DNA of 64,000 nt from an uncultured Microbacterium sp. (GTDB lineage Bacteria > Actinomycetota > Actinomycetes > Actinomycetales > Microbacteriaceae), in assembly GCA_964616805.1 (NCBI GenBank), contig CAZTUC010000014.1, positions 2,718 through 66,717 on the forward strand. Direction: 5' to 3'. The position numbers and the translations under genes were made by a program. Positions 1 through 64,000 of this stretch are shown here, piece by piece; the first letter of the stretch is position 1; every line of letters begins with the position of its first letter. The notes under the pieces are model-generated. The model was not told the origin of the DNA, searched no databases, and was given only the letters and a program-made list of their open reading frames with translations.

Positions 1-38
1 TGGCACGAAGAGGTGCCGCTTTCCGACATAATGGAGAT

Positions 39-674
39 GTGACGACCTCAGCGACGCATGCCCCGGCAGCGAACACAGTGAATCGACCGAACTCGGTCGC
101 AGTTGGAACGATCGTGTGGCTTGGCAGCGAAGTCATGTTCTTCGCCGGCCTTTTTGCGATCTACTTCACGCTGCGCAGCACTTCTCCCGAACTCTGGGAG
201 AGCCGCACGCAGCTGCTGAACATCCCCTTCGCATCGATCAACACGGCCATCCTGGTGCTGTCGTCGGTCACCGCGCAGCTGGGTGTGTTCGCAGCTGAGC
301 GGCATCAGCCGTACGGCAGCAAGGGCGACCCCAAGTGGTGGCGCCGCTGGGGCACCGTGCAGTGGTTCTGGCTTTCCTTCGCCCTCGGCGCGATCTTCGT
401 GTCGGGTCAGGTCTGGGAGTACGCAACCCTCGTTGCCGAAGGCATGCCGATCAGCGCTGACTCGTACGCATCCGCCTTCTACCTCACGACCGGCTTCCAC
501 GCCTTACACGTGACCGGCGGTCTGATCGCGTTCCTGCTCGTCATCGGGCGTTTGTACGCTGTGAAGAACTTCACCGCGAAGGAAGAAACCTCAGCGATTG
601 TTGTCTCGTACTACTGGCACTTCGTTGACGTCGTCTGGATTGTCTTGTTCGCCGTTATCTACTTCCTGAAATAA
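39..674 (+). CDS. ctaE: Cytochrome c oxidase subunit III
   Basis: [18 protein letters not shown] and [12 protein letters not shown]3 motifs; first gene of ctaE-qcrCAB; GTG start 6 nt after CATAAT. Confidence 0.95.
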
Positions 675-691
675 GAGCGGAATCGAAAAAC

Positions 692-1495
692 ATGGCACGC
701 ATGAAAAAACAACGCTCCAAGGGTCGCCGCAGTCCGCTGGCTGCCGCCGCCCTCATCGGTGTGGGTCTCATGATTTCTGGTGGTGCATACGCCGCCGCGT
801 CATCCGCCGTCGCCGCGCCAACCACGTTTACCGCGGTATCGAGCCAGGTCTCGGTTGACGACGGGAAGAAGCTCTTCCAAGCGAACTGCGCCACCTGCCA
901 CGGTCTGAACCTGCAGGGAACCCCGAACGGCCCGAGCCTTTTCGGTGTTGGTGAACTCGCCACCGAGTTCCAGCTCTCAACCGGCCGCATGCCGATGCAG
1001 ATGCAGGGCCCACAGGCACCGATGAAGAAGCCGCAGTTCACCGAAACGCAAATTCTTTCCATGGCGGCCTACGTGCAATCGGTCGCCCCGGGCCCGACGT
1101 TCCCCGAAGAATGGGTTCTCGACGGCAACGGTGACGTCTCACACGGTGCGCGCCTGTTCAACACCAACTGCGCAATGTGCCACAACGTCGCTGGCGCCGG
1201 TGGTGCGCTGACACAAGGAAAGTGGGCTCCCCCGCTGACCGAGACCAGCGCCCTGCACATTTACGCGGCAATGGAAACCGGCCCGCAGAACATGCCTGTT
1301 TTTGGCCAGATGAACCTTTCCAACGATGACAAGCGCGACATCATCTCGGCGCTGCTGTTCAAGCAGGAGGCAACCTCGGTTGGTGGCTTCACGCTCGGCT
1401 CGCTCGGCCCCGTTGCTGAGGGTCTATTCGTTTGGATTTTCGGTATCGGTGCGCTGATTGGCGTGACGATCTGGATCACGGCTCGTTCTAACTGA
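692..1495 (+). CDS. qcrC: Cytochrome bc1 complex diheme cytochrome c subunit
   Basis: Two CxxCH motifs (CATCH, CAMCH), N- and C-terminal TM segments, operon position. Confidence 0.95.
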   Translation: MARMKKQRSKGRRSPLAAAALIGVGLMISGGAYAAASSAVAAPTTFTAVSSQVSVDDGKKLFQANCATCHGLNLQGTPNGPSLFGVGELATEFQLSTGRMPMQMQGPQAPMKKPQFTETQILSMAAYVQSVAPGPTFPEEWVLDGNGDVSHGARLFNTNCAMCHNVAGAGGALTQGKWAPPLTETSALHIYAAMETGPQNMPVFGQMNLSNDDKRDIISALLFKQEATSVGGFTLGSLGPVAEGLFVWIFGIGALIGVTIWITARSN

Positions 1496-1524
1496 CCTCA
1501 CAAGAAAGCGCTACGAGGAGCACA

Positions 1525-2655
1525 ATGGCACACCAAGAAGGCCAAGAGGTCGAGAATTACGGGCCGACCCCATCCGCGGGTCTCGGCGTCGAGATTCCCG
1601 ATGCGCCGGTAAACCCCGGCCTGGCACCGCACAACGTTCGCATTACCGATCAAGACCCGGCTGCGATGAAGCGCGCCGAGCGCACGGTTTACACCCTGTT
1701 CTATGTATCGGTAGCGGCCAGCATCTGGGCGATCGCGGCATACTTCCTGTTCCCGATCGAAGTCGCACACGACACCACACAGCAGAGCCTTGACGCGCTC
1801 GTTGCTGTGCGCAACAACAACCTCTTCATCGGTCTCGGTATCGCTCTGGCACTGCTGAGCATCGGTGTCGCTGCCATTTACTGGTCGAAAGCGATCATGA
1901 GTGACACCGAGTTCATCGAAGAACGTCACCCCACTCGCGGTAGCGAAGAAACGCGCGCAGCGGCCATCGAGGTCTTCGCAGACGCCAACGAAGAATCTGG
2001 TTTTGGTCGTCGCAAGATGATTCGCAACTCGCTTTTCGCGGCCGTTGTGGCATCCGTCCTTCCCGGAATCACCATGATGCGCGGTTTGGCACCTTTCAAC
2101 TCGGAAACACACCCCGACGCTGGAAACCCCGTTGCACTGCTGAGCCGTACCCTGTGGGCTCCAGAAGCGGATGGCACACTCCAGCGCCTCGCCCGCGACC
2201 CGGACGGTACGCCGATCCGCGCCGCTGATGTCACCCTCGGTTCGGCCTTCCAGGTCATCCCCGAGAAACTCGCAAGCTTGGGCCACCACGAGGGTTACCT
2301 GGACGAAAAGGCGAAGGCCGTTGTTCTGCTCATGCGTCTGAACCCAGAAGAGCTCGTCGAACAAGACAGCCGCAAAGACTGGTCCTACCACGGCATCGTG
2401 GCGTACTCGAAGATCTGCACCCACGTCGGTTGCCCGGTGGCGCTGTACGAGCAGCACACACACCACCTGCTGTGCCCGTGCCACCAATCACAATTCGATG
2501 TGACCCACCACGCACGCGTCATCTTCGGCCCGGCAGCACGCCCGCTGCCGCAATTGCCCATCACTGTTGATGACGAGGGTTACCTCATCGCACGCAGCGA
2601 CTTTACCGAACCCGTTGGACCGAGCTTCTGGGAGCGCCATGACACTCGCAGCTGA
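1525..2655 (+). CDS. qcrA: Cytochrome bc1 Rieske iron-sulfur subunit
   Basis: CTHVGC and CPCHQS Rieske motifs; three N-terminal TM segments with an RR motif (GRRKMIR). Confidence 0.95.
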   Translation: MAHQEGQEVENYGPTPSAGLGVEIPDAPVNPGLAPHNVRITDQDPAAMKRAERTVYTLFYVSVAASIWAIAAYFLFPIEVAHDTTQQSLDALVAVRNNNLFIGLGIALALLSIGVAAIYWSKAIMSDTEFIEERHPTRGSEETRAAAIEVFADANEESGFGRRKMIRNSLFAAVVASVLPGITMMRGLAPFNSETHPDAGNPVALLSRTLWAPEADGTLQRLARDPDGTPIRAADVTLGSAFQVIPEKLASLGHHEGYLDEKAKAVVLLMRLNPEELVEQDSRKDWSYHGIVAYSKICTHVGCPVALYEQHTHHLLCPCHQSQFDVTHHARVIFGPAARPLPQLPITVDDEGYLIARSDFTEPVGPSFWERHDTRS

Positions 2656-4921
2656 AAATAAGACTGCTGCCACCGACGAGTCGCAGAACACGCAAGAAAC
2701 AAAGCCCCTTGGTGGCCGCTTTGTTGCTGGCACCGCGAACTACCTCGACGAGCGCACAAGCCTTTCGGGCTTGGTGAAGGCACTCGGCCGCAAGGTCTTC
2801 CCCGACCACTGGTCGTTCATGCTCGGCGAGATCGCGCTGTGGAGCTTTGTCGTTGTGCTGATCACCGGTATCTTCCTGACGTTCTTCTTCGAAGCGTCAA
2901 TGGTTGAAACCCACTACCACGGCGCATACGCACCGATGCGTGGTATCGAAATGAGCGCCGCAATGGCGTCCACGCTCGAGATCTCCTTCGACGTGCGTGG
3001 CGGCCTGCTCGTGCGCCAAATGCACCACTGGGCAGCTCTCGTCTTCGTTGCCGGTATCGGTGTGCACATGCTGCGCGTGTTCTTTACCGGTTCATTCCGC
3101 AAACCGCGTGAGCTCAACTGGGTCATCGGTTTTGTACTGTTCATCCTCGCAATGGCTGAGGGCTTCACCGGTTACTCACTCCCCGACGATGTGCTCTCCG
3201 GTAACGGTCTCGCGATCATCAACGGCATGGTCAAGGGCATCCCGGTGCTCGGTACCTGGGTCTCATTCTTGTTCTTCGGTGGCCAGTTCCCCGGTACCGA
3301 AATTGTTGGCCGCTTGTACTCACTGCACATTTTGTTGTTGCCGCTACTGGTCATTGCGCTCATCGGTTTGCACCTGGTGCTCATGATCGTCAACAAGCAC
3401 ACGCAATTTGCTGGCCCGGCTCGCACCAACAACAACGTTGTCGGTTACCCGATGCTGCCGGTTTACGCAACCAAGATGGGTGGCTTCTTCTTCATCGTCT
3501 TCGGTGCAATCGCAGCCCTCGCAACGTTCTTCCAGATCAACCCGATCTGGAACTACGGCCCATATGACCCGTCACCGGTTTCGGCTGGTACCCAGCCTGA
3601 CTGGTACATCGGTTTTGCTGACGGCGCATTGCGTCTGGTTCCGCCACACCTTGAGACGTACTGGTTCGACCGCACGCAAACGTGGGCGATCATCCTGCCG
3701 CTTGTCGTGCTCGGTGTCTTCATCTTGCTTGTGATGTTCTACCCGTTCATCGAAGCGTGGATTACCGGTGACAAGCGTGAGCACCACATTGCGCAGCGTC
3801 CACGCACTGCCCCGACGCGTACCGCAATCGGTGTTGCTGGTGTGTTCTTCTACGCGGTCATGTGGGCTGCTGCATCATCCGACATCATTGCAACGCACTT
3901 CCATCTCACGATGGAGGGAGTCATCCACACGTTGCAGGCGTTGCTGATCCTCGGAACTCCGCTCGCGTACTTCATCACGAAGCGCATCGCGATTGCCCTG
4001 CAGAAGAAAGATCGTGAGATCGTGCTGCACGGTTACGAGTCGGGGCGCATCGTGCGTCTCGCTGGCGGTGAGTATGTTGAGGTTCACAAGCCGATGGATG
4101 TCTACGACCGCTGGAAGCTCATCGATAGCGAAGAGTACGCACCGCTCGTGGTTCGTCCAAACGAAGCCGGCCGTATCCCGTGGACGCAGAACCTGCGTTC
4201 GGCGATGTCGCGCTGGTTCTTCGAAGACCGACTCACGCCGCTGACGCAGAGCGAAATCACCGCTGCTGATGCACACCAGGTACACGCGCTGCACGACTTG
4301 GACGGTGGCAGCGGCCACGACGCCGCGGCGATCGCGACTCCGGCGCTCGAGGGTTCAACTGGGACAGCGGTTCGACTTTCTGGCTTCGCGCCCTCGGCGG
4401 ACGCTACCGCTGGTGCTGAAGCACCACAGGCTGGCGCTTCTGCACCGAAGATCGACTTCGGTGGTGGCGACACTGCTGGTACGGATGCATCGGGCACGGC
4501 CACTCCGGTTGGTTTCATGAGCACGCCCGAGGTTGCGCCGAAGCGCCCGACTCCCCCAACGTCAGGTGCTTCGACTTCGAAGAAGTCGAGCGGTTCAACT
4601 GCGAAGTTCGCAGATCTCGATCTGGCCGCCGGTCGTGAGGTTCTCGGCCGCAGCCGCAAACTCAACCCTGAAGATCTCACGGTTGTTGAGGGCATCGGTC
4701 CGAAGATTGCTGGCATCCTCAACGCTGACGGCATTGTCGACTGGAACGACCTTGCTGAATCGGCAATCGAGCGCTTGCAAGAGCTGCTGACCGAGGCTGG
4801 CCCGCGCTTCAACATTCACAACCCGGCTACCTGGCCGGCGCAGGCTAACCTGCTGCGCCAAGGCAAGTGGGAAGAGTTCAAGGCTCTCACCGACGAGCTC
4901 AACGGTGGCGTCGTAGAGTAA
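2639..4921 (+). CDS. qcrB: Cytochrome bc1 cytochrome b subunit, 760 aa, with a low-complexity linker and C-terminal HhH (COG3743-like) domain
   Basis: FPDHWSF, RQMHHWAA, HILLL and QPDWY cytochrome b motifs; ATG at 2639 follows GGAG and overlaps the qcrA end; frame stays open about 205 aa past the usual end. Confidence 0.93.
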   Translation: MTLAAENKTAATDESQNTQETKPLGGRFVAGTANYLDERTSLSGLVKALGRKVFPDHWSFMLGEIALWSFVVVLITGIFLTFFFEASMVETHYHGAYAPMRGIEMSAAMASTLEISFDVRGGLLVRQMHHWAALVFVAGIGVHMLRVFFTGSFRKPRELNWVIGFVLFILAMAEGFTGYSLPDDVLSGNGLAIINGMVKGIPVLGTWVSFLFFGGQFPGTEIVGRLYSLHILLLPLLVIALIGLHLVLMIVNKHTQFAGPARTNNNVVGYPMLPVYATKMGGFFFIVFGAIAALATFFQINPIWNYGPYDPSPVSAGTQPDWYIGFADGALRLVPPHLETYWFDRTQTWAIILPLVVLGVFILLVMFYPFIEAWITGDKREHHIAQRPRTAPTRTAIGVAGVFFYAVMWAAASSDIIATHFHLTMEGVIHTLQALLILGTPLAYFITKRIAIALQKKDREIVLHGYESGRIVRLAGGEYVEVHKPMDVYDRWKLIDSEEYAPLVVRPNEAGRIPWTQNLRSAMSRWFFEDRLTPLTQSEITAADAHQVHALHDLDGGSGHDAAAIATPALEGSTGTAVRLSGFAPSADATAGAEAPQAGASAPKIDFGGGDTAGTDASGTATPVGFMSTPEVAPKRPTPPTSGASTSKKSSGSTAKFADLDLAAGREVLGRSRKLNPEDLTVVEGIGPKIAGILNADGIVDWNDLAESAIERLQELLTEAGPRFNIHNPATWPAQANLLRQGKWEEFKALTDELNGGVVE

Positions 4922-4932
4922 ACGTCGCTACA

Positions 4933-4974
4933 CAAAGAGGGGCCCGGCTCGATCATGAGCCGGGCCCCTCTTTG
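4933..4974. terminator. Intrinsic terminator hairpin after qcrB
   Basis: Perfect 18-bp inverted repeat caaagaggggcccggctc / gagccgggcccctctttg with a 6-nt loop. Confidence 0.8.
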
Positions 4975-5001
4975 CCTTTCAGCGGCCGATACGATGGACT
5001 C

Positions 5002-5940
5002 ATGAGCACGATCGACTACATCGATGCCGATGAGATCGCCCGGGTGATACGACCAGCAGAGGCAATTCATGGGATTCGGGATGCTTTGAAAGCAGGGGTC
5101 GATCCAGAAGCCGATCTCCCCCGGGTTTCCGCCCCACTCGGCAGTGGTGAATTCTTACTGATGCCGTCGCATAGCCCGACGGTAGCTGGAATCAAGATCA
5201 TTGCGGTTGCGCCAGACAACCCCAGCAGCGGGCTGCCGAGAATTCAGGGCGTGTACCTCTTGTGTGACGCTGCCACGCTCACGCCACAACTGTTCATAGA
5301 CGGCCCAGGGCTGACCGACTTGCGAACGCCAGCGGTATCGTTTGCCGCTGTGCACGATCTGCTGGCCTCACGCAGCACTCCGCTGAAGGTTGTGTTCTAC
5401 GGTGCCGGCCCACAGGCAATCGCGCACTTGCACACGCTCACGGATGCCTACGGTACGCCGTCCTCGGCGGTAGCAATCGTGCGAACCCCAGCGAACGTAC
5501 TCGGCGCGCACGTGTTCGACGAAATCGTCACAAGCGGGTCTCCTCGGGCGCGTGAGGTCACTGTATCCGCCGACGTCATCGTGTGCGCAACAAGCGCGAG
5601 CACGCCGCTCTTCGCGGACACTGACGTGCGTGATGACGCGGTCGTGATCGCCGTGGGCTCACATCACCCGACGGCCCGTGAATTGCCGGGGCCCCTGCTG
5701 GGGCGAGCTGATGTGATCGTCGAAGCTCGAACAACTGCGCTGAGTGAAGCGGGCGATGTCGTGATGGCGATCGAGGAAGGCGAGCTCACCGCTGGTGACC
5801 TCCTCCCGATGAAAGACATCATCACAGGCGATGTATCACTGCACCGTGATCGCCCTGTCGTGTTCAAGAGCACCGGCATGTCATGGGAAGATCTCGTGCT
5901 CGCAGAGACGATCGCGAAACGGTTCCGAGGCGACGCGTAA
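5002..5940 (+). CDS. Ornithine cyclodeaminase / mu-crystallin family NAD(P)-binding protein
   Basis: GIKIIAV, RTPAVS, FYGAGPQA, AVGS and VFKSTGMSWEDL family motifs; ATG 6 nt after TACGAT (leaderless-type). Confidence 0.85.
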   Translation: MSTIDYIDADEIARVIRPAEAIHGIRDALKAGVDPEADLPRVSAPLGSGEFLLMPSHSPTVAGIKIIAVAPDNPSSGLPRIQGVYLLCDAATLTPQLFIDGPGLTDLRTPAVSFAAVHDLLASRSTPLKVVFYGAGPQAIAHLHTLTDAYGTPSSAVAIVRTPANVLGAHVFDEIVTSGSPRAREVTVSADVIVCATSASTPLFADTDVRDDAVVIAVGSHHPTARELPGPLLGRADVIVEARTTALSEAGDVVMAIEEGELTAGDLLPMKDIITGDVSLHRDRPVVFKSTGMSWEDLVLAETIAKRFRGDA

Positions 5941-5956
5941 GTACGCCGAGACACAA

Positions 5957-5988
5957 GTGAGCCCCCGAGTCGAAACTCGGGGGCTCAC
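5957..5988. terminator. Bidirectional terminator hairpin between convergent genes
   Basis: Perfect 14-bp stem gtgagcccccgagt-cgaa-actcgggggctcac. Confidence 0.8.
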
Positions 5989-6000
5989 CAAAAGCTAAAA

Positions 6001-6432
6001 CTATCGGGCGAAATTTCCGCGGTAGTACTCGTAAACCCAACCGACGATCGCAACCAAGAAGACCACGAGTCCTATCGGCACGAGCCACCAGCCTACCGAG
6101 AGACCAATAACGGCGATACCAGCGGATGCCGCAAGCAAGATGGGCCACCACGACCATGGGCTGTATTCGCCCACTTCAGGGTCACCGTCGTCAATCAGCG
6201 CGACCTGCGAATCTTCGGGCAGGTCGCCCGCCTTCTTCGAGACTTTGCCGAGGTAGAACGCGATCATGGCGGCCATAGCTGCCACCAACAACATCGCTAC
6301 CGTGCCAACCCACTCAATCTGGTCGGCCCGCGGGTTGCGCCCGTGCTCGATCAGGTTCCATCCCGTGTAGATAACGCTCATCAAGAAGAAGAATCCGCAC
6401 AGGACCCACCAGATAACGATATTGCTGCGCAT
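6001..6432 (-). CDS. ctaF: Cytochrome c oxidase subunit IV (actinobacterial)
   Basis: PEVGEYSPWSWWP and GWVYEYYRG motifs; directly downstream of ctaD. Confidence 0.9.
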   Translation of the reverse strand: MRSNIVIWWVLCGFFFLMSVIYTGWNLIEHGRNPRADQIEWVGTVAMLLVAAMAAMIAFYLGKVSKKAGDLPEDSQVALIDDGDPEVGEYSPWSWWPILLAASAGIAVIGLSVGWWLVPIGLVVFLVAIVGWVYEYYRGNFAR

Positions 6433-6436
6433 GTGG

Positions 6437-8179
6437 TTAGCTCACCTTCTCTTCGCTGGCAGTCGCTGTTGGCGCCGTCGGGTCATAGTCATCGAGTGAC
6501 TCCGGGTGGTTGAGGTCGAACGCAGGACGCTCACTGCGGATACGCGGGATCGACGTGAAGTTGTGACGCGGCGGCGGGCACGAAGTTGCCCACTCGAGGG
6601 AACCACCGTAGCCCCACGGGTCGTCAACCGTTACCTTCGGCGCCTTGCGGGCGGTGATCCAGACGTTCAAGAAGAACGGAAGCATCGAGATACCGAGCAG
6701 CATGGCCCCGACCGTTGAAACCTGGTTTTGCCACGTGAAGCCGTCTGCCCATGAGTAGTCAGCGTAACGACGCGCCATACCGTCAACACCAAGCCAGTGC
6801 TGGATGAGGAAGGTCATGTGGAAGCCAATGAACAGAATCCAGAAGTGCACGAGACCGAGGCGCTCGTTGAGCATCTTGCCCGTCCACTTTGGCCACCAGA
6901 AGTAGAAGCCGGCGAACATCGCGAAGACAACCGTTCCGAAGATGACGTAGTGGAAGTGCGCAACGATGAAGTACGAGTCCGACAAGTGGAAGTCAAGCGG
7001 CGGGGCGGCCAGAATGACACCGGTCAGACCACCGAATACGAATGACACGAGGAAGCCGAGCGCGAACACCATCGGTGTTTCGAACGTGATTGAGCCGCGC
7101 CACATCGTACCGACCCAGTTGAAGATCTTCACACCGGTTGGCACTGCGATAAGCATCGTCATCACCGCGAAGAATGGCAGCAGCACGCCACCGGTGACAT
7201 ACATGTGGTGAGCCCACACAGCAACCGACAGTGCGGCGATCGAAATCGTTGCGTACACGAGGGTCTTGTAACCGAAGATCGGCTTCCGACTGAAGACCGG
7301 AATCACCTCGGAGATGATCCCGAAGAACGGCAGCGCGATGATGTACACCTCGGGGTGACCGAAGAACCAGAACAAGTGCTGCCACAAGAGCACACCACCG
7401 TTTGCTGGGTCGTAAATGTGCGCACCAAGAATGCGGTCCGCTGCGGCACCGAAAATTGCTGCGGCCAGCACCGGGAAGACGAGGATGATCAGGATGCTCG
7501 TGATGAGTGCGTTCCAGGTGAACACGGGCATACGCCACATCGTCATACCGGGGGCGCGCATTGTGAGGATCGTGGTGATGAAGTTCACACCACCGAGGAT
7601 CGTACCGAAACCAGAGATACCCAGACCCAGCATCCAGAGGTTTCCACCCACACCGGGTGAGAAGGTGATGTTTGCCAGTGGCTGATATGCGAACCAGCCG
7701 AATGATGCCGCGCCCTGCGGGGTCAAGAAGCCCGCAACGGCGATGAGCGAACCGAACGCGAACAGCCAGAAGGCGAATGCGTTCAGACGCGGGAAGGCAA
7801 CGTCAGGTGCACCAATTTGCAGCGGTAGCAGCGCGTTTGCAAAGCCGGCAAAAAGCGGCGTTGCAAACATCAGCAGCATGATTGTGCCGTGCATTGTGAA
7901 CAGCTGGTTGAACTGTTCTTTCGTCGTGAGGATCTGCATGCCGGGTGCGAAAAGCTCGGCGCGGATGATGAGTGCCATCACACCACCGAGGAGGAAGAAC
8001 AGCACCGACGAAATCAGGTACATGTACCCGATGGTCTTGTGGTCGGTCGAAGTCAGCCACTTGACAACGATGTTGCCTTTACGTTCCACGTTGGAGCTTG
8101 ACAAGAGTGCTGCCTGGCGCGGCGGAAGCGTCGTAACGCCCGATCCGTGCGTTTCAAATGCCGAAGTACTCTGAGACAT
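6437..8179 (-). CDS. ctaD: Cytochrome c oxidase subunit I
   Basis: [19 protein letters not shown] and AHFHY heme/CuB ligand motifs. Confidence 0.97.
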
Positions 8180-8181
8180 CT

Positions 8182-9108
8182 TTAGTGCTCTCCCTCAGCC
8201 GGGCCCGTGCCCGGGTAGTTCTGCAGACGGTCGTAAGCTTCATCGAAGTTTCCGACATTGCCCTCTTCACGAAGCGTTTCAAGGTAGGCGTCGTATTCGT
8301 CTTGCTCGACAACCTTGACGTTGAAAAGCATCATCGAGTGGTATTCACCACAGAGTTCAGCACAGACACCCTTGTAATCGCCCACTCGGGTTGGAGTGAA
8401 CGACCATGAGTTGTCGCGACCGATGTACATGTCTTTCTTGTACAAGAACTCAACGATCCAGAACGAGTGAACGACATCGCGCGAGCGCAGTTCGATGCGG
8501 AGTTCTTTGTCGACCGGCAAGTACAGCGTCGGTGCTTGATCGCGGTCAATCGTGCCGTTTACGTCAGGCTGTGCCTGGATGCTCACGCTGTAGACATCGT
8601 CGCTTCCGTCGGCCTCGTCGCCGTGGTACACGAAGTCCCATGCCCACTGCTTGGCGTACGCAGTGATAACAACATCGGGGTCGTCGTTGCGTTCTTCAAT
8701 GAGCGCCTGTTCTTGCGCGGTAAACGCGAACATACCGATGATAAAGATAAGCGGAACAACCGTGAAGAAGATCTCGATCGGCATGTTGTATCGCAGCTGC
8801 ACAGGAAGGCCGGTCTGGCCCTTGCGGCGACGGTACACGATGAGCGCCCATCCGATCAGGCCCCACGTCAGGACCCCAACACCAAGCAGAACAATCCACG
8901 AGTTGACCCACATGGCGGTGATGCCGGCGGTCTGGCTCGTGGCCGGAACTCCCGTTTCGTCCCAACCGGGCAGGAATCCTGCGAGTTCGGTTGGCGTGCA
9001 GCCAGCGAGAATGATGGCGAGGCCTGCAGCAACGGTGGCCGCAATCGCGCGACGTGGCCGTTTGGTGGGCGATTTATCGTGCTTAGCCACAAGGCGTGTT
9101 TCAGACAC
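8182..9108 (-). CDS. ctaC: Cytochrome c oxidase subunit II (CuA)
   Basis: DVVHSFW and [12 protein letters not shown] CuA motifs; lipobox-like LAGC. Confidence 0.95.
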
Positions 9109-9205
9109 GGGGCACCTTTCCGATCAATTACAGCGGCGTAGTCAGTCTACGACAAGCACTCAGCTATTTCAGACCCAAAACGCAGGTTAGACAAAGCTTT
9201 AACGA

Positions 9206-9239
9206 CGTTGAAGGCCGGGGAAAACCCCGACCTTCAACG
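9206..9239 (-). terminator. Terminator hairpin downstream of the HesB/IscA gene
   Basis: cgttgaaggccgggg-aaaa-ccccgaccttcaacg; the one mismatch is a G-U pair on the minus strand. Confidence 0.65.
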
Positions 9240-9244
9240 AAAAC

Positions 9245-9595
9245 TCAGTGGAAGCTGTCTCCACAAGCGCAACTTCCAGCTGCATTCGGGTTATCAATCG
9301 TGAAACCCTGTTCGGAAATCGTGTCTTTGAAGTCAATTGCTGCCCCGTCGAGATACGGAACGCTATCCTCGTCAACGATAACTTCAACACCGTCAAAATC
9401 AACGGCGGCATCGCCGTCGAGGAAACGCTCGTCGAAGTACAGCTGATAGATCAGTCCGGAACAACCGCCCGGCTGTACCGCGACGCGCAAACGCAAGTCA
9501 TCGCGACCTTCTTGGTCGAGCAAGCTCTTGACCTTGGCGGCTGCGGCATCCGTCAGCTGTACGCCGTGTGCAGATTCTGTTTTCACATCGCTCAT
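9245..9595 (-). CDS. HesB/IscA (A-type) Fe-S cluster carrier
   Basis: GGCSG and C-terminal CACGDSF conserved cysteines. Confidence 0.93.
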   Translation of the reverse strand: MSDVKTESAHGVQLTDAAAAKVKSLLDQEGRDDLRLRVAVQPGGCSGLIYQLYFDERFLDGDAAVDFDGVEVIVDEDSVPYLDGAAIDFKDTISEQGFTIDNPNAAGSCACGDSFH

Positions 9596-9641
9596 CGTTA
9601 CTCCTGGGTTCGGTTGTTCTAGTCTACCGCTCGTGCGAATT

Positions 9642-11063
9642 TCAGGCGCCGAGCAATTCGTCGCGCGTCATCGTGTTCAATCGCGCCAACAACAGCGCGT
9701 GCGCGGTTGTTGCGCTGCGGAACGTGTCAAGGTGCAGCGACTCATTCGGGCTGTGCGCACGCGAGTGCGGGTCTTCAACGCCGGTCACCAGAATCTGGGC
9801 TTGCGGATAGCGTGCAACGAAGTCAGAGATGAACGGAATCGAGCCTCCGATGCCTAAGTCCATGCACTCTTTTGCGTAGGCCTGGGTCAATGCTTGGCGA
9901 GCAAGGGCCGTCGCGGGCGCCGTGCCATCAGCCAGGAATGCTTCGCCGAGATCAACGTCGCTTATCGTGACTTCGGCACCGAATGGCGTATTCGTCGTGA
10001 TGTGTGCCTGCAATGCCGCAAACGCATCTTGTGCGCTTTGCCCGGGCGCGATTCGGACGCTGATGACAGCGGTCATCGTCGGCGCGAGCGTGTTTGAGGC
10101 ATTTTCGCTTGACGTTGCGTCCATTCCGATGACGGTTATCGAGGGTTGGTTCCAAATTCGATCCAGAATCGCACCCCGCCCGGCGGGGCTCACCCCATCG
10201 AGAAGTCCTGCTTCATCGCGTAGCGTCGCTTCGGTGTACTCGGGAACAGCCGCTTCCCGCGAGAGCAGCCCGTCGACAGCGGGCGCACCGGTTTCGTCCC
10301 ACAACGTTGCAAGCAGGCGAATCATTGCCGTCATGGCGTCGGGTACGGCGCCGCCGAACATGCCCGAGTGCGATGCGTGTTCAAGCGTGCGAACGGTCAC
10401 GGTGAAGCGTGCATTCCCGCGCAGGGAAACAGTCAGGCCCGGCGTGGTCTGGTCGAAGTTGCCCGAGTCGGCGACGATGATGACGTCGGCTCCGAGCACG
10501 TCAGCGTGGTCGTCAAGGAATTGAGTAAAGGAGCGCGAGCCGTACTCTTCTTCTCCTTCGATGAAGACCGCAACACCAAGGTCGAAGTCATCACCGAGGA
10601 GGTCTTCGAGCACGCGCAGGGTCGAAACGTGCACCATGATGCCCGCTTTGTCGTCGGCGGCACCGCGCCCGTACAACCTCCCGTCAACGAGGGTCGGCTC
10701 GAACGGAGGCGTGTTCCACAGTGCCTCATCGCCCGGGGGTTGCACATCGTGGTGTGCGTAAAGCAACACGGTGGGCCGATTGTTCTGCGCGCGGCGAACT
10801 GCGAGCACACCCGGCTGCCCGAGCTCGTCGGTTCCGGGAATGCGCGAACGAGAAACGGACACCGCGTCGAAAACACCGGTTGATCGGAACAGTTCCGCGA
10901 CCGCATCGGCACTGCGTACCAATTGCTGTTGGTCAAACGATGGCCACGCGACGCCTTGAATGCGCACGAGATCACCGAGGTCGGCGAGGGTCTTCGGGAA
11001 GGCCAGGTTTACTCGCTCTGCAATGTCAACGAGATCGGCGGGTACGGATTCTTGAAAGCTCAT
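9642..11063 (-). CDS. M20/M25/M40 family dipeptidase
   Basis: YAHHDVQP, GRGAADDKAG, EGEEE and HSPNE metal-binding motifs; start at MSFQES, 7 nt after TAAGAT. Confidence 0.9.
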   Translation of the reverse strand: MSFQESVPADLVDIAERVNLAFPKTLADLGDLVRIQGVAWPSFDQQQLVRSADAVAELFRSTGVFDAVSVSRSRIPGTDELGQPGVLAVRRAQNNRPTVLLYAHHDVQPPGDEALWNTPPFEPTLVDGRLYGRGAADDKAGIMVHVSTLRVLEDLLGDDFDLGVAVFIEGEEEYGSRSFTQFLDDHADVLGADVIIVADSGNFDQTTPGLTVSLRGNARFTVTVRTLEHASHSGMFGGAVPDAMTAMIRLLATLWDETGAPAVDGLLSREAAVPEYTEATLRDEAGLLDGVSPAGRGAILDRIWNQPSITVIGMDATSSENASNTLAPTMTAVISVRIAPGQSAQDAFAALQAHITTNTPFGAEVTISDVDLGEAFLADGTAPATALARQALTQAYAKECMDLGIGGSIPFISDFVARYPQAQILVTGVEDPHSRAHSPNESLHLDTFRSATTAHALLLARLNTMTRDELLGA

Positions 11064-11111
11064 ACGAGTAATCTTAAGAGTCAACCCCATATCCCCGCTG
11101 AGGAGAACGAC

Positions 11112-11699
11112 GTGGCAAAGCGCGAGCAAGAAACACCGGCAACCGAGCCGAGTGAACAAGACGTCGCCTCAACGAAGGCTTCGTACACCCCAAAGAAGGG
11201 TCGCCCGACGCCGACGCGCGCCGAGCAGGAAGCAGCGCGTCGCCGTCCACTTGCCGACAACAGTAAAGAGGCCAAGCAACGCCGCAAAGAAGAAGCTCGA
11301 CTTGCTCGTGCCGCAGCAAACGACGGATATATGCGCGGCGAAGAACGCTACATGCCACCGCGCGACAAGGGCGTTCAGCGCCGTTGGGTGCGTGACTACA
11401 TCGACTCGAAGCGTCGCGTTGAAGCAAGCCTCATGTATGGTGCGATTCCGATTCTGATCGGTACGTACACGGGTATCCCACGTGTGCAAGAGATCTCAAT
11501 GCTGCTGTTTTTTGCCCTCGCACTCGCAACAATCGTCTCGGCAATTCTGTTGGGTAATCGCGTCAAAAAGCAGGCACGCGCCAAGTGGGGCGACGAGACG
11601 GAGAAGGGGCTCGGCTTCTACGCCGGAATGCGTGCGATTCAACCACGCCGGTTGCGCAGCCCACGCCCACAGGTTGAGATTGGCGCCGAGGTCAGCTAG
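11112..11699 (+). CDS. DUF3043 family membrane protein
   Basis: KKGRPTPTRAEQE, RDKG and two TM segments; GTG after AGGAG; conserved synteny with the dipeptidase. Confidence 0.85.
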   Translation: MAKREQETPATEPSEQDVASTKASYTPKKGRPTPTRAEQEAARRRPLADNSKEAKQRRKEEARLARAAANDGYMRGEERYMPPRDKGVQRRWVRDYIDSKRRVEASLMYGAIPILIGTYTGIPRVQEISMLLFFALALATIVSAILLGNRVKKQARAKWGDETEKGLGFYAGMRAIQPRRLRSPRPQVEIGAEVS

Positions 11700-12726
11700 C
11701 CGCTGCCGCTTTACGCAACTTCTTGTTGACGGTGCGTGCCCAAAGCGGGCCCTCGTACAAAAACGCCGTATAGCCCTGCACGAGGGTCGCGCCGTTCGCA
11801 AGGCGTTCGGCGACGTCAGCGGCAGTTGTCACTCCCCCGACGGAAATGACACAAAAGTCTTCGGGTACCGCAGATCGGATGACCCGCAAGACATCCAATG
11901 AGCGTTGTTTGAGCGGTGCTCCGGAGAGTCCGCCGGCACCAATTTCAGCAACCCGGTCGGGCGAGGTCTTGAGCCCGTCGCGTGAAATGGTCGTGTTGGT
12001 TGCGATGATCGCACTCATGCCCTCGCGAACGGCAAGCTCGGCAATCTCAATGATTTCCGCATCCGTCAGATCGGGGGCGATTTTTACCGCAACGGGCACA
12101 TCACCAGCGGTAGCTTTCACCGCGTGGAGCAACGGCTGCAACGCTGTTGCATCTTGCAGCCCACGGAGCCCTGGCGTGTTGGGCGATGAAACGTTAATGG
12201 CAAGGTAGTCGGCATAGCGAGCAACGGCTTTCGTTGCAGCAACGTAGTCGTCAACGGCATCCGCAACCTCAACAACACGCGATTTGCCGACGTTGACGCC
12301 GATGACAACATCGGGGTTGTTCTTACGCAGCTTCGCGAGGCGCTTTGCAGCCGCCGCTGCCCCATCGTTATTGAATCCCATTCGGTTGATAACAGCGTGA
12401 TCTTCAACGAGTCGAAACAGTCGCGGCTTCGGGTTTCCTGGTTGAGCGACGTTTGTGAGCGTGCCCACTTCAACATGCCCGAAGCCCAGCGCAGAAAGGC
12501 CCCGCACACCAATTGCGTTCTTGTCAAAGCCGGCCGCAAGACCGAACGGTGACGCAAATTGCAGCCCCATCGCCGTCACAGCAATGTTCGTTGCGGGTTT
12601 CGTCGAACGCCCAACGATCGAGCGCACGCCCGGCCATCCGACAACGCGGATCACGCTCATACCGAGATGGTGCGCAGTTTCGGTGTCGAGTTTGGTCAAG
12701 AAGTGGCGAAAAAACCATTTATACAT
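11692..12726 (-). CDS. pyrD: Quinone-dependent dihydroorotate dehydrogenase
   Basis: [28 protein letters not shown] and GGLSG motifs; start overlaps the nrdR stop. Confidence 0.95.
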
Positions 12727-13198
12727 TCGCGGCACCTTCGGAAGCATTCTCTGCGGCCTCTTGCCGCAGCGTTGCAATGACGGATTCAAAGTCGTCAAGC
12801 GACTCGAATGCTTGATACACGCTCGCGAACCGCAAATACGCAACCTCATCGAGCTGGCGGAGCGGGTCAAGAATCGCGAGCCCAATCTCGTTCGCTTCGA
12901 CCTGACTCAGACCGCTCGAGCGCACCGTTTCTTCGACGGTTTGTGCCAGAACGGCTAAGTCAGCCTCGGTCACCGGGCGGCCTTGGCATGCCTTGCGCAC
13001 ACCCGAAATTACCTTCTCTCGGCTGAACGGTTCGACAACACCCGAGCGCTTGATCACGTTGAGCGTTGCCGTTTCGGTCGTTGTGAAACGTCCACCACAC
13101 TGCGGGCACTGCCGACGCCGGCGAATCGAAACACCGTCATCGCTCGTGCGCGAATCGATGACGCGCGAGTCGGGGTGGCGACAGAACGGACAGTGCAC
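12719..13198 (-). CDS. nrdR: Transcriptional repressor NrdR
   Basis: HCPFC...RRRRQCPQC zinc ribbon, ATP-cone and AYLRFASVY; GTG start. Confidence 0.95.
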
Positions 13199-13199
13199 G

Positions 13200-14492
13200 T
13201 TAGTTACTCGTTTCAAATCGAACGGTTACTGCCTCGCCGTGGGCCGGCAATTGCTCGGCGTTCGCGAGCGCAACGATCTTGTCGGCAACTTCGGCGAGGG
13301 CGGCTCGGCTGTAGCGAATCACCTGTTGTGGACGCAAGAATGTGCTGGCACCAAGCCCCGATGCGAAGCGGGAGTTTCCATCGGTTGGCAAAACATGGTT
13401 ACTGCCCGCAAGATAATCTCCGAGGCTCACGGGCGAGTAGTCCCCCACAAAGACTGCTCCAGCGTTTGTGAAGTCGCCCGCATCAGCCTGTTGGTGCTGC
13501 AGTGCAAGGTGCTCGGGCCCGTACGCGTTACTGATCGCGACTGCCTGCTCAATGTCGTCGACCAACAGGATTGCCGACTGCTCACCACTGAGCGCGCGCG
13601 TAGCTCGCTCGGCATTGCTCGTCTGCTGCACCCGTGCGGCAACCTCAGCGACAACACGTTCGGCAAATTCAGCCGAATCGGTTACCAGCACGGCTGCGGC
13701 TTGTTCATCGTGTTCGGCTTGACTGACCAAATCGGATGCCACAAACGCCGCGTTTGCGGCATCATCCGCAACAATCAGAATTTCAGTCGCGCCAGCTTCA
13801 GCGTCGGTACCAACGTCGCCTGCGACAATGCGTTTGGCGGCCGCGACAAAATTGTTGCCCGGGCCGGTGACGGTGTCAACGGGGGCGAGGTCGAGTTCAG
13901 AAACACCATACGTGAGTGCGGCGATTGCACCGGCACCACCCATCGCATAAACCTCGTCGATCCCGAGCAGCGCTGCGGCCGCAAGAATTGTCGGGTGCAC
14001 GCGGCCCTGCTGGTCACGCTGCGGTGGTGATGCCAACGCAATGCGAGTGACACCAGCGACTTGGGCGGGGACGACGTTCATCACGACGCTTGACGGGTAC
14101 ACCGCTTTCCCACCGGGAATGTACACACCCGCGGCTTGAACGGGCTGCCAACGCTGCTCGACAACACCACCAGCAGCAAACGTGGTCGTCTGCGACGGTG
14201 GAACCTGGGCTGCTGAAGCCGCTCGGACTCGCGCGATCGACTCTTCAAGTGCAGCTCGGACGGCCGGATCAAGCTGTGAGAGCGCCTCGGTGATGTGCTC
14301 CCGTGGCACGCGGATGCTGTGGCCACTGACCCCATCGAGTCGTTCGGCCTGTTCACGAAGGGCAGCTTCACCCTCGGCACGAACCGCGGAAACGATCGTC
14401 TCAGCGACCGCCCGAGCGTTGCTGAGCGCCTGCTTCGCGCGTGGCAGGTCAACCTCGTCGATACCGAAACCGCGCACATCGATTATGCGCAT
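13200..14492 (-). CDS. hisD: Histidinol dehydrogenase
   Basis: GVYIPGG, GPGN, QAEHD, PEHL and [13 protein letters not shown] motifs. Confidence 0.95.
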
Positions 14493-14496
14493 GTGT

Positions 14497-15282
14497 TTAC
14501 TCCTTATCGGCGGGCGGTGCGGGTGGCAGAGCGTCTTCCAAGACGTCGAATGCTTCGTTTGCGTCGTCGGCGGAAACTGCCACTTCATCGACAGGCTCGA
14601 TCTCATCGACGAAGATCACTTCGTCAGCAACCTCAAGCTCATCGAGTTCGTCATCCGCATCGGCGGGTGCTTCGTCTGGTTCGACAGCAACCTTGCGTTC
14701 GACCTTGGGTGTTGGAACAATCGGGCGCGCTGGTGCTGCAACCACGCTCGCGAGCGCGTCTTGACGGCCGATAAAGTCGTCGCGGAAGACCGGCAGATGG
14801 TTGGCGCCGATCGTGGCAGCAGCCCCAATGAGTGCCCCCACAAGCCCCAACCATGCAGCCGTCTTGCCAGACTCCGCACCAAATGATGACACCACCTGAC
14901 CGAGCCATGCAACGACAGCAACCCCGAATGCAACCGAAGCAAACTGGTCGATACCGAGCGACCCAACACGCTCAATACTCTGTGGTGCGATGCGTCGTAC
15001 GACAATCAACGCGGCCGCCGCGAGCACGAAACCGCCCGTGAGGAGCCAGGTGAAACCAAAGTCGGCAAATGCTCCCGCAGTCAAGAATGAGCACACACCG
15101 ACCAGCAGGCCGATAGCGATTATTGCCAGCTCACGGATAGAAAAACCGTAGTACCCAGGTTGCGGAATCGCATCGTTGACACCATCACCCTCAACCTCGT
15201 CAAACGACGAGACAGGTGCGATCGCATCGTCTTCGGGCAGGTCAAAAGCATCATCGCTCATGGATTGGTCGGTTGAACTCAC
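14497..15282 (-). CDS. Hypothetical membrane protein (about 4 TM, acidic termini)
   Basis: GTG after AGGAG; hydrophobic core flanked by D/E-rich tails; stop 4 nt before hisD. Confidence 0.7.
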   Translation of the reverse strand: MSSTDQSMSDDAFDLPEDDAIAPVSSFDEVEGDGVNDAIPQPGYYGFSIRELAIIAIGLLVGVCSFLTAGAFADFGFTWLLTGGFVLAAAALIVVRRIAPQSIERVGSLGIDQFASVAFGVAVVAWLGQVVSSFGAESGKTAAWLGLVGALIGAAATIGANHLPVFRDDFIGRQDALASVVAAPARPIVPTPKVERKVAVEPDEAPADADDELDELEVADEVIFVDEIEPVDEVAVSADDANEAFDVLEDALPPAPPADKE

Positions 15283-15328
15283 ACGTACTCCTGAAAACCA
15301 TTGGTTGTGCCTGTGAGTCTACCGGCCC

Positions 15329-18300
15329 CTATCCCAAACATTGTTGACCGAGGAGCGCTTTGAGGTCACCAAAAAGATCTGGCGTCACCCGAACGGTGTG
15401 TGGTACCCGGAAAAGCTTCATAACCCCGCCGCGGTGAATACCCAGTTCGATTTGTGTGTCGCCCGCGTGTCGTTGCAAAACCTCACGCAACTCCAGCATT
15501 GCCTTGTGCGTTGCGCGTGCTTCGGCAAGACTCAACCGCAGCATTCCTCGGTCGTCTTGGGTACATGCGTCGAGGGTTATTGCCCCGTTGCCGTGAATGT
15601 TGAATCCGTCATCACGCACAGAGACGCGGCCACGTACGGCCAGAATCGCATCGGCGATGAGGCTACCGGCGAATTCAGTGTAGGTCTTCCCCATAAACAT
15701 CACGGTGATTTCCCCGCTGAAGTCTTCGAGGATTACTTGACCGTACGGGTTGCCGCTTTGCTTGGCGACCCGGTGCTGCACACTTGTGACAAGCCCCGCG
15801 AGGGTTACCTGATCACCATCGTGGGTCTCATCGGACGCGAGGAGGTCTCCGATTGTGACGGTGCGGTGCTTCGCAAGCACGAGTTCGGCCCCGGCAAGCG
15901 GGTGATCGGAAACATACAATCCGAGCATTTCACGTTCAAACGCGAGTCGGTCTTTCTTCGTCCACTCCGGCAGCTGCGGAATGTTGCGCTCTTGCGCGGG
16001 TTCCTCCCACAGACTGTCGAAATCGAATCCGACTTCACCTTGGGCTTCGCGTCGCTTATCAAGTGATGCTTGTTCGACCGCGTCTTCGTGGATTTCGAAA
16101 AGGGCACGCCGCGAAGTGCCGAATGAATCAAACGCACCAGATTTGATGAGCGATTCAATCGCACGCTTGTTTGCCACCGGTGCGGGAACGCGGGCGAGGA
16201 AGTCGTGGAAATCGGTGTACTGGCCATCCGCTCGACCGCCAACGATGCCTTCGACAACGTTTGTGCCAACATTTCGCACGGCGCCAAGTCCGAAACGGAT
16301 GGCATTTCCGGCCGCTGTGAAGTAGTTGCTTGACTCGTTGACATCGGGCACCAAAACCTCAATGCCCATGCGGCGACACTCGTTCAGATAGACAGCCATT
16401 TTGTCTTTCGAGCTACCGACGCTCGTGAGCAAGGCGGCCATGTACTCAGCCGGGTAGTTTGCCTTGAGGTACGCCGTCCAGTACGAAACAACACCGTAGG
16501 CTGCGGCGTGGGATTTGTTGAAGCCGTAGCTGGAGAACGGCAGGAACGTATCCCACAGCGTTTTGATCGCCTCGCTGGAGTACCCGCGCGATGTCATGCC
16601 CGAAGAGAATGCTTCGAACTGTTGGTCGAGTTCTTCTTTCTTCTTCTTGCCCATCGCGCGACGCAGGATGTCTGCTTCACCGAGTGAGAACCCAGCCACC
16701 GCTTGTGCGATGGCCATGACTTGCTCTTGATAGACCAGCAGACCAAAGGTCTCACCAAGCAAATCTTCGAGCACGTCAGCGAGTTCTGGATGTATGTGCG
16801 TGACGGGCTGCTGGCCGTTCTTGCGCAGCGCATAGTTGGTGTGCGTGTTGGTACCCATTGGGCCGGGACGAAACAGTGCACCGAGTGCGACGATGTCGGC
16901 GAAGCGGTCGGGCTTGAGCACGCGGCAGAGGCTCTGGTAACCGCCCGAATCAAACTGGAAAACACCGAGTGTGTCACCGCGTGTGAGCAACTCGTATGCA
17001 GCAGGATCATCAAACTCAAGCGCTTCGAGCTCGATATCTTCGCCGCGGTTCATCTTGATGTTATCAACGGCATCCGAAACTACCGTGAGGTTTCGCAACC
17101 CCAAGAAGTCCATCTTGATGAGGCCGAGCGATTCACACGACGGATAGTCGAACTGGGTGATGATTTGGCCGTCTTGCTCACGCTTCATGATCGGGATGAT
17201 ATCGAGCAGCGGTTCGCTCGACATGATCACGCCGGCAGCGTGTACGCCCCACTGGCGTTTGAGATTCTCGAGCCCCTTGGCCGTTTCGAAAACGGTGCGG
17301 GCATCGGGATCGCTATCGACGACAGCACGGAATTCGGCGGCCTCTTTGTAGCGTGGGTGTTCTGGGTCAAACATCCCCGTGAGCGGAACATCTTTGCCCT
17401 GTTCTGCTGGCGGCATCGCCTTGGTGAGTTTTTCACCCATTGAGAATGGGAAACCTAAAACGCGTCCCGCGTCTTTGAGGGCTTGCTTCGCCTTGATCGT
17501 TCCGTACGTGACGATTTGCGCGACACGTTCGTCGCCGTACTTTTCGGTGACGTACGCAATCACTTCGGAGCGGCGCCGGTCGTCGAAGTCGACGTCAAAG
17601 TCGGGCATCGAAACACGATCGGGATTCAAGAAACGTTCAAACAGCAGTCCATGCTCGATCGGGTCAAGATCGGTGATCCGCATCGCGTACGCGGCCATTG
17701 AGCCGGCACCAGAACCACGTCCTGGTCCCACACGAATGCCGTTGCGTTTGGCCCAGTTGATGAAGTCGGCCACGACCAAGAAGTAGCCGGGGAACCCCAT
17801 CTGCACGATGACGTCGGTTTCATAGTCGGCACGCTTTCGCACATCGTCGGGAACACCGCCGGGGTATCGCACCGCCAGCCCGTTTTCGACCTCTTTGACG
17901 AACCAGCTCTGCTCGGTTTCACCCGGCGGGACCGGGTAGCGTGGCATGTAGTTTGCCGAGGTGTTGAACTCAGCGTTGCAGCGTTCGGCGATGAGCAGCG
18001 TTGAATCGCACGCCTCGGGGTGGTCACGGAAAACCTGGCGCATTTCGGCGGGCGATTTGACGTAGTACCCGTCGCCGTCGAACTTGAACCGATTGGGGTC
18101 GTCGAGGGTTGACGCAGATTGCACGCACAACAGTGCCGCGTGTGCCTCAGCGTCGTGCTGGTGCGTGTAGTGCAGGTCGTTTGTGGCAACGAGTGGAATG
18201 CTCAAGTCTTTCGCGATCTTCAGCAGATCGCTCATGATGCGACGCTCAATGTCGAGGCCGTGATCCATGATTTCGGCAAAGTAATTCTCTTTGCCGAAAA

Positions 18301-18841
18301 TGTCTTGAAATTCCGCCGCGGCGGCTCGCGCTGCATCGTATTGCCCGAGGCGCAAACGCGTTTGTACTTCGCCGGATGGACACCCTGTGGTCGCGATCAG
18401 ACCCTTCGCGTACGTTTGCAACAGTTCACGGTCCATGCGGGGCTTAAAGTAGTACCCCTCCAGGCTCGCAAGTGACGACAGCCGAAAGAGATTATGCATC
18501 CCTTCGGTTGTTTCGCTCAACAGCGTCATGTGGGTGTACGCACCACCACCGGAAACATCATCGCGGCCCTGTTCGGTGGTGCCCCACCGAATGCGCGACT
18601 TATCGCTGCGGTGAGTTCCGGGCGTGACATACGCCTCAATACCAATAATCGGTTTGATGCCAGCAGCATTTGCGGCCTGTGCGAACTCAAAGGCCGCGAA
18701 GGTATTGCCGTGATCGGTCACCGCGATCGCCGGCATCTCGAGGCGCGCGGCCTCTTCGATCATCGGTTTGATTCGGGCTGCACCATCGAGCATCGAGTAC
18801 TCGCTGTGTACGTGCAGGTGCACAAATGAGTCGGATGCCAT
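15329..18841 (-). CDS. dnaE: DNA polymerase III alpha subunit (replicative DnaE1)
   Basis: HLHVHSEYSMLDG PHP domain, GPGRGS, PDFDVDF and KMDFLGL; about 1170 aa with no intein-sized insert; second ATG lies 6 nt after TAAACT (alternative start 18844). Confidence 0.97.
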   Translation of the reverse strand: MASDSFVHLHVHSEYSMLDGAARIKPMIEEAARLEMPAIAVTDHGNTFAAFEFAQAANAAGIKPIIGIEAYVTPGTHRSDKSRIRWGTTEQGRDDVSGGGAYTHMTLLSETTEGMHNLFRLSSLASLEGYYFKPRMDRELLQTYAKGLIATTGCPSGEVQTRLRLGQYDAARAAAAEFQDIFGKENYFAEIMDHGLDIERRIMSDLLKIAKDLSIPLVATNDLHYTHQHDAEAHAALLCVQSASTLDDPNRFKFDGDGYYVKSPAEMRQVFRDHPEACDSTLLIAERCNAEFNTSANYMPRYPVPPGETEQSWFVKEVENGLAVRYPGGVPDDVRKRADYETDVIVQMGFPGYFLVVADFINWAKRNGIRVGPGRGSGAGSMAAYAMRITDLDPIEHGLLFERFLNPDRVSMPDFDVDFDDRRRSEVIAYVTEKYGDERVAQIVTYGTIKAKQALKDAGRVLGFPFSMGEKLTKAMPPAEQGKDVPLTGMFDPEHPRYKEAAEFRAVVDSDPDARTVFETAKGLENLKRQWGVHAAGVIMSSEPLLDIIPIMKREQDGQIITQFDYPSCESLGLIKMDFLGLRNLTVVSDAVDNIKMNRGEDIELEALEFDDPAAYELLTRGDTLGVFQFDSGGYQSLCRVLKPDRFADIVALGALFRPGPMGTNTHTNYALRKNGQQPVTHIHPELADVLEDLLGETFGLLVYQEQVMAIAQAVAGFSLGEADILRRAMGKKKKEELDQQFEAFSSGMTSRGYSSEAIKTLWDTFLPFSSYGFNKSHAAAYGVVSYWTAYLKANYPAEYMAALLTSVGSSKDKMAVYLNECRRMGIEVLVPDVNESSNYFTAAGNAIRFGLGAVRNVGTNVVEGIVGGRADGQYTDFHDFLARVPAPVANKRAIESLIKSGAFDSFGTSRRALFEIHEDAVEQASLDKRREAQGEVGFDFDSLWEEPAQERNIPQLPEWTKKDRLAFEREMLGLYVSDHPLAGAELVLAKHRTVTIGDLLASDETHDGDQVTLAGLVTSVQHRVAKQSGNPYGQVILEDFSGEITVMFMGKTYTEFAGSLIADAILAVRGRVSVRDDGFNIHGNGAITLDACTQDDRGMLRLSLAEARATHKAMLELREVLQRHAGDTQIELGIHRGGVMKLFRVPHTVRVTPDLFGDLKALLGQQCLG

Positions 18842-18847
18842 CATTGC

Positions 18848-18869
18848 AGTTTATTCGTGGCCTCTGACA
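18848..18869 (-). promoter_or_regulatory. RecA-NDp / PafBC-type promoter of dnaE
   Basis: Minus strand reads TGTCAG-aggccacgaa-TAAACT, fitting TGTCRG-N10-TANNNT, then 6 nt to ATG. Confidence 0.6.
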
Positions 18870-18890
18870 CGCCCAACTGACACCCCGCAA

Positions 18891-19817
18891 CTAGCCGCGA
18901 AGCACCTCAAGCGCATGTTGAAGGTCTTGCGGGTAGTCGTCTTGGAACGATACCCACTCCCCCGTTGTTGGGTGTGTAAACGCAAGCTCGTACGCGTGCA
19001 GCCACTGCCGATCGAGCCCCAATTTAGCCGACATCGTCGGATCTGCGCCATACAGCGGATCGCCCACGCAGGGGTGCCGGTGCGCGGCCATGTGCACTCG
19101 AATCTGGTGTGTGCGACCTGTCTCTAGGTGGATTTCCAGCAGCGACGCACCCACGAACGCCTCAAGTGTTTCGTAGTGGGTGATGGAGTCTTTTCCGTCG
19201 GGGGTAACCGCAAACTTCCAAGAGTGATTCGGATGCCGCCCGATGGGAGCATCGATCGTGCCAACCAGCGGGTCCGGGTGCCCCTGGACAACAGCGTGGT
19301 AAATCTTCTCAACCGTACGCTCTTTGAACGCCCGCTTCAGCACGCTGTATGCAATCTCCGTCTTTGCCACGACCATGAGCCCACTCGTGCCCACATCAAG
19401 ACGGTGCACAATGCCTTGGCGTTCGGCAGCCCCCGAGGTTGCGGTGCGGATGCCTCGTGCCGCCAAAACTCCCAGCACCGTCGGCCCGTCCCAGCCAAGC
19501 GACGGATGGGCAGCAACACCAACCGGTTTCGAGACGACAACGATGTCTTCGTCTTCCGAGACAACCTTCAGTTCAGCCACTTCGGTTGCAACCACACTCG
19601 GCTCCGCCTTGTCGGTCCAGGAAACTTCAAGGAAAGCATCCGATTTGAGCCGATCGGACTTCCCGATTTGCACACCATCGAGGGTCACACCGCCGGCAGC
19701 AAGTACCTCGGCCGCGAACGTACGCGAAAACCCGAGGAGCTTTGCCAGTGCGGCATCGGCACGTACGCCATCGAGCCCATCAGGCACGGGCATCAAGCGT
19801 GTTTGCGCGGAGCTCAT
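18891..19817 (-). CDS. RluA/RluD family pseudouridine synthase
   Basis: N-terminal S4-like domain, [11 protein letters not shown] and GRTHQIRVH; start overlaps the lspA stop (ATGA). Confidence 0.92.
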
Positions 19818-20365
19818 TCTGCTTCGGTCGGTTCTACTTCGGTCGGTTTGGCTGACGTTCGCGGCGTGCCGTCGGTGTTGACTCCCAACAAGATCAGCAG
19901 CGCGACGACGATCATCGAGCAGACAATGAAGATGTCGGCGACATTGAAAACGGCGGGCAAGAACCACGGCATCGAGATCATGTCGACGACTTCGCCTTCA
20001 AACCCGCCCGGTGGTCGAAACAGACGATCCGTCAAATTCCCCAGTACACCGCCGAGGAGACAGCCAAGCACGATCAACCATGTGCGTGACTTGACGCGAA
20101 ACAGTTGCACTGCGGCAATACCTGCCACGATTGCGAGGGCAAGGGTAAAGAACCATGTGTGTCCCGCAAAGATCGAAAAAGCCCCGCCCGGATTCGTGGT
20201 GTGAAACCACTGCAAGAACTCCCCGAGCACGGGAACAGCCTCGTGGAGCGGCAAGTGTTTGACCGTGAGGTACTTCGACAACTGATCGGCGGCCCACACC
20301 AGAACCGCCAAAACAATGGCTAAGGTGCGAGCCGCCGACAAATGATTGCCCTGGCGAGCTGCCAA
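19814..20365 (-). CDS. lspA: Lipoprotein signal peptidase II
   Basis: DQLSK, NPGGAFS, GNLTDR, VVD and FNVAD motifs; TTG start is uncertain. Confidence 0.92.
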
Positions 20366-20376
20366 AACGCGTGGCC

Positions 20377-20940
20377 TTACTCGGCCGGCGAATCAGTCGC
20401 CAGGTCTTTGAGGTGCTTCTCGATGAGCGAACGCAGCTGACCACGGTAGGTCGCTTCGTACTCGCGCAGCTCCTTGATTGCTGCTTCAAGCTTGGTCTTC
20501 TGTGCCTCAAGACGGACGGCCTCTTGGTGCTGTGCCGTGTTTGCGTCGGTGAGAATGCGCTTTGCCTCTGACTCTGCGTCAGCAACAAGCTTCGAATGCT
20601 GCTCTTCACCCGATGCGACGAGTTCTTTGAGCTTTGCTTCACCCTCAGCGACATGCTCATCGTGCAGGCGCTGAGCCAAAGCAATGATCGAAGCGCTATT
20701 CGAGGGAGCATCGACGACAGCCTCGGCGTCGACCGTTTGTGCCGCTGCTACTGGCGCCGCAGCGAGGCTGGCCTCGGCCTGCTCGAGCTTGACCTTGAGC
20801 GCTACGTTCTCTTCGACGGTCTTACGCCACTCAACAACGACCTCATCGAGGAAGTCGTCAACCTCGTCGGGGTCAAAGCCGTCCTTGAAACGGACGTGCT
20901 GGAACTCCTTTGTGACGACATCTTCTGGCGTCAGGGCCAT
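20377..20940 (-). CDS. divIVA: DivIVA/Wag31 polar growth protein
   Basis: MALTPEDV...GFDPDEVDDFLDEV followed by coiled coils; AAGGAG RBS. Confidence 0.92.
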   Translation of the reverse strand: MALTPEDVVTKEFQHVRFKDGFDPDEVDDFLDEVVVEWRKTVEENVALKVKLEQAEASLAAAPVAAAQTVDAEAVVDAPSNSASIIALAQRLHDEHVAEGEAKLKELVASGEEQHSKLVADAESEAKRILTDANTAQHQEAVRLEAQKTKLEAAIKELREYEATYRGQLRSLIEKHLKDLATDSPAE

Positions 20941-21032
20941 GGGTTGCTCCTTAAGGTGAGAAATCTTGCGATGCTTAGCCTAGCGGCACGGGAGACATCG
21001 GTTCCACTAAATCATAGTGTGTAGCGAACTGA

Positions 21033-21329
21033 CTAAATCATGAACGAGCGCGCGATCGACATCAGGATCAGCACGATGAAGAACACAATGCTGTACGCCA
21101 CATCAATTCCGATGCTGCCGACACGCACGGGCGGCAACACTTTTCGCAGTGTTCGAAGCGGCGGATCGGTGACCGTATATGCGGCCTCAGCAACCATCAA
21201 GACGAAACCTTTGGGTCGCCAATCGCGCTTGAACAGGCGAATGTAATCAAACACAAGTCGCGCAATCATGGCGACCATGAACGCGAAGAAAACCCAATAG
21301 GCGGCTGTCGCGAGAAGAGTTACGAACAC
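21033..21329 (-). CDS. YggT family membrane protein
   Basis: YTVTDPPLRTLRKVLPP motif; position after sepF. Confidence 0.85.
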   Translation of the reverse strand: MFVTLLATAAYWVFFAFMVAMIARLVFDYIRLFKRDWRPKGFVLMVAEAAYTVTDPPLRTLRKVLPPVRVGSIGIDVAYSIVFFIVLILMSIARSFMI

Positions 21330-21340
21330 AATTGACGAGT

Positions 21341-21814
21341 TTAGTGGTCTGCGAAGCCCGCGACATCCGCTGCGGCAACCGCAGGTACGTCGCTGTGCCC
21401 CGAAATCACAACACTCTCGGGTGACAGCAAGAAGACCTTGCTCGTCACTCGCTCAATCTTGCCGTACAGTCCCATTGCCAAACCACTCGCGAAATCGATC
21501 AGGCGCCGACCTTCGCCATCGCTCATTTGCGACAGGTTGATGATCACTGGCAGTCCCTCACGGAAGCCTTCGGCGATGATCTGTGCATCCTTGTACTGCT
21601 TTGGGTGCACCGTCAGGATTTCGTTCACAGCAGTAGCCGCGCTTTCTCGTACAGCGGTCGGGCGACGAAGTGGCGTTACCGTTCCGGTGGGTTCGTTTGC
21701 GTATGACGCATCGTCGCGCCATTCGCGCTCTGCGGGTGCCGACGGGGTCTCGTAGTTGTCGGCTTCTTCAGCGAGGCCGAGGTAAACCATCGACTTCTTC
21801 AGCATGTTCGCCAT
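21341..21814 (-). CDS. sepF: Cell division protein SepF
   Basis: [10 protein letters not shown]-terminal helix; [11 protein letters not shown]...[10 protein letters not shown]. Confidence 0.92.
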
Positions 21815-21854
21815 GAGGCTCTCCCGGGGTTTCGTGCGGTGGATTGGTTTCAGG

Positions 21855-22541
21855 CTACGCCGCAACCGGGCGCGCACCCGTGATTGCAGAGCCGATTCGT
21901 AGGTGTGTCGCGCCAGCTTCGACCGCGAATTTGAAGTCTTGTGACATTCCGGCAGAGATTGCGGTTGCTTCTGGAGCGAGCAAGCGCACGCGTTCGGATG
22001 CTGCACGCACGCGCGCAAATGCCGCTGCGGGTTCTTCATCGAGTGGCGCGACTGCCATCACACCCCGGAGCTTGAGCGCGTCGAGGCCCAGCACCACTTC
22101 AACGAGTGCTTCCAGATCAGCATCATTGACTCCCCCGCGTTCGGGGTTATCGGTGAGGTTGAGCTGTACGAAGACCTCAAGGGGCGTTTCGCGTTCGTTG
22201 CTTGCGGCACGCTCGAGGGCAAACGCGAGCTTATCGCGATCGACGCAGTGGACAACATCCGCGGCGCGCACGATGTGACCGGCTTTATTCGTTTGCGCTT
22301 GGCCGATGTAGTGCCAGGTTGCTGCTGGCACGACCGCTTCGCCAACCTTGGCCGTGAGTTCTTGCTGACGATTCTCGCCAAAATCCCGCACGCCAAGCGC
22401 GTACAGCTGCTCGATGAGCGAAACGGGGTGAAACTTCGTCACGACAATCGTCGTGAGTTCTTCGGGCGAGCGCCCGACGGCGTGCGCGGCTGCAGTTATC
22501 TCAGCGCGCACGCTATCAAGGCGACTCTGGAGTGAACTCAC
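21855..22541 (-). CDS. YggS family PLP homeostasis protein
   Basis: [15 protein letters not shown] and SAGMSQD motifs; GTG overlaps the ftsZ stop. Confidence 0.92.
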
Positions 22542-23665
22542 CGCAAGAAATCGGGGATGTCAAGCCCAGCGTCGAACGCCTCAGGGGCACCGGTTGCCGA
22601 AACGAAGACTGCCTCATCTTCCACCGGACCGGTGTCAGACGCGTAGCTCGCGGCGATCGGCTCGATCGGTGCTGAATCGCCGGTGCGAGCCACGAGCGGT
22701 TCGAGACGTGCATGCGGCTGACCGCTGTCGAAACCTGCAGCAATAACCGTGACGCGCACTTCGTCGCCGAGTGAGTCGTCGATGACGGTTCCAAAAATGA
22801 TGTTCGCTTCGGCGTGCGCTGCTTCTTTTACAAGCGTTGCTGCGTCGTTAATCTCGAAGATACCGAGGTTTGAGCCACCCTGAATCGAAAGCAGCACACC
22901 GTGCGCGCCCTCGATGCTTGCTTCGAGCAGCGGCGATTCAACCGCGAGCTCAGCTGCCTTAATGGCGCGGTCAGCACCCCGTGCCGAACCGATACCCATG
23001 AGCGCTGAACCGGCACCCTGCAAGACCGACTTAACGTCAGCGAAGTCGAGGTTGATGAGGCCGGGGGTCGTGATGAGGTCGGTAATGCCTTGCACACCGG
23101 CAAGCAGCACCTGGTCAGCAGTTGCGAAAGCTTCAATCATTGAGATGCCGCGGTCGCTAATTTCGAGCAGTCGGTCGTTGGGCACGACGATGAGTGTGTC
23201 GACTTCTTCTTTGAGTTTTGTAACACCCTCGTCAGCCTGAACTTGACGACGGCGTCCCTCAAACGAGAACGGCCGGGTCACGACACCGATTGTCAATGCG
23301 CCAATTGCCTTCGAGATACGAGCAACGACAGGAGCGCCACCGGTGCCGGTGCCACCACCCTCGCCCGCGGTGACGAAGACCATATCGGCGCCTGCGAGCG
23401 CCTGCTCAATTTCATCAGCGTGATCTTCGGCTGCCTGGCGGCCAACCTCGGGGTTCGCGCCAGCGCCAAGCCCGCGGGTCAGTTCACGTCCGACATCGAG
23501 TTTTACATCGGCATCCGATTGTACGAGGGCTTGCGCGTCGGTGTTGATCGCGATGAATTCAACACCCTTCAAGCCGAGCTCGATCATGCGGTTGACTGCG
23601 TTGACGCCGCCGCCGCCGACACCGACAACCTTGATGAGCGCTGGGTAGTGCGGGTTGTGGTTCAT
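22538..23665 (-). CDS. ftsZ: Cell division protein FtsZ
   Basis: [24 protein letters not shown] and C-terminal DIPDFLR; ATG after GGAGG. Confidence 0.98.
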
Positions 23666-23711
23666 GCGTTCCTCCGGTTTGGCATTGAACTCGAATTTGT
23701 TTTCAATTTGC

Positions 23712-23744
23712 AAACCCTAAAGTTAAACTTGAAGTTTAGAGTTT
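23712..23744. promoter_or_regulatory. Palindromic operator upstream of ftsZ (putative FtsR/MerR site)
   Basis: AAACCCTAAAGTT-N7-AAGTTTAGAGTTT; 11 of 13 arm positions are complementary; AT-rich within a GC-rich window. Confidence 0.55.
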
Positions 23745-23811
23745 TTGCGAATTGTCATATTTGCTATTTCGAAGGTAAATGCGTACGACAAATTGCCCCG
23801 CTATTTGTTGG

Positions 23812-23819
23812 GCGTGTCG
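23812..23819 (-). promoter_or_regulatory. cGACACGc WhiA/WhiB-type motif upstream of ftsZ
   Basis: Minus strand CGACACGC in the ftsQ-ftsZ spacer. Confidence 0.4.
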
Positions 23820-23831
23820 CGAGCGAAGTGA

Positions 23832-24833
23832 CTAGCCGACGACTGGAACGTCGGGAGCGGAGACATCAAACCACGTCGCTCCCGGATTTGCTGCCATGAG
23901 CTGGTCAAGGACGATCCCTTTCAATGCAGACTCGTCGCCACTGCCCCACATGATTCCAATGCCGCTACTGAGGCGCACAATTGTGTCGTCGCCTGTCGAT
24001 CCGGTGACCTCAATCGCGAGGGCACGTAGCCCGTCGGACAGCGCCCGAAGGGCGTGGCCAGCGGCTTCAAACGCACGCGGAGATGCTTGCGCGTCAATGT
24101 CGATCAACGGCAAGTCCGACGGAATCTCGGCGACGTTCGACAAGACAACACCGGCTGCGTCAATGAGTGCATAGCCCCCACCTGCGCGCACGACACCGAT
24201 TGGCGAACGCTGCACAACGCGCACAAGCAAATCGTGTGGTGGGCGCGCTTCTACCTGGTAGGTCTCAACGAGCGGAAACGTCTCAACCGTTTCGCGCACG
24301 GAGTCGAAGTCAACGAGTGCCAACGGCGTGCCAACGTGCTGCTGCAGCGCATTGCTCATTTGTGCGGAGAGTACGTCGTCGGCACCAACGATAACAACTT
24401 GGCGCACAGCGAACAGCGGACTAAATGCAATTGCAACAATTCCCGCGATAAGTGCGAGCACACCAGTTATGACGCCGATCCGAACCCAGCGCTTATGCCG
24501 CGAGCGAGCAGTGAACCGGCGCGCCTGTTCCCGCTGCGCTCGTTTCCGTGCACGCGTTGCCCGATAGACATCGCGAGCGGTGACGGGCTGCTCGTCTGCA
24601 GACTCAGGATCGGGCTCGACATCGGATGCCGCACCCGCACGCTCACCCAGGTCAAGTGGTTCGGTCGGATGCGCATCGAGGTCTGCAACAATTGCCTTGC
24701 CGTCAAGCGGCTCAATTGGAACGGTCGCAGCCTCGGCTACGGAATCAACAACAACCGGCTCAAGCTCCTCGACAGCGAGCGGCTCGGATGCTTGCTCACG
24801 CGGTTGTTGGTGCGGAACCGAAGGTCGCCGCAC
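23832..24833 (-). CDS. ftsQ: Cell division protein FtsQ
   Basis: Cytoplasmic N-terminus, one TM, POTRA-like region (SPLFAVRQVVIVG); position between murC and ftsZ. Confidence 0.88.
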   Translation of the reverse strand: MRRPSVPHQQPREQASEPLAVEELEPVVVDSVAEAATVPIEPLDGKAIVADLDAHPTEPLDLGERAGAASDVEPDPESADEQPVTARDVYRATRARKRAQREQARRFTARSRHKRWVRIGVITGVLALIAGIVAIAFSPLFAVRQVVIVGADDVLSAQMSNALQQHVGTPLALVDFDSVRETVETFPLVETYQVEARPPHDLLVRVVQRSPIGVVRAGGGYALIDAAGVVLSNVAEIPSDLPLIDIDAQASPRAFEAAGHALRALSDGLRALAIEVTGSTGDDTIVRLSSGIGIMWGSGDESALKGIVLDQLMAANPGATWFDVSAPDVPVVG

Positions 24834-24835
24834 GT

Positions 24836-26251
24836 TTAATCCTGCGCGGCAGCAAGGGCGGCCAGTACTTGCGGAATGATCAAGTGCACGTTGCCGCAGC
24901 CGAGGGTGATGATGTAGTCACCCTCACGCGCAACACGAGCGACAGCCTCCGCCGCGAGTTGCCAATCCGCCTCGTACGTGACATTTTTGGCGTCTGCAAA
25001 CGCAGAGCTGACAAGCTCGCCAGTGACCCCCGGGACCGGGTCTTCACGCGCACCGTACACATCAAGCACAACCGTGTGGTCAGCGGTTTCTTCGAGCACT
25101 TCGGCAAATTCACGTGCCATATGTTGCGTGCGCGAATACGTGTGCGGTTGGTGCAGCGCAATAATACGACCGTTGCCGATCACCGTGCGGGCAGCTTCAA
25201 GTGCAGCGCGAACCTCGGTCGGATGGTGCGCATAGTCGTCGTAGACGCTGACACCGCGTTGGCTTCCGTGCAGTTCAAAGCGCCGCACGGTTCCAGCAAA
25301 GCCAGTAACGGCCCGAGCCGCGTCTGCGAGCTCGTATCCGAGCGCAAGCAAGACCGCAATTGCACCCGTTGCGTTGATCGCGTTGTGCACACCGGCGACA
25401 CCGAGGCGCACATCGACCGATGACACGTCATGCGTGACAGTGAACGACAGATCGGCCGCGCCGTCCTTACCTTCGGCTGCGATGTTTGAAACGCGCACCG
25501 CGGCATCCGCTGCCTCGCCAAATGACATGACGTTCGGATGCGACAGGCGGTTGAGAACAGCGACCGCACCGGGGTCATCACTCGAAATGACAACGGCTTG
25601 GCTTGCGTCGTCGGCGAATTTCACAAAAGCGTCTTCGAACGCTTCGCGCGAACCGTAGTGATCAAGATGATCGGGGTCGACATTGGTGATGAGCGCAACG
25701 GCGGTGTCGTAAATCAAAAACGAGCCATCGGATTCGTCGGCTTCGATCACGAAGTCATTGCCGCTCCCGCTGCCGCTCGAGATGCCAAGACCTGCGATAA
25801 CGCCACCGTTGACGAAGTTCGGGTCGGCACCGAGTTGTTTGAGTGCGGTGACAACCATGCCCGTCGAGGTGGTCTTGCCGTGCGCGCCAGCAATCGCGAC
25901 GACACGCTTGCCCTTTGTGAGCCAGTGCAACGCTTGCGAGCGGTGAATAACCGGAATGCCGCGCTCTTTCGCAAGCAGGTATTCCGGGTTTTCGGGCCAG
26001 ATCGCGGTTGTGTGCACGAGCACGTCAACATCATCGGCGAGGTTGTTGGCGTCGTGGCCAACAAACGTTTCGGCTCCGGCTGCCGCAAGGGTTTGCAGAG
26101 TTGCACTGTCGGAGCGGTCGCTACCGCTCACACGAACACCGGAGTCGAGGAACATTTGCGCGATACCGCTCATGCCCGAACCACCAATACCGACGAAGTG
26201 CGCCTTGGTGATTGTTTCGGGAACGGGCAGGGAAAGATCTGGTCTCAGCAT
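24836..26251 (-). CDS. murC: UDP-N-acetylmuramate--amino acid ligase
   Basis: [27 protein letters not shown] and DDYAHHPTE. Confidence 0.96.
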
Positions 26252-26258
26252 GACCTTC

Positions 26259-27356
26259 TCATTCTAGTTCGCGAGGTGTGGTTTTCAGTGCTGCGTCGAC
26301 CATTGCCAGAACATTGTCAGAGCCGGCGAGTGTTCCTGTTGTCGCGGCGGCGGCCGCCATGCGCTCACGCGCGGCAGCATCCGACAACAGCGGAATGATC
26401 TGCTCGCGAACGCTTTCGCGGCTGAGGTCGGCGTCGGAAATCAAGATCGCTCCCCCGGCATCGACAACACCCTGGGCGTTCAGGCGCTGCTCGCCATTCC
26501 CGACCGCGTAGGGCACGTACACAGCCGGGATGCCGAGCGCGCTGAGCTCGCTGACGGTTGCCGAACCAGAACGACACACAACGAGATCAGCAAGCGCGTA
26601 GGCGAGTTCCATCCGATCAATGTAGGGCACAACAACACGACCAGGCGCCGGAGTTTGGTCGACATCATCGACGTTGCCACCACCGATCGCATGCAACACT
26701 TGCCAGCCTTCCGCGACAACATCGGGCCACGCAACCGAGAAGACCTCGTTGAGCTTGCGTGCCCCCAGTGAGCCACCAAAAACCAGCAAGACGGGTCGGT
26801 CAGCGTCAAGCCCGAAGTGGGCAGCGGCTTCCGAGCGCCGACCAGCACGGTCAAGCGTCGTCAGTTCAGCACGAAGCGGCATGCCCACAACCGTGCTCCC
26901 CGCAAGCTTGGTTCCTGGGAAGACAACCCCGACACCGGCCGCATTTCGCGCGCCCAGAATGTTTGCGAGACCAGCTTTCGCGTTGGCTTCATGCACGACA
27001 TACGGCACGTTTTCTTTGCGCGCAGCAACATATGCGGGCGTCGCCGCGTAACCACCAAAGCCAATAACCGCATCGACACCACGCGCGCGGATCAGCTCAC
27101 GTGTCTGCTTGACCGCCCCGCTGAACTTGCCGGGAAACTCCAGTGCCGCCCTGTTCGGACGCCGCGGAAACGGCACTTTCGCGATCGTGACAAGCTCGTA
27201 ACCGCGCTGTGGCACAAGCCGTGATTCAAGCCCCTCAGCGGTGCCCAAAACGATGATCTCCGCGTCAGCTTCACGCTCGCCAATACGGTCGGCAACAGCC
27301 AAGAGCGGGTTCACATGCCCGGCGGTTCCCCCGCCAGCAAGCAAGTATGTGGTCAT
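26259..27356 (-). CDS. murG: Lipid II GlcNAc transferase
   Basis: [20 protein letters not shown] and EQRLNA. Confidence 0.96.
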
Positions 27357-27365
27357 CCGACCAGT

Positions 27366-28580
27366 CTATTTCGCCACGCGCGGCGGCAGCGTGCGCGCAA
27401 ACGACAAGACAACGCCGGTCGCAAGCAATGCTGCCAAAAGCGACGTGCCACCCTGTGACATAAACGGCAACGGCACACCGAGGCTCGGCAAAAGCTGCAA
27501 CACAACACCGATGTTGATGAGTGCTTGCCCAACAATCCACACCAGAATCGCACCCGTGGTCACGCGTGCGAACATGCTCGGATGCCGCTGGACGATCTGC
27601 AGCAGGGCAAGCGCGTAGACGACGAACAGGCCCAGCACGACGACACATCCGACGAGCCCCAACTCTTCGCCAACGATCGCGAAAATGTAATCGTTCTCAG
27701 CTTCTGGAAGCCAGCCGTACTTTTCGCGGGAATTGCCGAGCCCCTGGCCGAACACGCCACCACTTGCGAGAGCCCACAAACCGTGCAGCGGTTGCCAGCA
27801 CAGGTTCTCGTACTCTTCAAGGCACTTATCAGCGTTGGCAAAACTCAAAATGCGGCCCATGCGGTTGTCGCTCGTGAGCGCGAGCGCGGCAACCCCAAGC
27901 GCCCCGACGAGCGCGATACTGCCAAGCACACGGAGTTTGACGCCGGCGAAGAACATGGCGCCAAGCATGATGAGCGCAAGCACCATCGTGGTACCCAAGT
28001 CGCGCCCGGCCATGACCGAGAAGAAGACGAGCATCGAGACCGGCAAGGCAGGAATGAGCGCGTGCGTCACGTTGTCGAGCAGCGGGGCCTTTTTTGCGAA
28101 CGCCCAACCGAGCCACAGCGCAAACGCGAGCTTCAAGAACTCTGACGGCTGCAAGTTTTGCCCGGCGATGACAATCCAGGCCCGGTTGCCGTTTTCTTCA
28201 ACACCGATACCGGGTACGAAAACCAACATTTGCAATAGCAGACCGAGAGCGAGAAAACCCCACGCCCCCACCAAGTAGAACTTTTCGGGTAGGCGGCTCG
28301 CAATGAGCATGAGCGGAATACCGATCACCGCAACAATCGCCTGGCGCCCGGCGACGGCGAATTGTGAACCATCCTCCGGCGCAACGGCGCTCGTCGCTGA
28401 AAGCACCATCACGAGGCCCAGCACAGTCAGAATGACAGCGGTCCACGCGATGATCGAGAACTCGCGCGGCGCGGGAGTATGGTTTCGACCCAAGTGGATA
28501 CGCGCGGCAAAGCCACCACGAGTCTGATCAGCGAGCGGAGACTCTTCGGTGACAGGGTTCGGATCGTCGATCCTTGTCAT
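27366..28580 (-). CDS. ftsW: Peptidoglycan glycosyltransferase FtsW (SEDS family)
   Basis: About 10 TM; QPSEFLK, DYIFAIVGEELG and GVPLPFMSQGGTS. Confidence 0.95.
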   Translation of the reverse strand: MTRIDDPNPVTEESPLADQTRGGFAARIHLGRNHTPAPREFSIIAWTAVILTVLGLVMVLSATSAVAPEDGSQFAVAGRQAIVAVIGIPLMLIASRLPEKFYLVGAWGFLALGLLLQMLVFVPGIGVEENGNRAWIVIAGQNLQPSEFLKLAFALWLGWAFAKKAPLLDNVTHALIPALPVSMLVFFSVMAGRDLGTTMVLALIMLGAMFFAGVKLRVLGSIALVGALGVAALALTSDNRMGRILSFANADKCLEEYENLCWQPLHGLWALASGGVFGQGLGNSREKYGWLPEAENDYIFAIVGEELGLVGCVVVLGLFVVYALALLQIVQRHPSMFARVTTGAILVWIVGQALINIGVVLQLLPSLGVPLPFMSQGGTSLLAALLATGVVLSFARTLPPRVAK

Positions 28581-28592
28581 GAGTCCCCCTGT

Positions 28593-30077
28593 CTACGTAC
28601 GAGCTTTCGCGGCGGCGGCAAACTTTTCACCGCGCTCACCGTAGCTCTTGAACTGATCAAACGATGCTGCCGCCGGAGCGAGCAACACCACCCCACCCGG
28701 TGATGCTGCCACCTGTGACAGCTCGACCGCGCGAGCCATAACATCAGTTTCACCCTCGTCAACCTCGAAAACGGCGACCGCGGGCGCGTGTTGCTCAAAG
28801 GCACGAACAATCGTGGCGCGTTCAACACCAATAACAACGGCGGCACGAACCGTCGGCCCGACCTCGCGGATCAGTTCTGTGAGGTCAACGCCTTTTTGAT
28901 CGCCGCCGAGAATCCAAACCGCACCCGGAAACGCGAGAACGCTCGAGCGCGCCGCGTGCGGATTGGTTGCTTTCGAGTCGTCAATCCAAATGATCCCCGC
29001 TGCCGTCGAGACGCGTTCGATGCGGTGCCGATCGAGCCGGAATTCGTGGAGGGCCCCGCTGATGTGTTCCGGGGCGACGTTGAGCGATCGGGCCAGAGCG
29101 GATGCTGCCAGCACGTTTTCCACCATGTGCGGCGCATCAAGTCCCTGCTGGGCAAGTTCGCTGAGGGTAATGAGTTCGAGTGCGGAGTTTTGTCGATCAT
29201 CGAGAAACGCCCGGTCCACGAGGATGTCTTCAACCACCCCGAAATTGCTTCGACGAGGAATACCAAGACCAAATCCGATCGCGCGAGCTTCCTCGATAAC
29301 GTCGGCTTCTTCAACCATTTCCCGCGTCGCATCCGATTGCAGGTTGTAGACGCACGCGACTTTCGCATGGTGATACACGTGTGCTTTCGCATCGCGGTAT
29401 GCCTCAGCGGAACCGTGCCACACCAAGTGGTCGTCGTCCAGGTTGAGACACACCGCGGCATACGGCGATGGCTGGCCGGCTTCGGAGGCCTGCTGCAGGT
29501 ACCACAGCTGGTGGCTGGAAAGCTCAACTACAAGCACATCGAAACCCTGTGGATCACGCACGGCGTCGAGTACGGGAACACCGATGTTGCCGCAGGGCGC
29601 AGCACGCAGCCCGCCGTGGACGAGCATGGTTGCCGTCATCTGCGTTGTTGTTGTCTTGCCGTTGGTTCCCGTGATGAAAACCCAGTCGGCCGCGCTGCCG
29701 TCAGCGCGCAAAACCTTGTCGCGCACACGCCACGCCAGCTCGATGTCGCCCCACAGGGCAGCATCCGATTCAAGCACCCAGGAAATCACCGGATGGTGCG
29801 GCGCGAAGCCGGGAGATGCGACAACAACCTCCGGCGCGAACGCAACGAGTTCAGCTGGCACCGATTCGAGGTCGTGCACGTGCGCATTGACCCCGATTAC
29901 GTCGAGAAGTCGGGCGTCGTCGTTACTGATCGTGGGCGCAAAAAGCACGACATCCGCGCCGAGTTCGCTGAGCGTATCTGCGACTGAAAAGCCGGTAACA
30001 CCGAGGCCAAGTACGGCCACGCGTAAGCCCTTCCAGTCAGCGCGCCAACTGTCGAGCGCATCGAGGTTTCGCCCCAC
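28593..30077 (-). CDS. murD: UDP-MurNAc-dipeptide ligase MurD
   Basis: GLGVTG, ITGTNGKTTTT, ELSSHQL and DDSKATN; GTG start just after the mraY stop. Confidence 0.93.
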   Translation of the reverse strand: MGRNLDALDSWRADWKGLRVAVLGLGVTGFSVADTLSELGADVVLFAPTISNDDARLLDVIGVNAHVHDLESVPAELVAFAPEVVVASPGFAPHHPVISWVLESDAALWGDIELAWRVRDKVLRADGSAADWVFITGTNGKTTTTQMTATMLVHGGLRAAPCGNIGVPVLDAVRDPQGFDVLVVELSSHQLWYLQQASEAGQPSPYAAVCLNLDDDHLVWHGSAEAYRDAKAHVYHHAKVACVYNLQSDATREMVEEADVIEEARAIGFGLGIPRRSNFGVVEDILVDRAFLDDRQNSALELITLSELAQQGLDAPHMVENVLAASALARSLNVAPEHISGALHEFRLDRHRIERVSTAAGIIWIDDSKATNPHAARSSVLAFPGAVWILGGDQKGVDLTELIREVGPTVRAAVVIGVERATIVRAFEQHAPAVAVFEVDEGETDVMARAVELSQVAASPGGVVLLAPAAASFDQFKSYGERGEKFAAAAKART

Positions 30078-30078
30078 G

Positions 30079-31206
30079 CTACGTCCTCGCGAGCCAATCA
30101 ACGTAGAACAGGCCGATTGCCGACATCACCAGGAGCCCAGAAATAATCCAGAGGCGAATGACGATCGTGACTTCCGACCAACCGCGCATTTCCAAGTGAT
30201 GGTGGAATGGGCTGTTCAAGAACAATCGCTTGCCCCTGGTGATCTTGAAGTACAAGCGTTGCAGAATGACCGAACCGCTCGCGATGATGTAGACACCGCC
30301 CATGAGGACAAGCAGAATTTCGGTGCGAGTCAGAATCGCAAGGGCTGCGACCACGCCACCGATCGCCATTGAACCGGTATCACCCATAAAAACTTTCGCC
30401 TTCGGCGCGTTCCACCACAGGAAGCCCACAAGGCTACCGGTGAACGCGGCCGCGACAATTGCCACCCCAAACGGGTTCGTCGTTTCGTAGCACGCGTCGG
30501 CATAGCCCGGTTCGAGATGGTCACTGAAACACGTCTGCTGGTATTGCCAGAAGGCGATGAGGCTATACCCACCGACTACGAAAATGCTCGAACCAGCAAG
30601 CAAGCCATCGTTCCCGTCGAGCAGGTTCGTGCTGTTCGAGGTACCAACCCCGATGAACGAAATCCAGGCGAGGTACAGCGCCCAGCCAACAACGAGCGCG
30701 ATGCCGGCTGAGCCGAGGAAGAACAGGTTGAACTGTGGGATATCGCGAAAGAGCGAGACGTGAGTCGAAGCCGACACCTGCCCATTCGCATTGGGCACCG
30801 TCAGCGCAACAATGCCAAACGGCACGACAACCAGAATCTGGCCGACAATCTTGCGCCAGCCCGAGAGCCCGGCACTGTTTGCGCGGCGCACCTTGAGATA
30901 GTCATCGAGGAACCCGACAAACCCGAAACCAACCATCATCCACAAGACCAACAGCCCCGGAATCGTCGGACTCGTCCCACCCGTAAAGCACCCAACGAAG
31001 TAGCCAACGATCGTGCCGAGGATAAAGACGATACCCCCCATCGTGGGGGTACCGCGTTTGACGTCGTGCGCGAGTTCCGAGAAACGGCCGTCGTCGGTGC
31101 GGATGACCTGGCCCCAACCCCACTTGCGGAACAGTCGCAAGAAAATTGGTGTCAGAAAAAGTGGGAACGCCATCGAGATGGCGGCGGCAGTCAGGAGTGC
31201 TCTCAT
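30079..31206 (-). CDS. mraY: Phospho-MurNAc-pentapeptide transferase
   Basis: KRGTPTMGG, LDDYLK, NLLDGNDG, FMGDTGS and PFHHHLE. Confidence 0.96.
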   Translation of the reverse strand: MRALLTAAAISMAFPLFLTPIFLRLFRKWGWGQVIRTDDGRFSELAHDVKRGTPTMGGIVFILGTIVGYFVGCFTGGTSPTIPGLLVLWMMVGFGFVGFLDDYLKVRRANSAGLSGWRKIVGQILVVVPFGIVALTVPNANGQVSASTHVSLFRDIPQFNLFFLGSAGIALVVGWALYLAWISFIGVGTSNSTNLLDGNDGLLAGSSIFVVGGYSLIAFWQYQQTCFSDHLEPGYADACYETTNPFGVAIVAAAFTGSLVGFLWWNAPKAKVFMGDTGSMAIGGVVAALAILTRTEILLVLMGGVYIIASGSVILQRLYFKITRGKRLFLNSPFHHHLEMRGWSEVTIVIRLWIISGLLVMSAIGLFYVDWLART

Positions 31207-32606
31207 GCGTACAACTCCGCAATTCGGTCGCCCAGGTGGCGCAATCCGGCGGAGTTTGACGACTTCACCAAGACCCGATCGCCCGCGCGCAATTCACCTA
31301 CGAGATATTCGTAGGCACTTTCAACGTCGTGGAAGAACACGGCTTCACTATCCCACGAACCTTCGCCGATCGCACTGATGTAGAGTCGGCGTGCCTCATC
31401 TCCAACAACAACAATGCGGCGGATATTCAGTCGCACCGCGAGCAAGCCGACGCGATCGTGCTCTTCGCCGACGGTATCGCCAAGCTCGCTCATGGCGCCC
31501 AGAACGGCAACCGTACGCTCGTGCGGGCCCGCGATTTGGGCAAGGGTCCGAAGCGCGGCAGCCATCGAGTCGGGGCTCGCGTTGTAGGCATCGTTAATGA
31601 TGACAACATCGTCGTTACCCATTCGCTGCATCCGCCACCGCTCGGCCAGTTCGACCGTTTCGAGTGCCGCAATTGCTTGTTCGGGTGTCACACCAACGGC
31701 AAGCGCCGAAGCGATCGCAGCGAGGGCATTGTTGATGTGGTGTGCACCCAGCACGTTGAGGTGCAGTGAGTACGGTGTGCCGTCAACCGTCACGGTGCAG
31801 CTTGTGCCGGCAGCGGTCACGTCAAGCTCGCTCGCACGCACGCGCGCGGCATCCGCTTGGCCAAAACCAATAACCGTGAGCTTGTGCTCGTACGCGAGGT
31901 CTTGCATTGCGGCAACGCGCGGGTCGTCAACGTTCAGCACGGCCACACCACCAACCGCAGCGGATGCCACAAGCTCTGCCTTGGCCGCCGCGGTTTGTTC
32001 GATGCCTCCGAAACCACCCGCGTGTGCACTGCCGACCATGAGCACGGTTGCAACGTCGGGGGTCACGAGCGAAGCGAGGCTTGCAATTTCGCCCGCGGCC
32101 GATGCTCCGAACTCACACACGAGGTAGGCAGTGTCGTCGGTGACGCGCAGCATCGTCAACGGTGCGCCAACCTCGTTGTTGTATGAGCCTTTCGGAGCGA
32201 CAACCTCACCGTGCTCCCCGAGGATTCGAGCAAGAAAGTTCTTCGTTGTCGTCTTGCCGTTCGAGCCCGTCACACCAAGCACTTTGAGTCGGCCATGGCT
32301 TCGCACGCGAGCAACAACTTCGCGCGCCAGATCGGCGAGTGCCTGCACAACGTCTGCGACCTGCACCTGATCAATCGGGGCATCAACCGGGTGCTCCACA
32401 ATCGCCAGCACGGCACCGTTCTCGGCGGCGGTTGCCACAAAATTGTGCCCGTCTGTCACTTCGCCCGGCTTGGCAACAAAGATGCCGCCCGGAACCAATT
32501 CGCGCGAGTCGGTGTCGACCGCACCCGAGACGATCGTGTCGGCGTTTCCCCGCAAGATCGAGCCACCGGTCACAGCGGCGATCTCGGCCAGGGTGAGTGC
32601 AATCAC
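31203..32606 (-). CDS. murF: UDP-MurNAc-tripeptide--D-Ala-D-Ala ligase
   Basis: TGSNGKTTTK, SYNNEVG, NDAYNASPDSM and VLVKSS; single-ligase length (467 aa). Confidence 0.93.
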   Translation of the reverse strand: MIALTLAEIAAVTGGSILRGNADTIVSGAVDTDSRELVPGGIFVAKPGEVTDGHNFVATAAENGAVLAIVEHPVDAPIDQVQVADVVQALADLAREVVARVRSHGRLKVLGVTGSNGKTTTKNFLARILGEHGEVVAPKGSYNNEVGAPLTMLRVTDDTAYLVCEFGASAAGEIASLASLVTPDVATVLMVGSAHAGGFGGIEQTAAAKAELVASAAVGGVAVLNVDDPRVAAMQDLAYEHKLTVIGFGQADAARVRASELDVTAAGTSCTVTVDGTPYSLHLNVLGAHHINNALAAIASALAVGVTPEQAIAALETVELAERWRMQRMGNDDVVIINDAYNASPDSMAAALRTLAQIAGPHERTVAVLGAMSELGDTVGEEHDRVGLLAVRLNIRRIVVVGDEARRLYISAIGEGSWDSEAVFFHDVESAYEYLVGELRAGDRVLVKSSNSAGLRHLGDRIAELYA

Positions 32607-32654
32607 AGCGAAAAACTCCTCGCGAGGTCAAAAGGGAAAGCGATTGTGCCAGTT

Positions 32655-34493
32655 TTAGTGTGTCACGGGAAGCAGGGCGTCCATCGGTTTTGTCGACGGC
32701 GCAACCTCTCCAGACTTCAGCACTTGCGTCATTGCCTTCTGAAAGGCCGCAGCAGTCGCCGCTGACGAGGTTACACGAGTTGGCTCATCAAGCATCACGA
32801 CAACGACATATTGCGGGTCTTCGGCGGGAGCGAATCCGGCCAGAGTCGTGTAATACAGGCCAGCTTTGTAGCCACCGTTTTCGAGGTCAGGCTTTTCAGC
32901 GGTACCTGTCTTTGCTGCGACCCGATAGCCGGGCACGGCGATCTGTTCGGAAATGTAGCTTTGCACGGCAACATTTTCGAGCATCCGGGTGACGTCTTGC
33001 GCGTTCTTCTTCGAAATGATGCGTTCGCCTGGGGCCGTCTCGTCTTGCGTTACCGTGCCATCTGCGTGTGTGCAGCTCTCCACGAGCGTCAACGGCATTT
33101 TGACGCCATCGTTTGCAATCACCTGATATGCGCTCGCCAATTGCGCCGCCGTGACGGTAAACCCCTGCCCGAATGTCGTTGCGTAGTGCGTCTGACCGTC
33201 CCATTCATCGGTGGGATGAATAAGACCAGACTCTTCCCCGAGGAAGCCAACATTGGTGGCCTCACCGACGCCGAACTTCTTCAGGTAGTCGTAACGCACA
33301 TCTTCGCTTGCCATGTCACCAAATTTCGACAGGGCAACGTTTGACGACTCCACAAGCGCTCCGTTGAGTGTGTACGCGAGTGTGTCATGAGAGGTCGCGT
33401 CCCCGACAACAGCGCCGTTCGGGAACTGCTCCCGGTCGCTCGCTACCACCCAGCTCAACGGGTCGGCGAGCTTTTCTTGCAGCAGTGTTGCGGCGGTGAC
33501 GGCCTTGAACGTCGAGCCGGGTTCAAACGTTGTTGTAAACAGTCTCGAGCCACGATCGTCCGGGTCAACCCCGCCGGGATTGTTTGGGTCAACTGTCGGA
33601 TACTCGGCGGCACCTCGAATTTTGCCGGTCTTGACCTCGAGCACAATTGCTGAACCGTGTTGTGCTCCTTGTGTCGCAACTTCTTCGGCGAGCATTTGTT
33701 GCAGGAACCAGTTCAGTTGCGCATCAATCGTCAACTGCAGAGTGCCTCCCTGTTGGGCGGGTGTGACGCGCTCGCTATTGGGCAATCGGGCGCCGTCAAT
33801 GCTGCGCATATATGACTCTTCACCATCGATGGGCGCGAGGCATTCGTTCTCGGCGTACTCCACGCCCGCGAGTGGTCCGTCAGTTCCAACAAACCCCACA
33901 ATGTTGCCGGCAACCGCACCCGCGGGGTAGATGCGCTGCGGCAGCGGTGTGCCGGAAAGATAGTTCAGTTCGAGATCACGCAATTGTAAATACTGCGCTG
34001 CCGTGGCATCCGTTGCGATCCGCAACCACTGCGAGTGCGGATCTTCGGTATAGCGCTCGGCAACCTCCCGGCGCAATTCGTCTTCATCAAGCTCAAGAAT
34101 TTCAGCGATCTGCTTGGACGCTTCAGTCCACGCCAAATCCACCGGGCTTTTCTCCGGGTCCTTTTCGAACGCTCCGATCAGGCTCGGGTCAAGCGCGACC
34201 TCGTACACGGTCACGCTTTCGGCAAGCGTGAAGCCTTTCGTGTCAACGATGTCGCCGCGCTCACCGGCCAGAACACGCGTTGTGGCAAGGTTGCCAACTT
34301 GCTCGGAGTTGAACGCGTGTTCGCTCGCATTTACGACCTGGATGTCAACGAGTTTGACGACGAAAACGGCGAGGACACCGGCGAGCACGGCAGTCGTAGC
34401 CACCGCGCGCCGACGCCGACTCAGCGTGGGTCTCGGTTGCGCTTTCGTCTTTCGCGTTGCCACAGTTCTAATCGTTCTCGCTCGCTGCTGCAT
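32655..34493 (-). CDS. ftsI: Class B penicillin-binding protein FtsI
   Basis: RGDIVD, EPGSTFK (SxxK), SSN and KTGT; alternative GTG start at 34463. Confidence 0.92.
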   Translation of the reverse strand: MQQRARTIRTVATRKTKAQPRPTLSRRRRAVATTAVLAGVLAVFVVKLVDIQVVNASEHAFNSEQVGNLATTRVLAGERGDIVDTKGFTLAESVTVYEVALDPSLIGAFEKDPEKSPVDLAWTEASKQIAEILELDEDELRREVAERYTEDPHSQWLRIATDATAAQYLQLRDLELNYLSGTPLPQRIYPAGAVAGNIVGFVGTDGPLAGVEYAENECLAPIDGEESYMRSIDGARLPNSERVTPAQQGGTLQLTIDAQLNWFLQQMLAEEVATQGAQHGSAIVLEVKTGKIRGAAEYPTVDPNNPGGVDPDDRGSRLFTTTFEPGSTFKAVTAATLLQEKLADPLSWVVASDREQFPNGAVVGDATSHDTLAYTLNGALVESSNVALSKFGDMASEDVRYDYLKKFGVGEATNVGFLGEESGLIHPTDEWDGQTHYATTFGQGFTVTAAQLASAYQVIANDGVKMPLTLVESCTHADGTVTQDETAPGERIISKKNAQDVTRMLENVAVQSYISEQIAVPGYRVAAKTGTAEKPDLENGGYKAGLYYTTLAGFAPAEDPQYVVVVMLDEPTRVTSSAATAAAFQKAMTQVLKSGEVAPSTKPMDALLPVTH

Positions 34494-35235
34494 CCTCGCT
34501 GACCGCGGGTTGCTCCCCTATGTTCTCGCCCTCGGCGGCAGTTTCTGGTGCGACACTCTGTTCAGAGGCGACTTCTTCGACCGGCTGCACCTCCGCGACC
34601 GGCTGAGCCTCGGGAACCGGCATTTCCTCGACGACGGGTGGCGCCTGCTGCACGCTCGGTACGGTTATCGTCGTGACAACAGGCGGTTTGGTCCCAGCCT
34701 TCATTGCCGCATCCCACGCTGCCTGATCGGGCGCGACCGGCTCAGTGTCGATCAGCGCGTTTGCCACTGAACCGTTTCGAGGCGAAACGACCGACCAAAA
34801 ACCTGCCGGAGCACTTGTACCGATGGTTGCCCCATCGCTCAAGCGCAAGTAGTTCGGCGTGCCGTTGACAACGAGCCCGTTTGCTGCGGCTTGCTGGGCG
34901 AGCAACTGCGGCGACCCAAACGCGACCACTTCGCTTTCCAGCGCCTGCTGTTGCCACTGCAAGTCACGTTGCTCACGGAGCTTGTCGTTGAGCACGAATG
35001 ACTCTTGTGTCGTCGCGAGCGCAACGGCAACTTGCGTACCACCGATGAGGACAACGGCAAATACAGCCATGACTGCATAGCGAGTTCGACTCTTCTTGCG
35101 CGATGCGATTTTGTGTTCGACCGTGTAGAGCCGAGGGGTGTGTTCCTGCACGAAGCCGGGGACGTCGAGGTCGCGCTCGGGCGACGCGACGAAGTCGTCG
35201 GCCAACTTGTGCTCATCAAAGGCAAAGGCGCTCAC
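34468..35235 (-). CDS. FtsL-like cell division protein with a P/E/V-rich tail
   Basis: Position between rsmH and ftsI; one TM followed by a coiled coil. Confidence 0.7.
34578..34631. repeat. Degenerate 18-bp tandem repeat encoding [QM]PVxE[VA] hexapeptides in the FtsL-like tail
   Basis: cgaccggctgcacctccg / cgaccggctgagcctcgg / gaaccggcatttcctcga. Confidence 0.55.
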
Positions 35236-36188
35236 GGTTTCACCCCTTTCGTCGCTCGGAGTTTCTCGGCGGCACGCAAGCGCACCGGAATTGCCCGCGG
35301 GTTACGCGCGCGTTCTGCGTCTTCAGCGAGTTCCGCACCGCGTGTGAGCATCCGAAACGTCGGTGCATGCTCGGGTAATTCCATTGGAAGCCCAGCCGGC
35401 GCGCTCGATGTGCTCGCCGTGGCAAACGCACGCTTGACAATGCGATCTTCAAGGGACTGGTAGGACTCAACCGCAATTCGGCCGCCCACGGCGAGGGCAT
35501 CCATCGCAGCGGGAATGGCTGCGGCGAGCACTTTCAACTCATTATTGACCTCGATGCGCAACGCTTGAAAAACGCGCTTTGCCGGATGACCGGCACGCTG
35601 GAGCGCGGCAGGGGTTGCCTCGATCAACAGGTCAACGAGTTGCCCGGAACGCACGATTGGCTCGCTCTCGCGGCGTTCAACGATGAAGCGCGCGTAACGG
35701 CCTGCGAGTTTTTCTTCGCCGTAGCGTTCAAAAATGCGCCGCAACTCGCCTTCCGAGAAGGTCGCAACAACCTCGGCCGCAGTGGTGCCAGTGGTCTGGT
35801 CCATACGCATATCAAGCGGAGCATCTTTCGCGTAGGCAAAACCGCGGTCAGCCTCATCAAGTTGCAGCGACGAAACACCCAGGTCAAACAGCACAGCGTC
35901 GGCGTCTTGCACGTGCTCGCCGATCTGGTCGTACACGGTGTGCACGAACGTCACGCGATCGGCGTACGCGGCGAGTCGCCGCTGAGCGATTGCAAGTGCT
36001 TGTGTGTCCCGGTCGAGTCCGATCAGCCGAATGTGCGGCATCCGCTCAAGAAACGCTTCGCTGTGCCCGCCCATTCCAAGCGTGGCGTCGACGAGAACCG
36101 CCCCATCAGCGGCGAGCGCCGGGGCAAGCAACTCGACGCAACGGTCGAGCATGACGGGGGTGTGAATGTCTCGAAGTGTCATCATCAC
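35232..36188 (-). CDS. rsmH: 16S rRNA m4C1402 methyltransferase
   Basis: [33 protein letters not shown] and [10 protein letters not shown]. Confidence 0.96.
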
Positions 36189-36279
36189 GTATCGGATGCT
36201 TCTCGCGAACCCTGATATCTGCTCGTCGCTCCGGCGCCGGGGAAGTGCGTCGGTTTCGCCGGGCAGATATCACAGCTCG

Positions 36280-36711
36280 CTAGAACAAGCCCGGGATCAC
36301 CTCCTCTTCAATGTCAGAGAAGTCGCTTTCGGTTGCTGCAACGTATTCGTTCCAAGCGTCGGCCGCCCAGATTTCGGCGTGCGTGCCAACACCCGTGAAG
36401 ATGAGGTCTTTTCCGAGACCCGCGTACTCGCGCAAGTGCGCGGGAATCATGACGCGGTGCTGGGAGTCGGGTGCTTCCGCGGCGGCGCCAGAAAGAAACA
36501 TGCGCAAGAACCCACGTGCTTGCTTGTTCGCAAGCGGTGCCTCGCGCATGCGTTCGTGAACACGTTCAAACTCTTCAGTGCTGAAGACGTAGAGGCAACG
36601 TTCCTGACCACGCGTGACAACGAGTCCACCGGCGAAGTCAGGACGAAACTTCGCGGGAACGATGACGCGGCCTTTGTCGTCGAGCTTGGGGGCATGGGTT
36701 CCCAACAACAT
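36280..36711 (-). CDS. mraZ: dcw cluster transcriptional regulator MraZ
   Basis: [14 protein letters not shown] with tandem SpoVT/AbrB domains; head of the dcw cluster. Confidence 0.95.
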
Positions 36712-36773
36712 CGCCTCATCACCCCCTCATCTGCGGTGATCGGTGTACGGCCGATCACTGAAGTTCGTTGTGC

Positions 36774-36811
36774 CTCCACATTACTCCACTTTGCTCCATT
36801 TTCAACCCCAT
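36774..36811 (-). promoter_or_regulatory. MraZ-binding direct repeats
   Basis: Minus strand ATGGGG, ATGGAG, GTGGAG, GTGGAG; the last three at exact 10-bp spacing upstream of mraZ. Confidence 0.75.
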
Positions 36812-36870
36812 AGCGTGTGAAATCTTGTCGAAATCCACGCGCAGCGACCACGCACCGGTTTTCAGGCAAG

Positions 36871-36902
36871 AAAAAAGCCCCGGATGCCGAAGCATCCGGG
36901 GC
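36871..36902 (-). terminator. Intrinsic terminator of the DUF3040 gene
   Basis: 11-bp stem gccccggatgc-cgaa-gcatccggggc followed by T6 on the minus strand. Confidence 0.85.
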
Positions 36903-36917
36903 GAAAAATCGAGAGGA

Positions 36918-37286
36918 CTACTGCTCGCGACGATCCCAACGATCGTTGAGTCGATCCATCAAGCTGGGCTCAGCACCCGGGCCGGATGGTGCTGACTTGC
37001 CGACAAACTGGGCGGGCTCAGTTTTCGACGGCTTACTCGCGATGAAAACGCCGAGCACCATCATCACGAACGCCACGACACCAACCACGATCGTCCACGT
37101 GCCGCCGAGTGCGACGCCGGCGATGAGTGTGCCGACACCCGCCATGACAAGCAAGGCACCCCACAACAGGTTGCGGTAATTCAGCGAAGTGCCGGCGGTC
37201 GGGGCACTCACGACATCGGCATCGTTGCCCAGCAGATGACGTTCCATCTCGTCGAGCAGACGTTGCTCTTGTTCTGACAGTGGCAT
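36918..37286 (-). CDS. DUF3040 family membrane protein
   Basis: MPLSEQEQRLLDEMERHL, two TM segments and LNDRWDRR; typical position upstream of mraZ. Confidence 0.88.
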   Translation of the reverse strand: MPLSEQEQRLLDEMERHLLGNDADVVSAPTAGTSLNYRNLLWGALLVMAGVGTLIAGVALGGTWTIVVGVVAFVMMVLGVFIASKPSKTEPAQFVGKSAPSGPGAEPSLMDRLNDRWDRREQ

Positions 37287-37444
37287 TTGGGGCGCCCCCT
37301 CGTTGCAGGCAGGATGTGGTTTCACGGACGCAAAACCATGAAGTTTGTGTGACTCAGTCTACGGGTGAATACTGTGAAACGGGAGAGATATTTTCGCTTC
37401 TCCACCGTGGCGCAGCCCACCCCCACGGTCGATACGCTGGAGGG

Positions 37445-38533
37445 GTGAGCGAAACCCAGTTTGACGTTGCCGTAATCAATGAGCGGCTGCGTGATTTCGT
37501 GTCACAAACTCGCTCGGTTGGCGCCTACGAATCGGCCGAAGCTGATCGTTTTCTTGACGCGGGCGAGTCGGCGATAGCGGGCGGCAAGCGCTTGCGCGCC
37601 CGGTTCGTGCACGCGGCTTGGCTGGCCGTCACGGATGCCCCCACACCCCCACCGCAAGCAGTGCTCGACGCGTGCGCGGCCGTCGAGGTTTTCCAAGCGG
37701 CAGCACTCGTGCACGATGATCTCATCGATAATTCCGACACTCGCCGCGGCGCACCTGCCGCTCACCGCGCACTCGAGCACACCCACCGCAAGAACAACTG
37801 GCTGGGCGATGCCGAAGCATTTGGGCGTTCGGCAGCCATCCTGCTCGGCGACTTGCTCATCGCGTGGAGCGACGACCTGTTTGAACAGGGGCTTGCAACG
37901 TGCGATGACGCCGTTGCCCGACGAAATGCACGGGCGCTCTACGCACGCATGCGGCGCGACGTCACGGTTGGGCAGTTCATGGACCTTTCGGCAGAAGTCG
38001 CGTGGGCAAAATACCCCGAGAGTGAACACGCCGTCCGAGCGTTGAAGATTGCCGAAATGAAATCGGCCCGGTACAGCATCGCTGACCCCCTTGCCCTCGG
38101 CGCCGCACTCGGTGGCGCGAACGAAAACCAACGGGCGAGTCTTGAAGCATTCGGGCTCCCCCTTGGCATCGCGTTTCAATTGCGCGATGACATGCTCGGT
38201 GTTTTCGGTGACGAAAGCGAAACCGGTAAGCCCTCGGGCGACGATGTGCGCGAGGGAAAGCGCACCGCGCTCATCGCTTGGGCGCGCGAAGAACTCTCCC
38301 CAACCGGCCGCGACGAGCTGGATGCACTTTTGGGCAATCGTGAGCTCACCGCGACCGAGCTGCACAGGGCCAGGTGGCTCATCAACAACACTTCCGCTCC
38401 AGCGCGAGCCGAAGCACTCATCGCGGAAAACCTCGCCGCAGCACACGACGCACTGGCGAGAGCGGAAATCTCGGATGCTTCACGCACGGTGCTCGAAGCG
38501 CTCGCCGACGCATCCGTCAAACGAATTGCGTAA
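37445..38533 (+). CDS. Polyprenyl (GGPP-type) diphosphate synthase
   Basis: GGKRLR, HDDLID..RRG (FARM), KSARYS and FQLRDD (SARM); GTG 6 nt after TACGCT. Confidence 0.92.
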   Translation: MSETQFDVAVINERLRDFVSQTRSVGAYESAEADRFLDAGESAIAGGKRLRARFVHAAWLAVTDAPTPPPQAVLDACAAVEVFQAAALVHDDLIDNSDTRRGAPAAHRALEHTHRKNNWLGDAEAFGRSAAILLGDLLIAWSDDLFEQGLATCDDAVARRNARALYARMRRDVTVGQFMDLSAEVAWAKYPESEHAVRALKIAEMKSARYSIADPLALGAALGGANENQRASLEAFGLPLGIAFQLRDDMLGVFGDESETGKPSGDDVREGKRTALIAWAREELSPTGRDELDALLGNRELTATELHRARWLINNTSAPARAEALIAENLAAAHDALARAEISDASRTVLEALADASVKRIA

Positions 38534-38538
38534 CGCTG

Positions 38539-38880
38539 CTAACCGAGCATCAGCGCAGCAGCGCGCACCTCACCTTTGCGTCCCGCAATGAGCGACTCGA
38601 TCGGCGGGTGCCCAAGCGACTCGGTGTCGGTGAGTAGCCAGTCGATGGCCTCATCGGTTGTGAAGCCCTCATCAAGCAGCACGGTTGCCGTTCCGCGAAG
38701 CGACTTCAGTACGGCCCCGTCTTGGATAAACGCTGCGGGAACCCGCAACGCACCAAAGCGGCGCGTGCCGATCAAGTGGTGGTCGTCGAACAGTCGATGC
38801 ACACGACCGACAGGCTCGCCCAGAATCTCAACCAGGTCGGGAACGGTCAGCCACACTTCGGAGTTTGCAGTCTCGGTCAC
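38539..38880 (-). CDS. Rv2175c family DNA-binding protein
   Basis: WLTVPDLVE, VPAAFI, LKSLRGTATVLLD and PIESL; adjacent to pknL. Confidence 0.85.
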   Translation of the reverse strand: MTETANSEVWLTVPDLVEILGEPVGRVHRLFDDHHLIGTRRFGALRVPAAFIQDGAVLKSLRGTATVLLDEGFTTDEAIDWLLTDTESLGHPPIESLIAGRKGEVRAAALMLG

Positions 38881-38954
38881 AGCAAAAGCCTAGCGCGCGG
38901 GTGAAACCCGCGCGGCATCAGCAGAAACACACCCCGCGATCCTAGACTTTCAGC

Positions 38955-40973
38955 GTGAACACGCAGCCCGTCGCCGACCCCTTAATAGGGCGTCTCGTCG
39001 ACGGGCGTTACCGCGTGCGTGGTCGAATCGCGCGCGGCGGCATGGCCGCGGTGTATCTCGCTACTGATTTACGGCTCGAACGCCGCGTCGCACTCAAAGT
39101 CATGCACGGACACTTGAGCGACGACAAAGAATTTCAGCAGCGCTTTATCCAAGAAGCACGCTCCGCAGCACGCCTTTCCGACCCGAACGTCGTGCCGATT
39201 TACGACCAGGGACAGGACGGTGAAATCGCGTACCTGGTCATGGAGTACTTGCCCGGTGTGACCCTCCGAGAATTGCTGCGCGAGCAGGGGCAGCTCTCTG
39301 TAGAGCAAACCGTCGGAATCATGGACTCCGTGCTGAGTGGCCTTTCGGCAGCACACCGCGCCGATATTGTGCATCGCGACATTAAGCCCGAAAACGTGCT
39401 GCTCGCTGAAGATGGCCGCATCAAACTTGGCGACTTTGGGCTTGCCCGCGCAACTTCGGCAAACACAGCGACCGGTCAACAGTTGCTCGGCACGATTGCC
39501 TACTTGGCTCCTGAGCTCGTCACCCGCGGTTCTGCGGGTGCCCGCAGCGATATTTACGCGCTCGGTGTCATGCTGTACGAGATGCTCACCGGCCAGCAGC
39601 CGTTTCGTGGCGACCAACCGATGCAAATCGCATACCAGCACGCGAACGAACCGATGCCCCGGCCGAGCGCGATCAATCCCAAAGTGCCCGACCAGCTCGA
39701 CGACCTTGTCATTTGGGCGACCGAAAAGAACCCTGACGAGCGCCCCGCAAACGCCGGTGAAATGCTCGCGAGCCTCAAACAAGCCGAGCGTGAGCTCTCA
39801 ATCGTCCCCGCCGTGCCACGCGAGGCGGCCGCTTACTCGGAACACTCCACCGACGGTTCCACAAAGGTGTTGCTGAGCGATGACGCCACCGCAGTGCTCA
39901 CCGGGCCGCCAGCTCCCCCGGTGGTGCCCAGTGTTGCGACGCCTAATCCTGCATCCGACGCGGCCGCAGCTCAGCCGATTCTGCCCGAACCGGAACCGGA
40001 CATCGAACCTGAACCGGTCGACAGCGCGACGATGCTTCGGGTGCGCTCGCAGCGCCGCAGTCGCAGATTCACCCTCGCGTTGCTCACAACCCTCGCCCTC
40101 AGCGCAATCGCATTGCTGTCGGGACTCTACTTCACCGTCGGTGACGGTGCGAATGTCGCCGTGCCGAACCTGGTTGGCCAAACGAAGCAATCTGCACAAG
40201 CGCTTCTCATCGAGCAGGAGCTCACCGGAAAGCCGACTGAGCAGTACAGTCAAGACGTTGCCGAAGGTCGCGTTATCGAACAGAACCCGGGCGCCGGTGC
40301 ATCCGTCGCAAAACAATCGGATGTCACGTACACGGTTTCGCGCGGCAGGGAACCTGTCGAATTCACGCCCTCAGAAATCGTTGGGCTCAGCAAACAAGAC
40401 GCCGAGGCAAGAATCGCAGAATTGGGCCTTGTGCTGGCTGACCCGATCGAGTGGTTCTCAGAATTCCCTGCCGACCAAGTCACGAACCTGCGCACTGCGG
40501 CCAAAGATTCCACGGAGTTCGCCGAGTGCGATGGCACCTGCAAGCTCCTCAAGGGCGACCAAGTCAAGCTCTCGGTTTCGATGGGCGCGGTGCCGAATGT
40601 TGTCGGGCTCCCGACCGAAGAAGCACGCCAGATCCTGACCAATGCGGGTCTAAACGTGGCTGCCGAACCCGATCAGGCATACGACGCTCAAATCGCCCAG
40701 GGCAACATCGTTTCGGTGCGCATGAATGAAACCGTGTGGCGAGGCGACGAAGTCACGCTTGTCGAATCGCTCGGCCCAGAACTCTTTGCAGTGCCGAACG
40801 TCGTCGGCCTCACGCGCGATGAAGCCGTCGCCGAACTCGAAGCACTCGGCTTCCAAGCCGACGTGCCATGGATTTGGACCTGGCCGCCCAACAGCGCAAC
40901 GTCTGTTTCCGGGCAAGATCCCGACCCGGACACGATGCTTCCTGCCGCTTCGACGATCTCGCTTTCGTTCTAG
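38955..40973 (+). CDS. pknL: PASTA-domain Ser/Thr protein kinase (PknL-type)
   Basis: ARGGMA, VALK, HRDIKPEN, DFG, one TM and four PASTA repeats; synteny with Rv2175c and DAHP synthase. Confidence 0.85.
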   Translation: MNTQPVADPLIGRLVDGRYRVRGRIARGGMAAVYLATDLRLERRVALKVMHGHLSDDKEFQQRFIQEARSAARLSDPNVVPIYDQGQDGEIAYLVMEYLPGVTLRELLREQGQLSVEQTVGIMDSVLSGLSAAHRADIVHRDIKPENVLLAEDGRIKLGDFGLARATSANTATGQQLLGTIAYLAPELVTRGSAGARSDIYALGVMLYEMLTGQQPFRGDQPMQIAYQHANEPMPRPSAINPKVPDQLDDLVIWATEKNPDERPANAGEMLASLKQAERELSIVPAVPREAAAYSEHSTDGSTKVLLSDDATAVLTGPPAPPVVPSVATPNPASDAAAAQPILPEPEPDIEPEPVDSATMLRVRSQRRSRRFTLALLTTLALSAIALLSGLYFTVGDGANVAVPNLVGQTKQSAQALLIEQELTGKPTEQYSQDVAEGRVIEQNPGAGASVAKQSDVTYTVSRGREPVEFTPSEIVGLSKQDAEARIAELGLVLADPIEWFSEFPADQVTNLRTAAKDSTEFAECDGTCKLLKGDQVKLSVSMGAVPNVVGLPTEEARQILTNAGLNVAAEPDQAYDAQIAQGNIVSVRMNETVWRGDEVTLVESLGPELFAVPNVVGLTRDEAVAELEALGFQADVPWIWTWPPNSATSVSGQDPDPDTMLPAASTISLSF

Positions 40974-40976
40974 GGT

Positions 40977-41020
40977 GCGTCTGGCAAATCCGCATTGACG
41001 CGGACTTGTCAGACACGCTC
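40977..41020. terminator. Imperfect hairpin between convergent pknL and DAHP synthase
   Basis: About 19-bp stem with G-U pairs on the minus strand. Confidence 0.5.
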
Positions 41021-42357
41021 TAACGCTGCGCGAGTTCTTCCGCGACTAAAAATGCAAGCTCGAGCGACTGACGGTGGTTCAAGCGCGGGTCGCACAGCGA
41101 TTCGTAGCGTGTTGCCAAACCGGCCTCGTCGATCCGCTCTGAACCGCCCAAGCACTCAGTGACATCGTCGCCGGTAAGCTCGACGTGAATACCGCCCGGG
41201 AAGGTACCGACCGCTCGGTGCGCCTCGAAGAAGCCTCGTACTTCATCGACGACGTCATCAAACTGACGGGTCTTGTAGCCGGTGGGCGTCGTGATGCCGT
41301 TGCCGTGCATGGGGTCAGTGACCCACAGCGGGGTTGCGCCCGAGTCTTTTACTGCCTCGAGCAGCGGTGGCAGTGCATCTCGGATCTTGCCCGCCCCCAT
41401 TCGCGTGATGAACGTCAAGCGGCCCGGCTCGCGGTTGGGGTCGAGCTTGTCGATGTACGACAGCGCCTCGGCAGGCGTCGTCGTCGGACCGAGCTTGATA
41501 CCGATGGGGTTTCGAATCTTCGAGACGTAGTCGATGTGCGCACCGTCGAGGTCGCGTGTGCGCTCGCCCACCCACAAGAAGTGGGCGGAGGTGTTGTACA
41601 GCTCCCCGGTGCGCGAATCAACACGCGTCATGGGTGCTTCGTAGTCCATCAGCAGACCCTCGTGGCCCGTGTAGAACTCAACGCGCTTCAGTTCATCGAA
41701 GTCCGCACCGGCAGCCTCCATGAACTTGATAGCGCGGTCGATTTCGTTTGCGAGCGATTCGTAGCGCTGATTCGCGGGGTTTTGCGCAAACCCCTTGTTC
41801 CACGAGTGCACCTCACGCAAATCAGCGAATCCACCCTGCGTGAACGCACGAATGAGGTTGAGCGTCGACGCAGACGTGTTGTATGCCTGCAGCAAGCGGT
41901 TCGGGTCAGCCGTACGCGACGCTTCGGTGAACTCGTAACCGTTCACAATGTCACCGCGGTATGCCGGCAGCGTCAGACCATCGCGCGTCTCTGTGTCGCT
42001 CGAGCGCGGCTTGGCGAACTGGCCAGCCATGCGGCCCATCTTGACAACCGGCATCGACGCGCCGTACGTGAGCACAACAGCCATCTGCAGCACGGTCTTG
42101 ATGCGGTTGCGAATCTGATCGGCCGTGGCACCCGCGAAGGTTTCGGCGCAGTCGCCACCCTGCAGCATAAATGCGTTGCCGGATGCCGCGTTGCCGATAC
42201 GTGCGCGCAGGTTGTCGACCTCGCCGGCGAACACGAGCGGCGGCAGCGTAGCAATGCGCCCTGAGACTGCCGCAACGGCAGCAGGGTCAGCCCACTGGGG
42301 CTGTTGTTTGATTGGCAGATCGCGCCACGTGTCGAGTTCGGAAATGTTGGCAGGCAT
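41020..42357 (-). CDS. Class II DAHP synthase
   Basis: LQGGDCAE, RMAGQFAKPRS, WVGERTR, DPMHGN and CDPRLN. Confidence 0.95.
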   Translation of the reverse strand: MPANISELDTWRDLPIKQQPQWADPAAVAAVSGRIATLPPLVFAGEVDNLRARIGNAASGNAFMLQGGDCAETFAGATADQIRNRIKTVLQMAVVLTYGASMPVVKMGRMAGQFAKPRSSDTETRDGLTLPAYRGDIVNGYEFTEASRTADPNRLLQAYNTSASTLNLIRAFTQGGFADLREVHSWNKGFAQNPANQRYESLANEIDRAIKFMEAAGADFDELKRVEFYTGHEGLLMDYEAPMTRVDSRTGELYNTSAHFLWVGERTRDLDGAHIDYVSKIRNPIGIKLGPTTTPAEALSYIDKLDPNREPGRLTFITRMGAGKIRDALPPLLEAVKDSGATPLWVTDPMHGNGITTPTGYKTRQFDDVVDEVRGFFEAHRAVGTFPGGIHVELTGDDVTECLGGSERIDEAGLATRYESLCDPRLNHRQSLELAFLVAEELAQR

Positions 42358-42422
42358 CTTTCAATCCTAGCCAGTGACGGCGCACCCGAGCGCGTGGCAG
42401 GGCAGCCTGCGACGTCCGTTCG

Positions 42423-43139
42423 CTAACGGCGTTTTTCGAGCGAGCTCTTGGGTGCGCGGGGGGCCGTCAAGCGGTTCTTCACGCTCGTCGCATAAACATC
42501 TTCATAGAGTTGCCCACCGGCACGCTGCAGCTCAACCATGATCTCGTCGGTGACCGAACGCAAAATGTAACGGTCGTTTTCCATACCGTCGTAACGTGAG
42601 AAGTCGAGCGGTTTGCCGATCACAATCCCAACACGCACAACCCGTGGAACCTTGGCCCCAATCGGCATCATCTTGTCAGCGTCGATCATTGCAACCGGAA
42701 TGACCGGCACCTTCGCAGCAAGGGCCATGCGAGCAAGCCCCGTGCGTCCGCGGTACAGGCGCCCGTCCGGGCTCCGCGTTCCCTCGGGATACAGCCCGAG
42801 CAGGTCACCACGACCCAAAACCTGCAGGCCCGTGTTGAGCGAGTCTTCGGATGCCTTGCCGCCAGAACGGTCGATCGGCAACTGTCCGGTGGCTTTCATG
42901 AATACCCGAGTGGCCCACCCCTTGAGCCCTTTACCGGTGAAGTAGTCGCTCTTGGCCAGGAATGAAACTGGCCGATCGATCATGAGCGGCAACAGAATTG
43001 AGTCGATAAACGACAGGTGATTGCTCGCAAGAATGGCCGCCCCGTCGGTGGGGATATTCTCACGCCCCACGACCCACGGCCGGTAGATCGCCTTGACCAA
43101 TGGGCCAATCGCGATGTATTTCATAAACCAGTAGAACAT
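42423..43139 (-). CDS. Lysophospholipid (1-acylglycerol-3-phosphate) acyltransferase
   Basis: NHLSFID, AKSDYF and YPEGTRS. Confidence 0.92.
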   Translation of the reverse strand: MFYWFMKYIAIGPLVKAIYRPWVVGRENIPTDGAAILASNHLSFIDSILLPLMIDRPVSFLAKSDYFTGKGLKGWATRVFMKATGQLPIDRSGGKASEDSLNTGLQVLGRGDLLGLYPEGTRSPDGRLYRGRTGLARMALAAKVPVIPVAMIDADKMMPIGAKVPRVVRVGIVIGKPLDFSRYDGMENDRYILRSVTDEIMVELQRAGGQLYEDVYATSVKNRLTAPRAPKSSLEKRR

Positions 43140-43268
43140 CGCCAACAACATTAGTACCGAACTAGCCTGAGTTGTGGCATGCAATGCGCTCGCGGGTGTT
43201 CGTGGCGATCACCGCCTAGGATTGACGGGTAACAATCACCCCACTATTTAGGTATCAAAGGAGTTGCC

Positions 43269-45101
43269 GTGGTTTCCGAGATCTCCGTTCCGGTCGTCGT
43301 CCCCATCGACCTGAGTCTCAATGTGAGCGATCTGCTCGCCAATCGTGTGAAAGAGACCCCCAACCTCGCACTGTTTGCTGTTCCCGACGGTGAGGGCTGG
43401 AAAGACATCACCGCAAAAGAGTTCGAGGCCCAGGTCATCGCACTCGCGAAGGGCTTCATCGCTGCTGGCATCAAGCCGAGGGATAAAGTCGGATTCATCG
43501 CAAAGACCACATATGAGTGGACTCTCGTTGACTTCGGGTTGTTCTACGCCGGCGCCGTCATGGTTCCGATTTACGAAACCTCGTCGAGCGCACAGATCGA
43601 ATGGATCCTGAAAGACTCTGCCGCTCGCGCACTCATTGTTGAGACAGCTGAGCACCTCGAGCGCTTCGAGGAGATTAAGCAGAGCGTCAAGGGTGTTGAG
43701 CCCGTCTGGTCGCTTGCGGATGGCGCCATCGAGGCGCTCATCGCTGGTGGCACGGCTGTTTCCGACGCCGACGTTGAGCAGGCTCGTAAGACTGCCAAGC
43801 CTGAGGACATCGCAACCCTCATTTACACGTCGGGTTCGACCGGCCGCCCCAAGGGTTGCGTGCTCACCCACGCAAACTTCGTTGAGACCTCGCGCCAGTC
43901 ATCCATTGCGCTTGCCGAAGCGGTCGGCCCGGGCTCGTCAACGGTGCTCTTCATCACGACGGCACACGTTTTCGCTCGCCTCATCTCGATCCTCGACATC
44001 CACGCGGGTGTGAAGACCGGCCACCAGCCCGATACGAGCCAGTTGCTCCCGGCCCTGGCTTCGTTCAAGCCGACATTCTTGCTCGCTGTTCCGCGCGTGT
44101 TCGAGAAGGTCTACAACTCGGCCGAGCAAAAGGCAGAAGCGGGTGGCAAGGGCAAGATCTTCCGCGCCGCCGCGGCCGCTGGTATTCAGCGCTCGACGCT
44201 GCAGCAAGACGGCAAAAAAGTTCCGTTCATGCTCAACCTCAAGGTTGGTCTGTTCGACAAACTTGTCTTCTCGAAGCTTCGTGAGGCAATGGGCGGCCAG
44301 GTCAAATACGCGGTTTCCGGTTCAGCACCGCTCGGTGCTCGCCTCGGTCACTTCTTCAACAGCCTCGGTATCGAAATCTTTGAAGGTTATGGTCTGACCG
44401 AGACAACCGCTCCAGCAACCGTGAACCGCCCCCGCAAGACGAAGATCGGCACCGTTGGTGTTCCGATTCCGGGTGCGAGCATTCGTATCGCCGAAGATGG
44501 CGAGATCGAAACACAGGGTGTCAACGTCTTCGGCGGTTACTGGAACAACGAAACCGCCACGAAGGATGTCTTTACCGACGACGGTTGGTTCAAGACCGGC
44601 GATCTCGGTTCGCTCGACAGCGAAGGCTACTTGACGATCACCGGGCGCAAGAAAGAAATCATCGTCACCGCCGGTGGCAAGAACGTCGCCCCGGCAGCGC
44701 TGGAAGACCCGATTCGCTCCAACCCCGTCGTGAGCCAGGTTGTTGTTGTCGGGGACCAGAAGCCATTCATTGCAGCCCTGGTCACGCTCGACGAAGAGAT
44801 GCTGCCGACATGGCTGGCGAACAACGACCTGCCGGCTGACATGACGCTTGAGCAAGCGGTGAAAAACCCGGCTGTTATCGCCGAGGTACAAACGGCCGTC
44901 GACCGAGCAAACACGACGGTTTCGCGTGCCGAGTCGATTCGCAAGTTCGAGATTCTGCCGACGCAGTGGACGGAAGCCAGCGGTCACTTGACACCGAAGC
45001 TTTCGATCAAGCGTGGCGAAATCTTGAAAGACTTCGCGAGCGAGATCGAATCCATTTACGCTGGCCCGAAGGATCAGACCACAGGCGTATCGCTCAAGTA
45101 A
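43269..45101 (+). CDS. Long-chain acyl-CoA synthetase (FadD15-like)
   Basis: YTSGSTGRPKG, EGYGLTET, FKTGDLG and GRKKEII; GTG after AAGGAG. Confidence 0.92.
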   Translation: MVSEISVPVVVPIDLSLNVSDLLANRVKETPNLALFAVPDGEGWKDITAKEFEAQVIALAKGFIAAGIKPRDKVGFIAKTTYEWTLVDFGLFYAGAVMVPIYETSSSAQIEWILKDSAARALIVETAEHLERFEEIKQSVKGVEPVWSLADGAIEALIAGGTAVSDADVEQARKTAKPEDIATLIYTSGSTGRPKGCVLTHANFVETSRQSSIALAEAVGPGSSTVLFITTAHVFARLISILDIHAGVKTGHQPDTSQLLPALASFKPTFLLAVPRVFEKVYNSAEQKAEAGGKGKIFRAAAAAGIQRSTLQQDGKKVPFMLNLKVGLFDKLVFSKLREAMGGQVKYAVSGSAPLGARLGHFFNSLGIEIFEGYGLTETTAPATVNRPRKTKIGTVGVPIPGASIRIAEDGEIETQGVNVFGGYWNNETATKDVFTDDGWFKTGDLGSLDSEGYLTITGRKKEIIVTAGGKNVAPAALEDPIRSNPVVSQVVVVGDQKPFIAALVTLDEEMLPTWLANNDLPADMTLEQAVKNPAVIAEVQTAVDRANTTVSRAESIRKFEILPTQWTEASGHLTPKLSIKRGEILKDFASEIESIYAGPKDQTTGVSLK

Positions 45102-45152
45102 TTCGCCCACCGTCGCCGCATGCGGCGCGCAGACGCAGAGAGCGGCTGGTTC

Positions 45153-45644
45153 TTAGAACCAGTCGCTCTCTCGTATTTGCCGCATGGCAGCCTTCTTGCG
45201 CTCCGGGTCAAGCCGGTTGATGTAGAGGATGCCCTCGAGGTGGTCGCATTCGTGCTGGAACGCCTGAGCGAGGATTCCGTCGCCTTCCAAGGCAATCGGG
45301 TTACCGTGAAGATCAACACCCTCGCAGCGCGCCCATGGATAACGCAACGTCTGGTGCCACAAACCCGGCACAGAAAGGCAGCCCTCGTCAACGAGTTCGG
45401 GCTCACCACGCGTTTCGGTGACGGCCGGGTTGAGGAAGTATCCGATTTGTCCGTCCACGTTAAAACTAAACGCGCGCACTCCAACGCCGATTTGCGGCGC
45501 TGCAACACCGGCCCGGCCCGGTAGCGCGGTTGTGTCAAGCAAATCTTGCACAAGGGCACGTGTGCCAGCATCAAAGGCTGTTATTGGCGTGCAAACGGTG
45601 CGCAATACGGGGTCCGGGTACAAACGAATCTCTCGAACAGTCAC
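45153..45644 (-). CDS. def: Peptide deformylase
   Basis: GVAAPQIG, EGCLS and QHECDH. Confidence 0.95.
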   Translation of the reverse strand: MTVREIRLYPDPVLRTVCTPITAFDAGTRALVQDLLDTTALPGRAGVAAPQIGVGVRAFSFNVDGQIGYFLNPAVTETRGEPELVDEGCLSVPGLWHQTLRYPWARCEGVDLHGNPIALEGDGILAQAFQHECDHLEGILYINRLDPERKKAAMRQIRESDWF

Positions 45645-45710
45645 CGCATTAGCCTAATCGTCTCGGCCCCCACTCAGCATGCTGCCCCTCGGACGCGGTA
45701 ACGTTGATCT

Positions 45711-46562
45711 GTGCACGTTCTCAGCATTAGTTCCCTCAAGGGTGGCGTCGGCAAAACCACTGTCACACTTGGTTTGGCATCGGCCGCCTTCGCGCGCGGT
45801 TTGCGTACCCTTGTGGTTGATTTTGACCCGCAATCGGATGTTTCAACCGGCCTCGACGTCAGCACCGTCGGCCATTTGAACGTTGCCGATGTGCTTGAGA
45901 ACCCGAAAGAAAAGACGGTTCGTCAAGCAATTGCACCGTCAGGGTGGACAAAGTCGCACCCGGGCACCCTCGACGTGCTCATCGGGAGCCCATCGGCCAT
46001 CAACTTTGATGGCCCGCACCCCAGTGTGCGCGATGTGTGGAAGCTTGAAGAAGCGCTCGCTGCTGTTGAAGACGAATATGACCTTGTGCTGATCGACTGT
46101 GCTCCCTCGCTCAACGCACTAACCCGCACCGCGTGGGCGGCAAGTGACCGCGTTATCGTGGTGACCGAACCGGGCCTGTTCTCGGTTGCCGCTGCCGACC
46201 GTGCATTGCGCGCGATTGAAGAGATCCGCCGAGGCCTTTCCTCTCGCCTGCAACCGCTTGGCATTGTCGTCAATCGTGTTCGACCGCAATCGATCGAACA
46301 TCAGTACCGCATCGACGAGTTACGCGAAATGTTTGGCCCGCTTGTGCTGAGCCCACAGCTTCCCGAACGCACGTCACTGCAGCAAGCACAGGGTGCTGCT
46401 CGACCACTGCACGTCTGGCCGGGCGAGGCAGCGCAAGAACTTGCCGCCGATTTTGATGCGCTGCTCGACCACGTTGCGTTGGCAGCCCAACTCCCGGTGC
46501 TGGATGCGCCCGCGACCACAACAGTCGAGGTTACGAACGTTGAAGAAAGCGACGAAAACTAA
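45711..46562 (+). CDS. ParA/Soj family ATPase (orphan, no parB nearby)
   Basis: KGGVGKTT deviant Walker A, DFDPQ and IDCAPS. Confidence 0.9.
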   Translation: MHVLSISSLKGGVGKTTVTLGLASAAFARGLRTLVVDFDPQSDVSTGLDVSTVGHLNVADVLENPKEKTVRQAIAPSGWTKSHPGTLDVLIGSPSAINFDGPHPSVRDVWKLEEALAAVEDEYDLVLIDCAPSLNALTRTAWAASDRVIVVTEPGLFSVAAADRALRAIEEIRRGLSSRLQPLGIVVNRVRPQSIEHQYRIDELREMFGPLVLSPQLPERTSLQQAQGAARPLHVWPGEAAQELAADFDALLDHVALAAQLPVLDAPATTTVEVTNVEESDEN

Positions 46563-47107
46563 GCCGAACGACGTGCGCGCAGACGCGCAAGGTCGTCGAC
46601 TGGAGCGTCAGCGAGTTCGTCTTTCACGACTTCAATGAGGGTTGCTTCAACCTCGCGCCACAGCGGCGCAACCGTGATCCCAAAAACGCCCTGGCCCTGT
46701 GCCATGAGGTCGAGCAGTTCACGCTCCGACGTGCACAAGTACACCGAGGCGCCATCGCTCATGAGCGTGACCTTCGAGAGGTCGCGGATGCCCTGAGCGC
46801 GCAACTGCTCAACGGCAATGCGAATCTGCTGCAGCGAAACGCCAGCGTCCAGCAAGCGCTTGACAAGCTTGAGGACGAGGATGTCACCAAAACCATACAG
46901 ACGCTGGCTTCCCGACCCCGTCGCGTTACGCACCGTGGGCTCAACGAGACCCGTACGAGCCCAGTAGTCAAGCTGACGGTACGAAATACCAGCGGCACGA
47001 GCGGCAACAGCACCGCGGTAACCCGCGGCATCCTCAACGAGAAGGCCATCGGTAAAGAGCATCTCTTCCTGCGACGATGTCGCGGAGCCGACTGGTTCGA
47101 CCTGCAT
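46559..47107 (-). CDS. MerR family regulator, Rv1830 (McdR)-type
   Basis: ISYRQLDYWART, GSGSQRLY and VTLMSDG; ATG after GGGAGG. Confidence 0.85.
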   Translation of the reverse strand: MQVEPVGSATSSQEEMLFTDGLLVEDAAGYRGAVAARAAGISYRQLDYWARTGLVEPTVRNATGSGSQRLYGFGDILVLKLVKRLLDAGVSLQQIRIAVEQLRAQGIRDLSKVTLMSDGASVYLCTSERELLDLMAQGQGVFGITVAPLWREVEATLIEVVKDELADAPVDDLARLRARRSA

Positions 47108-47191
47108 GGCACCTCCCATTTCTTGTTCCTCCACGGTAAAGCAGAACCCGCCCCCGCACGACCTCATTTTGAGTGTGTCGAAATTTGAATT

Positions 47192-47863
47192 TTACGCGAG
47201 CATGCGAGCGATAACGTCGCTCAACAAAACACGACGCAAGTCATCGACCCGCGCACGCAACTCGTGTGCCCGCTCCCCCGCACGCGAACGCGAAAGCGCA
47301 TCTTGCTTGCCTAGGAGCGGCCCGATTGCTGCACGCACCAATTGTGCGTCCCGTTCGGCATGCTGCTTCACAACGCGCAAGTGCCGCGGTTCAAGCCCGT
47401 GGCTTTCGAGTGCAACAAGCACCTGCAAGACTTCAAGGTCTTGCGCCCGATAGCGTTCACGGGCCTCAAGTAAACCGATCGCGATTGCCTCGTCCAGCAA
47501 CTTTGGTCGAGCTGCAGCTTCGCTGAGCAACTGTGCTCGGGAATACCCCTGCGTCGCCGGGCGAATGCGAGTCGGAACTGCCTGCGCGAGTGCCTCATCA
47601 TCTTGGGCATCAAGCTGGGCGCGAATGCGCTCCCACGAGATCCCAACGTCTCGTTGCATCGTCAGCCCAAACCGCAGTCGTTCGACATCGCGCGCCGAAA
47701 ACTTCCGGTAGCCGCTCTCGGTGCGCGAAGGCATCACAATGCCTTCGACTTCGAGGTAACGCAACTTACTTGCGCTGAGTTCGGGGAACTCGCCGTGGAG
47801 TTTCGCGATCACTTGACCGATGCTGAGGGTAGATAACTCACCTGCGGAGCGCGCAAGTGCCAT
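47192..47863 (-). CDS. ftsR: MerR family regulator, Rv1828/FtsR-type
   Basis: LSIGQV...SKLRYLE..RTESGYRKF; translationally coupled (TGATG) to the FHA gene. Confidence 0.75.
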   Translation of the reverse strand: MALARSAGELSTLSIGQVIAKLHGEFPELSASKLRYLEVEGIVMPSRTESGYRKFSARDVERLRFGLTMQRDVGISWERIRAQLDAQDDEALAQAVPTRIRPATQGYSRAQLLSEAAARPKLLDEAIAIGLLEARERYRAQDLEVLQVLVALESHGLEPRHLRVVKQHAERDAQLVRAAIGPLLGKQDALSRSRAGERAHELRARVDDLRRVLLSDVIARMLA

Positions 47864-48369
47864 CAGGCATCGACTCCGTTGCCAGCACTTGGAGCGCGGT
47901 CAAGCGGTGAAACAAAGTAGTTCAGACGGAACTTACCGATGCGCAACTCTGCGCCATCAGTGAGCCTCGTGTGCTCAATCGGCTCACCGTTGACATACGT
48001 GCCGTTCAGCGAACGCTGGTCGATGACGTCAAAGGCACGCGCGTCTTCCTCGGCGCGCTGCAGAATTGCGTGGCGGCGTGAAACCGTGACGTCGTCAAGA
48101 AAAATGTCTGCGTCAGGGTGGCGACCAATGAGCGTGACGTCGTGATCAACCAGGTAACGAGCACCCGCCAGGGAACCCGAACGCACGAGGAGCAAACCAG
48201 AGCCGCTCGGCAAAGCACCAATTGCATCAAGTTCGGCCGCGGTGAAATCGGCACCGAACGGGCGGAACGACAGGTCGACGTCGCCGGTGAGCGCGCTATA
48301 AGCAACACCTGCTTCACTCAGGTCGTGCATCGACGTATCGGTTGATTCGTTGTCGTTGAACTCGCTCAC
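47863..48369 (-). CDS. garA: FHA-domain protein GarA/OdhI
   Basis: IGRHPDADIFLDDVTVSRRHA and SLNGTYVN; Thr-containing N-terminus; GTG after GGAGG. Confidence 0.85.
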   Translation of the reverse strand: MSEFNDNESTDTSMHDLSEAGVAYSALTGDVDLSFRPFGADFTAAELDAIGALPSGSGLLLVRSGSLAGARYLVDHDVTLIGRHPDADIFLDDVTVSRRHAILQRAEEDARAFDVIDQRSLNGTYVNGEPIEHTRLTDGAELRIGKFRLNYFVSPLDRAPSAGNGVDA

Positions 48370-48408
48370 GTTCGTCCCTCCTTGATCTTCAACCCTAGCC
48401 GATTGGAA

Positions 48409-48440
48409 CGCCCCTTGGCATACCCGAGGGGCGCTTTTTT
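48409..48440 (+). terminator. Plus-strand intrinsic terminator with no upstream plus-strand gene
   Basis: 10-bp stem cgccccttgg / ccgaggggcg followed by c and T6. Confidence 0.6.
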
Positions 48441-48482
48441 GGGCACATTTCACACATTTATTTGCGCGCTACGATGAAGCAC

Positions 48483-49136
48483 GTGTCAAATGCAATCACT
48501 TTCACGAAATCCGATTCTCATTCACTCACGGGCCGTCTCGCACGCACTGGTTTGGCCCTGGTTCTTGCGCTCATTGCGCTGATTGTTAGTGTACCGAGCG
48601 CCTTCGCGCACGACGTTCTCGACTCGTCAGACCCAGCGGATGGGTCGACGGTGATCGGCGTTCCCGAGCAGGTCGTGCTGAGCTTCAACAACGCTCCGCA
48701 GGAGGCGCCCAACGCCAACACCATCGAGGTTCTCAGTCCAAGCGGTGTCAATGTTGCAATCGGCGACATGCTCATCGAGCAAAACACCGTCACGCAAGCA
48801 CTCGACCAGGCAAACAGCGAAGCCGGCACCTACACCGTGAACTGGGCAATCGTCTCAAGCGACGGTCACGCCAACTCGGGTGCATTCTCGTTCGAGGTGC
48901 AGGTTGCTGTCGCTCCCCTCGAAACCGTCACTCCAACTCCGGAAGCGACTGTCGACGAGCACCTGGTCACTGAAATGCCCACAACACCGCAGATCGACGA
49001 GCCCGTGACTGCAGCCCCTGAGCAGGGTGTCTCGCCTCTTGTTTGGGTGCTCGGCGGTCTCGCGCTGGCTGCCGTTGTCGTTGGACTGACGTACTTGACT
49101 GTACGAACCATCAAAAACAATCGCGAGAGCCAGTAA
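48483..49136 (+). CDS. copC: CopC-family copper-binding protein with C-terminal TM anchor
   Basis: Signal peptide, AHDVL..SDPADG, WAIVSSDGH and P/T/E-rich linker; GTG 7 nt after TACGAT (alternative ATG 48474). Confidence 0.82.
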   Translation: MSNAITFTKSDSHSLTGRLARTGLALVLALIALIVSVPSAFAHDVLDSSDPADGSTVIGVPEQVVLSFNNAPQEAPNANTIEVLSPSGVNVAIGDMLIEQNTVTQALDQANSEAGTYTVNWAIVSSDGHANSGAFSFEVQVAVAPLETVTPTPEATVDEHLVTEMPTTPQIDEPVTAAPEQGVSPLVWVLGGLALAAVVVGLTYLTVRTIKNNRESQ

Positions 49137-49166
49137 GGCACCACAAAACGGCGATAGGCTTAACGC

Positions 49167-50567
49167 ATGCCACACTACGACGTCATTGTTCTCGGCGCGG
49201 GCCCCGGCGGCTACGTTGCAGCGATTCGTTCAGCACAGCTTGGTCTGAGCACCGCAATCATTGAAGAGAAGTATTGGGGCGGTGTTTGCCTCAATGTTGG
49301 GTGCATCCCCTCCAAGGCACTGCTTGCCAACGCAGAGCTTGCCCACACCCTCAAGCACAAGGCCGACTTCTTCGGCATCAGTGGCGAGAACATTTCGATG
49401 GACTTCGGCAAAGCATTCGACCGCAGCCGCGAGGTTGCCGATGGCCGAGTCAAGGGCATCCACTTCTTGATGAAGAAGAACAAGATTCAAGAATTCGAGG
49501 GCCGCGGCTCGTTCGTCGACGCAAATACGATCGATGTCACAAAGACCGATGGTTCGGTTGAGCGTGTCACCTTCAACAACGCCATCATCGCAACCGGTTC
49601 GACCGTTCGTCTGCTTCCGGGCGTGACCCTCAGCCAAAACATTGTCACGTACGAAGAGCAGATTCTTTCGCGCGAGCTGCCCGGTTCGATTGTTATCGTC
49701 GGCGCCGGCGCAATCGGTATCGAATTCGCGTACGTTCTGAAAAACTACGGCGTTGACGTCACGATCGTGGAGTACCTCGACCGGGTGCTCCCGAACGAAG
49801 ACGCCGACGTTTCGAAAGAACTCGCTAAGCAGTACAAGAACCTCGGCGTCAACATCCTCACCTCAACCAAGGTTGACTCGATTGTTGACAATGGGTCGGA
49901 TGTCACCGTCAGCTACACCGCAAAAGACGGCTCGGCCAACCAGATCACCACCGACCGCGTGCTGATGTCGGTTGGTTTCGCACCGAACGTAACCGGCTTC
50001 GGGCTGGAAAACACGGGGGTTGCCCTGACCGACCGTGGCGCAATCGACATTGACGATTACATGCGCACAAACGTGCCACACATTTTCGCAATCGGTGACG
50101 TCACCGCGAAGCTGCAGTTGGCCCACGTTGCAGAAGCCCAGGGTGTTGTTGCGGCCGAGACAATCGGTGGCGCCGAAACCATGACGCTCGGCGACTACCG
50201 CATGATGCCGCGTGCTACATTCTGCAGCCCGCAGGTTGGTTCGTTCGGTCTGACCGAAGAGCAAGCACGGGCAGAGGGTCACGACGTGAAGGTTGTTACC
50301 TTCCCGTTCATGGCTAACGGCAAGGCACACGGCATTGGCGAGCCTGTCGGTTTCGTGAAGGTTGTTGCCGACGCCGAGCACCTCGAGCTGCTTGGTGCAC
50401 ACATGATTGGCCCGGATGCTTCAGAGTTGCTGCCCGAGTTCACGCTCGCCCAAAAGTGGGATCTGACGGCGCACGAGCTTGCTCGCAACGTCCACACGCA
50501 CCCGACGCTTTCGGAAGCGCAGCAGGAAGCATTCCACGGCCTCGTCGGCCACATGATTAACTTTTGA
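49167..50567 (+). CDS. lpdA: Dihydrolipoamide dehydrogenase
   Basis: GAGPGGY, CLNVGC redox disulfide, GAGAIG and HPTLSE. Confidence 0.96.
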
Positions 50568-50569
50568 TG

Positions 50570-50612
50570 CAAGCCGGGTCAGGTTTGGCGTAGCCAAACC
50601 TGACCCGGCTTG
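50570..50612. terminator. Perfect 20-bp hairpin after lpdA
   Basis: caagccgggtcaggtttggc-gta-gccaaacctgacccggcttg. Confidence 0.8.
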
Positions 50613-50620
50613 GATCAACA

Positions 50621-50652
50621 CTGAGCGAGGCCCCACCGGGGCCGAGTCGAAG
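50621..50652. repeat. REP-like palindromic element
   Basis: ctgagcgag-gccccaccggggcc-gagtcgaag; resembles from memory the actinobacterial TGAGCGAG...GAGTCGAA extragenic repeats; single copy here. Confidence 0.4.
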
Positions 50653-50664
50653 TGTCAACGTGCA

Positions 50665-50721
50665 CCTTCGCGAAGCGCTCGTTCCTTCGCGAAGCGCTCG
50701 TTCCCTCGCAGAACGCTAGTT
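50665..50721. repeat. 19-bp tandem repeat (two perfect copies, one degenerate)
   Basis: ccttcgcgaagcgctcgtt twice (50665-50702), then ccctcgcagaacgctagtt (14/19 identical). Confidence 0.8.
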
Positions 50722-51339
50722 CCCTAGCGCCCGCCCAAGCTTCGACCCTTCAGACGGACGTGCTCCGGTTGCCAGCACAACACCTTCGAGCTCGGCGAAG
50801 AGTGCGTCGCCGTCAGCTTGGCTGACCTCAGCGTGCAATTCGAGTTCCCATTCCCGCCACGTACGTTCGATGCCGGTGCGTTCATCAAGCGCGACAACAC
50901 TGTCGTCAACGAATTCGGCTGAAACACCCACGGCAGTTGTGAGCTGATACGCGAGCCGGTTGTTGCGGATGCGCGCGAGTGGTGCGAGTTCGCCGAGTGC
51001 GACATCCGATGCTTGCTCGGCAAGCAATTGCGCGATTGCGGCTCGGAGTTGCTCTGGTGGCTGTTCGGTGTCGGGCCATTGCAACTCAAGGCGTCCGCTC
51101 GCCGTGCGCGGGCCTTTAATATGCCAGCCAGCATCATGTCCCCCACGGCGATGCCGCACGGCGATGCCGTGGCGAGCAAGCACAGCATCGTCGGTATCGA
51201 AATACCGCGCGTCAAGCTCACGCACTTCGGCGGGGGTGACGCTCAGCCCCGAAACGCTCGCCCACGCGGGCAACGTGGTGTTTGCTTCGACGTCGTATTT
51301 GCGCTCGATTTCCATCGAGCTTTGCGGCGCAAGCGACAC
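50716..51339 (-). CDS. CYTH domain protein (triphosphate tunnel metalloenzyme)
   Basis: EIERKY, RHRRGG..GWHIK and WELEL; start GTG 51339 or ATG 51315. Confidence 0.85.
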   Translation of the reverse strand: MSLAPQSSMEIERKYDVEANTTLPAWASVSGLSVTPAEVRELDARYFDTDDAVLARHGIAVRHRRGGHDAGWHIKGPRTASGRLELQWPDTEQPPEQLRAAIAQLLAEQASDVALGELAPLARIRNNRLAYQLTTAVGVSAEFVDDSVVALDERTGIERTWREWELELHAEVSQADGDALFAELEGVVLATGARPSEGSKLGRALGN

Positions 51340-51346
51340 GTGATGA

Positions 51347-51562
51347 CTAGTCGTCGTTGGGGGTGATGTCGTCTTCGGCGCCGGCGAACCAGAAGTGCAC
51401 TTCGGTTGGGCCGTCGTGGGGCCCGGTGTTTTCGGCTTCACCCTTGCGCAGGTAGATAACCTGTGTTTCGGCGTACGGGACGATGAGTTTGTCTTCTTCG
51501 GGCTTCTCGAGAGGCAGAATCTGGCCGTCGAGCGGGCCACCGTGGTAACGAGCGAGTGTCAT
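51347..51562 (-). CDS. Small acidic hypothetical protein
   Basis: ARYHGGPLDG N-terminus; start overlaps the peptidase stop (ATGA). Confidence 0.7.
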   Translation of the reverse strand: MTLARYHGGPLDGQILPLEKPEEDKLIVPYAETQVIYLRKGEAENTGPHDGPTEVHFWFAGAEDDITPNDD

Positions 51563-52104
51563 ACTCCAACGATAGTCGCAATGCTCGTTTCGTGTGCTGT
51601 AGCCACTCCGATCACTGCCCCCATCATCATGAACGGGCCAAATGCGATCAAGGTGTCACGGTTGGCGCGCCCAAACACCATTGCGCTCACCGCCCAGGTG
51701 CCGGCGAGAACAAATGCGCTCATTGTGCCAACCAGCAGCGGCACCCAGCCATGCCACGCCAGGACCATTCCCAGCGGAAAGGCAAGTTTCACATCGCCGC
51801 CGCCCATCCCCCGGGCGTTTGTCGCGCCCGATTCGGCGTGCGCGGTTGGACCCCGGTACAACAACCAGTACCCACCAAGAAGAACCCATCCGCCGAGAAG
51901 CGACCTCGTGAGCGTTGCCACATCGCCCCGCCAAATTGCATCTGCGAAGCACAAGAAAACAACCGCGAGCGCGGTCGGAAACACAATTCTGTTTGGGAGA
52001 CGGTGTTCGCGCGTATCAATCTCAGTCAGGATGAGTGCGACAACGAACAGCCCGCAATAGACCACGACGAGGACCGCGGTCGGTACGGATGCTGCGTCTG
52101 TCAT
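51559..52104 (-). CDS. A24 family prepilin peptidase (short form)
   Basis: IDTREHRLPN, MGGGDVKL and IAFGPFM aspartyl peptidase motifs; ATG 6 nt after TAGCCT. Confidence 0.88.
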   Translation of the reverse strand: MTDAASVPTAVLVVVYCGLFVVALILTEIDTREHRLPNRIVFPTALAVVFLCFADAIWRGDVATLTRSLLGGWVLLGGYWLLYRGPTAHAESGATNARGMGGGDVKLAFPLGMVLAWHGWVPLLVGTMSAFVLAGTWAVSAMVFGRANRDTLIAFGPFMMMGAVIGVATAHETSIATIVGV

Positions 52105-52171
52105 CCTTTGAGGCTAGGCGTTTGCGCACCGCCCCGCTTGCGCTTGTGGATAACTCCCATTCAGCTGGCCG

Positions 52172-53203
52172 TTACCGCGCACCATTGGCTTGGGCGGCCG
52201 CTAAGTAAGCGTCGAGTTGCTCCTTGTTCGCGTCAACAAACTGTTGCTCGAGATCGAGCCTGACCTTTCGCAGTTCGGCATCGTAATCGACCTCTTGTTT
52301 ACAATCCCAATCGGCCAATGCTTGCTTGATCTCGTCTTCGATCAACTGCACGATCTCTGCCGAATCACGCTGATGCCAAAGGTCTTGAAACGACGTGTAC
52401 TTCATCCCAAATTGCATTCTGGATTGCGACGGATCGGCAGCCTCATCAAATCCCGCAGTTGTCATACACTGCGCCCAACGATCATTCAGGGCAACGGTGC
52501 GCGGATCATCCTCTTCGTCGAAGACCAGCAATTGCCGTGCCGAGTTCAGTGCCTCAAACTCTTGCTCCCAGCTTCTGTCACCGCGGGCAGCCGTATCAGC
52601 CTCGTCCCAGCACGAAACCTGATCCGTGGGGCCGCCATATTCGCCATACATCGCGTTTTCGAACGCGATCTTGTCTTCGTCACTCAACGAATCGAAGTAC
52701 ACGTCATTTTCGCTGGCTTCAGGCTCCGGTCGATGTTTCAGCGGAGCAAAAAGGCCATAGCCGTTCTTCTGTACATACTCGCGAGTGCCACGTTCAATAC
52801 CCTCATCGTCCGGCCCAATCTGTGAAAAACTGGCTGGCTCAGCGAAGTACTCGAAACCGGCCGCGCTCATGCAGGTTACGAGGGTCGCCTCCCGCCTTTC
52901 GATTTCGGCGGTACGGGTAGCAATATAGTCTGCCTCGGAAATCTCTGGGCTTATATGCAGCAGATATGGCGTTAGCGGTGATTGGGCGTAAAAATCCCGT
53001 TGCGCTTGGGAGTACAGATACCTCTCTTCGCCGCCTTCGTCTTCGCTGACTTCGTTGTCAGTGTCGGATGTTTCGGGCGCCGCACCATTGCTGCTGGGGT
53101 CGTTCGATGTGGGGCTCCCCGTGCCGGGGGCCGTGCTGCTACACGCGCTCAGCACGAAAACGGATGCGAGGGTGAGCACACCAAGCTGGCTCACCCGCAT
53201 CAT
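52172..53203 (-). CDS. Uncharacterised lipoprotein with a duplicated CMxxAGF module
   Basis: Signal peptide ending LSAC, S/T/P/E linker, TCMSAAGF and QCMTTAGF; alternative start 53236. Confidence 0.75.
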   Translation of the reverse strand: MMRVSQLGVLTLASVFVLSACSSTAPGTGSPTSNDPSSNGAAPETSDTDNEVSEDEGGEERYLYSQAQRDFYAQSPLTPYLLHISPEISEADYIATRTAEIERREATLVTCMSAAGFEYFAEPASFSQIGPDDEGIERGTREYVQKNGYGLFAPLKHRPEPEASENDVYFDSLSDEDKIAFENAMYGEYGGPTDQVSCWDEADTAARGDRSWEQEFEALNSARQLLVFDEEDDPRTVALNDRWAQCMTTAGFDEAADPSQSRMQFGMKYTSFQDLWHQRDSAEIVQLIEDEIKQALADWDCKQEVDYDAELRKVRLDLEQQFVDANKEQLDAYLAAAQANGAR

Positions 53204-53373
53204 CAACGGTGTTCTTGAATCGTTTATCGCTTCCATGCACTGTATTGTGCGCCTCTCGCCCCTCGGCGTCTAGACCCATCGCAAGATTGACGTATCTTGA
53301 GGCGCTACCAATATGCGAACTCCGGCCGGCAACATACCCGCTTGAACCAGGGTTTCGCGCGTACGATTTGAGT

Positions 53374-54747
53374 ATGAGCCAGACGATAAGCAACACCCGC
53401 GGTGCGGCGCTTCGCGCGCTGGCATACATCCTGTGCGGCGCGGCACTGGCGTGGGTGCTTTTTATCGGTGGGCGGTACTGGGCGCAAGCGGGCGAGTACG
53501 CGTACGACACGGTCGGCGTGTCTGAGCGAATTCGCCCAAGCGACTACCTCACGATTGCAGCGATCGCCGCGCTCGGTCTCGGTGCCCTGATCGCCAAACG
53601 GCAGCTCGCGAAGATTCGTGCGGTTGACCGCGCGCGAAGTGAGCTTGTTGATGCAGTCACAGCGCTCACGCACATTGTGCTCGTCGTTGCTGCGGTGTTC
53701 GCGACGTGGGCGGTTTTCCTCACGTTCATGAGCAGCTTTTTTGATTCTTCTGTTCCCGGCGCAGCACCGCTCGTGCGCTTACTCAACGTGTACGTGCCGA
53801 TCGTGTTGTACACAGCGCTCGTGTTGTTGTTGATTCTGGCCGGGTTCGTTTTCGTGCCGGCACCTGTGGCATCCGTATCTCACAAACCGGCAACGCTGGT
53901 CGGCGCTGAGAGCGTCGGTGGGAAACGTGATCTCGCGCTCGCTTACATTGCCCCGATTGTTGCCGCAGCGGTCGCGCTCATTCTTGGGCTCATCGTGTAC
54001 GACCTCACGCGAACCGCTGTGCAAGCGTGGGTGTGGGTTGCGATTCTTGCGATTATCGCGGCTGGCGTTATCGCTGGCACCGTCTTTGCCGAGCGCAGCC
54101 GCAAGCAATCCGCGGCCGCCGCAACGATTGGTGCGCGCAATCTGAACTTCGTGCTGTCGATCATCTTCACGATCGTTGCGTCGATTATGTCGCTCACGTA
54201 CGCGATGTCAGCCGTTTCTGACTTGCGGGCTCTCTCGAGTATCTCAATCTCGGCGTTCGACGAGAAGTCTGACATCCGACCAGACGATGTGACCATCACG
54301 AAACAACCGATTGCGAACGCGTGGGGTTCGGATCTTGAGCGCGGCTCACAAGTACAAATCGTTGTTGAACCAGGGGCGACGGTCGTGGCCGAGGGCACGG
54401 TGGGTCGGGACCGGTGGCTCAATCTTGAAGCAAGTGATTGGGCAAGCGCGCTGTCGGCTGGCGATTACCAATTGCGAGCGATCGGTGTTGCCGCGAGTGG
54501 CGAAACGATCGAGTCCACACTGCCGTTCACGGTGCAAAGCAATGGTAACGTTGCATGGCCAAAAGGCACCGACAAAGCTTCCGAGCCGAAAGACTCGATC
54601 CTGCTCCCCCTGACCGTTGAGCGATTTGTCGATGACTTCTTGCCACCACTGTTGATGCTGGCCCTGGCGATGGCGGTGCTTGCCGTGACAATAACGGTGC
54701 GAAATCGCGAGCAACATGCTCTTGAAACCGGCGCGGTCGAGGAGTAA
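53374..54747 (+). CDS. Uncharacterised multi-pass membrane protein with a soluble beta-rich domain before the last TM
   Basis: About 8 hydrophobic segments; ATG 6 nt after TACGAT. Confidence 0.75.
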   Translation: MSQTISNTRGAALRALAYILCGAALAWVLFIGGRYWAQAGEYAYDTVGVSERIRPSDYLTIAAIAALGLGALIAKRQLAKIRAVDRARSELVDAVTALTHIVLVVAAVFATWAVFLTFMSSFFDSSVPGAAPLVRLLNVYVPIVLYTALVLLLILAGFVFVPAPVASVSHKPATLVGAESVGGKRDLALAYIAPIVAAAVALILGLIVYDLTRTAVQAWVWVAILAIIAAGVIAGTVFAERSRKQSAAAATIGARNLNFVLSIIFTIVASIMSLTYAMSAVSDLRALSSISISAFDEKSDIRPDDVTITKQPIANAWGSDLERGSQVQIVVEPGATVVAEGTVGRDRWLNLEASDWASALSAGDYQLRAIGVAASGETIESTLPFTVQSNGNVAWPKGTDKASEPKDSILLPLTVERFVDDFLPPLLMLALAMAVLAVTITVRNREQHALETGAVEE

Positions 54748-54801
54748 CCTGCGAAACACACTGCAACGGCGCAGGAACGACATTCGCTGAGGGGGAAAGC
54801 G

Positions 54802-56040
54802 ATGGTTGGGTTTCGCATTCACGACCGGATGTTCCGATCTGCCATTCTCCTCGCGCTGACTGCCCTTGTCATCTCTGCCTGCACTGCAACTCCTGAACCC
54901 GACGCGACTCAAGCCGAAGAGGCACAACCCCTCACCGCAGTCGTGACGGTTCTCGAGGGCTCGGTGCGCGTGACGGATGCCGCAGGCACCACGATCGATC
55001 CGCCAACTGACGGGAGCGAATTCGTCGTGCGAGAAGGCGATCGTGTGGTGGCGAGCGGCGACGATGCTCTGGTTGAACTTGCGTGGTCTGACGGCGCCAT
55101 CACGCGTATTGGGGCCGCGACGACGTTCACGATTGGGGGTATCGATGCGCTGGACACCGCACGCGGCGTGCAAGACGGTGGGCTCAGTTGGAACCGTGAG
55201 TCGGAGGCATCCGATGCTGAACCATACGGCGTACGCGTCGATGAATCGTTTGTGACCGATCGTGGCGAATACTTCGTCGTCGACTGCCGCTCACAATCGT
55301 GCCGCACCGTCGGCGTCGGGGGCGCCGGCGGTGACGGTTCCAAAACCACGTACCGCGATGCCGAGACAGAAACGGCTGTCACAGCGGGCATGCCAGCAAA
55401 CTGGGGTGAGTTGTTCAGCGACACCTGGGTGCAACGCAACGCGGAGCTCGATGAAGACGTCGGTTTCGCACCGGCAGCGGATGCTTTCATGAGCGCAGAC
55501 CCCAGCCGCGCGGTCTTGCTTGGCAACTACGACACCGTTCAAACGGTTGTAGACAGTGCATGCACCGGAGGTGCGTGTGCGGACTACGAGCTTCCCGTCC
55601 CGGTCGGGAAAGTCTCACAATCGGTCATGACGTTTGGACAGGATTGTTCGCGCGGCATCCCATGCTTGGCCACCGTGGAGGCAACGACAACAAGAGTGGT
55701 AGACCGGGTAGAGACCCGAGCCACCTATGATCTCGCTTTTGATGGGGCTGGCTATTCCTGGCGACTCTTTGAGAACACGGCAGTGTGCATTTGGACGTAC
55801 CCCGATGGGACGAAAGAAAACGTCGGAGCCGGCGATAACGTCATCACGTGGCAAGCGACGCCCACAGCGGCAGAGATCGTCGACGGACAATTTGTCGTGA
55901 CGAGCCTCACCGGCCAGGGAAGAAGCGAAGTGACCATCAGTGAGCCGATCGATCGCGGCATGTATCCGGGTTGTGAGTACTGGGAACTGCAATGGCATAA
56001 CGAAACGACAATGACGCTCGAGCGCCAGGTGAACCCATGA
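54802..56040 (+). CDS. FecR-domain lipoprotein with a Cys-containing C-terminal domain
   Basis: Lipobox ISAC; VTVLEGSVRV...EGDRVVA...VELAWSDGAITRIGAAT resembles FecR; GAGGGGG RBS. Confidence 0.65.
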   Translation: MVGFRIHDRMFRSAILLALTALVISACTATPEPDATQAEEAQPLTAVVTVLEGSVRVTDAAGTTIDPPTDGSEFVVREGDRVVASGDDALVELAWSDGAITRIGAATTFTIGGIDALDTARGVQDGGLSWNRESEASDAEPYGVRVDESFVTDRGEYFVVDCRSQSCRTVGVGGAGGDGSKTTYRDAETETAVTAGMPANWGELFSDTWVQRNAELDEDVGFAPAADAFMSADPSRAVLLGNYDTVQTVVDSACTGGACADYELPVPVGKVSQSVMTFGQDCSRGIPCLATVEATTTRVVDRVETRATYDLAFDGAGYSWRLFENTAVCIWTYPDGTKENVGAGDNVITWQATPTAAEIVDGQFVVTSLTGQGRSEVTISEPIDRGMYPGCEYWELQWHNETTMTLERQVNP

Positions 56041-57677
56041 GATCCGGTGGTGGGATCAGGATGCGCTGGGCAGCGCTGAGTGCTTTGGCACTTGCTCTAC
56101 TGGCGGCAAGCCCGGCGGCTGCCGATGATGCACCCGTCGGGTTCGGCGAAGCCGTATACACGGTGAGCGTCGCCGAAGTGAGTACCGGCCCCGAAGGCGA
56201 AACAGCAACCGAGCAGGTCGACGGCACTGTGCGGATTGCTTGTGCTGCGGACGGCTGTCGCGTTGTTGAAGAACCTCACCACGGGTTGCTGAATCGGATG
56301 GCGCTGAGCGCTGGTAGCACGATTACCGGTTCTGCATCCTCGTCGGCTGCCGCATCGGCGTGCCAGGAAGGAATTGGCGCCAGGCAGCTTTCGTTGAGTG
56401 CCACCGCTGCTGGTTTGAGTGCGTCAATGTCGCAAGATTCACTCGGCTGGAGCGACTGCGCCGACGGGCGCGAGGCGTATTCTCATGCGCGCGATGTCAC
56501 CTGGACGGGCACACTCGTTTCGGCTGATGATTGCGTTTTCTCCGTCGACGGATGCCTCGCATCAACCAGTCCGTGGGCGGGTATCCCCGGTGCCGATCCG
56601 GTTGCCCCGAGCATACTGAGTGCGCTGAATACCCCGCAGCAAACAATTACGACGCTGACGGCACCGCAAGTGACGGTGACTGCGCTCGGTACGATCATTC
56701 TCGCGCTGCTGATGAAGTATCCGACAACACTCATCAATAAGTCAGTCGACACGGGCGCAACACGCCTGGCGCAGTGGTGGCGCGGTCGACGTGCAGTATC
56801 CGATGATAATGCCGAGCCCGGTGATGGTGCCGAGCCTGCAACACCAAAAGAGCGCACCTGGACAAAGACGTGGTGGTGGGCGTCGATCGGCGTGCTGCTC
56901 GCGGCCGTTGTCTCGTCATTCGTGAACCCAAACTTTGGTTTTAACCCGGGTTCCGCACGGGTGTTTGTTTCGATCGCGGTAAGCTTTCTCGTCAACGTCA
57001 TCGCCGGCTGGGCACTTGTGATCTTGTTGATGAAGCGGTTCTTGCCGGATGCGACGCATGAGTTTCAGTTCAAGCCCGCGAGTTTGCTGGTGGTTGCGGC
57101 ATCCGTTTTGCTCACTCGTCTCACGGGGTTTGAACCGGGCATCATTTTCGGCGCGATCGCGGGCCTGTCATTTGGCGCGATAACCGGCAAGGCTGGCAAA
57201 GCACGCTCAGTGCTGATCGGCGCGGCATGGGCTTTTGGGCTGGCGATCGCGGCGTGGATTGTGTACGGATTTGTCGCCCAGTATTCCGGCACGTCAATGC
57301 CTGCAACGCTGCTTGTCGAAACCCTGACCTCACTGACGATCGGCGGCATTGTTGCGTTGCCGCTCGGGCTATTGCCCGTGCGCGGCATGGGTGGGCACGC
57401 AGTATGGCAGTGGAACAAGTGGGTCTGGACTGCTTGCTACGGCATCGGCTTGCTCGCGTTTTTCCTTATCCTCATGCCAATGCCGTTCTCGTGGCGCGAA
57501 GTTGGCTGGGACTTGCGCGCGTGGATCGGCGCATATCTGCTGTACGCCGGATTCGCCGTCATTTTGTGGCTCATCATGACCAGGCCGTGGCAGAAACCTG
57601 TCGCGGCCGACGATGCTGAAGGGGCTCCCGTGCAAGAAGACGAAGACGTGCCGCAGCCCGAGGTTGAGTTCGAGTAG
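56037..57677 (+). CDS. Membrane protein with an exported Cys-rich N-domain and FGLLP-type polytopic C-domain
   Basis: Signal peptide (AAA-D), Cys pairs, about 8 TM, FEPGIIFG and LGLLPVRGMGG; ATGA-coupled to the FecR gene. Confidence 0.7.
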   Translation: MRSGGGIRMRWAALSALALALLAASPAAADDAPVGFGEAVYTVSVAEVSTGPEGETATEQVDGTVRIACAADGCRVVEEPHHGLLNRMALSAGSTITGSASSSAAASACQEGIGARQLSLSATAAGLSASMSQDSLGWSDCADGREAYSHARDVTWTGTLVSADDCVFSVDGCLASTSPWAGIPGADPVAPSILSALNTPQQTITTLTAPQVTVTALGTIILALLMKYPTTLINKSVDTGATRLAQWWRGRRAVSDDNAEPGDGAEPATPKERTWTKTWWWASIGVLLAAVVSSFVNPNFGFNPGSARVFVSIAVSFLVNVIAGWALVILLMKRFLPDATHEFQFKPASLLVVAASVLLTRLTGFEPGIIFGAIAGLSFGAITGKAGKARSVLIGAAWAFGLAIAAWIVYGFVAQYSGTSMPATLLVETLTSLTIGGIVALPLGLLPVRGMGGHAVWQWNKWVWTACYGIGLLAFFLILMPMPFSWREVGWDLRAWIGAYLLYAGFAVILWLIMTRPWQKPVAADDAEGAPVQEDEDVPQPEVEFE

Positions 57678-57692
57678 AACACGGACGCCGAG

Positions 57693-58406
57693 TCACGACG
57701 ACGGCATGACTCCAGGAGGCGAGGGGCGAATGCCACCGGTGAGTGCAATCGCTTCGTAGTCGGTTATCGGAAGCATCCGCACGCCGTCGGGCGAGTGCAC
57801 ACTCGCCCGCACCAGCTGCGCATCTTCGTCGTTCGCATCGCCGAGCACCGCATCGATGTAGCTCCCGAGCGCACCCTGCTCGGCCGCGGTAAGTTGCCTC
57901 GGCGCAGGTTTCGGATGGCGCTGACTCAGCGCTGTGAGCAGCAGTCCGTGTACGCGCGGTAAGCCCTCGCCAAGCGATGCCTGAAAGTAGGGCACGTCAA
58001 GAGCGGTGGCACCGTGTCGTGCGTAAAATTCCAATCGCCTGGCGGGATCGCCGTGTTCTGGGTGAGCTGCAAAGACGTCGGGTCGCTCGATTTCGGCGAG
58101 CAGCACCTCAACTCGAGAAGCCCACCGCTCACGCGCCGCCGCCAAAAGTGCCGAACCGACGCCGTGTCCGCGACCAGCCGCACCAACTGCGAGCCAAACA
58201 ACTAACGCTGCCTCGCCAAAGCGCTCAATGACAATCGCTCCCCGCAGTTCGTCGTCGACGACGTCAACAAGAACCTCATATCTTCCAGATAGCGCGGCTG
58301 TTACGAAGTCATCGAGTGAGCCAAGCTCGATCGGCGAAAAACTCGAAGCCAGCACCGTCTCATAGAGCCGGTGCAGTGTTTCAGTTTCACTCGTCGGTTT
58401 GATCAT
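57693..58406 (-). CDS. GNAT-fold acetyltransferase-like protein
   Basis: WLAVGAAGRGHGVGSALL acetyl-CoA motif A and RRLEFYAR. Confidence 0.7.
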   Translation of the reverse strand: MIKPTSETETLHRLYETVLASSFSPIELGSLDDFVTAALSGRYEVLVDVVDDELRGAIVIERFGEAALVVWLAVGAAGRGHGVGSALLAAARERWASRVEVLLAEIERPDVFAAHPEHGDPARRLEFYARHGATALDVPYFQASLGEGLPRVHGLLLTALSQRHPKPAPRQLTAAEQGALGSYIDAVLGDANDEDAQLVRASVHSPDGVRMLPITDYEAIALTGGIRPSPPGVMPSS

Positions 58407-58426
58407 GCGAACTGCTTCCTGTCTAG

Positions 58427-58448
58427 TGTCAGAGGTTCGAACTAGCTT
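58427..58448 (+). promoter_or_regulatory. RecA-NDp / PafBC-type promoter of imuA'
   Basis: TGTCAG-aggttcgaac-TAGCTT fits TGTCRG-N10-TANNNT. Confidence 0.6.
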
Positions 58449-58468
58449 GATCGTACCAGTTGATTTAT

Positions 58469-58484
58469 TCGAAACTTCATTCGA
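58469..58484. promoter_or_regulatory. LexA SOS box
   Basis: TCGAAACTTCATTCGA versus the actinobacterial consensus TCGAAC-N4-GTTCGA (2 mismatches), 10 nt before the imuA' ATG. Confidence 0.7.
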
Positions 58485-58494
58485 GAATAGAAAT

Positions 58495-59205
58495 ATGAGC
58501 ACAGCAATCGATACGCGTTTAGCCGGTGACCCACGGTACGCCAATATTGTGCGCTTGCGGCGTGAAATTCAAGTCCGCGAGAATCCTTCGGCACACGCCC
58601 CGGTGCTGAGCCTCGGCGATGTTCTCAACCCGCTCTTTATTGACGGTGGTCTTCGCGCCGGTGCAAGCTATCGCCTCGAGCACACCCCCGCGCTGTTCGG
58701 CGCGCTCATCGCCGAAGCCACCCGCAAAGGCACCCGATGCGTTGTTATCGGCATGCCGCACTTGGGTCTGGAGTTCACCAGGCGACTCGGAGCAGATTTT
58801 GAACAGCTCATTTTGATTCCCGAGCCCGGCCGCAGGCTCCTCGATGTCATCAGCGCGGTCAGCGAGGTTGTTCCGCTCGTGCTTGCCTGCTCCCCCACAC
58901 GGGTGCGTGAATCGGATGCCGCACGGCTGAATTCTCGCTTACGTGACCGGGTTTGCACGCTGCTCATCACAAGCCCGTGGCCCGCAACCCACGCGCACAT
59001 CGCATGCGAAAACCCGCAACCGCGCGGGCTTGGCAAAGGGTGGGGCGCGATAACCGAACAACTCGTCACGATGACGGTGCAACATCGCAGCGGCGAGCAA
59101 CGCAGCGCACACGTGCTCTTACCGAGCAAAAGTGGTCGGCTCGAAGCGGCCCCAGAAGCTGCACCCCAACAGCCGTTTCGCCCTCGATTGGTGGCCTACC
59201 AATGA
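58495..59205 (+). CDS. imuA': ImuA' (RecA-like mutasome accessory protein)
   Basis: GGLRAG, GMPHLG, LILIPEPG and RLRDR motifs; SOS box upstream; coupled to imuB. Confidence 0.8.
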   Translation: MSTAIDTRLAGDPRYANIVRLRREIQVRENPSAHAPVLSLGDVLNPLFIDGGLRAGASYRLEHTPALFGALIAEATRKGTRCVVIGMPHLGLEFTRRLGADFEQLILIPEPGRRLLDVISAVSEVVPLVLACSPTRVRESDAARLNSRLRDRVCTLLITSPWPATHAHIACENPQPRGLGKGWGAITEQLVTMTVQHRSGEQRSAHVLLPSKSGRLEAAPEAAPQQPFRPRLVAYQ

Positions 59206-60767
59206 GCGAACGGTTTGCAGCAGTCTGGGTGCCCAATTGGCCACTGCACAGTGCGCTCTGGGGCGAAATCGCTACGTTGGGTGAAACCGCCTCCACGAGC
59301 GAGGCCGTTGAGCGCACGCTTGCGGCAGTGCTCCACGCAAACCGAGTGCTTTCGTGCACGACCGCCGCGAGCGCGGTGGGTGTTCGGCGGGGGCAGAGCC
59401 GCCGCGAAGTACAGGGGCTTGCCCCGGGCATCCGACTCTTTCGGGTTGACACCGATCGCGATGAACGTGCTTTTCGTCCTGTGCTGAACCTCGTGCGTGA
59501 GCTCGTGCCCGAAGTGTATTTGTTGCGCCCCGGGTTACTGATTGCCCGTGCGCGCGGGCTCGCCCGGTTCTACGGCGATGAACACCATGCTGCGAGCGCA
59601 CTGAGTTCTGCCCTGCACACTGCCGGGTATGTTTCGACGCGCATTGGTTTTGCCGACGATATGTTCAGCGCTGAGCTTGCCGCCCGAATGGCACGCGCGC
59701 TGGGGCAAACCGCACACCGTGTGCCTCCCGGTGCGAGTGCGGCGTTTTTGCGCCCGTTACCGGTGAGTGTGCTGGGCGATATCGAACTGGCGAGTTTGCT
59801 CGTACGGTTGGGGATTCGTCATCTCGGCGAGTTCGCCAACCTCGACGAAACCGATGTTCGCACCCGGTTCGGCCCGCAGCGTGCCCTGTTGCACGCGCGT
59901 GCCCGCGGACTCGATTCGCGTTCGTTTCGCAATACCGAACCTGACCCACAACTTTCTCGAGCGATCGCGTTTGAACCCGCCCTCACGGGCGCAGATCAGG
60001 TTGCGTTTTCGGTTCAGCAAACCGCCGAAGCCGTTCTGACAGCACTGGCCGAAGCGCAACTCATTTGCACAGCGGTGCGCATCAGCATCCGCTTTGAAAA
60101 CGGCAACGAAGATGCGGCGCAGTGGTTGCACCCAACCCACTTCACCGCGAGTGAACTTGTGCACCGGGTGCGCTGGCAGCTTGAAGCGCTGCGCGATCGC
60201 GAAGAGGCTGAGCCTTGCGGCGTTGTCGGTGTCACAATTGCGCCAAGCGATGTCGATGATGTGCGCGGTCATCAAACGGGGCTGTTCGGGCATGGTTCAG
60301 ATCAGCGTTTGCATCACGCACTCACGCGTGTGCAAACAATGCTCGGCCACACGGGGGTGCTGACCGCACATCAGCAGGGTTCTCGCTGGTCGGGTTCTTC
60401 ACACGCCTTGGTTCCGTGGGGTGAGCGCGCCCCACGCGCCACTCAGACCGCAGCACAACCATGGCCGGGGCGCTTGCAAACAGCCGTTCCCAGCGAAGTG
60501 TATGAGCCCGCCCGATCAGTGCACATTGAGGGTGCGGATGGCGAGCCTGTTTCGGTCGATGAACGCGGCAACCTCAACACCACCCCGGGGCGCATCAATG
60601 GTGTGCCGATAACCGCGTGGAATGGCCCGTGGCCAGTTGCAGAAAAACTCTGGCACCCCACCGCGGCACGAAACGCTTACCGTTTCGAAGTTGTTGACGA
60701 GCGCGGTCATGCCTGGTTGGTGTATCTCGAACACGAGGCGTGGTTCGCTGAGGGAAGGTTTTGCTGA
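59202..60767 (+). CDS. imuB: ImuB (inactive Y-family polymerase homolog)
   Basis: VWVPNWP, GVRRGQSRREVQ, RLGIRHLGEF, RVQTMLG and PWPGRL; lies between imuA' and dnaE2. Confidence 0.88.
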   Translation: MSERFAAVWVPNWPLHSALWGEIATLGETASTSEAVERTLAAVLHANRVLSCTTAASAVGVRRGQSRREVQGLAPGIRLFRVDTDRDERAFRPVLNLVRELVPEVYLLRPGLLIARARGLARFYGDEHHAASALSSALHTAGYVSTRIGFADDMFSAELAARMARALGQTAHRVPPGASAAFLRPLPVSVLGDIELASLLVRLGIRHLGEFANLDETDVRTRFGPQRALLHARARGLDSRSFRNTEPDPQLSRAIAFEPALTGADQVAFSVQQTAEAVLTALAEAQLICTAVRISIRFENGNEDAAQWLHPTHFTASELVHRVRWQLEALRDREEAEPCGVVGVTIAPSDVDDVRGHQTGLFGHGSDQRLHHALTRVQTMLGHTGVLTAHQQGSRWSGSSHALVPWGERAPRATQTAAQPWPGRLQTAVPSEVYEPARSVHIEGADGEPVSVDERGNLNTTPGRINGVPITAWNGPWPVAEKLWHPTAARNAYRFEVVDERGHAWLVYLEHEAWFAEGRFC

Positions 60768-63700
60768 TGGCATGGCATAACCCGCCCGTTCCCTGGTCTG
60801 AGATTGAGCGTACGCTCAGCATGCGGCCGGGCGACGCTGCACCAACGCTTTCCGCTACCGAACACGTCCTCAGCCGCAAACGTGCCCGACCGGAACCTCC
60901 CACCTCGCGGGTTTCCTATGCCGAGTTACACGCGCATTCAAATTTTTCGTTTCTTGACGGCGCTTCCTCCCCCGAGGAACTCATTTACGAAGCAGAACGG
61001 CTCGGGCTCAACGCCCTCGCCTTGACTGACCACAACGGGTTTTATGGTGTTGCACGGTTTGCCGAAGCAGCCGAGAAGACCCGGGTTCGAACCGTGTTTG
61101 GAGCAGAGCTCTCGCTCGGGTTGCCGAGCAAAAGCACCCCGCAACCAGATCCCGTCGGCGAACATCTCCTGGTGCTCGCACGCGGTATCGAGGGGTATCA
61201 CCGGCTCTCACGCATCATCACCGCGGGGCAATTGCGCGGTGGGCAAAAAGGGCGCCCCGTGTACACGCCCGAAGAGATCGCTGAAGCATCCGATGGGCAC
61301 CTGCAAATTTTGAGCGGATGCCGCAAAAGCTCCCTCAATCGTGCGCTAGCAACATCCGATGGCCAAGACACATTGCAGGGTCTGGTCGAGTTGTTTGGGC
61401 CAGCAAACATCGCGATTGAGCTGACCGATCACGGCGACCCAGCACAACTCGTGCGCAACGACCGGCTTGCTGGTCTCGCGCACGAATTCTCGTTGCCGAT
61501 TGTCGCGACCAATCAGGTGCACTACGCAACCCCCGATCGTGCCCGGTTGGCGCAAGCTATGGCTGCAGTACGGGCGCGCAGCAGCATGGCTGATCTTGAT
61601 GGCTGGCTGCCAGCACACGGTTCAGCGTTTTTGCGTTCCGGGGCTGAAATGCAAGCCCGGTTCACCCGCTACCCGGGGGCGCTCGAGCACAGTGTGCGCA
61701 TTGCTGAAGAGTGTTCGTTCGAGTTGCGTCGCGCAAAACCCGCGTTGCCGACCCTGCCGGTTCCGGCAGGGCACACCCCGATGTCGTGGCTTCGGCACCT
61801 GGTGTGGCAAGCGGTACCGAAAAAATACCCGGATCTTGATGCGGCTGGGCACGATCGCATCGACCGTGAGCTGCGGGTTATCGAAGAGAAAGATTTTCCG
61901 GGGTATTTCTTGATCGTGCACGGCATCGTACAAGAGGCCCGGCGGCGCGGCATTCTGTGTCAGGGGCGTGGTTCAGCCGCCGCGAGCGCGGTTTGCTATC
62001 TGCTTGATATCACCGCGGTCGATGCGATCTTTTATGGGTTGCCGTTTGAACGTTTTCTTGCCACAACGCGTGATGAAGAACCAGATATCGATGTTGATTT
62101 TGATTCCCGACGCCGCGAAGAAATCATCCAGTGGGTGTACCAGCAGTATGGGCGTGAGAATGCCGCCCAGGTTGCCAACGTTATTCAGTATCGACCGAAA
62201 AATGCTGTGCGTGACATGGCTCGCGCGCTCGGGTTTTCGCCCGGGCAACAAGACGCGTGGTCAAAGCAGATCGACCACGGTGCAATCAACAGCGAAAATG
62301 ACATTCCAGAACCTGTGCTCGCCTACGCAGAAGAACTGCTCGGCGCCCCGCGACACTTGGGGATTCACTCGGGCGGCATGGTGCTGACCCGGCAGCCCGT
62401 GGGCGAGGTCGTTCCGGTTGAGCACGCACGCATGCCGGGGCGCACAGTTATTCAATGGGATAAAGACGATGCCGCCTGGATGGGTCTGGTCAAATTCGAT
62501 TTGCTTGGGCTCGGGATGCTCTCGGCCATTCAACACTGTTTCGATCTCATCGAACACGCCACCGGTGAAACCTGGTCTCTTGCGACAATCCCAAAAGAAG
62601 AACCGGCGGTCTACGACATGCTGTGTCGCGCCGATTCGATCGGTGTTTTTCAGGTGGAATCGCGCGCACAAATGGGGCTCCTCCCCCGTTTGCAACCGCG
62701 CTGTTTCTACGACCTCACGATTCAGATTGGGCTCATTCGCCCGGGGCCAATCCAAGGCGGTGCGGTGCACCCGTTTGTGCGACGCAAAATGGGCAAAGAA
62801 CCCGTCACTTACGCGCACCCAATCCTCAAACCCGTGCTTGAGCGCACACTGGGGATTCCGGTTTTTCAAGAACAGCTCATTCAGATGGCTGTGGCGCTCG
62901 GTGATTGTTCAGCCGATGATGCCGACACGCTGCGCCGTGCGATGGGTTCAAAGCGCGGGCTTGAGCGTATCGAAAGCATCCGCACCCAGTTGTATTCCGG
63001 GATGGCTAGGCACGGGCTGAGCGCAGAAGAATCCGATCGCATTTTTGCCCAGATTCAAGCGTTTTCGCACTTTGGTTTCGCCGAAGCACACTCGCTCTCA
63101 TTCGCGCTGCTCGTGTATGCCTCGTCGTGGCTCAAACTGCACTATCCGGCCGCGTTTTTAGCGGGGTTGTTGCGGGCCCAACCGATGGGGTTTTACTCCC
63201 CCGCAAGTCTCACCGCCGACGCACGGCGGCACGGTGTGCAGGTGCGGCGCCCAGACTTGGCGCTTTCAGGTGCGCTCGATGGCCTCGAACCACTGGGCGA
63301 CAAAACCCCACAAGCACCAACCGGGCTCGACTCATGCCAAGCATCGTTCCCCGGAAAAGTGCCCGAGTTCGTCATCGGATGCCCCGACCCAACCCCCACG
63401 CACCGCCGTGACGGGTATGCCGCGGTTCGGTTGGGGTTGGCTTCTGTGCGCGGCATCGGAACCATCGTTGCCGAACGCATCGTGACCGAACGCGAAACGC
63501 ACGGCCCCTACCGTGACGCACATGATTTAGCACGGCGCGCAAACCTCACCCAAGCGCAGCTTGAAGCGCTCGCAACCGCCGGTGCGCTTGCAAGTTTTGG
63601 ACTCTCGCGCCGCCAGGGTGTGTGGCTGGCTGGGGCTGCCGCATCCGATCGTCCAGAGTTTTTGGAAGGAACCGCCATGCACATACAACCACCCCTGTTT

Positions 63701-64000
63701 ACTGATCAGAGCGCTCGCGAACGATTGACCGCCGACTTGTGGGCGACGGGTATTTCGGTTGATGATCACCCGTTTGCGCACTTGCGCTCTGGTTTGGATG
63801 CGCGCGGTGTGCTCACGTCGAACGAAGTGCGCACATTCGAGGTGGGCCGGCGGGTGAAAGTGGCGGGTCTCGTGACGCACAAGCAACGCCCGTACACGGC
63901 ATCCGGCATCACGTTTTTGAACCTGGAAGACGAACACGGTCAGATCAACGTGGTGTGTTCGCCCGGCGTGTGGGGCAGGCATGTGCGAACCGTTCGCGGA
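60767..64000 (+). CDS. dnaE2: Error-prone DNA polymerase DnaE2 (ImuC), 3'-truncated by the window edge
   Basis: MAWHNPPVPW, YAELHAHSNFSFLDGAS, CQGRGSAA, EEPDIDVDF and GITFLNLEDEHG all in one frame; missing from the ORF track because no stop lies in the window. Confidence 0.93.
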   Translation, partial: MAWHNPPVPWSEIERTLSMRPGDAAPTLSATEHVLSRKRARPEPPTSRVSYAELHAHSNFSFLDGASSPEELIYEAERLGLNALALTDHNGFYGVARFAEAAEKTRVRTVFGAELSLGLPSKSTPQPDPVGEHLLVLARGIEGYHRLSRIITAGQLRGGQKGRPVYTPEEIAEASDGHLQILSGCRKSSLNRALATSDGQDTLQGLVELFGPANIAIELTDHGDPAQLVRNDRLAGLAHEFSLPIVATNQVHYATPDRARLAQAMAAVRARSSMADLDGWLPAHGSAFLRSGAEMQARFTRYPGALEHSVRIAEECSFELRRAKPALPTLPVPAGHTPMSWLRHLVWQAVPKKYPDLDAAGHDRIDRELRVIEEKDFPGYFLIVHGIVQEARRRGILCQGRGSAAASAVCYLLDITAVDAIFYGLPFERFLATTRDEEPDIDVDFDSRRREEIIQWVYQQYGRENAAQVANVIQYRPKNAVRDMARALGFSPGQQDAWSKQIDHGAINSENDIPEPVLAYAEELLGAPRHLGIHSGGMVLTRQPVGEVVPVEHARMPGRTVIQWDKDDAAWMGLVKFDLLGLGMLSAIQHCFDLIEHATGETWSLATIPKEEPAVYDMLCRADSIGVFQVESRAQMGLLPRLQPRCFYDLTIQIGLIRPGPIQGGAVHPFVRRKMGKEPVTYAHPILKPVLERTLGIPVFQEQLIQMAVALGDCSADDADTLRRAMGSKRGLERIESIRTQLYSGMARHGLSAEESDRIFAQIQAFSHFGFAEAHSLSFALLVYASSWLKLHYPAAFLAGLLRAQPMGFYSPASLTADARRHGVQVRRPDLALSGALDGLEPLGDKTPQAPTGLDSCQASFPGKVPEFVIGCPDPTPTHRRDGYAAVRLGLASVRGIGTIVAERIVTERETHGPYRDAHDLARRANLTQAQLEALATAGALASFGLSRRQGVWLAGAAASDRPEFLEGTAMHIQPPLFTDQSARERLTADLWATGISVDDHPFAHLRSGLDARGVLTSNEVRTFEVGRRVKVAGLVTHKQRPYTASGITFLNLEDEHGQINVVCSPGVWGRHVRTVRG

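What the first reader, a model, noticed from the sequence alone, without database searches (positions are those of the whole stretch)
4304..4921. Cytochrome b (QcrB) fused to a helix-hairpin-helix COG3743-like domain
Seen: after the normal QcrB end (WFFEDRLTPLTQSE...) the frame stays open for 205 aa. It has a ~99-aa G/A/S/T/P linker, then a ~106-aa domain (ADLDLAAGREVLG...EDLTVVEGIGPKIAGILNADGI..WNDLA...GPRFNIHNPATWPAQANLLRQGKWEEFKALTDELNGG), and a terminator follows the stop. Known: DLxxIEGIGPKI is the HhH signature of COG3743-like domains, which I recall as stand-alone Bacteroidetes proteins, as add-ons to some ribosomal proteins, and as C-terminal extensions of alphaproteobacterial NuoE. 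The QcrB C-terminus faces the cytoplasm in the actinobacterial bc1-aa3 supercomplex. Inference: the supercomplex carries a tethered cytoplasmic nucleic-acid-like binding module that could link it to the nucleoid, RNA or ribosomes, or act in assembly or localisation. I do not know of this fusion being described for QcrB.
Basis: partly seen in the sequence, partly recalled or inferred. Interest (0 to 1): 0.72.

Follow-up and report, generated by a model that had tools for sequence, protein, structure and literature searches.

The report
Cytochrome b with tethered HhH module
In this Microbacterium-like genome the cytochrome b subunit of the respiratory bcc complex carries, on a floppy cytoplasmic tail, one copy of a widespread helix-hairpin-helix module of unknown function, which elsewhere is hung on complex I, photosynthetic reaction-centre complexes, ribosomal proteins and membrane anchors; the fusion is real, rare and under selection.

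Summary
qcrB (2639-4921, 760 aa) is one open frame. It holds an actinobacterial cytochrome b core, a 99-aa linker rich in A/G/S/T/P, and a C-terminal 83-aa helix-hairpin-helix (HhH) module. A strong terminator hairpin follows the stop.

The module belongs to the large COG3743-type family (6248 cluster representatives). Sequence searches match it to the C-terminal domains of alphaproteobacterial NuoE and of Urf1/protein-O of RC-LH1 complexes.

The fusion is not the usual form. It was absent from 80 related qcrB loci and from about 800 Microbacteriaceae genomes searched.

It is not an assembly artefact. An independent assembly (81% nucleotide identity, same ctaE-qcrCAB operon) carries the same fusion. 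In that pair the linker has diverged through in-frame indels. The module's dN/dS is 0.32, against 0.05 for the core and 0.54 for the linker.

A third genome of the same genus has QcrB fused to a different, NuoE-type version of the module through an unrelated linker. That suggests two separate captures.

The module is acidic. In most relatives it is tethered to the cytoplasmic face of the membrane.

I read the tail as a flexible docking tag whose target is unknown. It is a new variant of known parts, of moderate interest.

The parts
3..674 (+). ctaE (cytochrome c oxidase subunit III), 5' end cut by the window edge
   Evidence: Pfam COX3, E 8e-18. The relative L084 has the same gene order.
692..1495 (+). 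qcrC, di-haem cytochrome c subunit
   Evidence: Two cytochrome c domains in Pfam.
1525..2655 (+). qcrA, Rieske iron-sulfur subunit
   Evidence: Pfam QcrA_N and Rieske.
2639..4921 (+). qcrB, whole fused gene (760 aa plus stop)
   Evidence: One open frame. The ATG at 2639 overlaps the qcrA stop. The relative P0014 starts at the matching position.
2744..4114 (+). Cytochrome b core (aa 36-492). It has 8 hydrophobic helices, His pairs H129/H143 and H230/H245, and PDWY at aa 320.
   Evidence: NCBIfam bc1_QcrB_actin, E 5e-219. Hydropathy. Motifs.
4115..4303 (+). Conserved actinobacterial cytoplasmic C-terminal region of QcrB (aa 493-555, includes WFFEDR)
   Evidence: Conserved in all 80 related loci. 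dN/dS 0.10 against L084. Published structures place it on the cytoplasmic side (bioRxiv 10.1101/2021.06.16.448340).
4304..4600 (+). Low-complexity linker (aa 556-654; A20 G16 S13 T13 P10 of 99)
   Evidence: Composition. It does not align at DNA level with L084, differs by in-frame indels, and has dN/dS 0.54.
4601..4663 (+). Lead-in helix before the module (aa 655-675), conserved only among close relatives
   Evidence: Alignment A1. Helix at residues 8-15 of the AF2 model.
4664..4912 (+). COG3743-type HhH module (aa 676-758), a five-helix domain
   Evidence: 6248 representatives at E <= 1e-3. AF2 pLDDT 93.8. Profile hit to the protein-O C-terminal domain, E 2e-9. dN/dS 0.31.
4673..4708 (+). HhH hairpin motif DLTVVEGIGPKI (aa 679-690)
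   Evidence: E30, G31 and G33 are invariant, and D25, L26, I32, P34, K35 and I36 are at least 90% conserved, in 40 relatives.
4933..4974 (+). Terminator-like hairpin (18-bp GC-rich stem) followed by a short T-rich tract
   Evidence: RNA fold -44.6 kcal/mol, z -8.2. L084 has an analogous hairpin after its stop.

Best explanation
This is a genuine, selected gene fusion. The cytochrome b subunit of the actinobacterial bcc(-aa3) complex continues past its normal cytoplasmic C-terminal region. It runs into a disordered tail of about 100 aa and ends in one COG3743-type helix-hairpin-helix module.

Shown here:
- The frame is continuous.
- The fusion is shared by a related genome from an independent assembly.
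- The module evolves under purifying selection, while the linker drifts.
- The module belongs to the same family as the C-terminal domains of clade-A NuoE and of Urf1/protein-O.

Established knowledge: QcrB has 8 transmembrane helices and a cytoplasmic C-terminus. The module therefore sits in the cytoplasm. A bcc dimer would carry two copies, each on a leash that could reach some tens of nanometres if fully extended.

Inferred: the module has no catalytic role in electron transfer. It acts as a docking tag that links the respiratory complex to something in the cytoplasm. Its relatives are used in the same way. Most are hung on Nout-Cin membrane anchors. Others sit on complex I, RC-LH1, NrfD, ribosomal proteins and PHA-granule proteins, nearly always through flexible linkers and often in tandem.

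The target is unknown. My ranking is:
- about 40%: sequence-independent contact with a nucleic-acid backbone (nucleoid DNA or RNA) through the invariant G-I-G-P-K hairpin;
- about 30%: a shared protein partner, in the manner of the acidic NusA AR2 (HhH)2 domain;
- the remainder: a role in assembly, possibly with later cleavage, or no role.
For: Continuous frame and domain calls.

Independent relative P0014/L084:
- It has the same ctaE-qcrC-qcrA-qcrB context and the same fusion.
- It is 81% identical at nucleotide level over the operon and 74% over the module. The linker cannot be aligned at DNA level but stays in frame.
- dN/dS is 0.05 for the core, 0.10 for the C-terminal region, 0.54 for the linker and 0.32 for the module.
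- GC3 of the module is 0.71, close to the core's 0.74.

Module family:
- 6248 representatives and a 40-sequence alignment with an invariant hairpin.
- A confident AF2 model.
- Hits among solved structures to D. shibae protein-O (E 2e-9) and Rdv. sulfidophilum Urf1.
- Both papers describe an N-terminal membrane part, a long flexible loop and this C-terminal domain, which is unresolved or cleaved (PMC12079452, PMC13066640, PMC12618627).

Membrane tethering in relatives:
- 107 of 170 relatives have an N-terminal hydrophobic anchor.
- In 84 of 103 of these there are more K/R after the anchor than before it, which points to a cytoplasmic C-terminus.

Other hosts: NrfD, bS1, phasin/PhaE, bL27, bL17 and OmpA-type proteins.

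A second QcrB fusion, with a NuoE-type module, occurs in genome G467 of the same genus.

QcrB topology: hydropathy and the literature.
Against:
- No experiment on this module family is known to me or was found.
- The module is acidic, which sits poorly with simple electrostatic nucleic-acid binding.
- Structural likenesses are generic (Z <= 7.1; no Foldseek hit at E <= 0.001).
- A dN/dS of 0.32 is only moderate constraint and rests on one pair of sequences.
- In Rdv. sulfidophilum Urf1 and R. capsulatus NuoE the equivalent domain is cleaved off (PMC13066640; Herter et al. 1998 as cited in PMC12618627). The mature QcrB might also lack it.
Confidence: 0.75

Rival explanations
1. The module is a protein-protein adaptor or regulator, not a nucleic-acid binder. 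Like the acidic (HhH)2 repeats AR1/AR2 of NusA or like SAM domains, it would bind a cytoplasmic protein. Candidates are another respiratory complex, an assembly factor or a dehydrogenase. In this way it would couple or tune the bcc-aa3 supercomplex.
For: The net charge is -8 and the pI 4.3, with a family mean of -3.6. VIA-align lists NusA AR2 bound to the RNAP alpha-CTD (Z 5.5) and several SAM domains among the best matches. The second half of the module is strongly conserved (G67, P75, W78, Q81 invariant; T77, A82 at least 90%) and is not a canonical HhH, so it could form a specific binding surface. Authors of the RC-LH1 papers propose a link between the photosynthetic and respiratory complexes (PMC12618627).
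Against: The G-I-G-P-K hairpin, which contacts phosphate in classical HhH proteins, is almost invariant. The hosts are very varied (ribosomal proteins, PHA proteins, membrane anchors), so a single protein partner is hard to name.
Confidence: 0.3
2. The tail acts only during biogenesis and is then cut off, as in Urf1 to protein-3h and in R. capsulatus NuoE. The mature complex would carry ordinary QcrB. The module would be a transient assembly or targeting aid, or would be released as a soluble protein.
For: Cleavage in the linker of a homologous architecture has been shown by structure and SDS-PAGE (PMC13066640, read). Cleavage of the NuoE extension is reported in the literature (PMC12618627). 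The linker here is long, disordered and evolves fast.
Against: There is no evidence for cleavage in this organism. No conserved cleavage motif is visible between the two linkers.
Confidence: 0.15
3. The fusion is a neutral accident. A mobile HhH module landed at the end of an already variable tail, has no function and is tolerated.
For: Microbacterium QcrB tails are naturally variable, at 28-70 aa past WFFEDRL. The fusion was found in only three genomes. The module is promiscuous.
Against: The module has been kept intact in two lineages that differ at about half of their synonymous sites, with dN/dS 0.32 against 0.54 for the linker. All invariant family residues are present. A second fusion, with a different subtype, occurs in the same genus.
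Confidence: 0.1
4. The fusion is an assembly or binning artefact: a chimeric contig, or a lost stop codon, joins qcrB to a foreign HhH gene.
For: The genome is a draft of 55 contigs. Reads could not be inspected.
Against: The same architecture occurs in an independent assembly from another sample, with a diverged sequence. The module's GC3 matches the host gene. A terminator follows the stop in both assemblies.
Confidence: 0.03

Closest known systems
C-terminal extension of clade-A NuoE (complex I, Alphaproteobacteria; NCBIfam PRK12373 positions about 290-400)
   Same: The same module family is hung by a linker on the cytoplasmic side of a respiratory complex (E 7e-5 for this tail; E 8.5e-20 for the G467 QcrB tail). 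The function is unknown, and cleavage is reported in R. capsulatus (PMC12618627).
   Different: The host is a soluble-arm subunit of complex I in another phylum. This window's module belongs to the T-W-P-x-Q-A ... G-K-W subtype. That subtype aligns confidently with the NuoE type (represented by the G467 tail) only over the first 47 columns.
Urf1 / protein-O / protein-LRC / protein-3h of RC-LH1 complexes (PDB 8YY9, 8YZ2, 9WQV)
   Same: The architecture is a membrane part, a long flexible loop and a C-terminal module of this family on the cytoplasmic side of a bioenergetic membrane complex (E 2e-9 and 8.5e-5; PMC12079452, PMC13066640).
   Different: It is a small two- or three-helix accessory subunit encoded in the nuo operon, not a catalytic subunit. 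The module is unresolved or cleaved in the structures.
Canonical actinobacterial QcrB (M. tuberculosis, M. smegmatis, C. glutamicum)
   Same: It has 8 transmembrane helices, bis-His haem ligands, a PDWY-type Qp motif, and a cytoplasmic C-terminal extension that reaches CtaD (bioRxiv 10.1101/2021.06.16.448340).
   Different: Those proteins end at about 540-570 aa, and ordinary Microbacterium ones at about 570-620 aa. None of the 80 related loci carries a folded domain after the tail.
NusA acidic repeats AR1/AR2 and other (HhH)2 / SAM-like five-helix domains
   Same: A five-helix fold with an HhH hairpin, acidic and flexibly tethered at a C-terminus (2jzb_B, Z 5.5, 65 residues aligned).
   Different: The similarity is only generic (Z 4-7), and sequence relatedness is marginal (NusA hits at E about 0.01). 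The second hairpin of the module is long and has its own conserved motif.
Ribosomal proteins bS1, uS2, bL17, bL21 and bL27 with C-terminal HhH modules
   Same: The same module is appended through a low-complexity linker.
   Different: The hosts are ribosomal, not membrane proteins. Some carry several modules.

Membership tests
Actinobacterial cytochrome bc1/bcc subunit QcrB (NCBIfam NF050120) | Scores above the curated cut-off of the family model | tested here: met
   727.8 bits against a cut-off of 500, aa 36-492 matching model positions 2-458 of 458.
Actinobacterial cytochrome bc1/bcc subunit QcrB (NCBIfam NF050120) | Eight transmembrane helices, two bis-His haem ligand pairs, and a P-D/E-W/V-Y Qp motif | tested here: met
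   Eight hydrophobic segments. H129/H143 and H230/H245, and PDWY at aa 320.
Actinobacterial cytochrome bc1/bcc subunit QcrB (NCBIfam NF050120) | Encoded in a ctaE-qcrC-qcrA-qcrB cluster | tested here: met
   COX3, di-haem cytochrome c and QcrA_N plus Rieske lie upstream in that order.
COG3743-type HhH module (C-terminal domain of clade-A NuoE and of Urf1/protein-O; Pfam sees it as HHH_5 and DUF4332) | HhH hairpin motif h-x-G-I-G-P-K-h, preceded by D-D-L | tested here: met
   DLTVVEGIGPKI at aa 679-690. These columns are invariant or at least 90% conserved in 40 relatives.
COG3743-type HhH module (C-terminal domain of clade-A NuoE and of Urf1/protein-O; Pfam sees it as HHH_5 and DUF4332) | Significant sequence similarity to named members | tested here: met
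   Many relatives are named by JGI 'predicted flap endonuclease-1-like 5' DNA nuclease', which I recognise as the COG3743 name. The profile hits protein-O (E 2e-9) and Urf1. NuoE model, E 7e-5.
COG3743-type HhH module (C-terminal domain of clade-A NuoE and of Urf1/protein-O; Pfam sees it as HHH_5 and DUF4332) | Reaches the Pfam gathering score of HHH_5 or DUF4332 | tested here: not met
   HHH_5 scores 25.1 bits against 27, and DUF4332 15.4 against 23.2. These models cover only part of the module. Multi-copy relatives pass them. The near miss therefore reflects the models, not the family.
COG3743-type HhH module (C-terminal domain of clade-A NuoE and of Urf1/protein-O; Pfam sees it as HHH_5 and DUF4332) | Compact five-helix (HhH)2-like fold | tested here: inconclusive
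   The AF2 model is confident (pLDDT 93.8). Matches to solved HhH domains are middling (Z <= 7.1; Foldseek E >= 0.2).
FEN-1 / 5'-3' exonuclease (the name some sources give the module) | PIN-like 5' nuclease catalytic domain with its acidic metal site | tested here: not met
   No hit to 5_3_exonuc_N or 5_3_exonuc in the tail. The module is only 83 aa of helices.
Nucleic-acid-binding HhH domains (functional class) | Demonstrated binding to DNA or RNA | not testable with these tools
   Only indirect evidence is available. The hairpin is conserved, but the net charge is -8.

The most novel reading that the evidence does not exclude
The COG3743 module may be a general address tag that bacteria attach to their large energy, translation and storage machines: complex I, RC-LH1, NrfD-type quinol enzymes, the bcc complex, ribosomes and PHA granules. 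The tag would tie them to one common cytoplasmic structure, most plausibly the nucleoid or nascent RNA. Two separate captures of two subtypes by QcrB within one genus would then show direct selection for tethering the bcc-aa3 supercomplex to that structure. The two QcrB fusions would be a compact test case for assigning a function to a domain family with thousands of members.
Probability: 0.2. Interest if true: 0.8.

Novelty: new variant of a known kind. Interest (0 to 1): 0.55.

Why it matters
QcrB is the catalytic core and a drug target of the actinobacterial respiratory supercomplex, and its cytoplasmic C-terminal region already touches cytochrome oxidase. A folded, selected domain on a long leash at that end is a new accessory feature for this complex.

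The same module has just appeared as an unexplained, unresolved domain in cryo-EM work on RC-LH1 complexes, and it has long been noted on NuoE. Finding it on complex III as well, in two versions within one genus, and on an NrfD-type subunit, turns scattered oddities into a pattern. The pattern is a cytoplasm-facing tag that is repeatedly recruited to bioenergetic membrane complexes.

The family is large (thousands of sequence clusters), and I found no experimental assignment of function. A simple binding and truncation study would therefore have reach well beyond this genome.

Tried and rejected
- **Self-association of the module.** Complex prediction with two copies gave no verdict (score 0.00, controls not run). 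I draw nothing from it.
- **Fold searches.** Foldseek against the PDB found nothing at E <= 0.001. AFDB Swiss-Prot gave only weak rows, although these included the Paracoccus URF next to nqo2, bL21, uS2 and Haloferax PhaC. VIA-align wide gave only generic HhH/SAM matches, Z <= 7.1.
- **JGI metagenome scan with the module.** It returned one relative, a bL17-module fusion and not a QcrB.
- **Word-index search with the G467 tail.** No hits.
- **Second search with the P0014 tail.** No further QcrB fusions.
- **Gene neighbourhoods of eight actinobacterial anchor-module genes.** There was no consistent functional context. An OmpA-family gene lay upstream in two loci; RidA and an amidohydrolase also recurred nearby.
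- **AU test of whether the three fused QcrBs form one clade.** Monophyly was not rejected (p 0.106). Independent origin therefore rests on the free tree, the module subtypes and the unrelated linkers, not on that test.
- **Separate expression of the module from an internal start.** The only in-frame ATG or GTG in the linker and module start (4517) has no Shine-Dalgarno-like sequence, and L084 has no Met at the matching position.
- **Nuclease reading, as in the COG name.** Rejected, because there is no nuclease domain.
- **Literature.** Nothing was found on COG3743 function, on DUF4332 function, or on QcrB together with HhH.
Full report
**What is in the sequence**

The window begins with a respiratory gene cluster, in this order:
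- ctaE (3-674; Pfam COX3);
- qcrC (692-1495, two cytochrome c domains);
- qcrA (1525-2655; QcrA_N plus Rieske);
- qcrB.

The qcrB frame is open from 2567. The sensible start is the ATG at 2639, which overlaps the qcrA stop. The close relative P0014 begins at the matching position. The product is 760 aa.

NCBIfam's actinobacterial QcrB model matches aa 36-492 at 727.8 bits, against a cut-off of 500. I count eight hydrophobic helices. The two bis-His pairs (H129/H143, H230/H245) and a PDWY motif are present.

Aa 556-654 are 72% A/G/S/T/P. Aa 655-760 hold the motif DLTVVEGIGPKI and a helical domain. The stop is at 4919-4921. An 18-bp GC-rich hairpin at 4933-4974 folds at -44.6 kcal/mol (z -8.2). 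The consensus scan missed it only because its T tract is short. The next gene, of the ornithine cyclodeaminase family, most likely starts at 5003.

**Is the fusion real?**

The best substitute is an independent assembly.

Protein P0014 (722 aa) comes from a Logan assembly of another sample. It has the same architecture and sits in the same ctaE-qcrC-qcrA-qcrB cluster. Its DNA is 81% identical to the window over the operon and 74% over the module. The linker does not align at DNA level, yet stays in frame through several indels.

Nei-Gojobori dN/dS between the two genes is:
- 0.05 for the cytochrome b core;
- 0.10 for the conserved C-terminal region;
- 0.54 for the linker;
- 0.32 for the module.

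The module's GC3 (0.71) matches the core's (0.74). There is no in-frame start with a ribosome-binding site in the linker. Both genes end with a terminator hairpin. A chimeric contig or a lost stop codon is therefore very unlikely.

**Is it the usual form of QcrB?**

No. The genome is a draft of 2.47 Mb in 55 contigs, and its nearest QcrB relatives are from Microbacterium.
- In the 80 best related loci from species-representative genomes, no reading frame within 3 kb of qcrB matches the module.
- Microbacterium QcrBs are about 570-620 aa, with a 28-70 aa acidic, His-rich tail after WFFEDRL. Other Microbacteriaceae have about 545-575 aa.
- The module was not found in 400 genomes sampled across the family. 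In 400 sampled from the genus there was one weak hit.
- The window's own genome has a single copy.
- Two word-index searches of 5.8 billion protein clusters returned only this protein and P0014 as cytochrome b fusions.
- I found no paper that links QcrB with an HhH domain.

**A second, different fusion in the same genus**

The weak genus hit (genome G467, 86% complete) turned out to be another qcrB. It is cut at its 5' end by the contig edge. Its product continues after WFYEDRL through a charged, helix-prone linker that is unrelated to the one here. It ends in an HhH module.

That module is of the alphaproteobacterial type. It matches the C-terminal part of the NuoE model at E 8.5e-20, and also phasin PhaH, bL21 and uS2 models. 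The window's module matches NuoE only at E 7e-5. Profile comparison aligns the two confidently only over the first 47 columns.

In a maximum-likelihood tree of the QcrB core, the window and L084 pair with 100/99 support. They sit next to a Microbacterium MAG (L002) that lacks the module. G467 sits in another supported group, with L012, its nearest row, which also lacks the module.

An AU test does not reject forcing the three carriers together (p 0.106), and I named that group only after seeing the tree. I therefore call two separate captures, or a swap of module, likely but not proven.

**What the module is**

An exhaustive HMMER search found 6248 cluster representatives at E <= 0.001. It also found 318 at E <= 1e-30, but these scores are inflated by tandem copies of up to eight or ten.

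A 40-sequence alignment defines an 83-aa unit. E30, G31, G33, L63, G67, P75, W78, Q81 and G103 are invariant (module numbering, where residue 1 is aa 655). The consensus reads D-D-L-x-x-V-E-G-I-G-P-K-I ... A-G-x-R-Y-x-x-H-D-P-x-T-W-P-x-Q-A ... G-K-W ... G-G.

AlphaFold2 with that alignment gives a confident helical domain (pLDDT 93.8). Structural matches are generic HhH or SAM-like five-helix domains: the PolQ helicase-like domain, AF1548, NusA AR2 and the Rad51 N-terminal domain, all at Z <= 7.1. Foldseek found nothing significant.

Some sources name relatives 'flap endonuclease-1-like 5' DNA nuclease'. No nuclease domain is present.

**Links to solved complexes**

A profile search of PDB sequences hit two proteins:
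- protein-O of the Dinoroseobacter shibae RC-LH1 complex (8YY9 chain O, E 2e-9, aligned over residues 148-232);
- Urf1 of Rhodovulum sulfidophilum (9WQV chain a).

The papers describe the same plan: a membrane hairpin, a long flexible loop and this compact C-terminal domain. The domain is invisible in the maps, or has been cleaved off (PMC12079452; PMC13066640; PMC12618627). They note its likeness to the C-terminus of clade-A NuoE and state that its function is obscure. PMC12618627 also cites older work showing that R. capsulatus cleaves the NuoE extension.

**How relatives use the module**

Of 170 relatives in hand, 107 have a hydrophobic segment within the first 60 residues. In 84 of 103 of these, more K/R follow the segment than precede it. 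By the positive-inside rule this puts the rest of the protein in the cytoplasm. The rest of the protein is typically a coiled coil or low-complexity linker followed by one to eight modules.

Other hosts are:
- an NrfD-type membrane subunit (P0017);
- ribosomal proteins bS1, bL27 and bL17;
- phasin/PhaE-like proteins;
- an OmpA-type envelope protein.

AFDB rows add bL21, uS2 and Haloferax PhaC.

Within Actinomycetota, 16 of 400 sampled genomes carry the module. Only one of these is in the same class as the window's genome. The strongest matches I read through are single-pass anchor, coiled coil and module proteins.

The nearest relatives of the window's module (53-59% identity) have this anchor-type architecture, and one is labelled Acidimicrobiia. 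This suggests, but does not show, where the module came from.

**How it most likely works**

Published structures show that QcrB has eight helices and that its C-terminal extension lies on the cytoplasmic side, where part of it covers the D-pathway entrance of CtaD. The module is therefore cytoplasmic and sits at the end of a leash of about 100 residues, with two copies per bcc dimer.

Nothing suggests a role in electron or proton transfer. The recurring pattern is a flexible leash, a C-terminal position, tandem copies, and hosts that are large assemblies or membrane anchors. This points to a docking function.

For a nucleic-acid target, the evidence is the near-invariant G-I-G-P-K hairpin and the ribosomal and PHA-granule hosts. 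Against it, the module carries a net charge of -8 (pI 4.3, family mean -3.6). From memory rather than any test here, classical HhH contacts go through backbone atoms and sometimes bound cations.

For a protein target, the evidence is the acidity, the NusA AR2 likeness and the strongly conserved non-canonical second half.

My odds are about 40% nucleic acid, 30% protein partner, 15% transient assembly role with cleavage, and 10% no function.

**Verdict**

- The domain assignment and topology in the interpretation are supported. The proposed nucleic-acid function is untested.
- The fusion is a new variant built from known parts. It is rare but recurrent in one genus.
- It fits a wider, still unexplained habit of this module of attaching to bioenergetic complexes.

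Interest is moderate, 0.55. It would rise if the module's target were found.

Noticed in passing
L116 (G467:C95) 2711-4654, minus strand: A second genome of the same genus has qcrB fused to a NuoE/Urf1-type HhH module through a charged, unrelated linker. The gene is cut at its 5' end by the contig edge.
   Followed up: yes
P0017 (579 aa, Logan): An NrfD-family membrane subunit (polysulfide-reductase type, 8 hydrophobic helices) carries the same C-terminal HhH module. It is another quinol-handling membrane protein with this tag.
   Followed up: partly
L113 (metagenome contig Ga0123337_10000389), ORF holding 2501-2740: A protein whose N-terminus I read as ribosomal protein bL17 (not run through Pfam) is fused to one module of this family (55% identical to the window's module). 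P0176 is bL27 with three modules, and many Bacteroidota bS1 proteins carry one.
   Followed up: partly
L117 4088-6300 and L121 4389-6375: In two actinobacterial genomes outside the window's class, the anchor-coiled-coil-module gene lies directly downstream of an OmpA-family gene. P0198 joins modules and an OmpA domain in one protein. This may indicate a link to the cell envelope.
   Followed up: partly
window 4304-4600, compared with L001-L019: Ordinary Microbacterium QcrBs already have a variable 28-70 aa acidic, His-rich tail after WFFEDRL. In L084 the start of the linker still resembles that tail, so the module seems to have been added at the end of a pre-existing disordered tail.
   Followed up: partly
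window 1-64000; genome G000: The window has 59.6% G+C and the draft genome is only 2.47 Mb (95% complete). The complete or near-complete same-genus genomes listed are mostly 2.9-4.2 Mb. From memory, 59.6% G+C is also low for Microbacterium. G467, the other carrier, is also about 2.5 Mb.
   Followed up: no
window 5003-5940, plus strand: An ornithine cyclodeaminase / mu-crystallin family gene follows the qcrB terminator. The listed ORF start at 4867 overlaps qcrB and is probably not the real start. ATG 5003 fits better.
   Followed up: no
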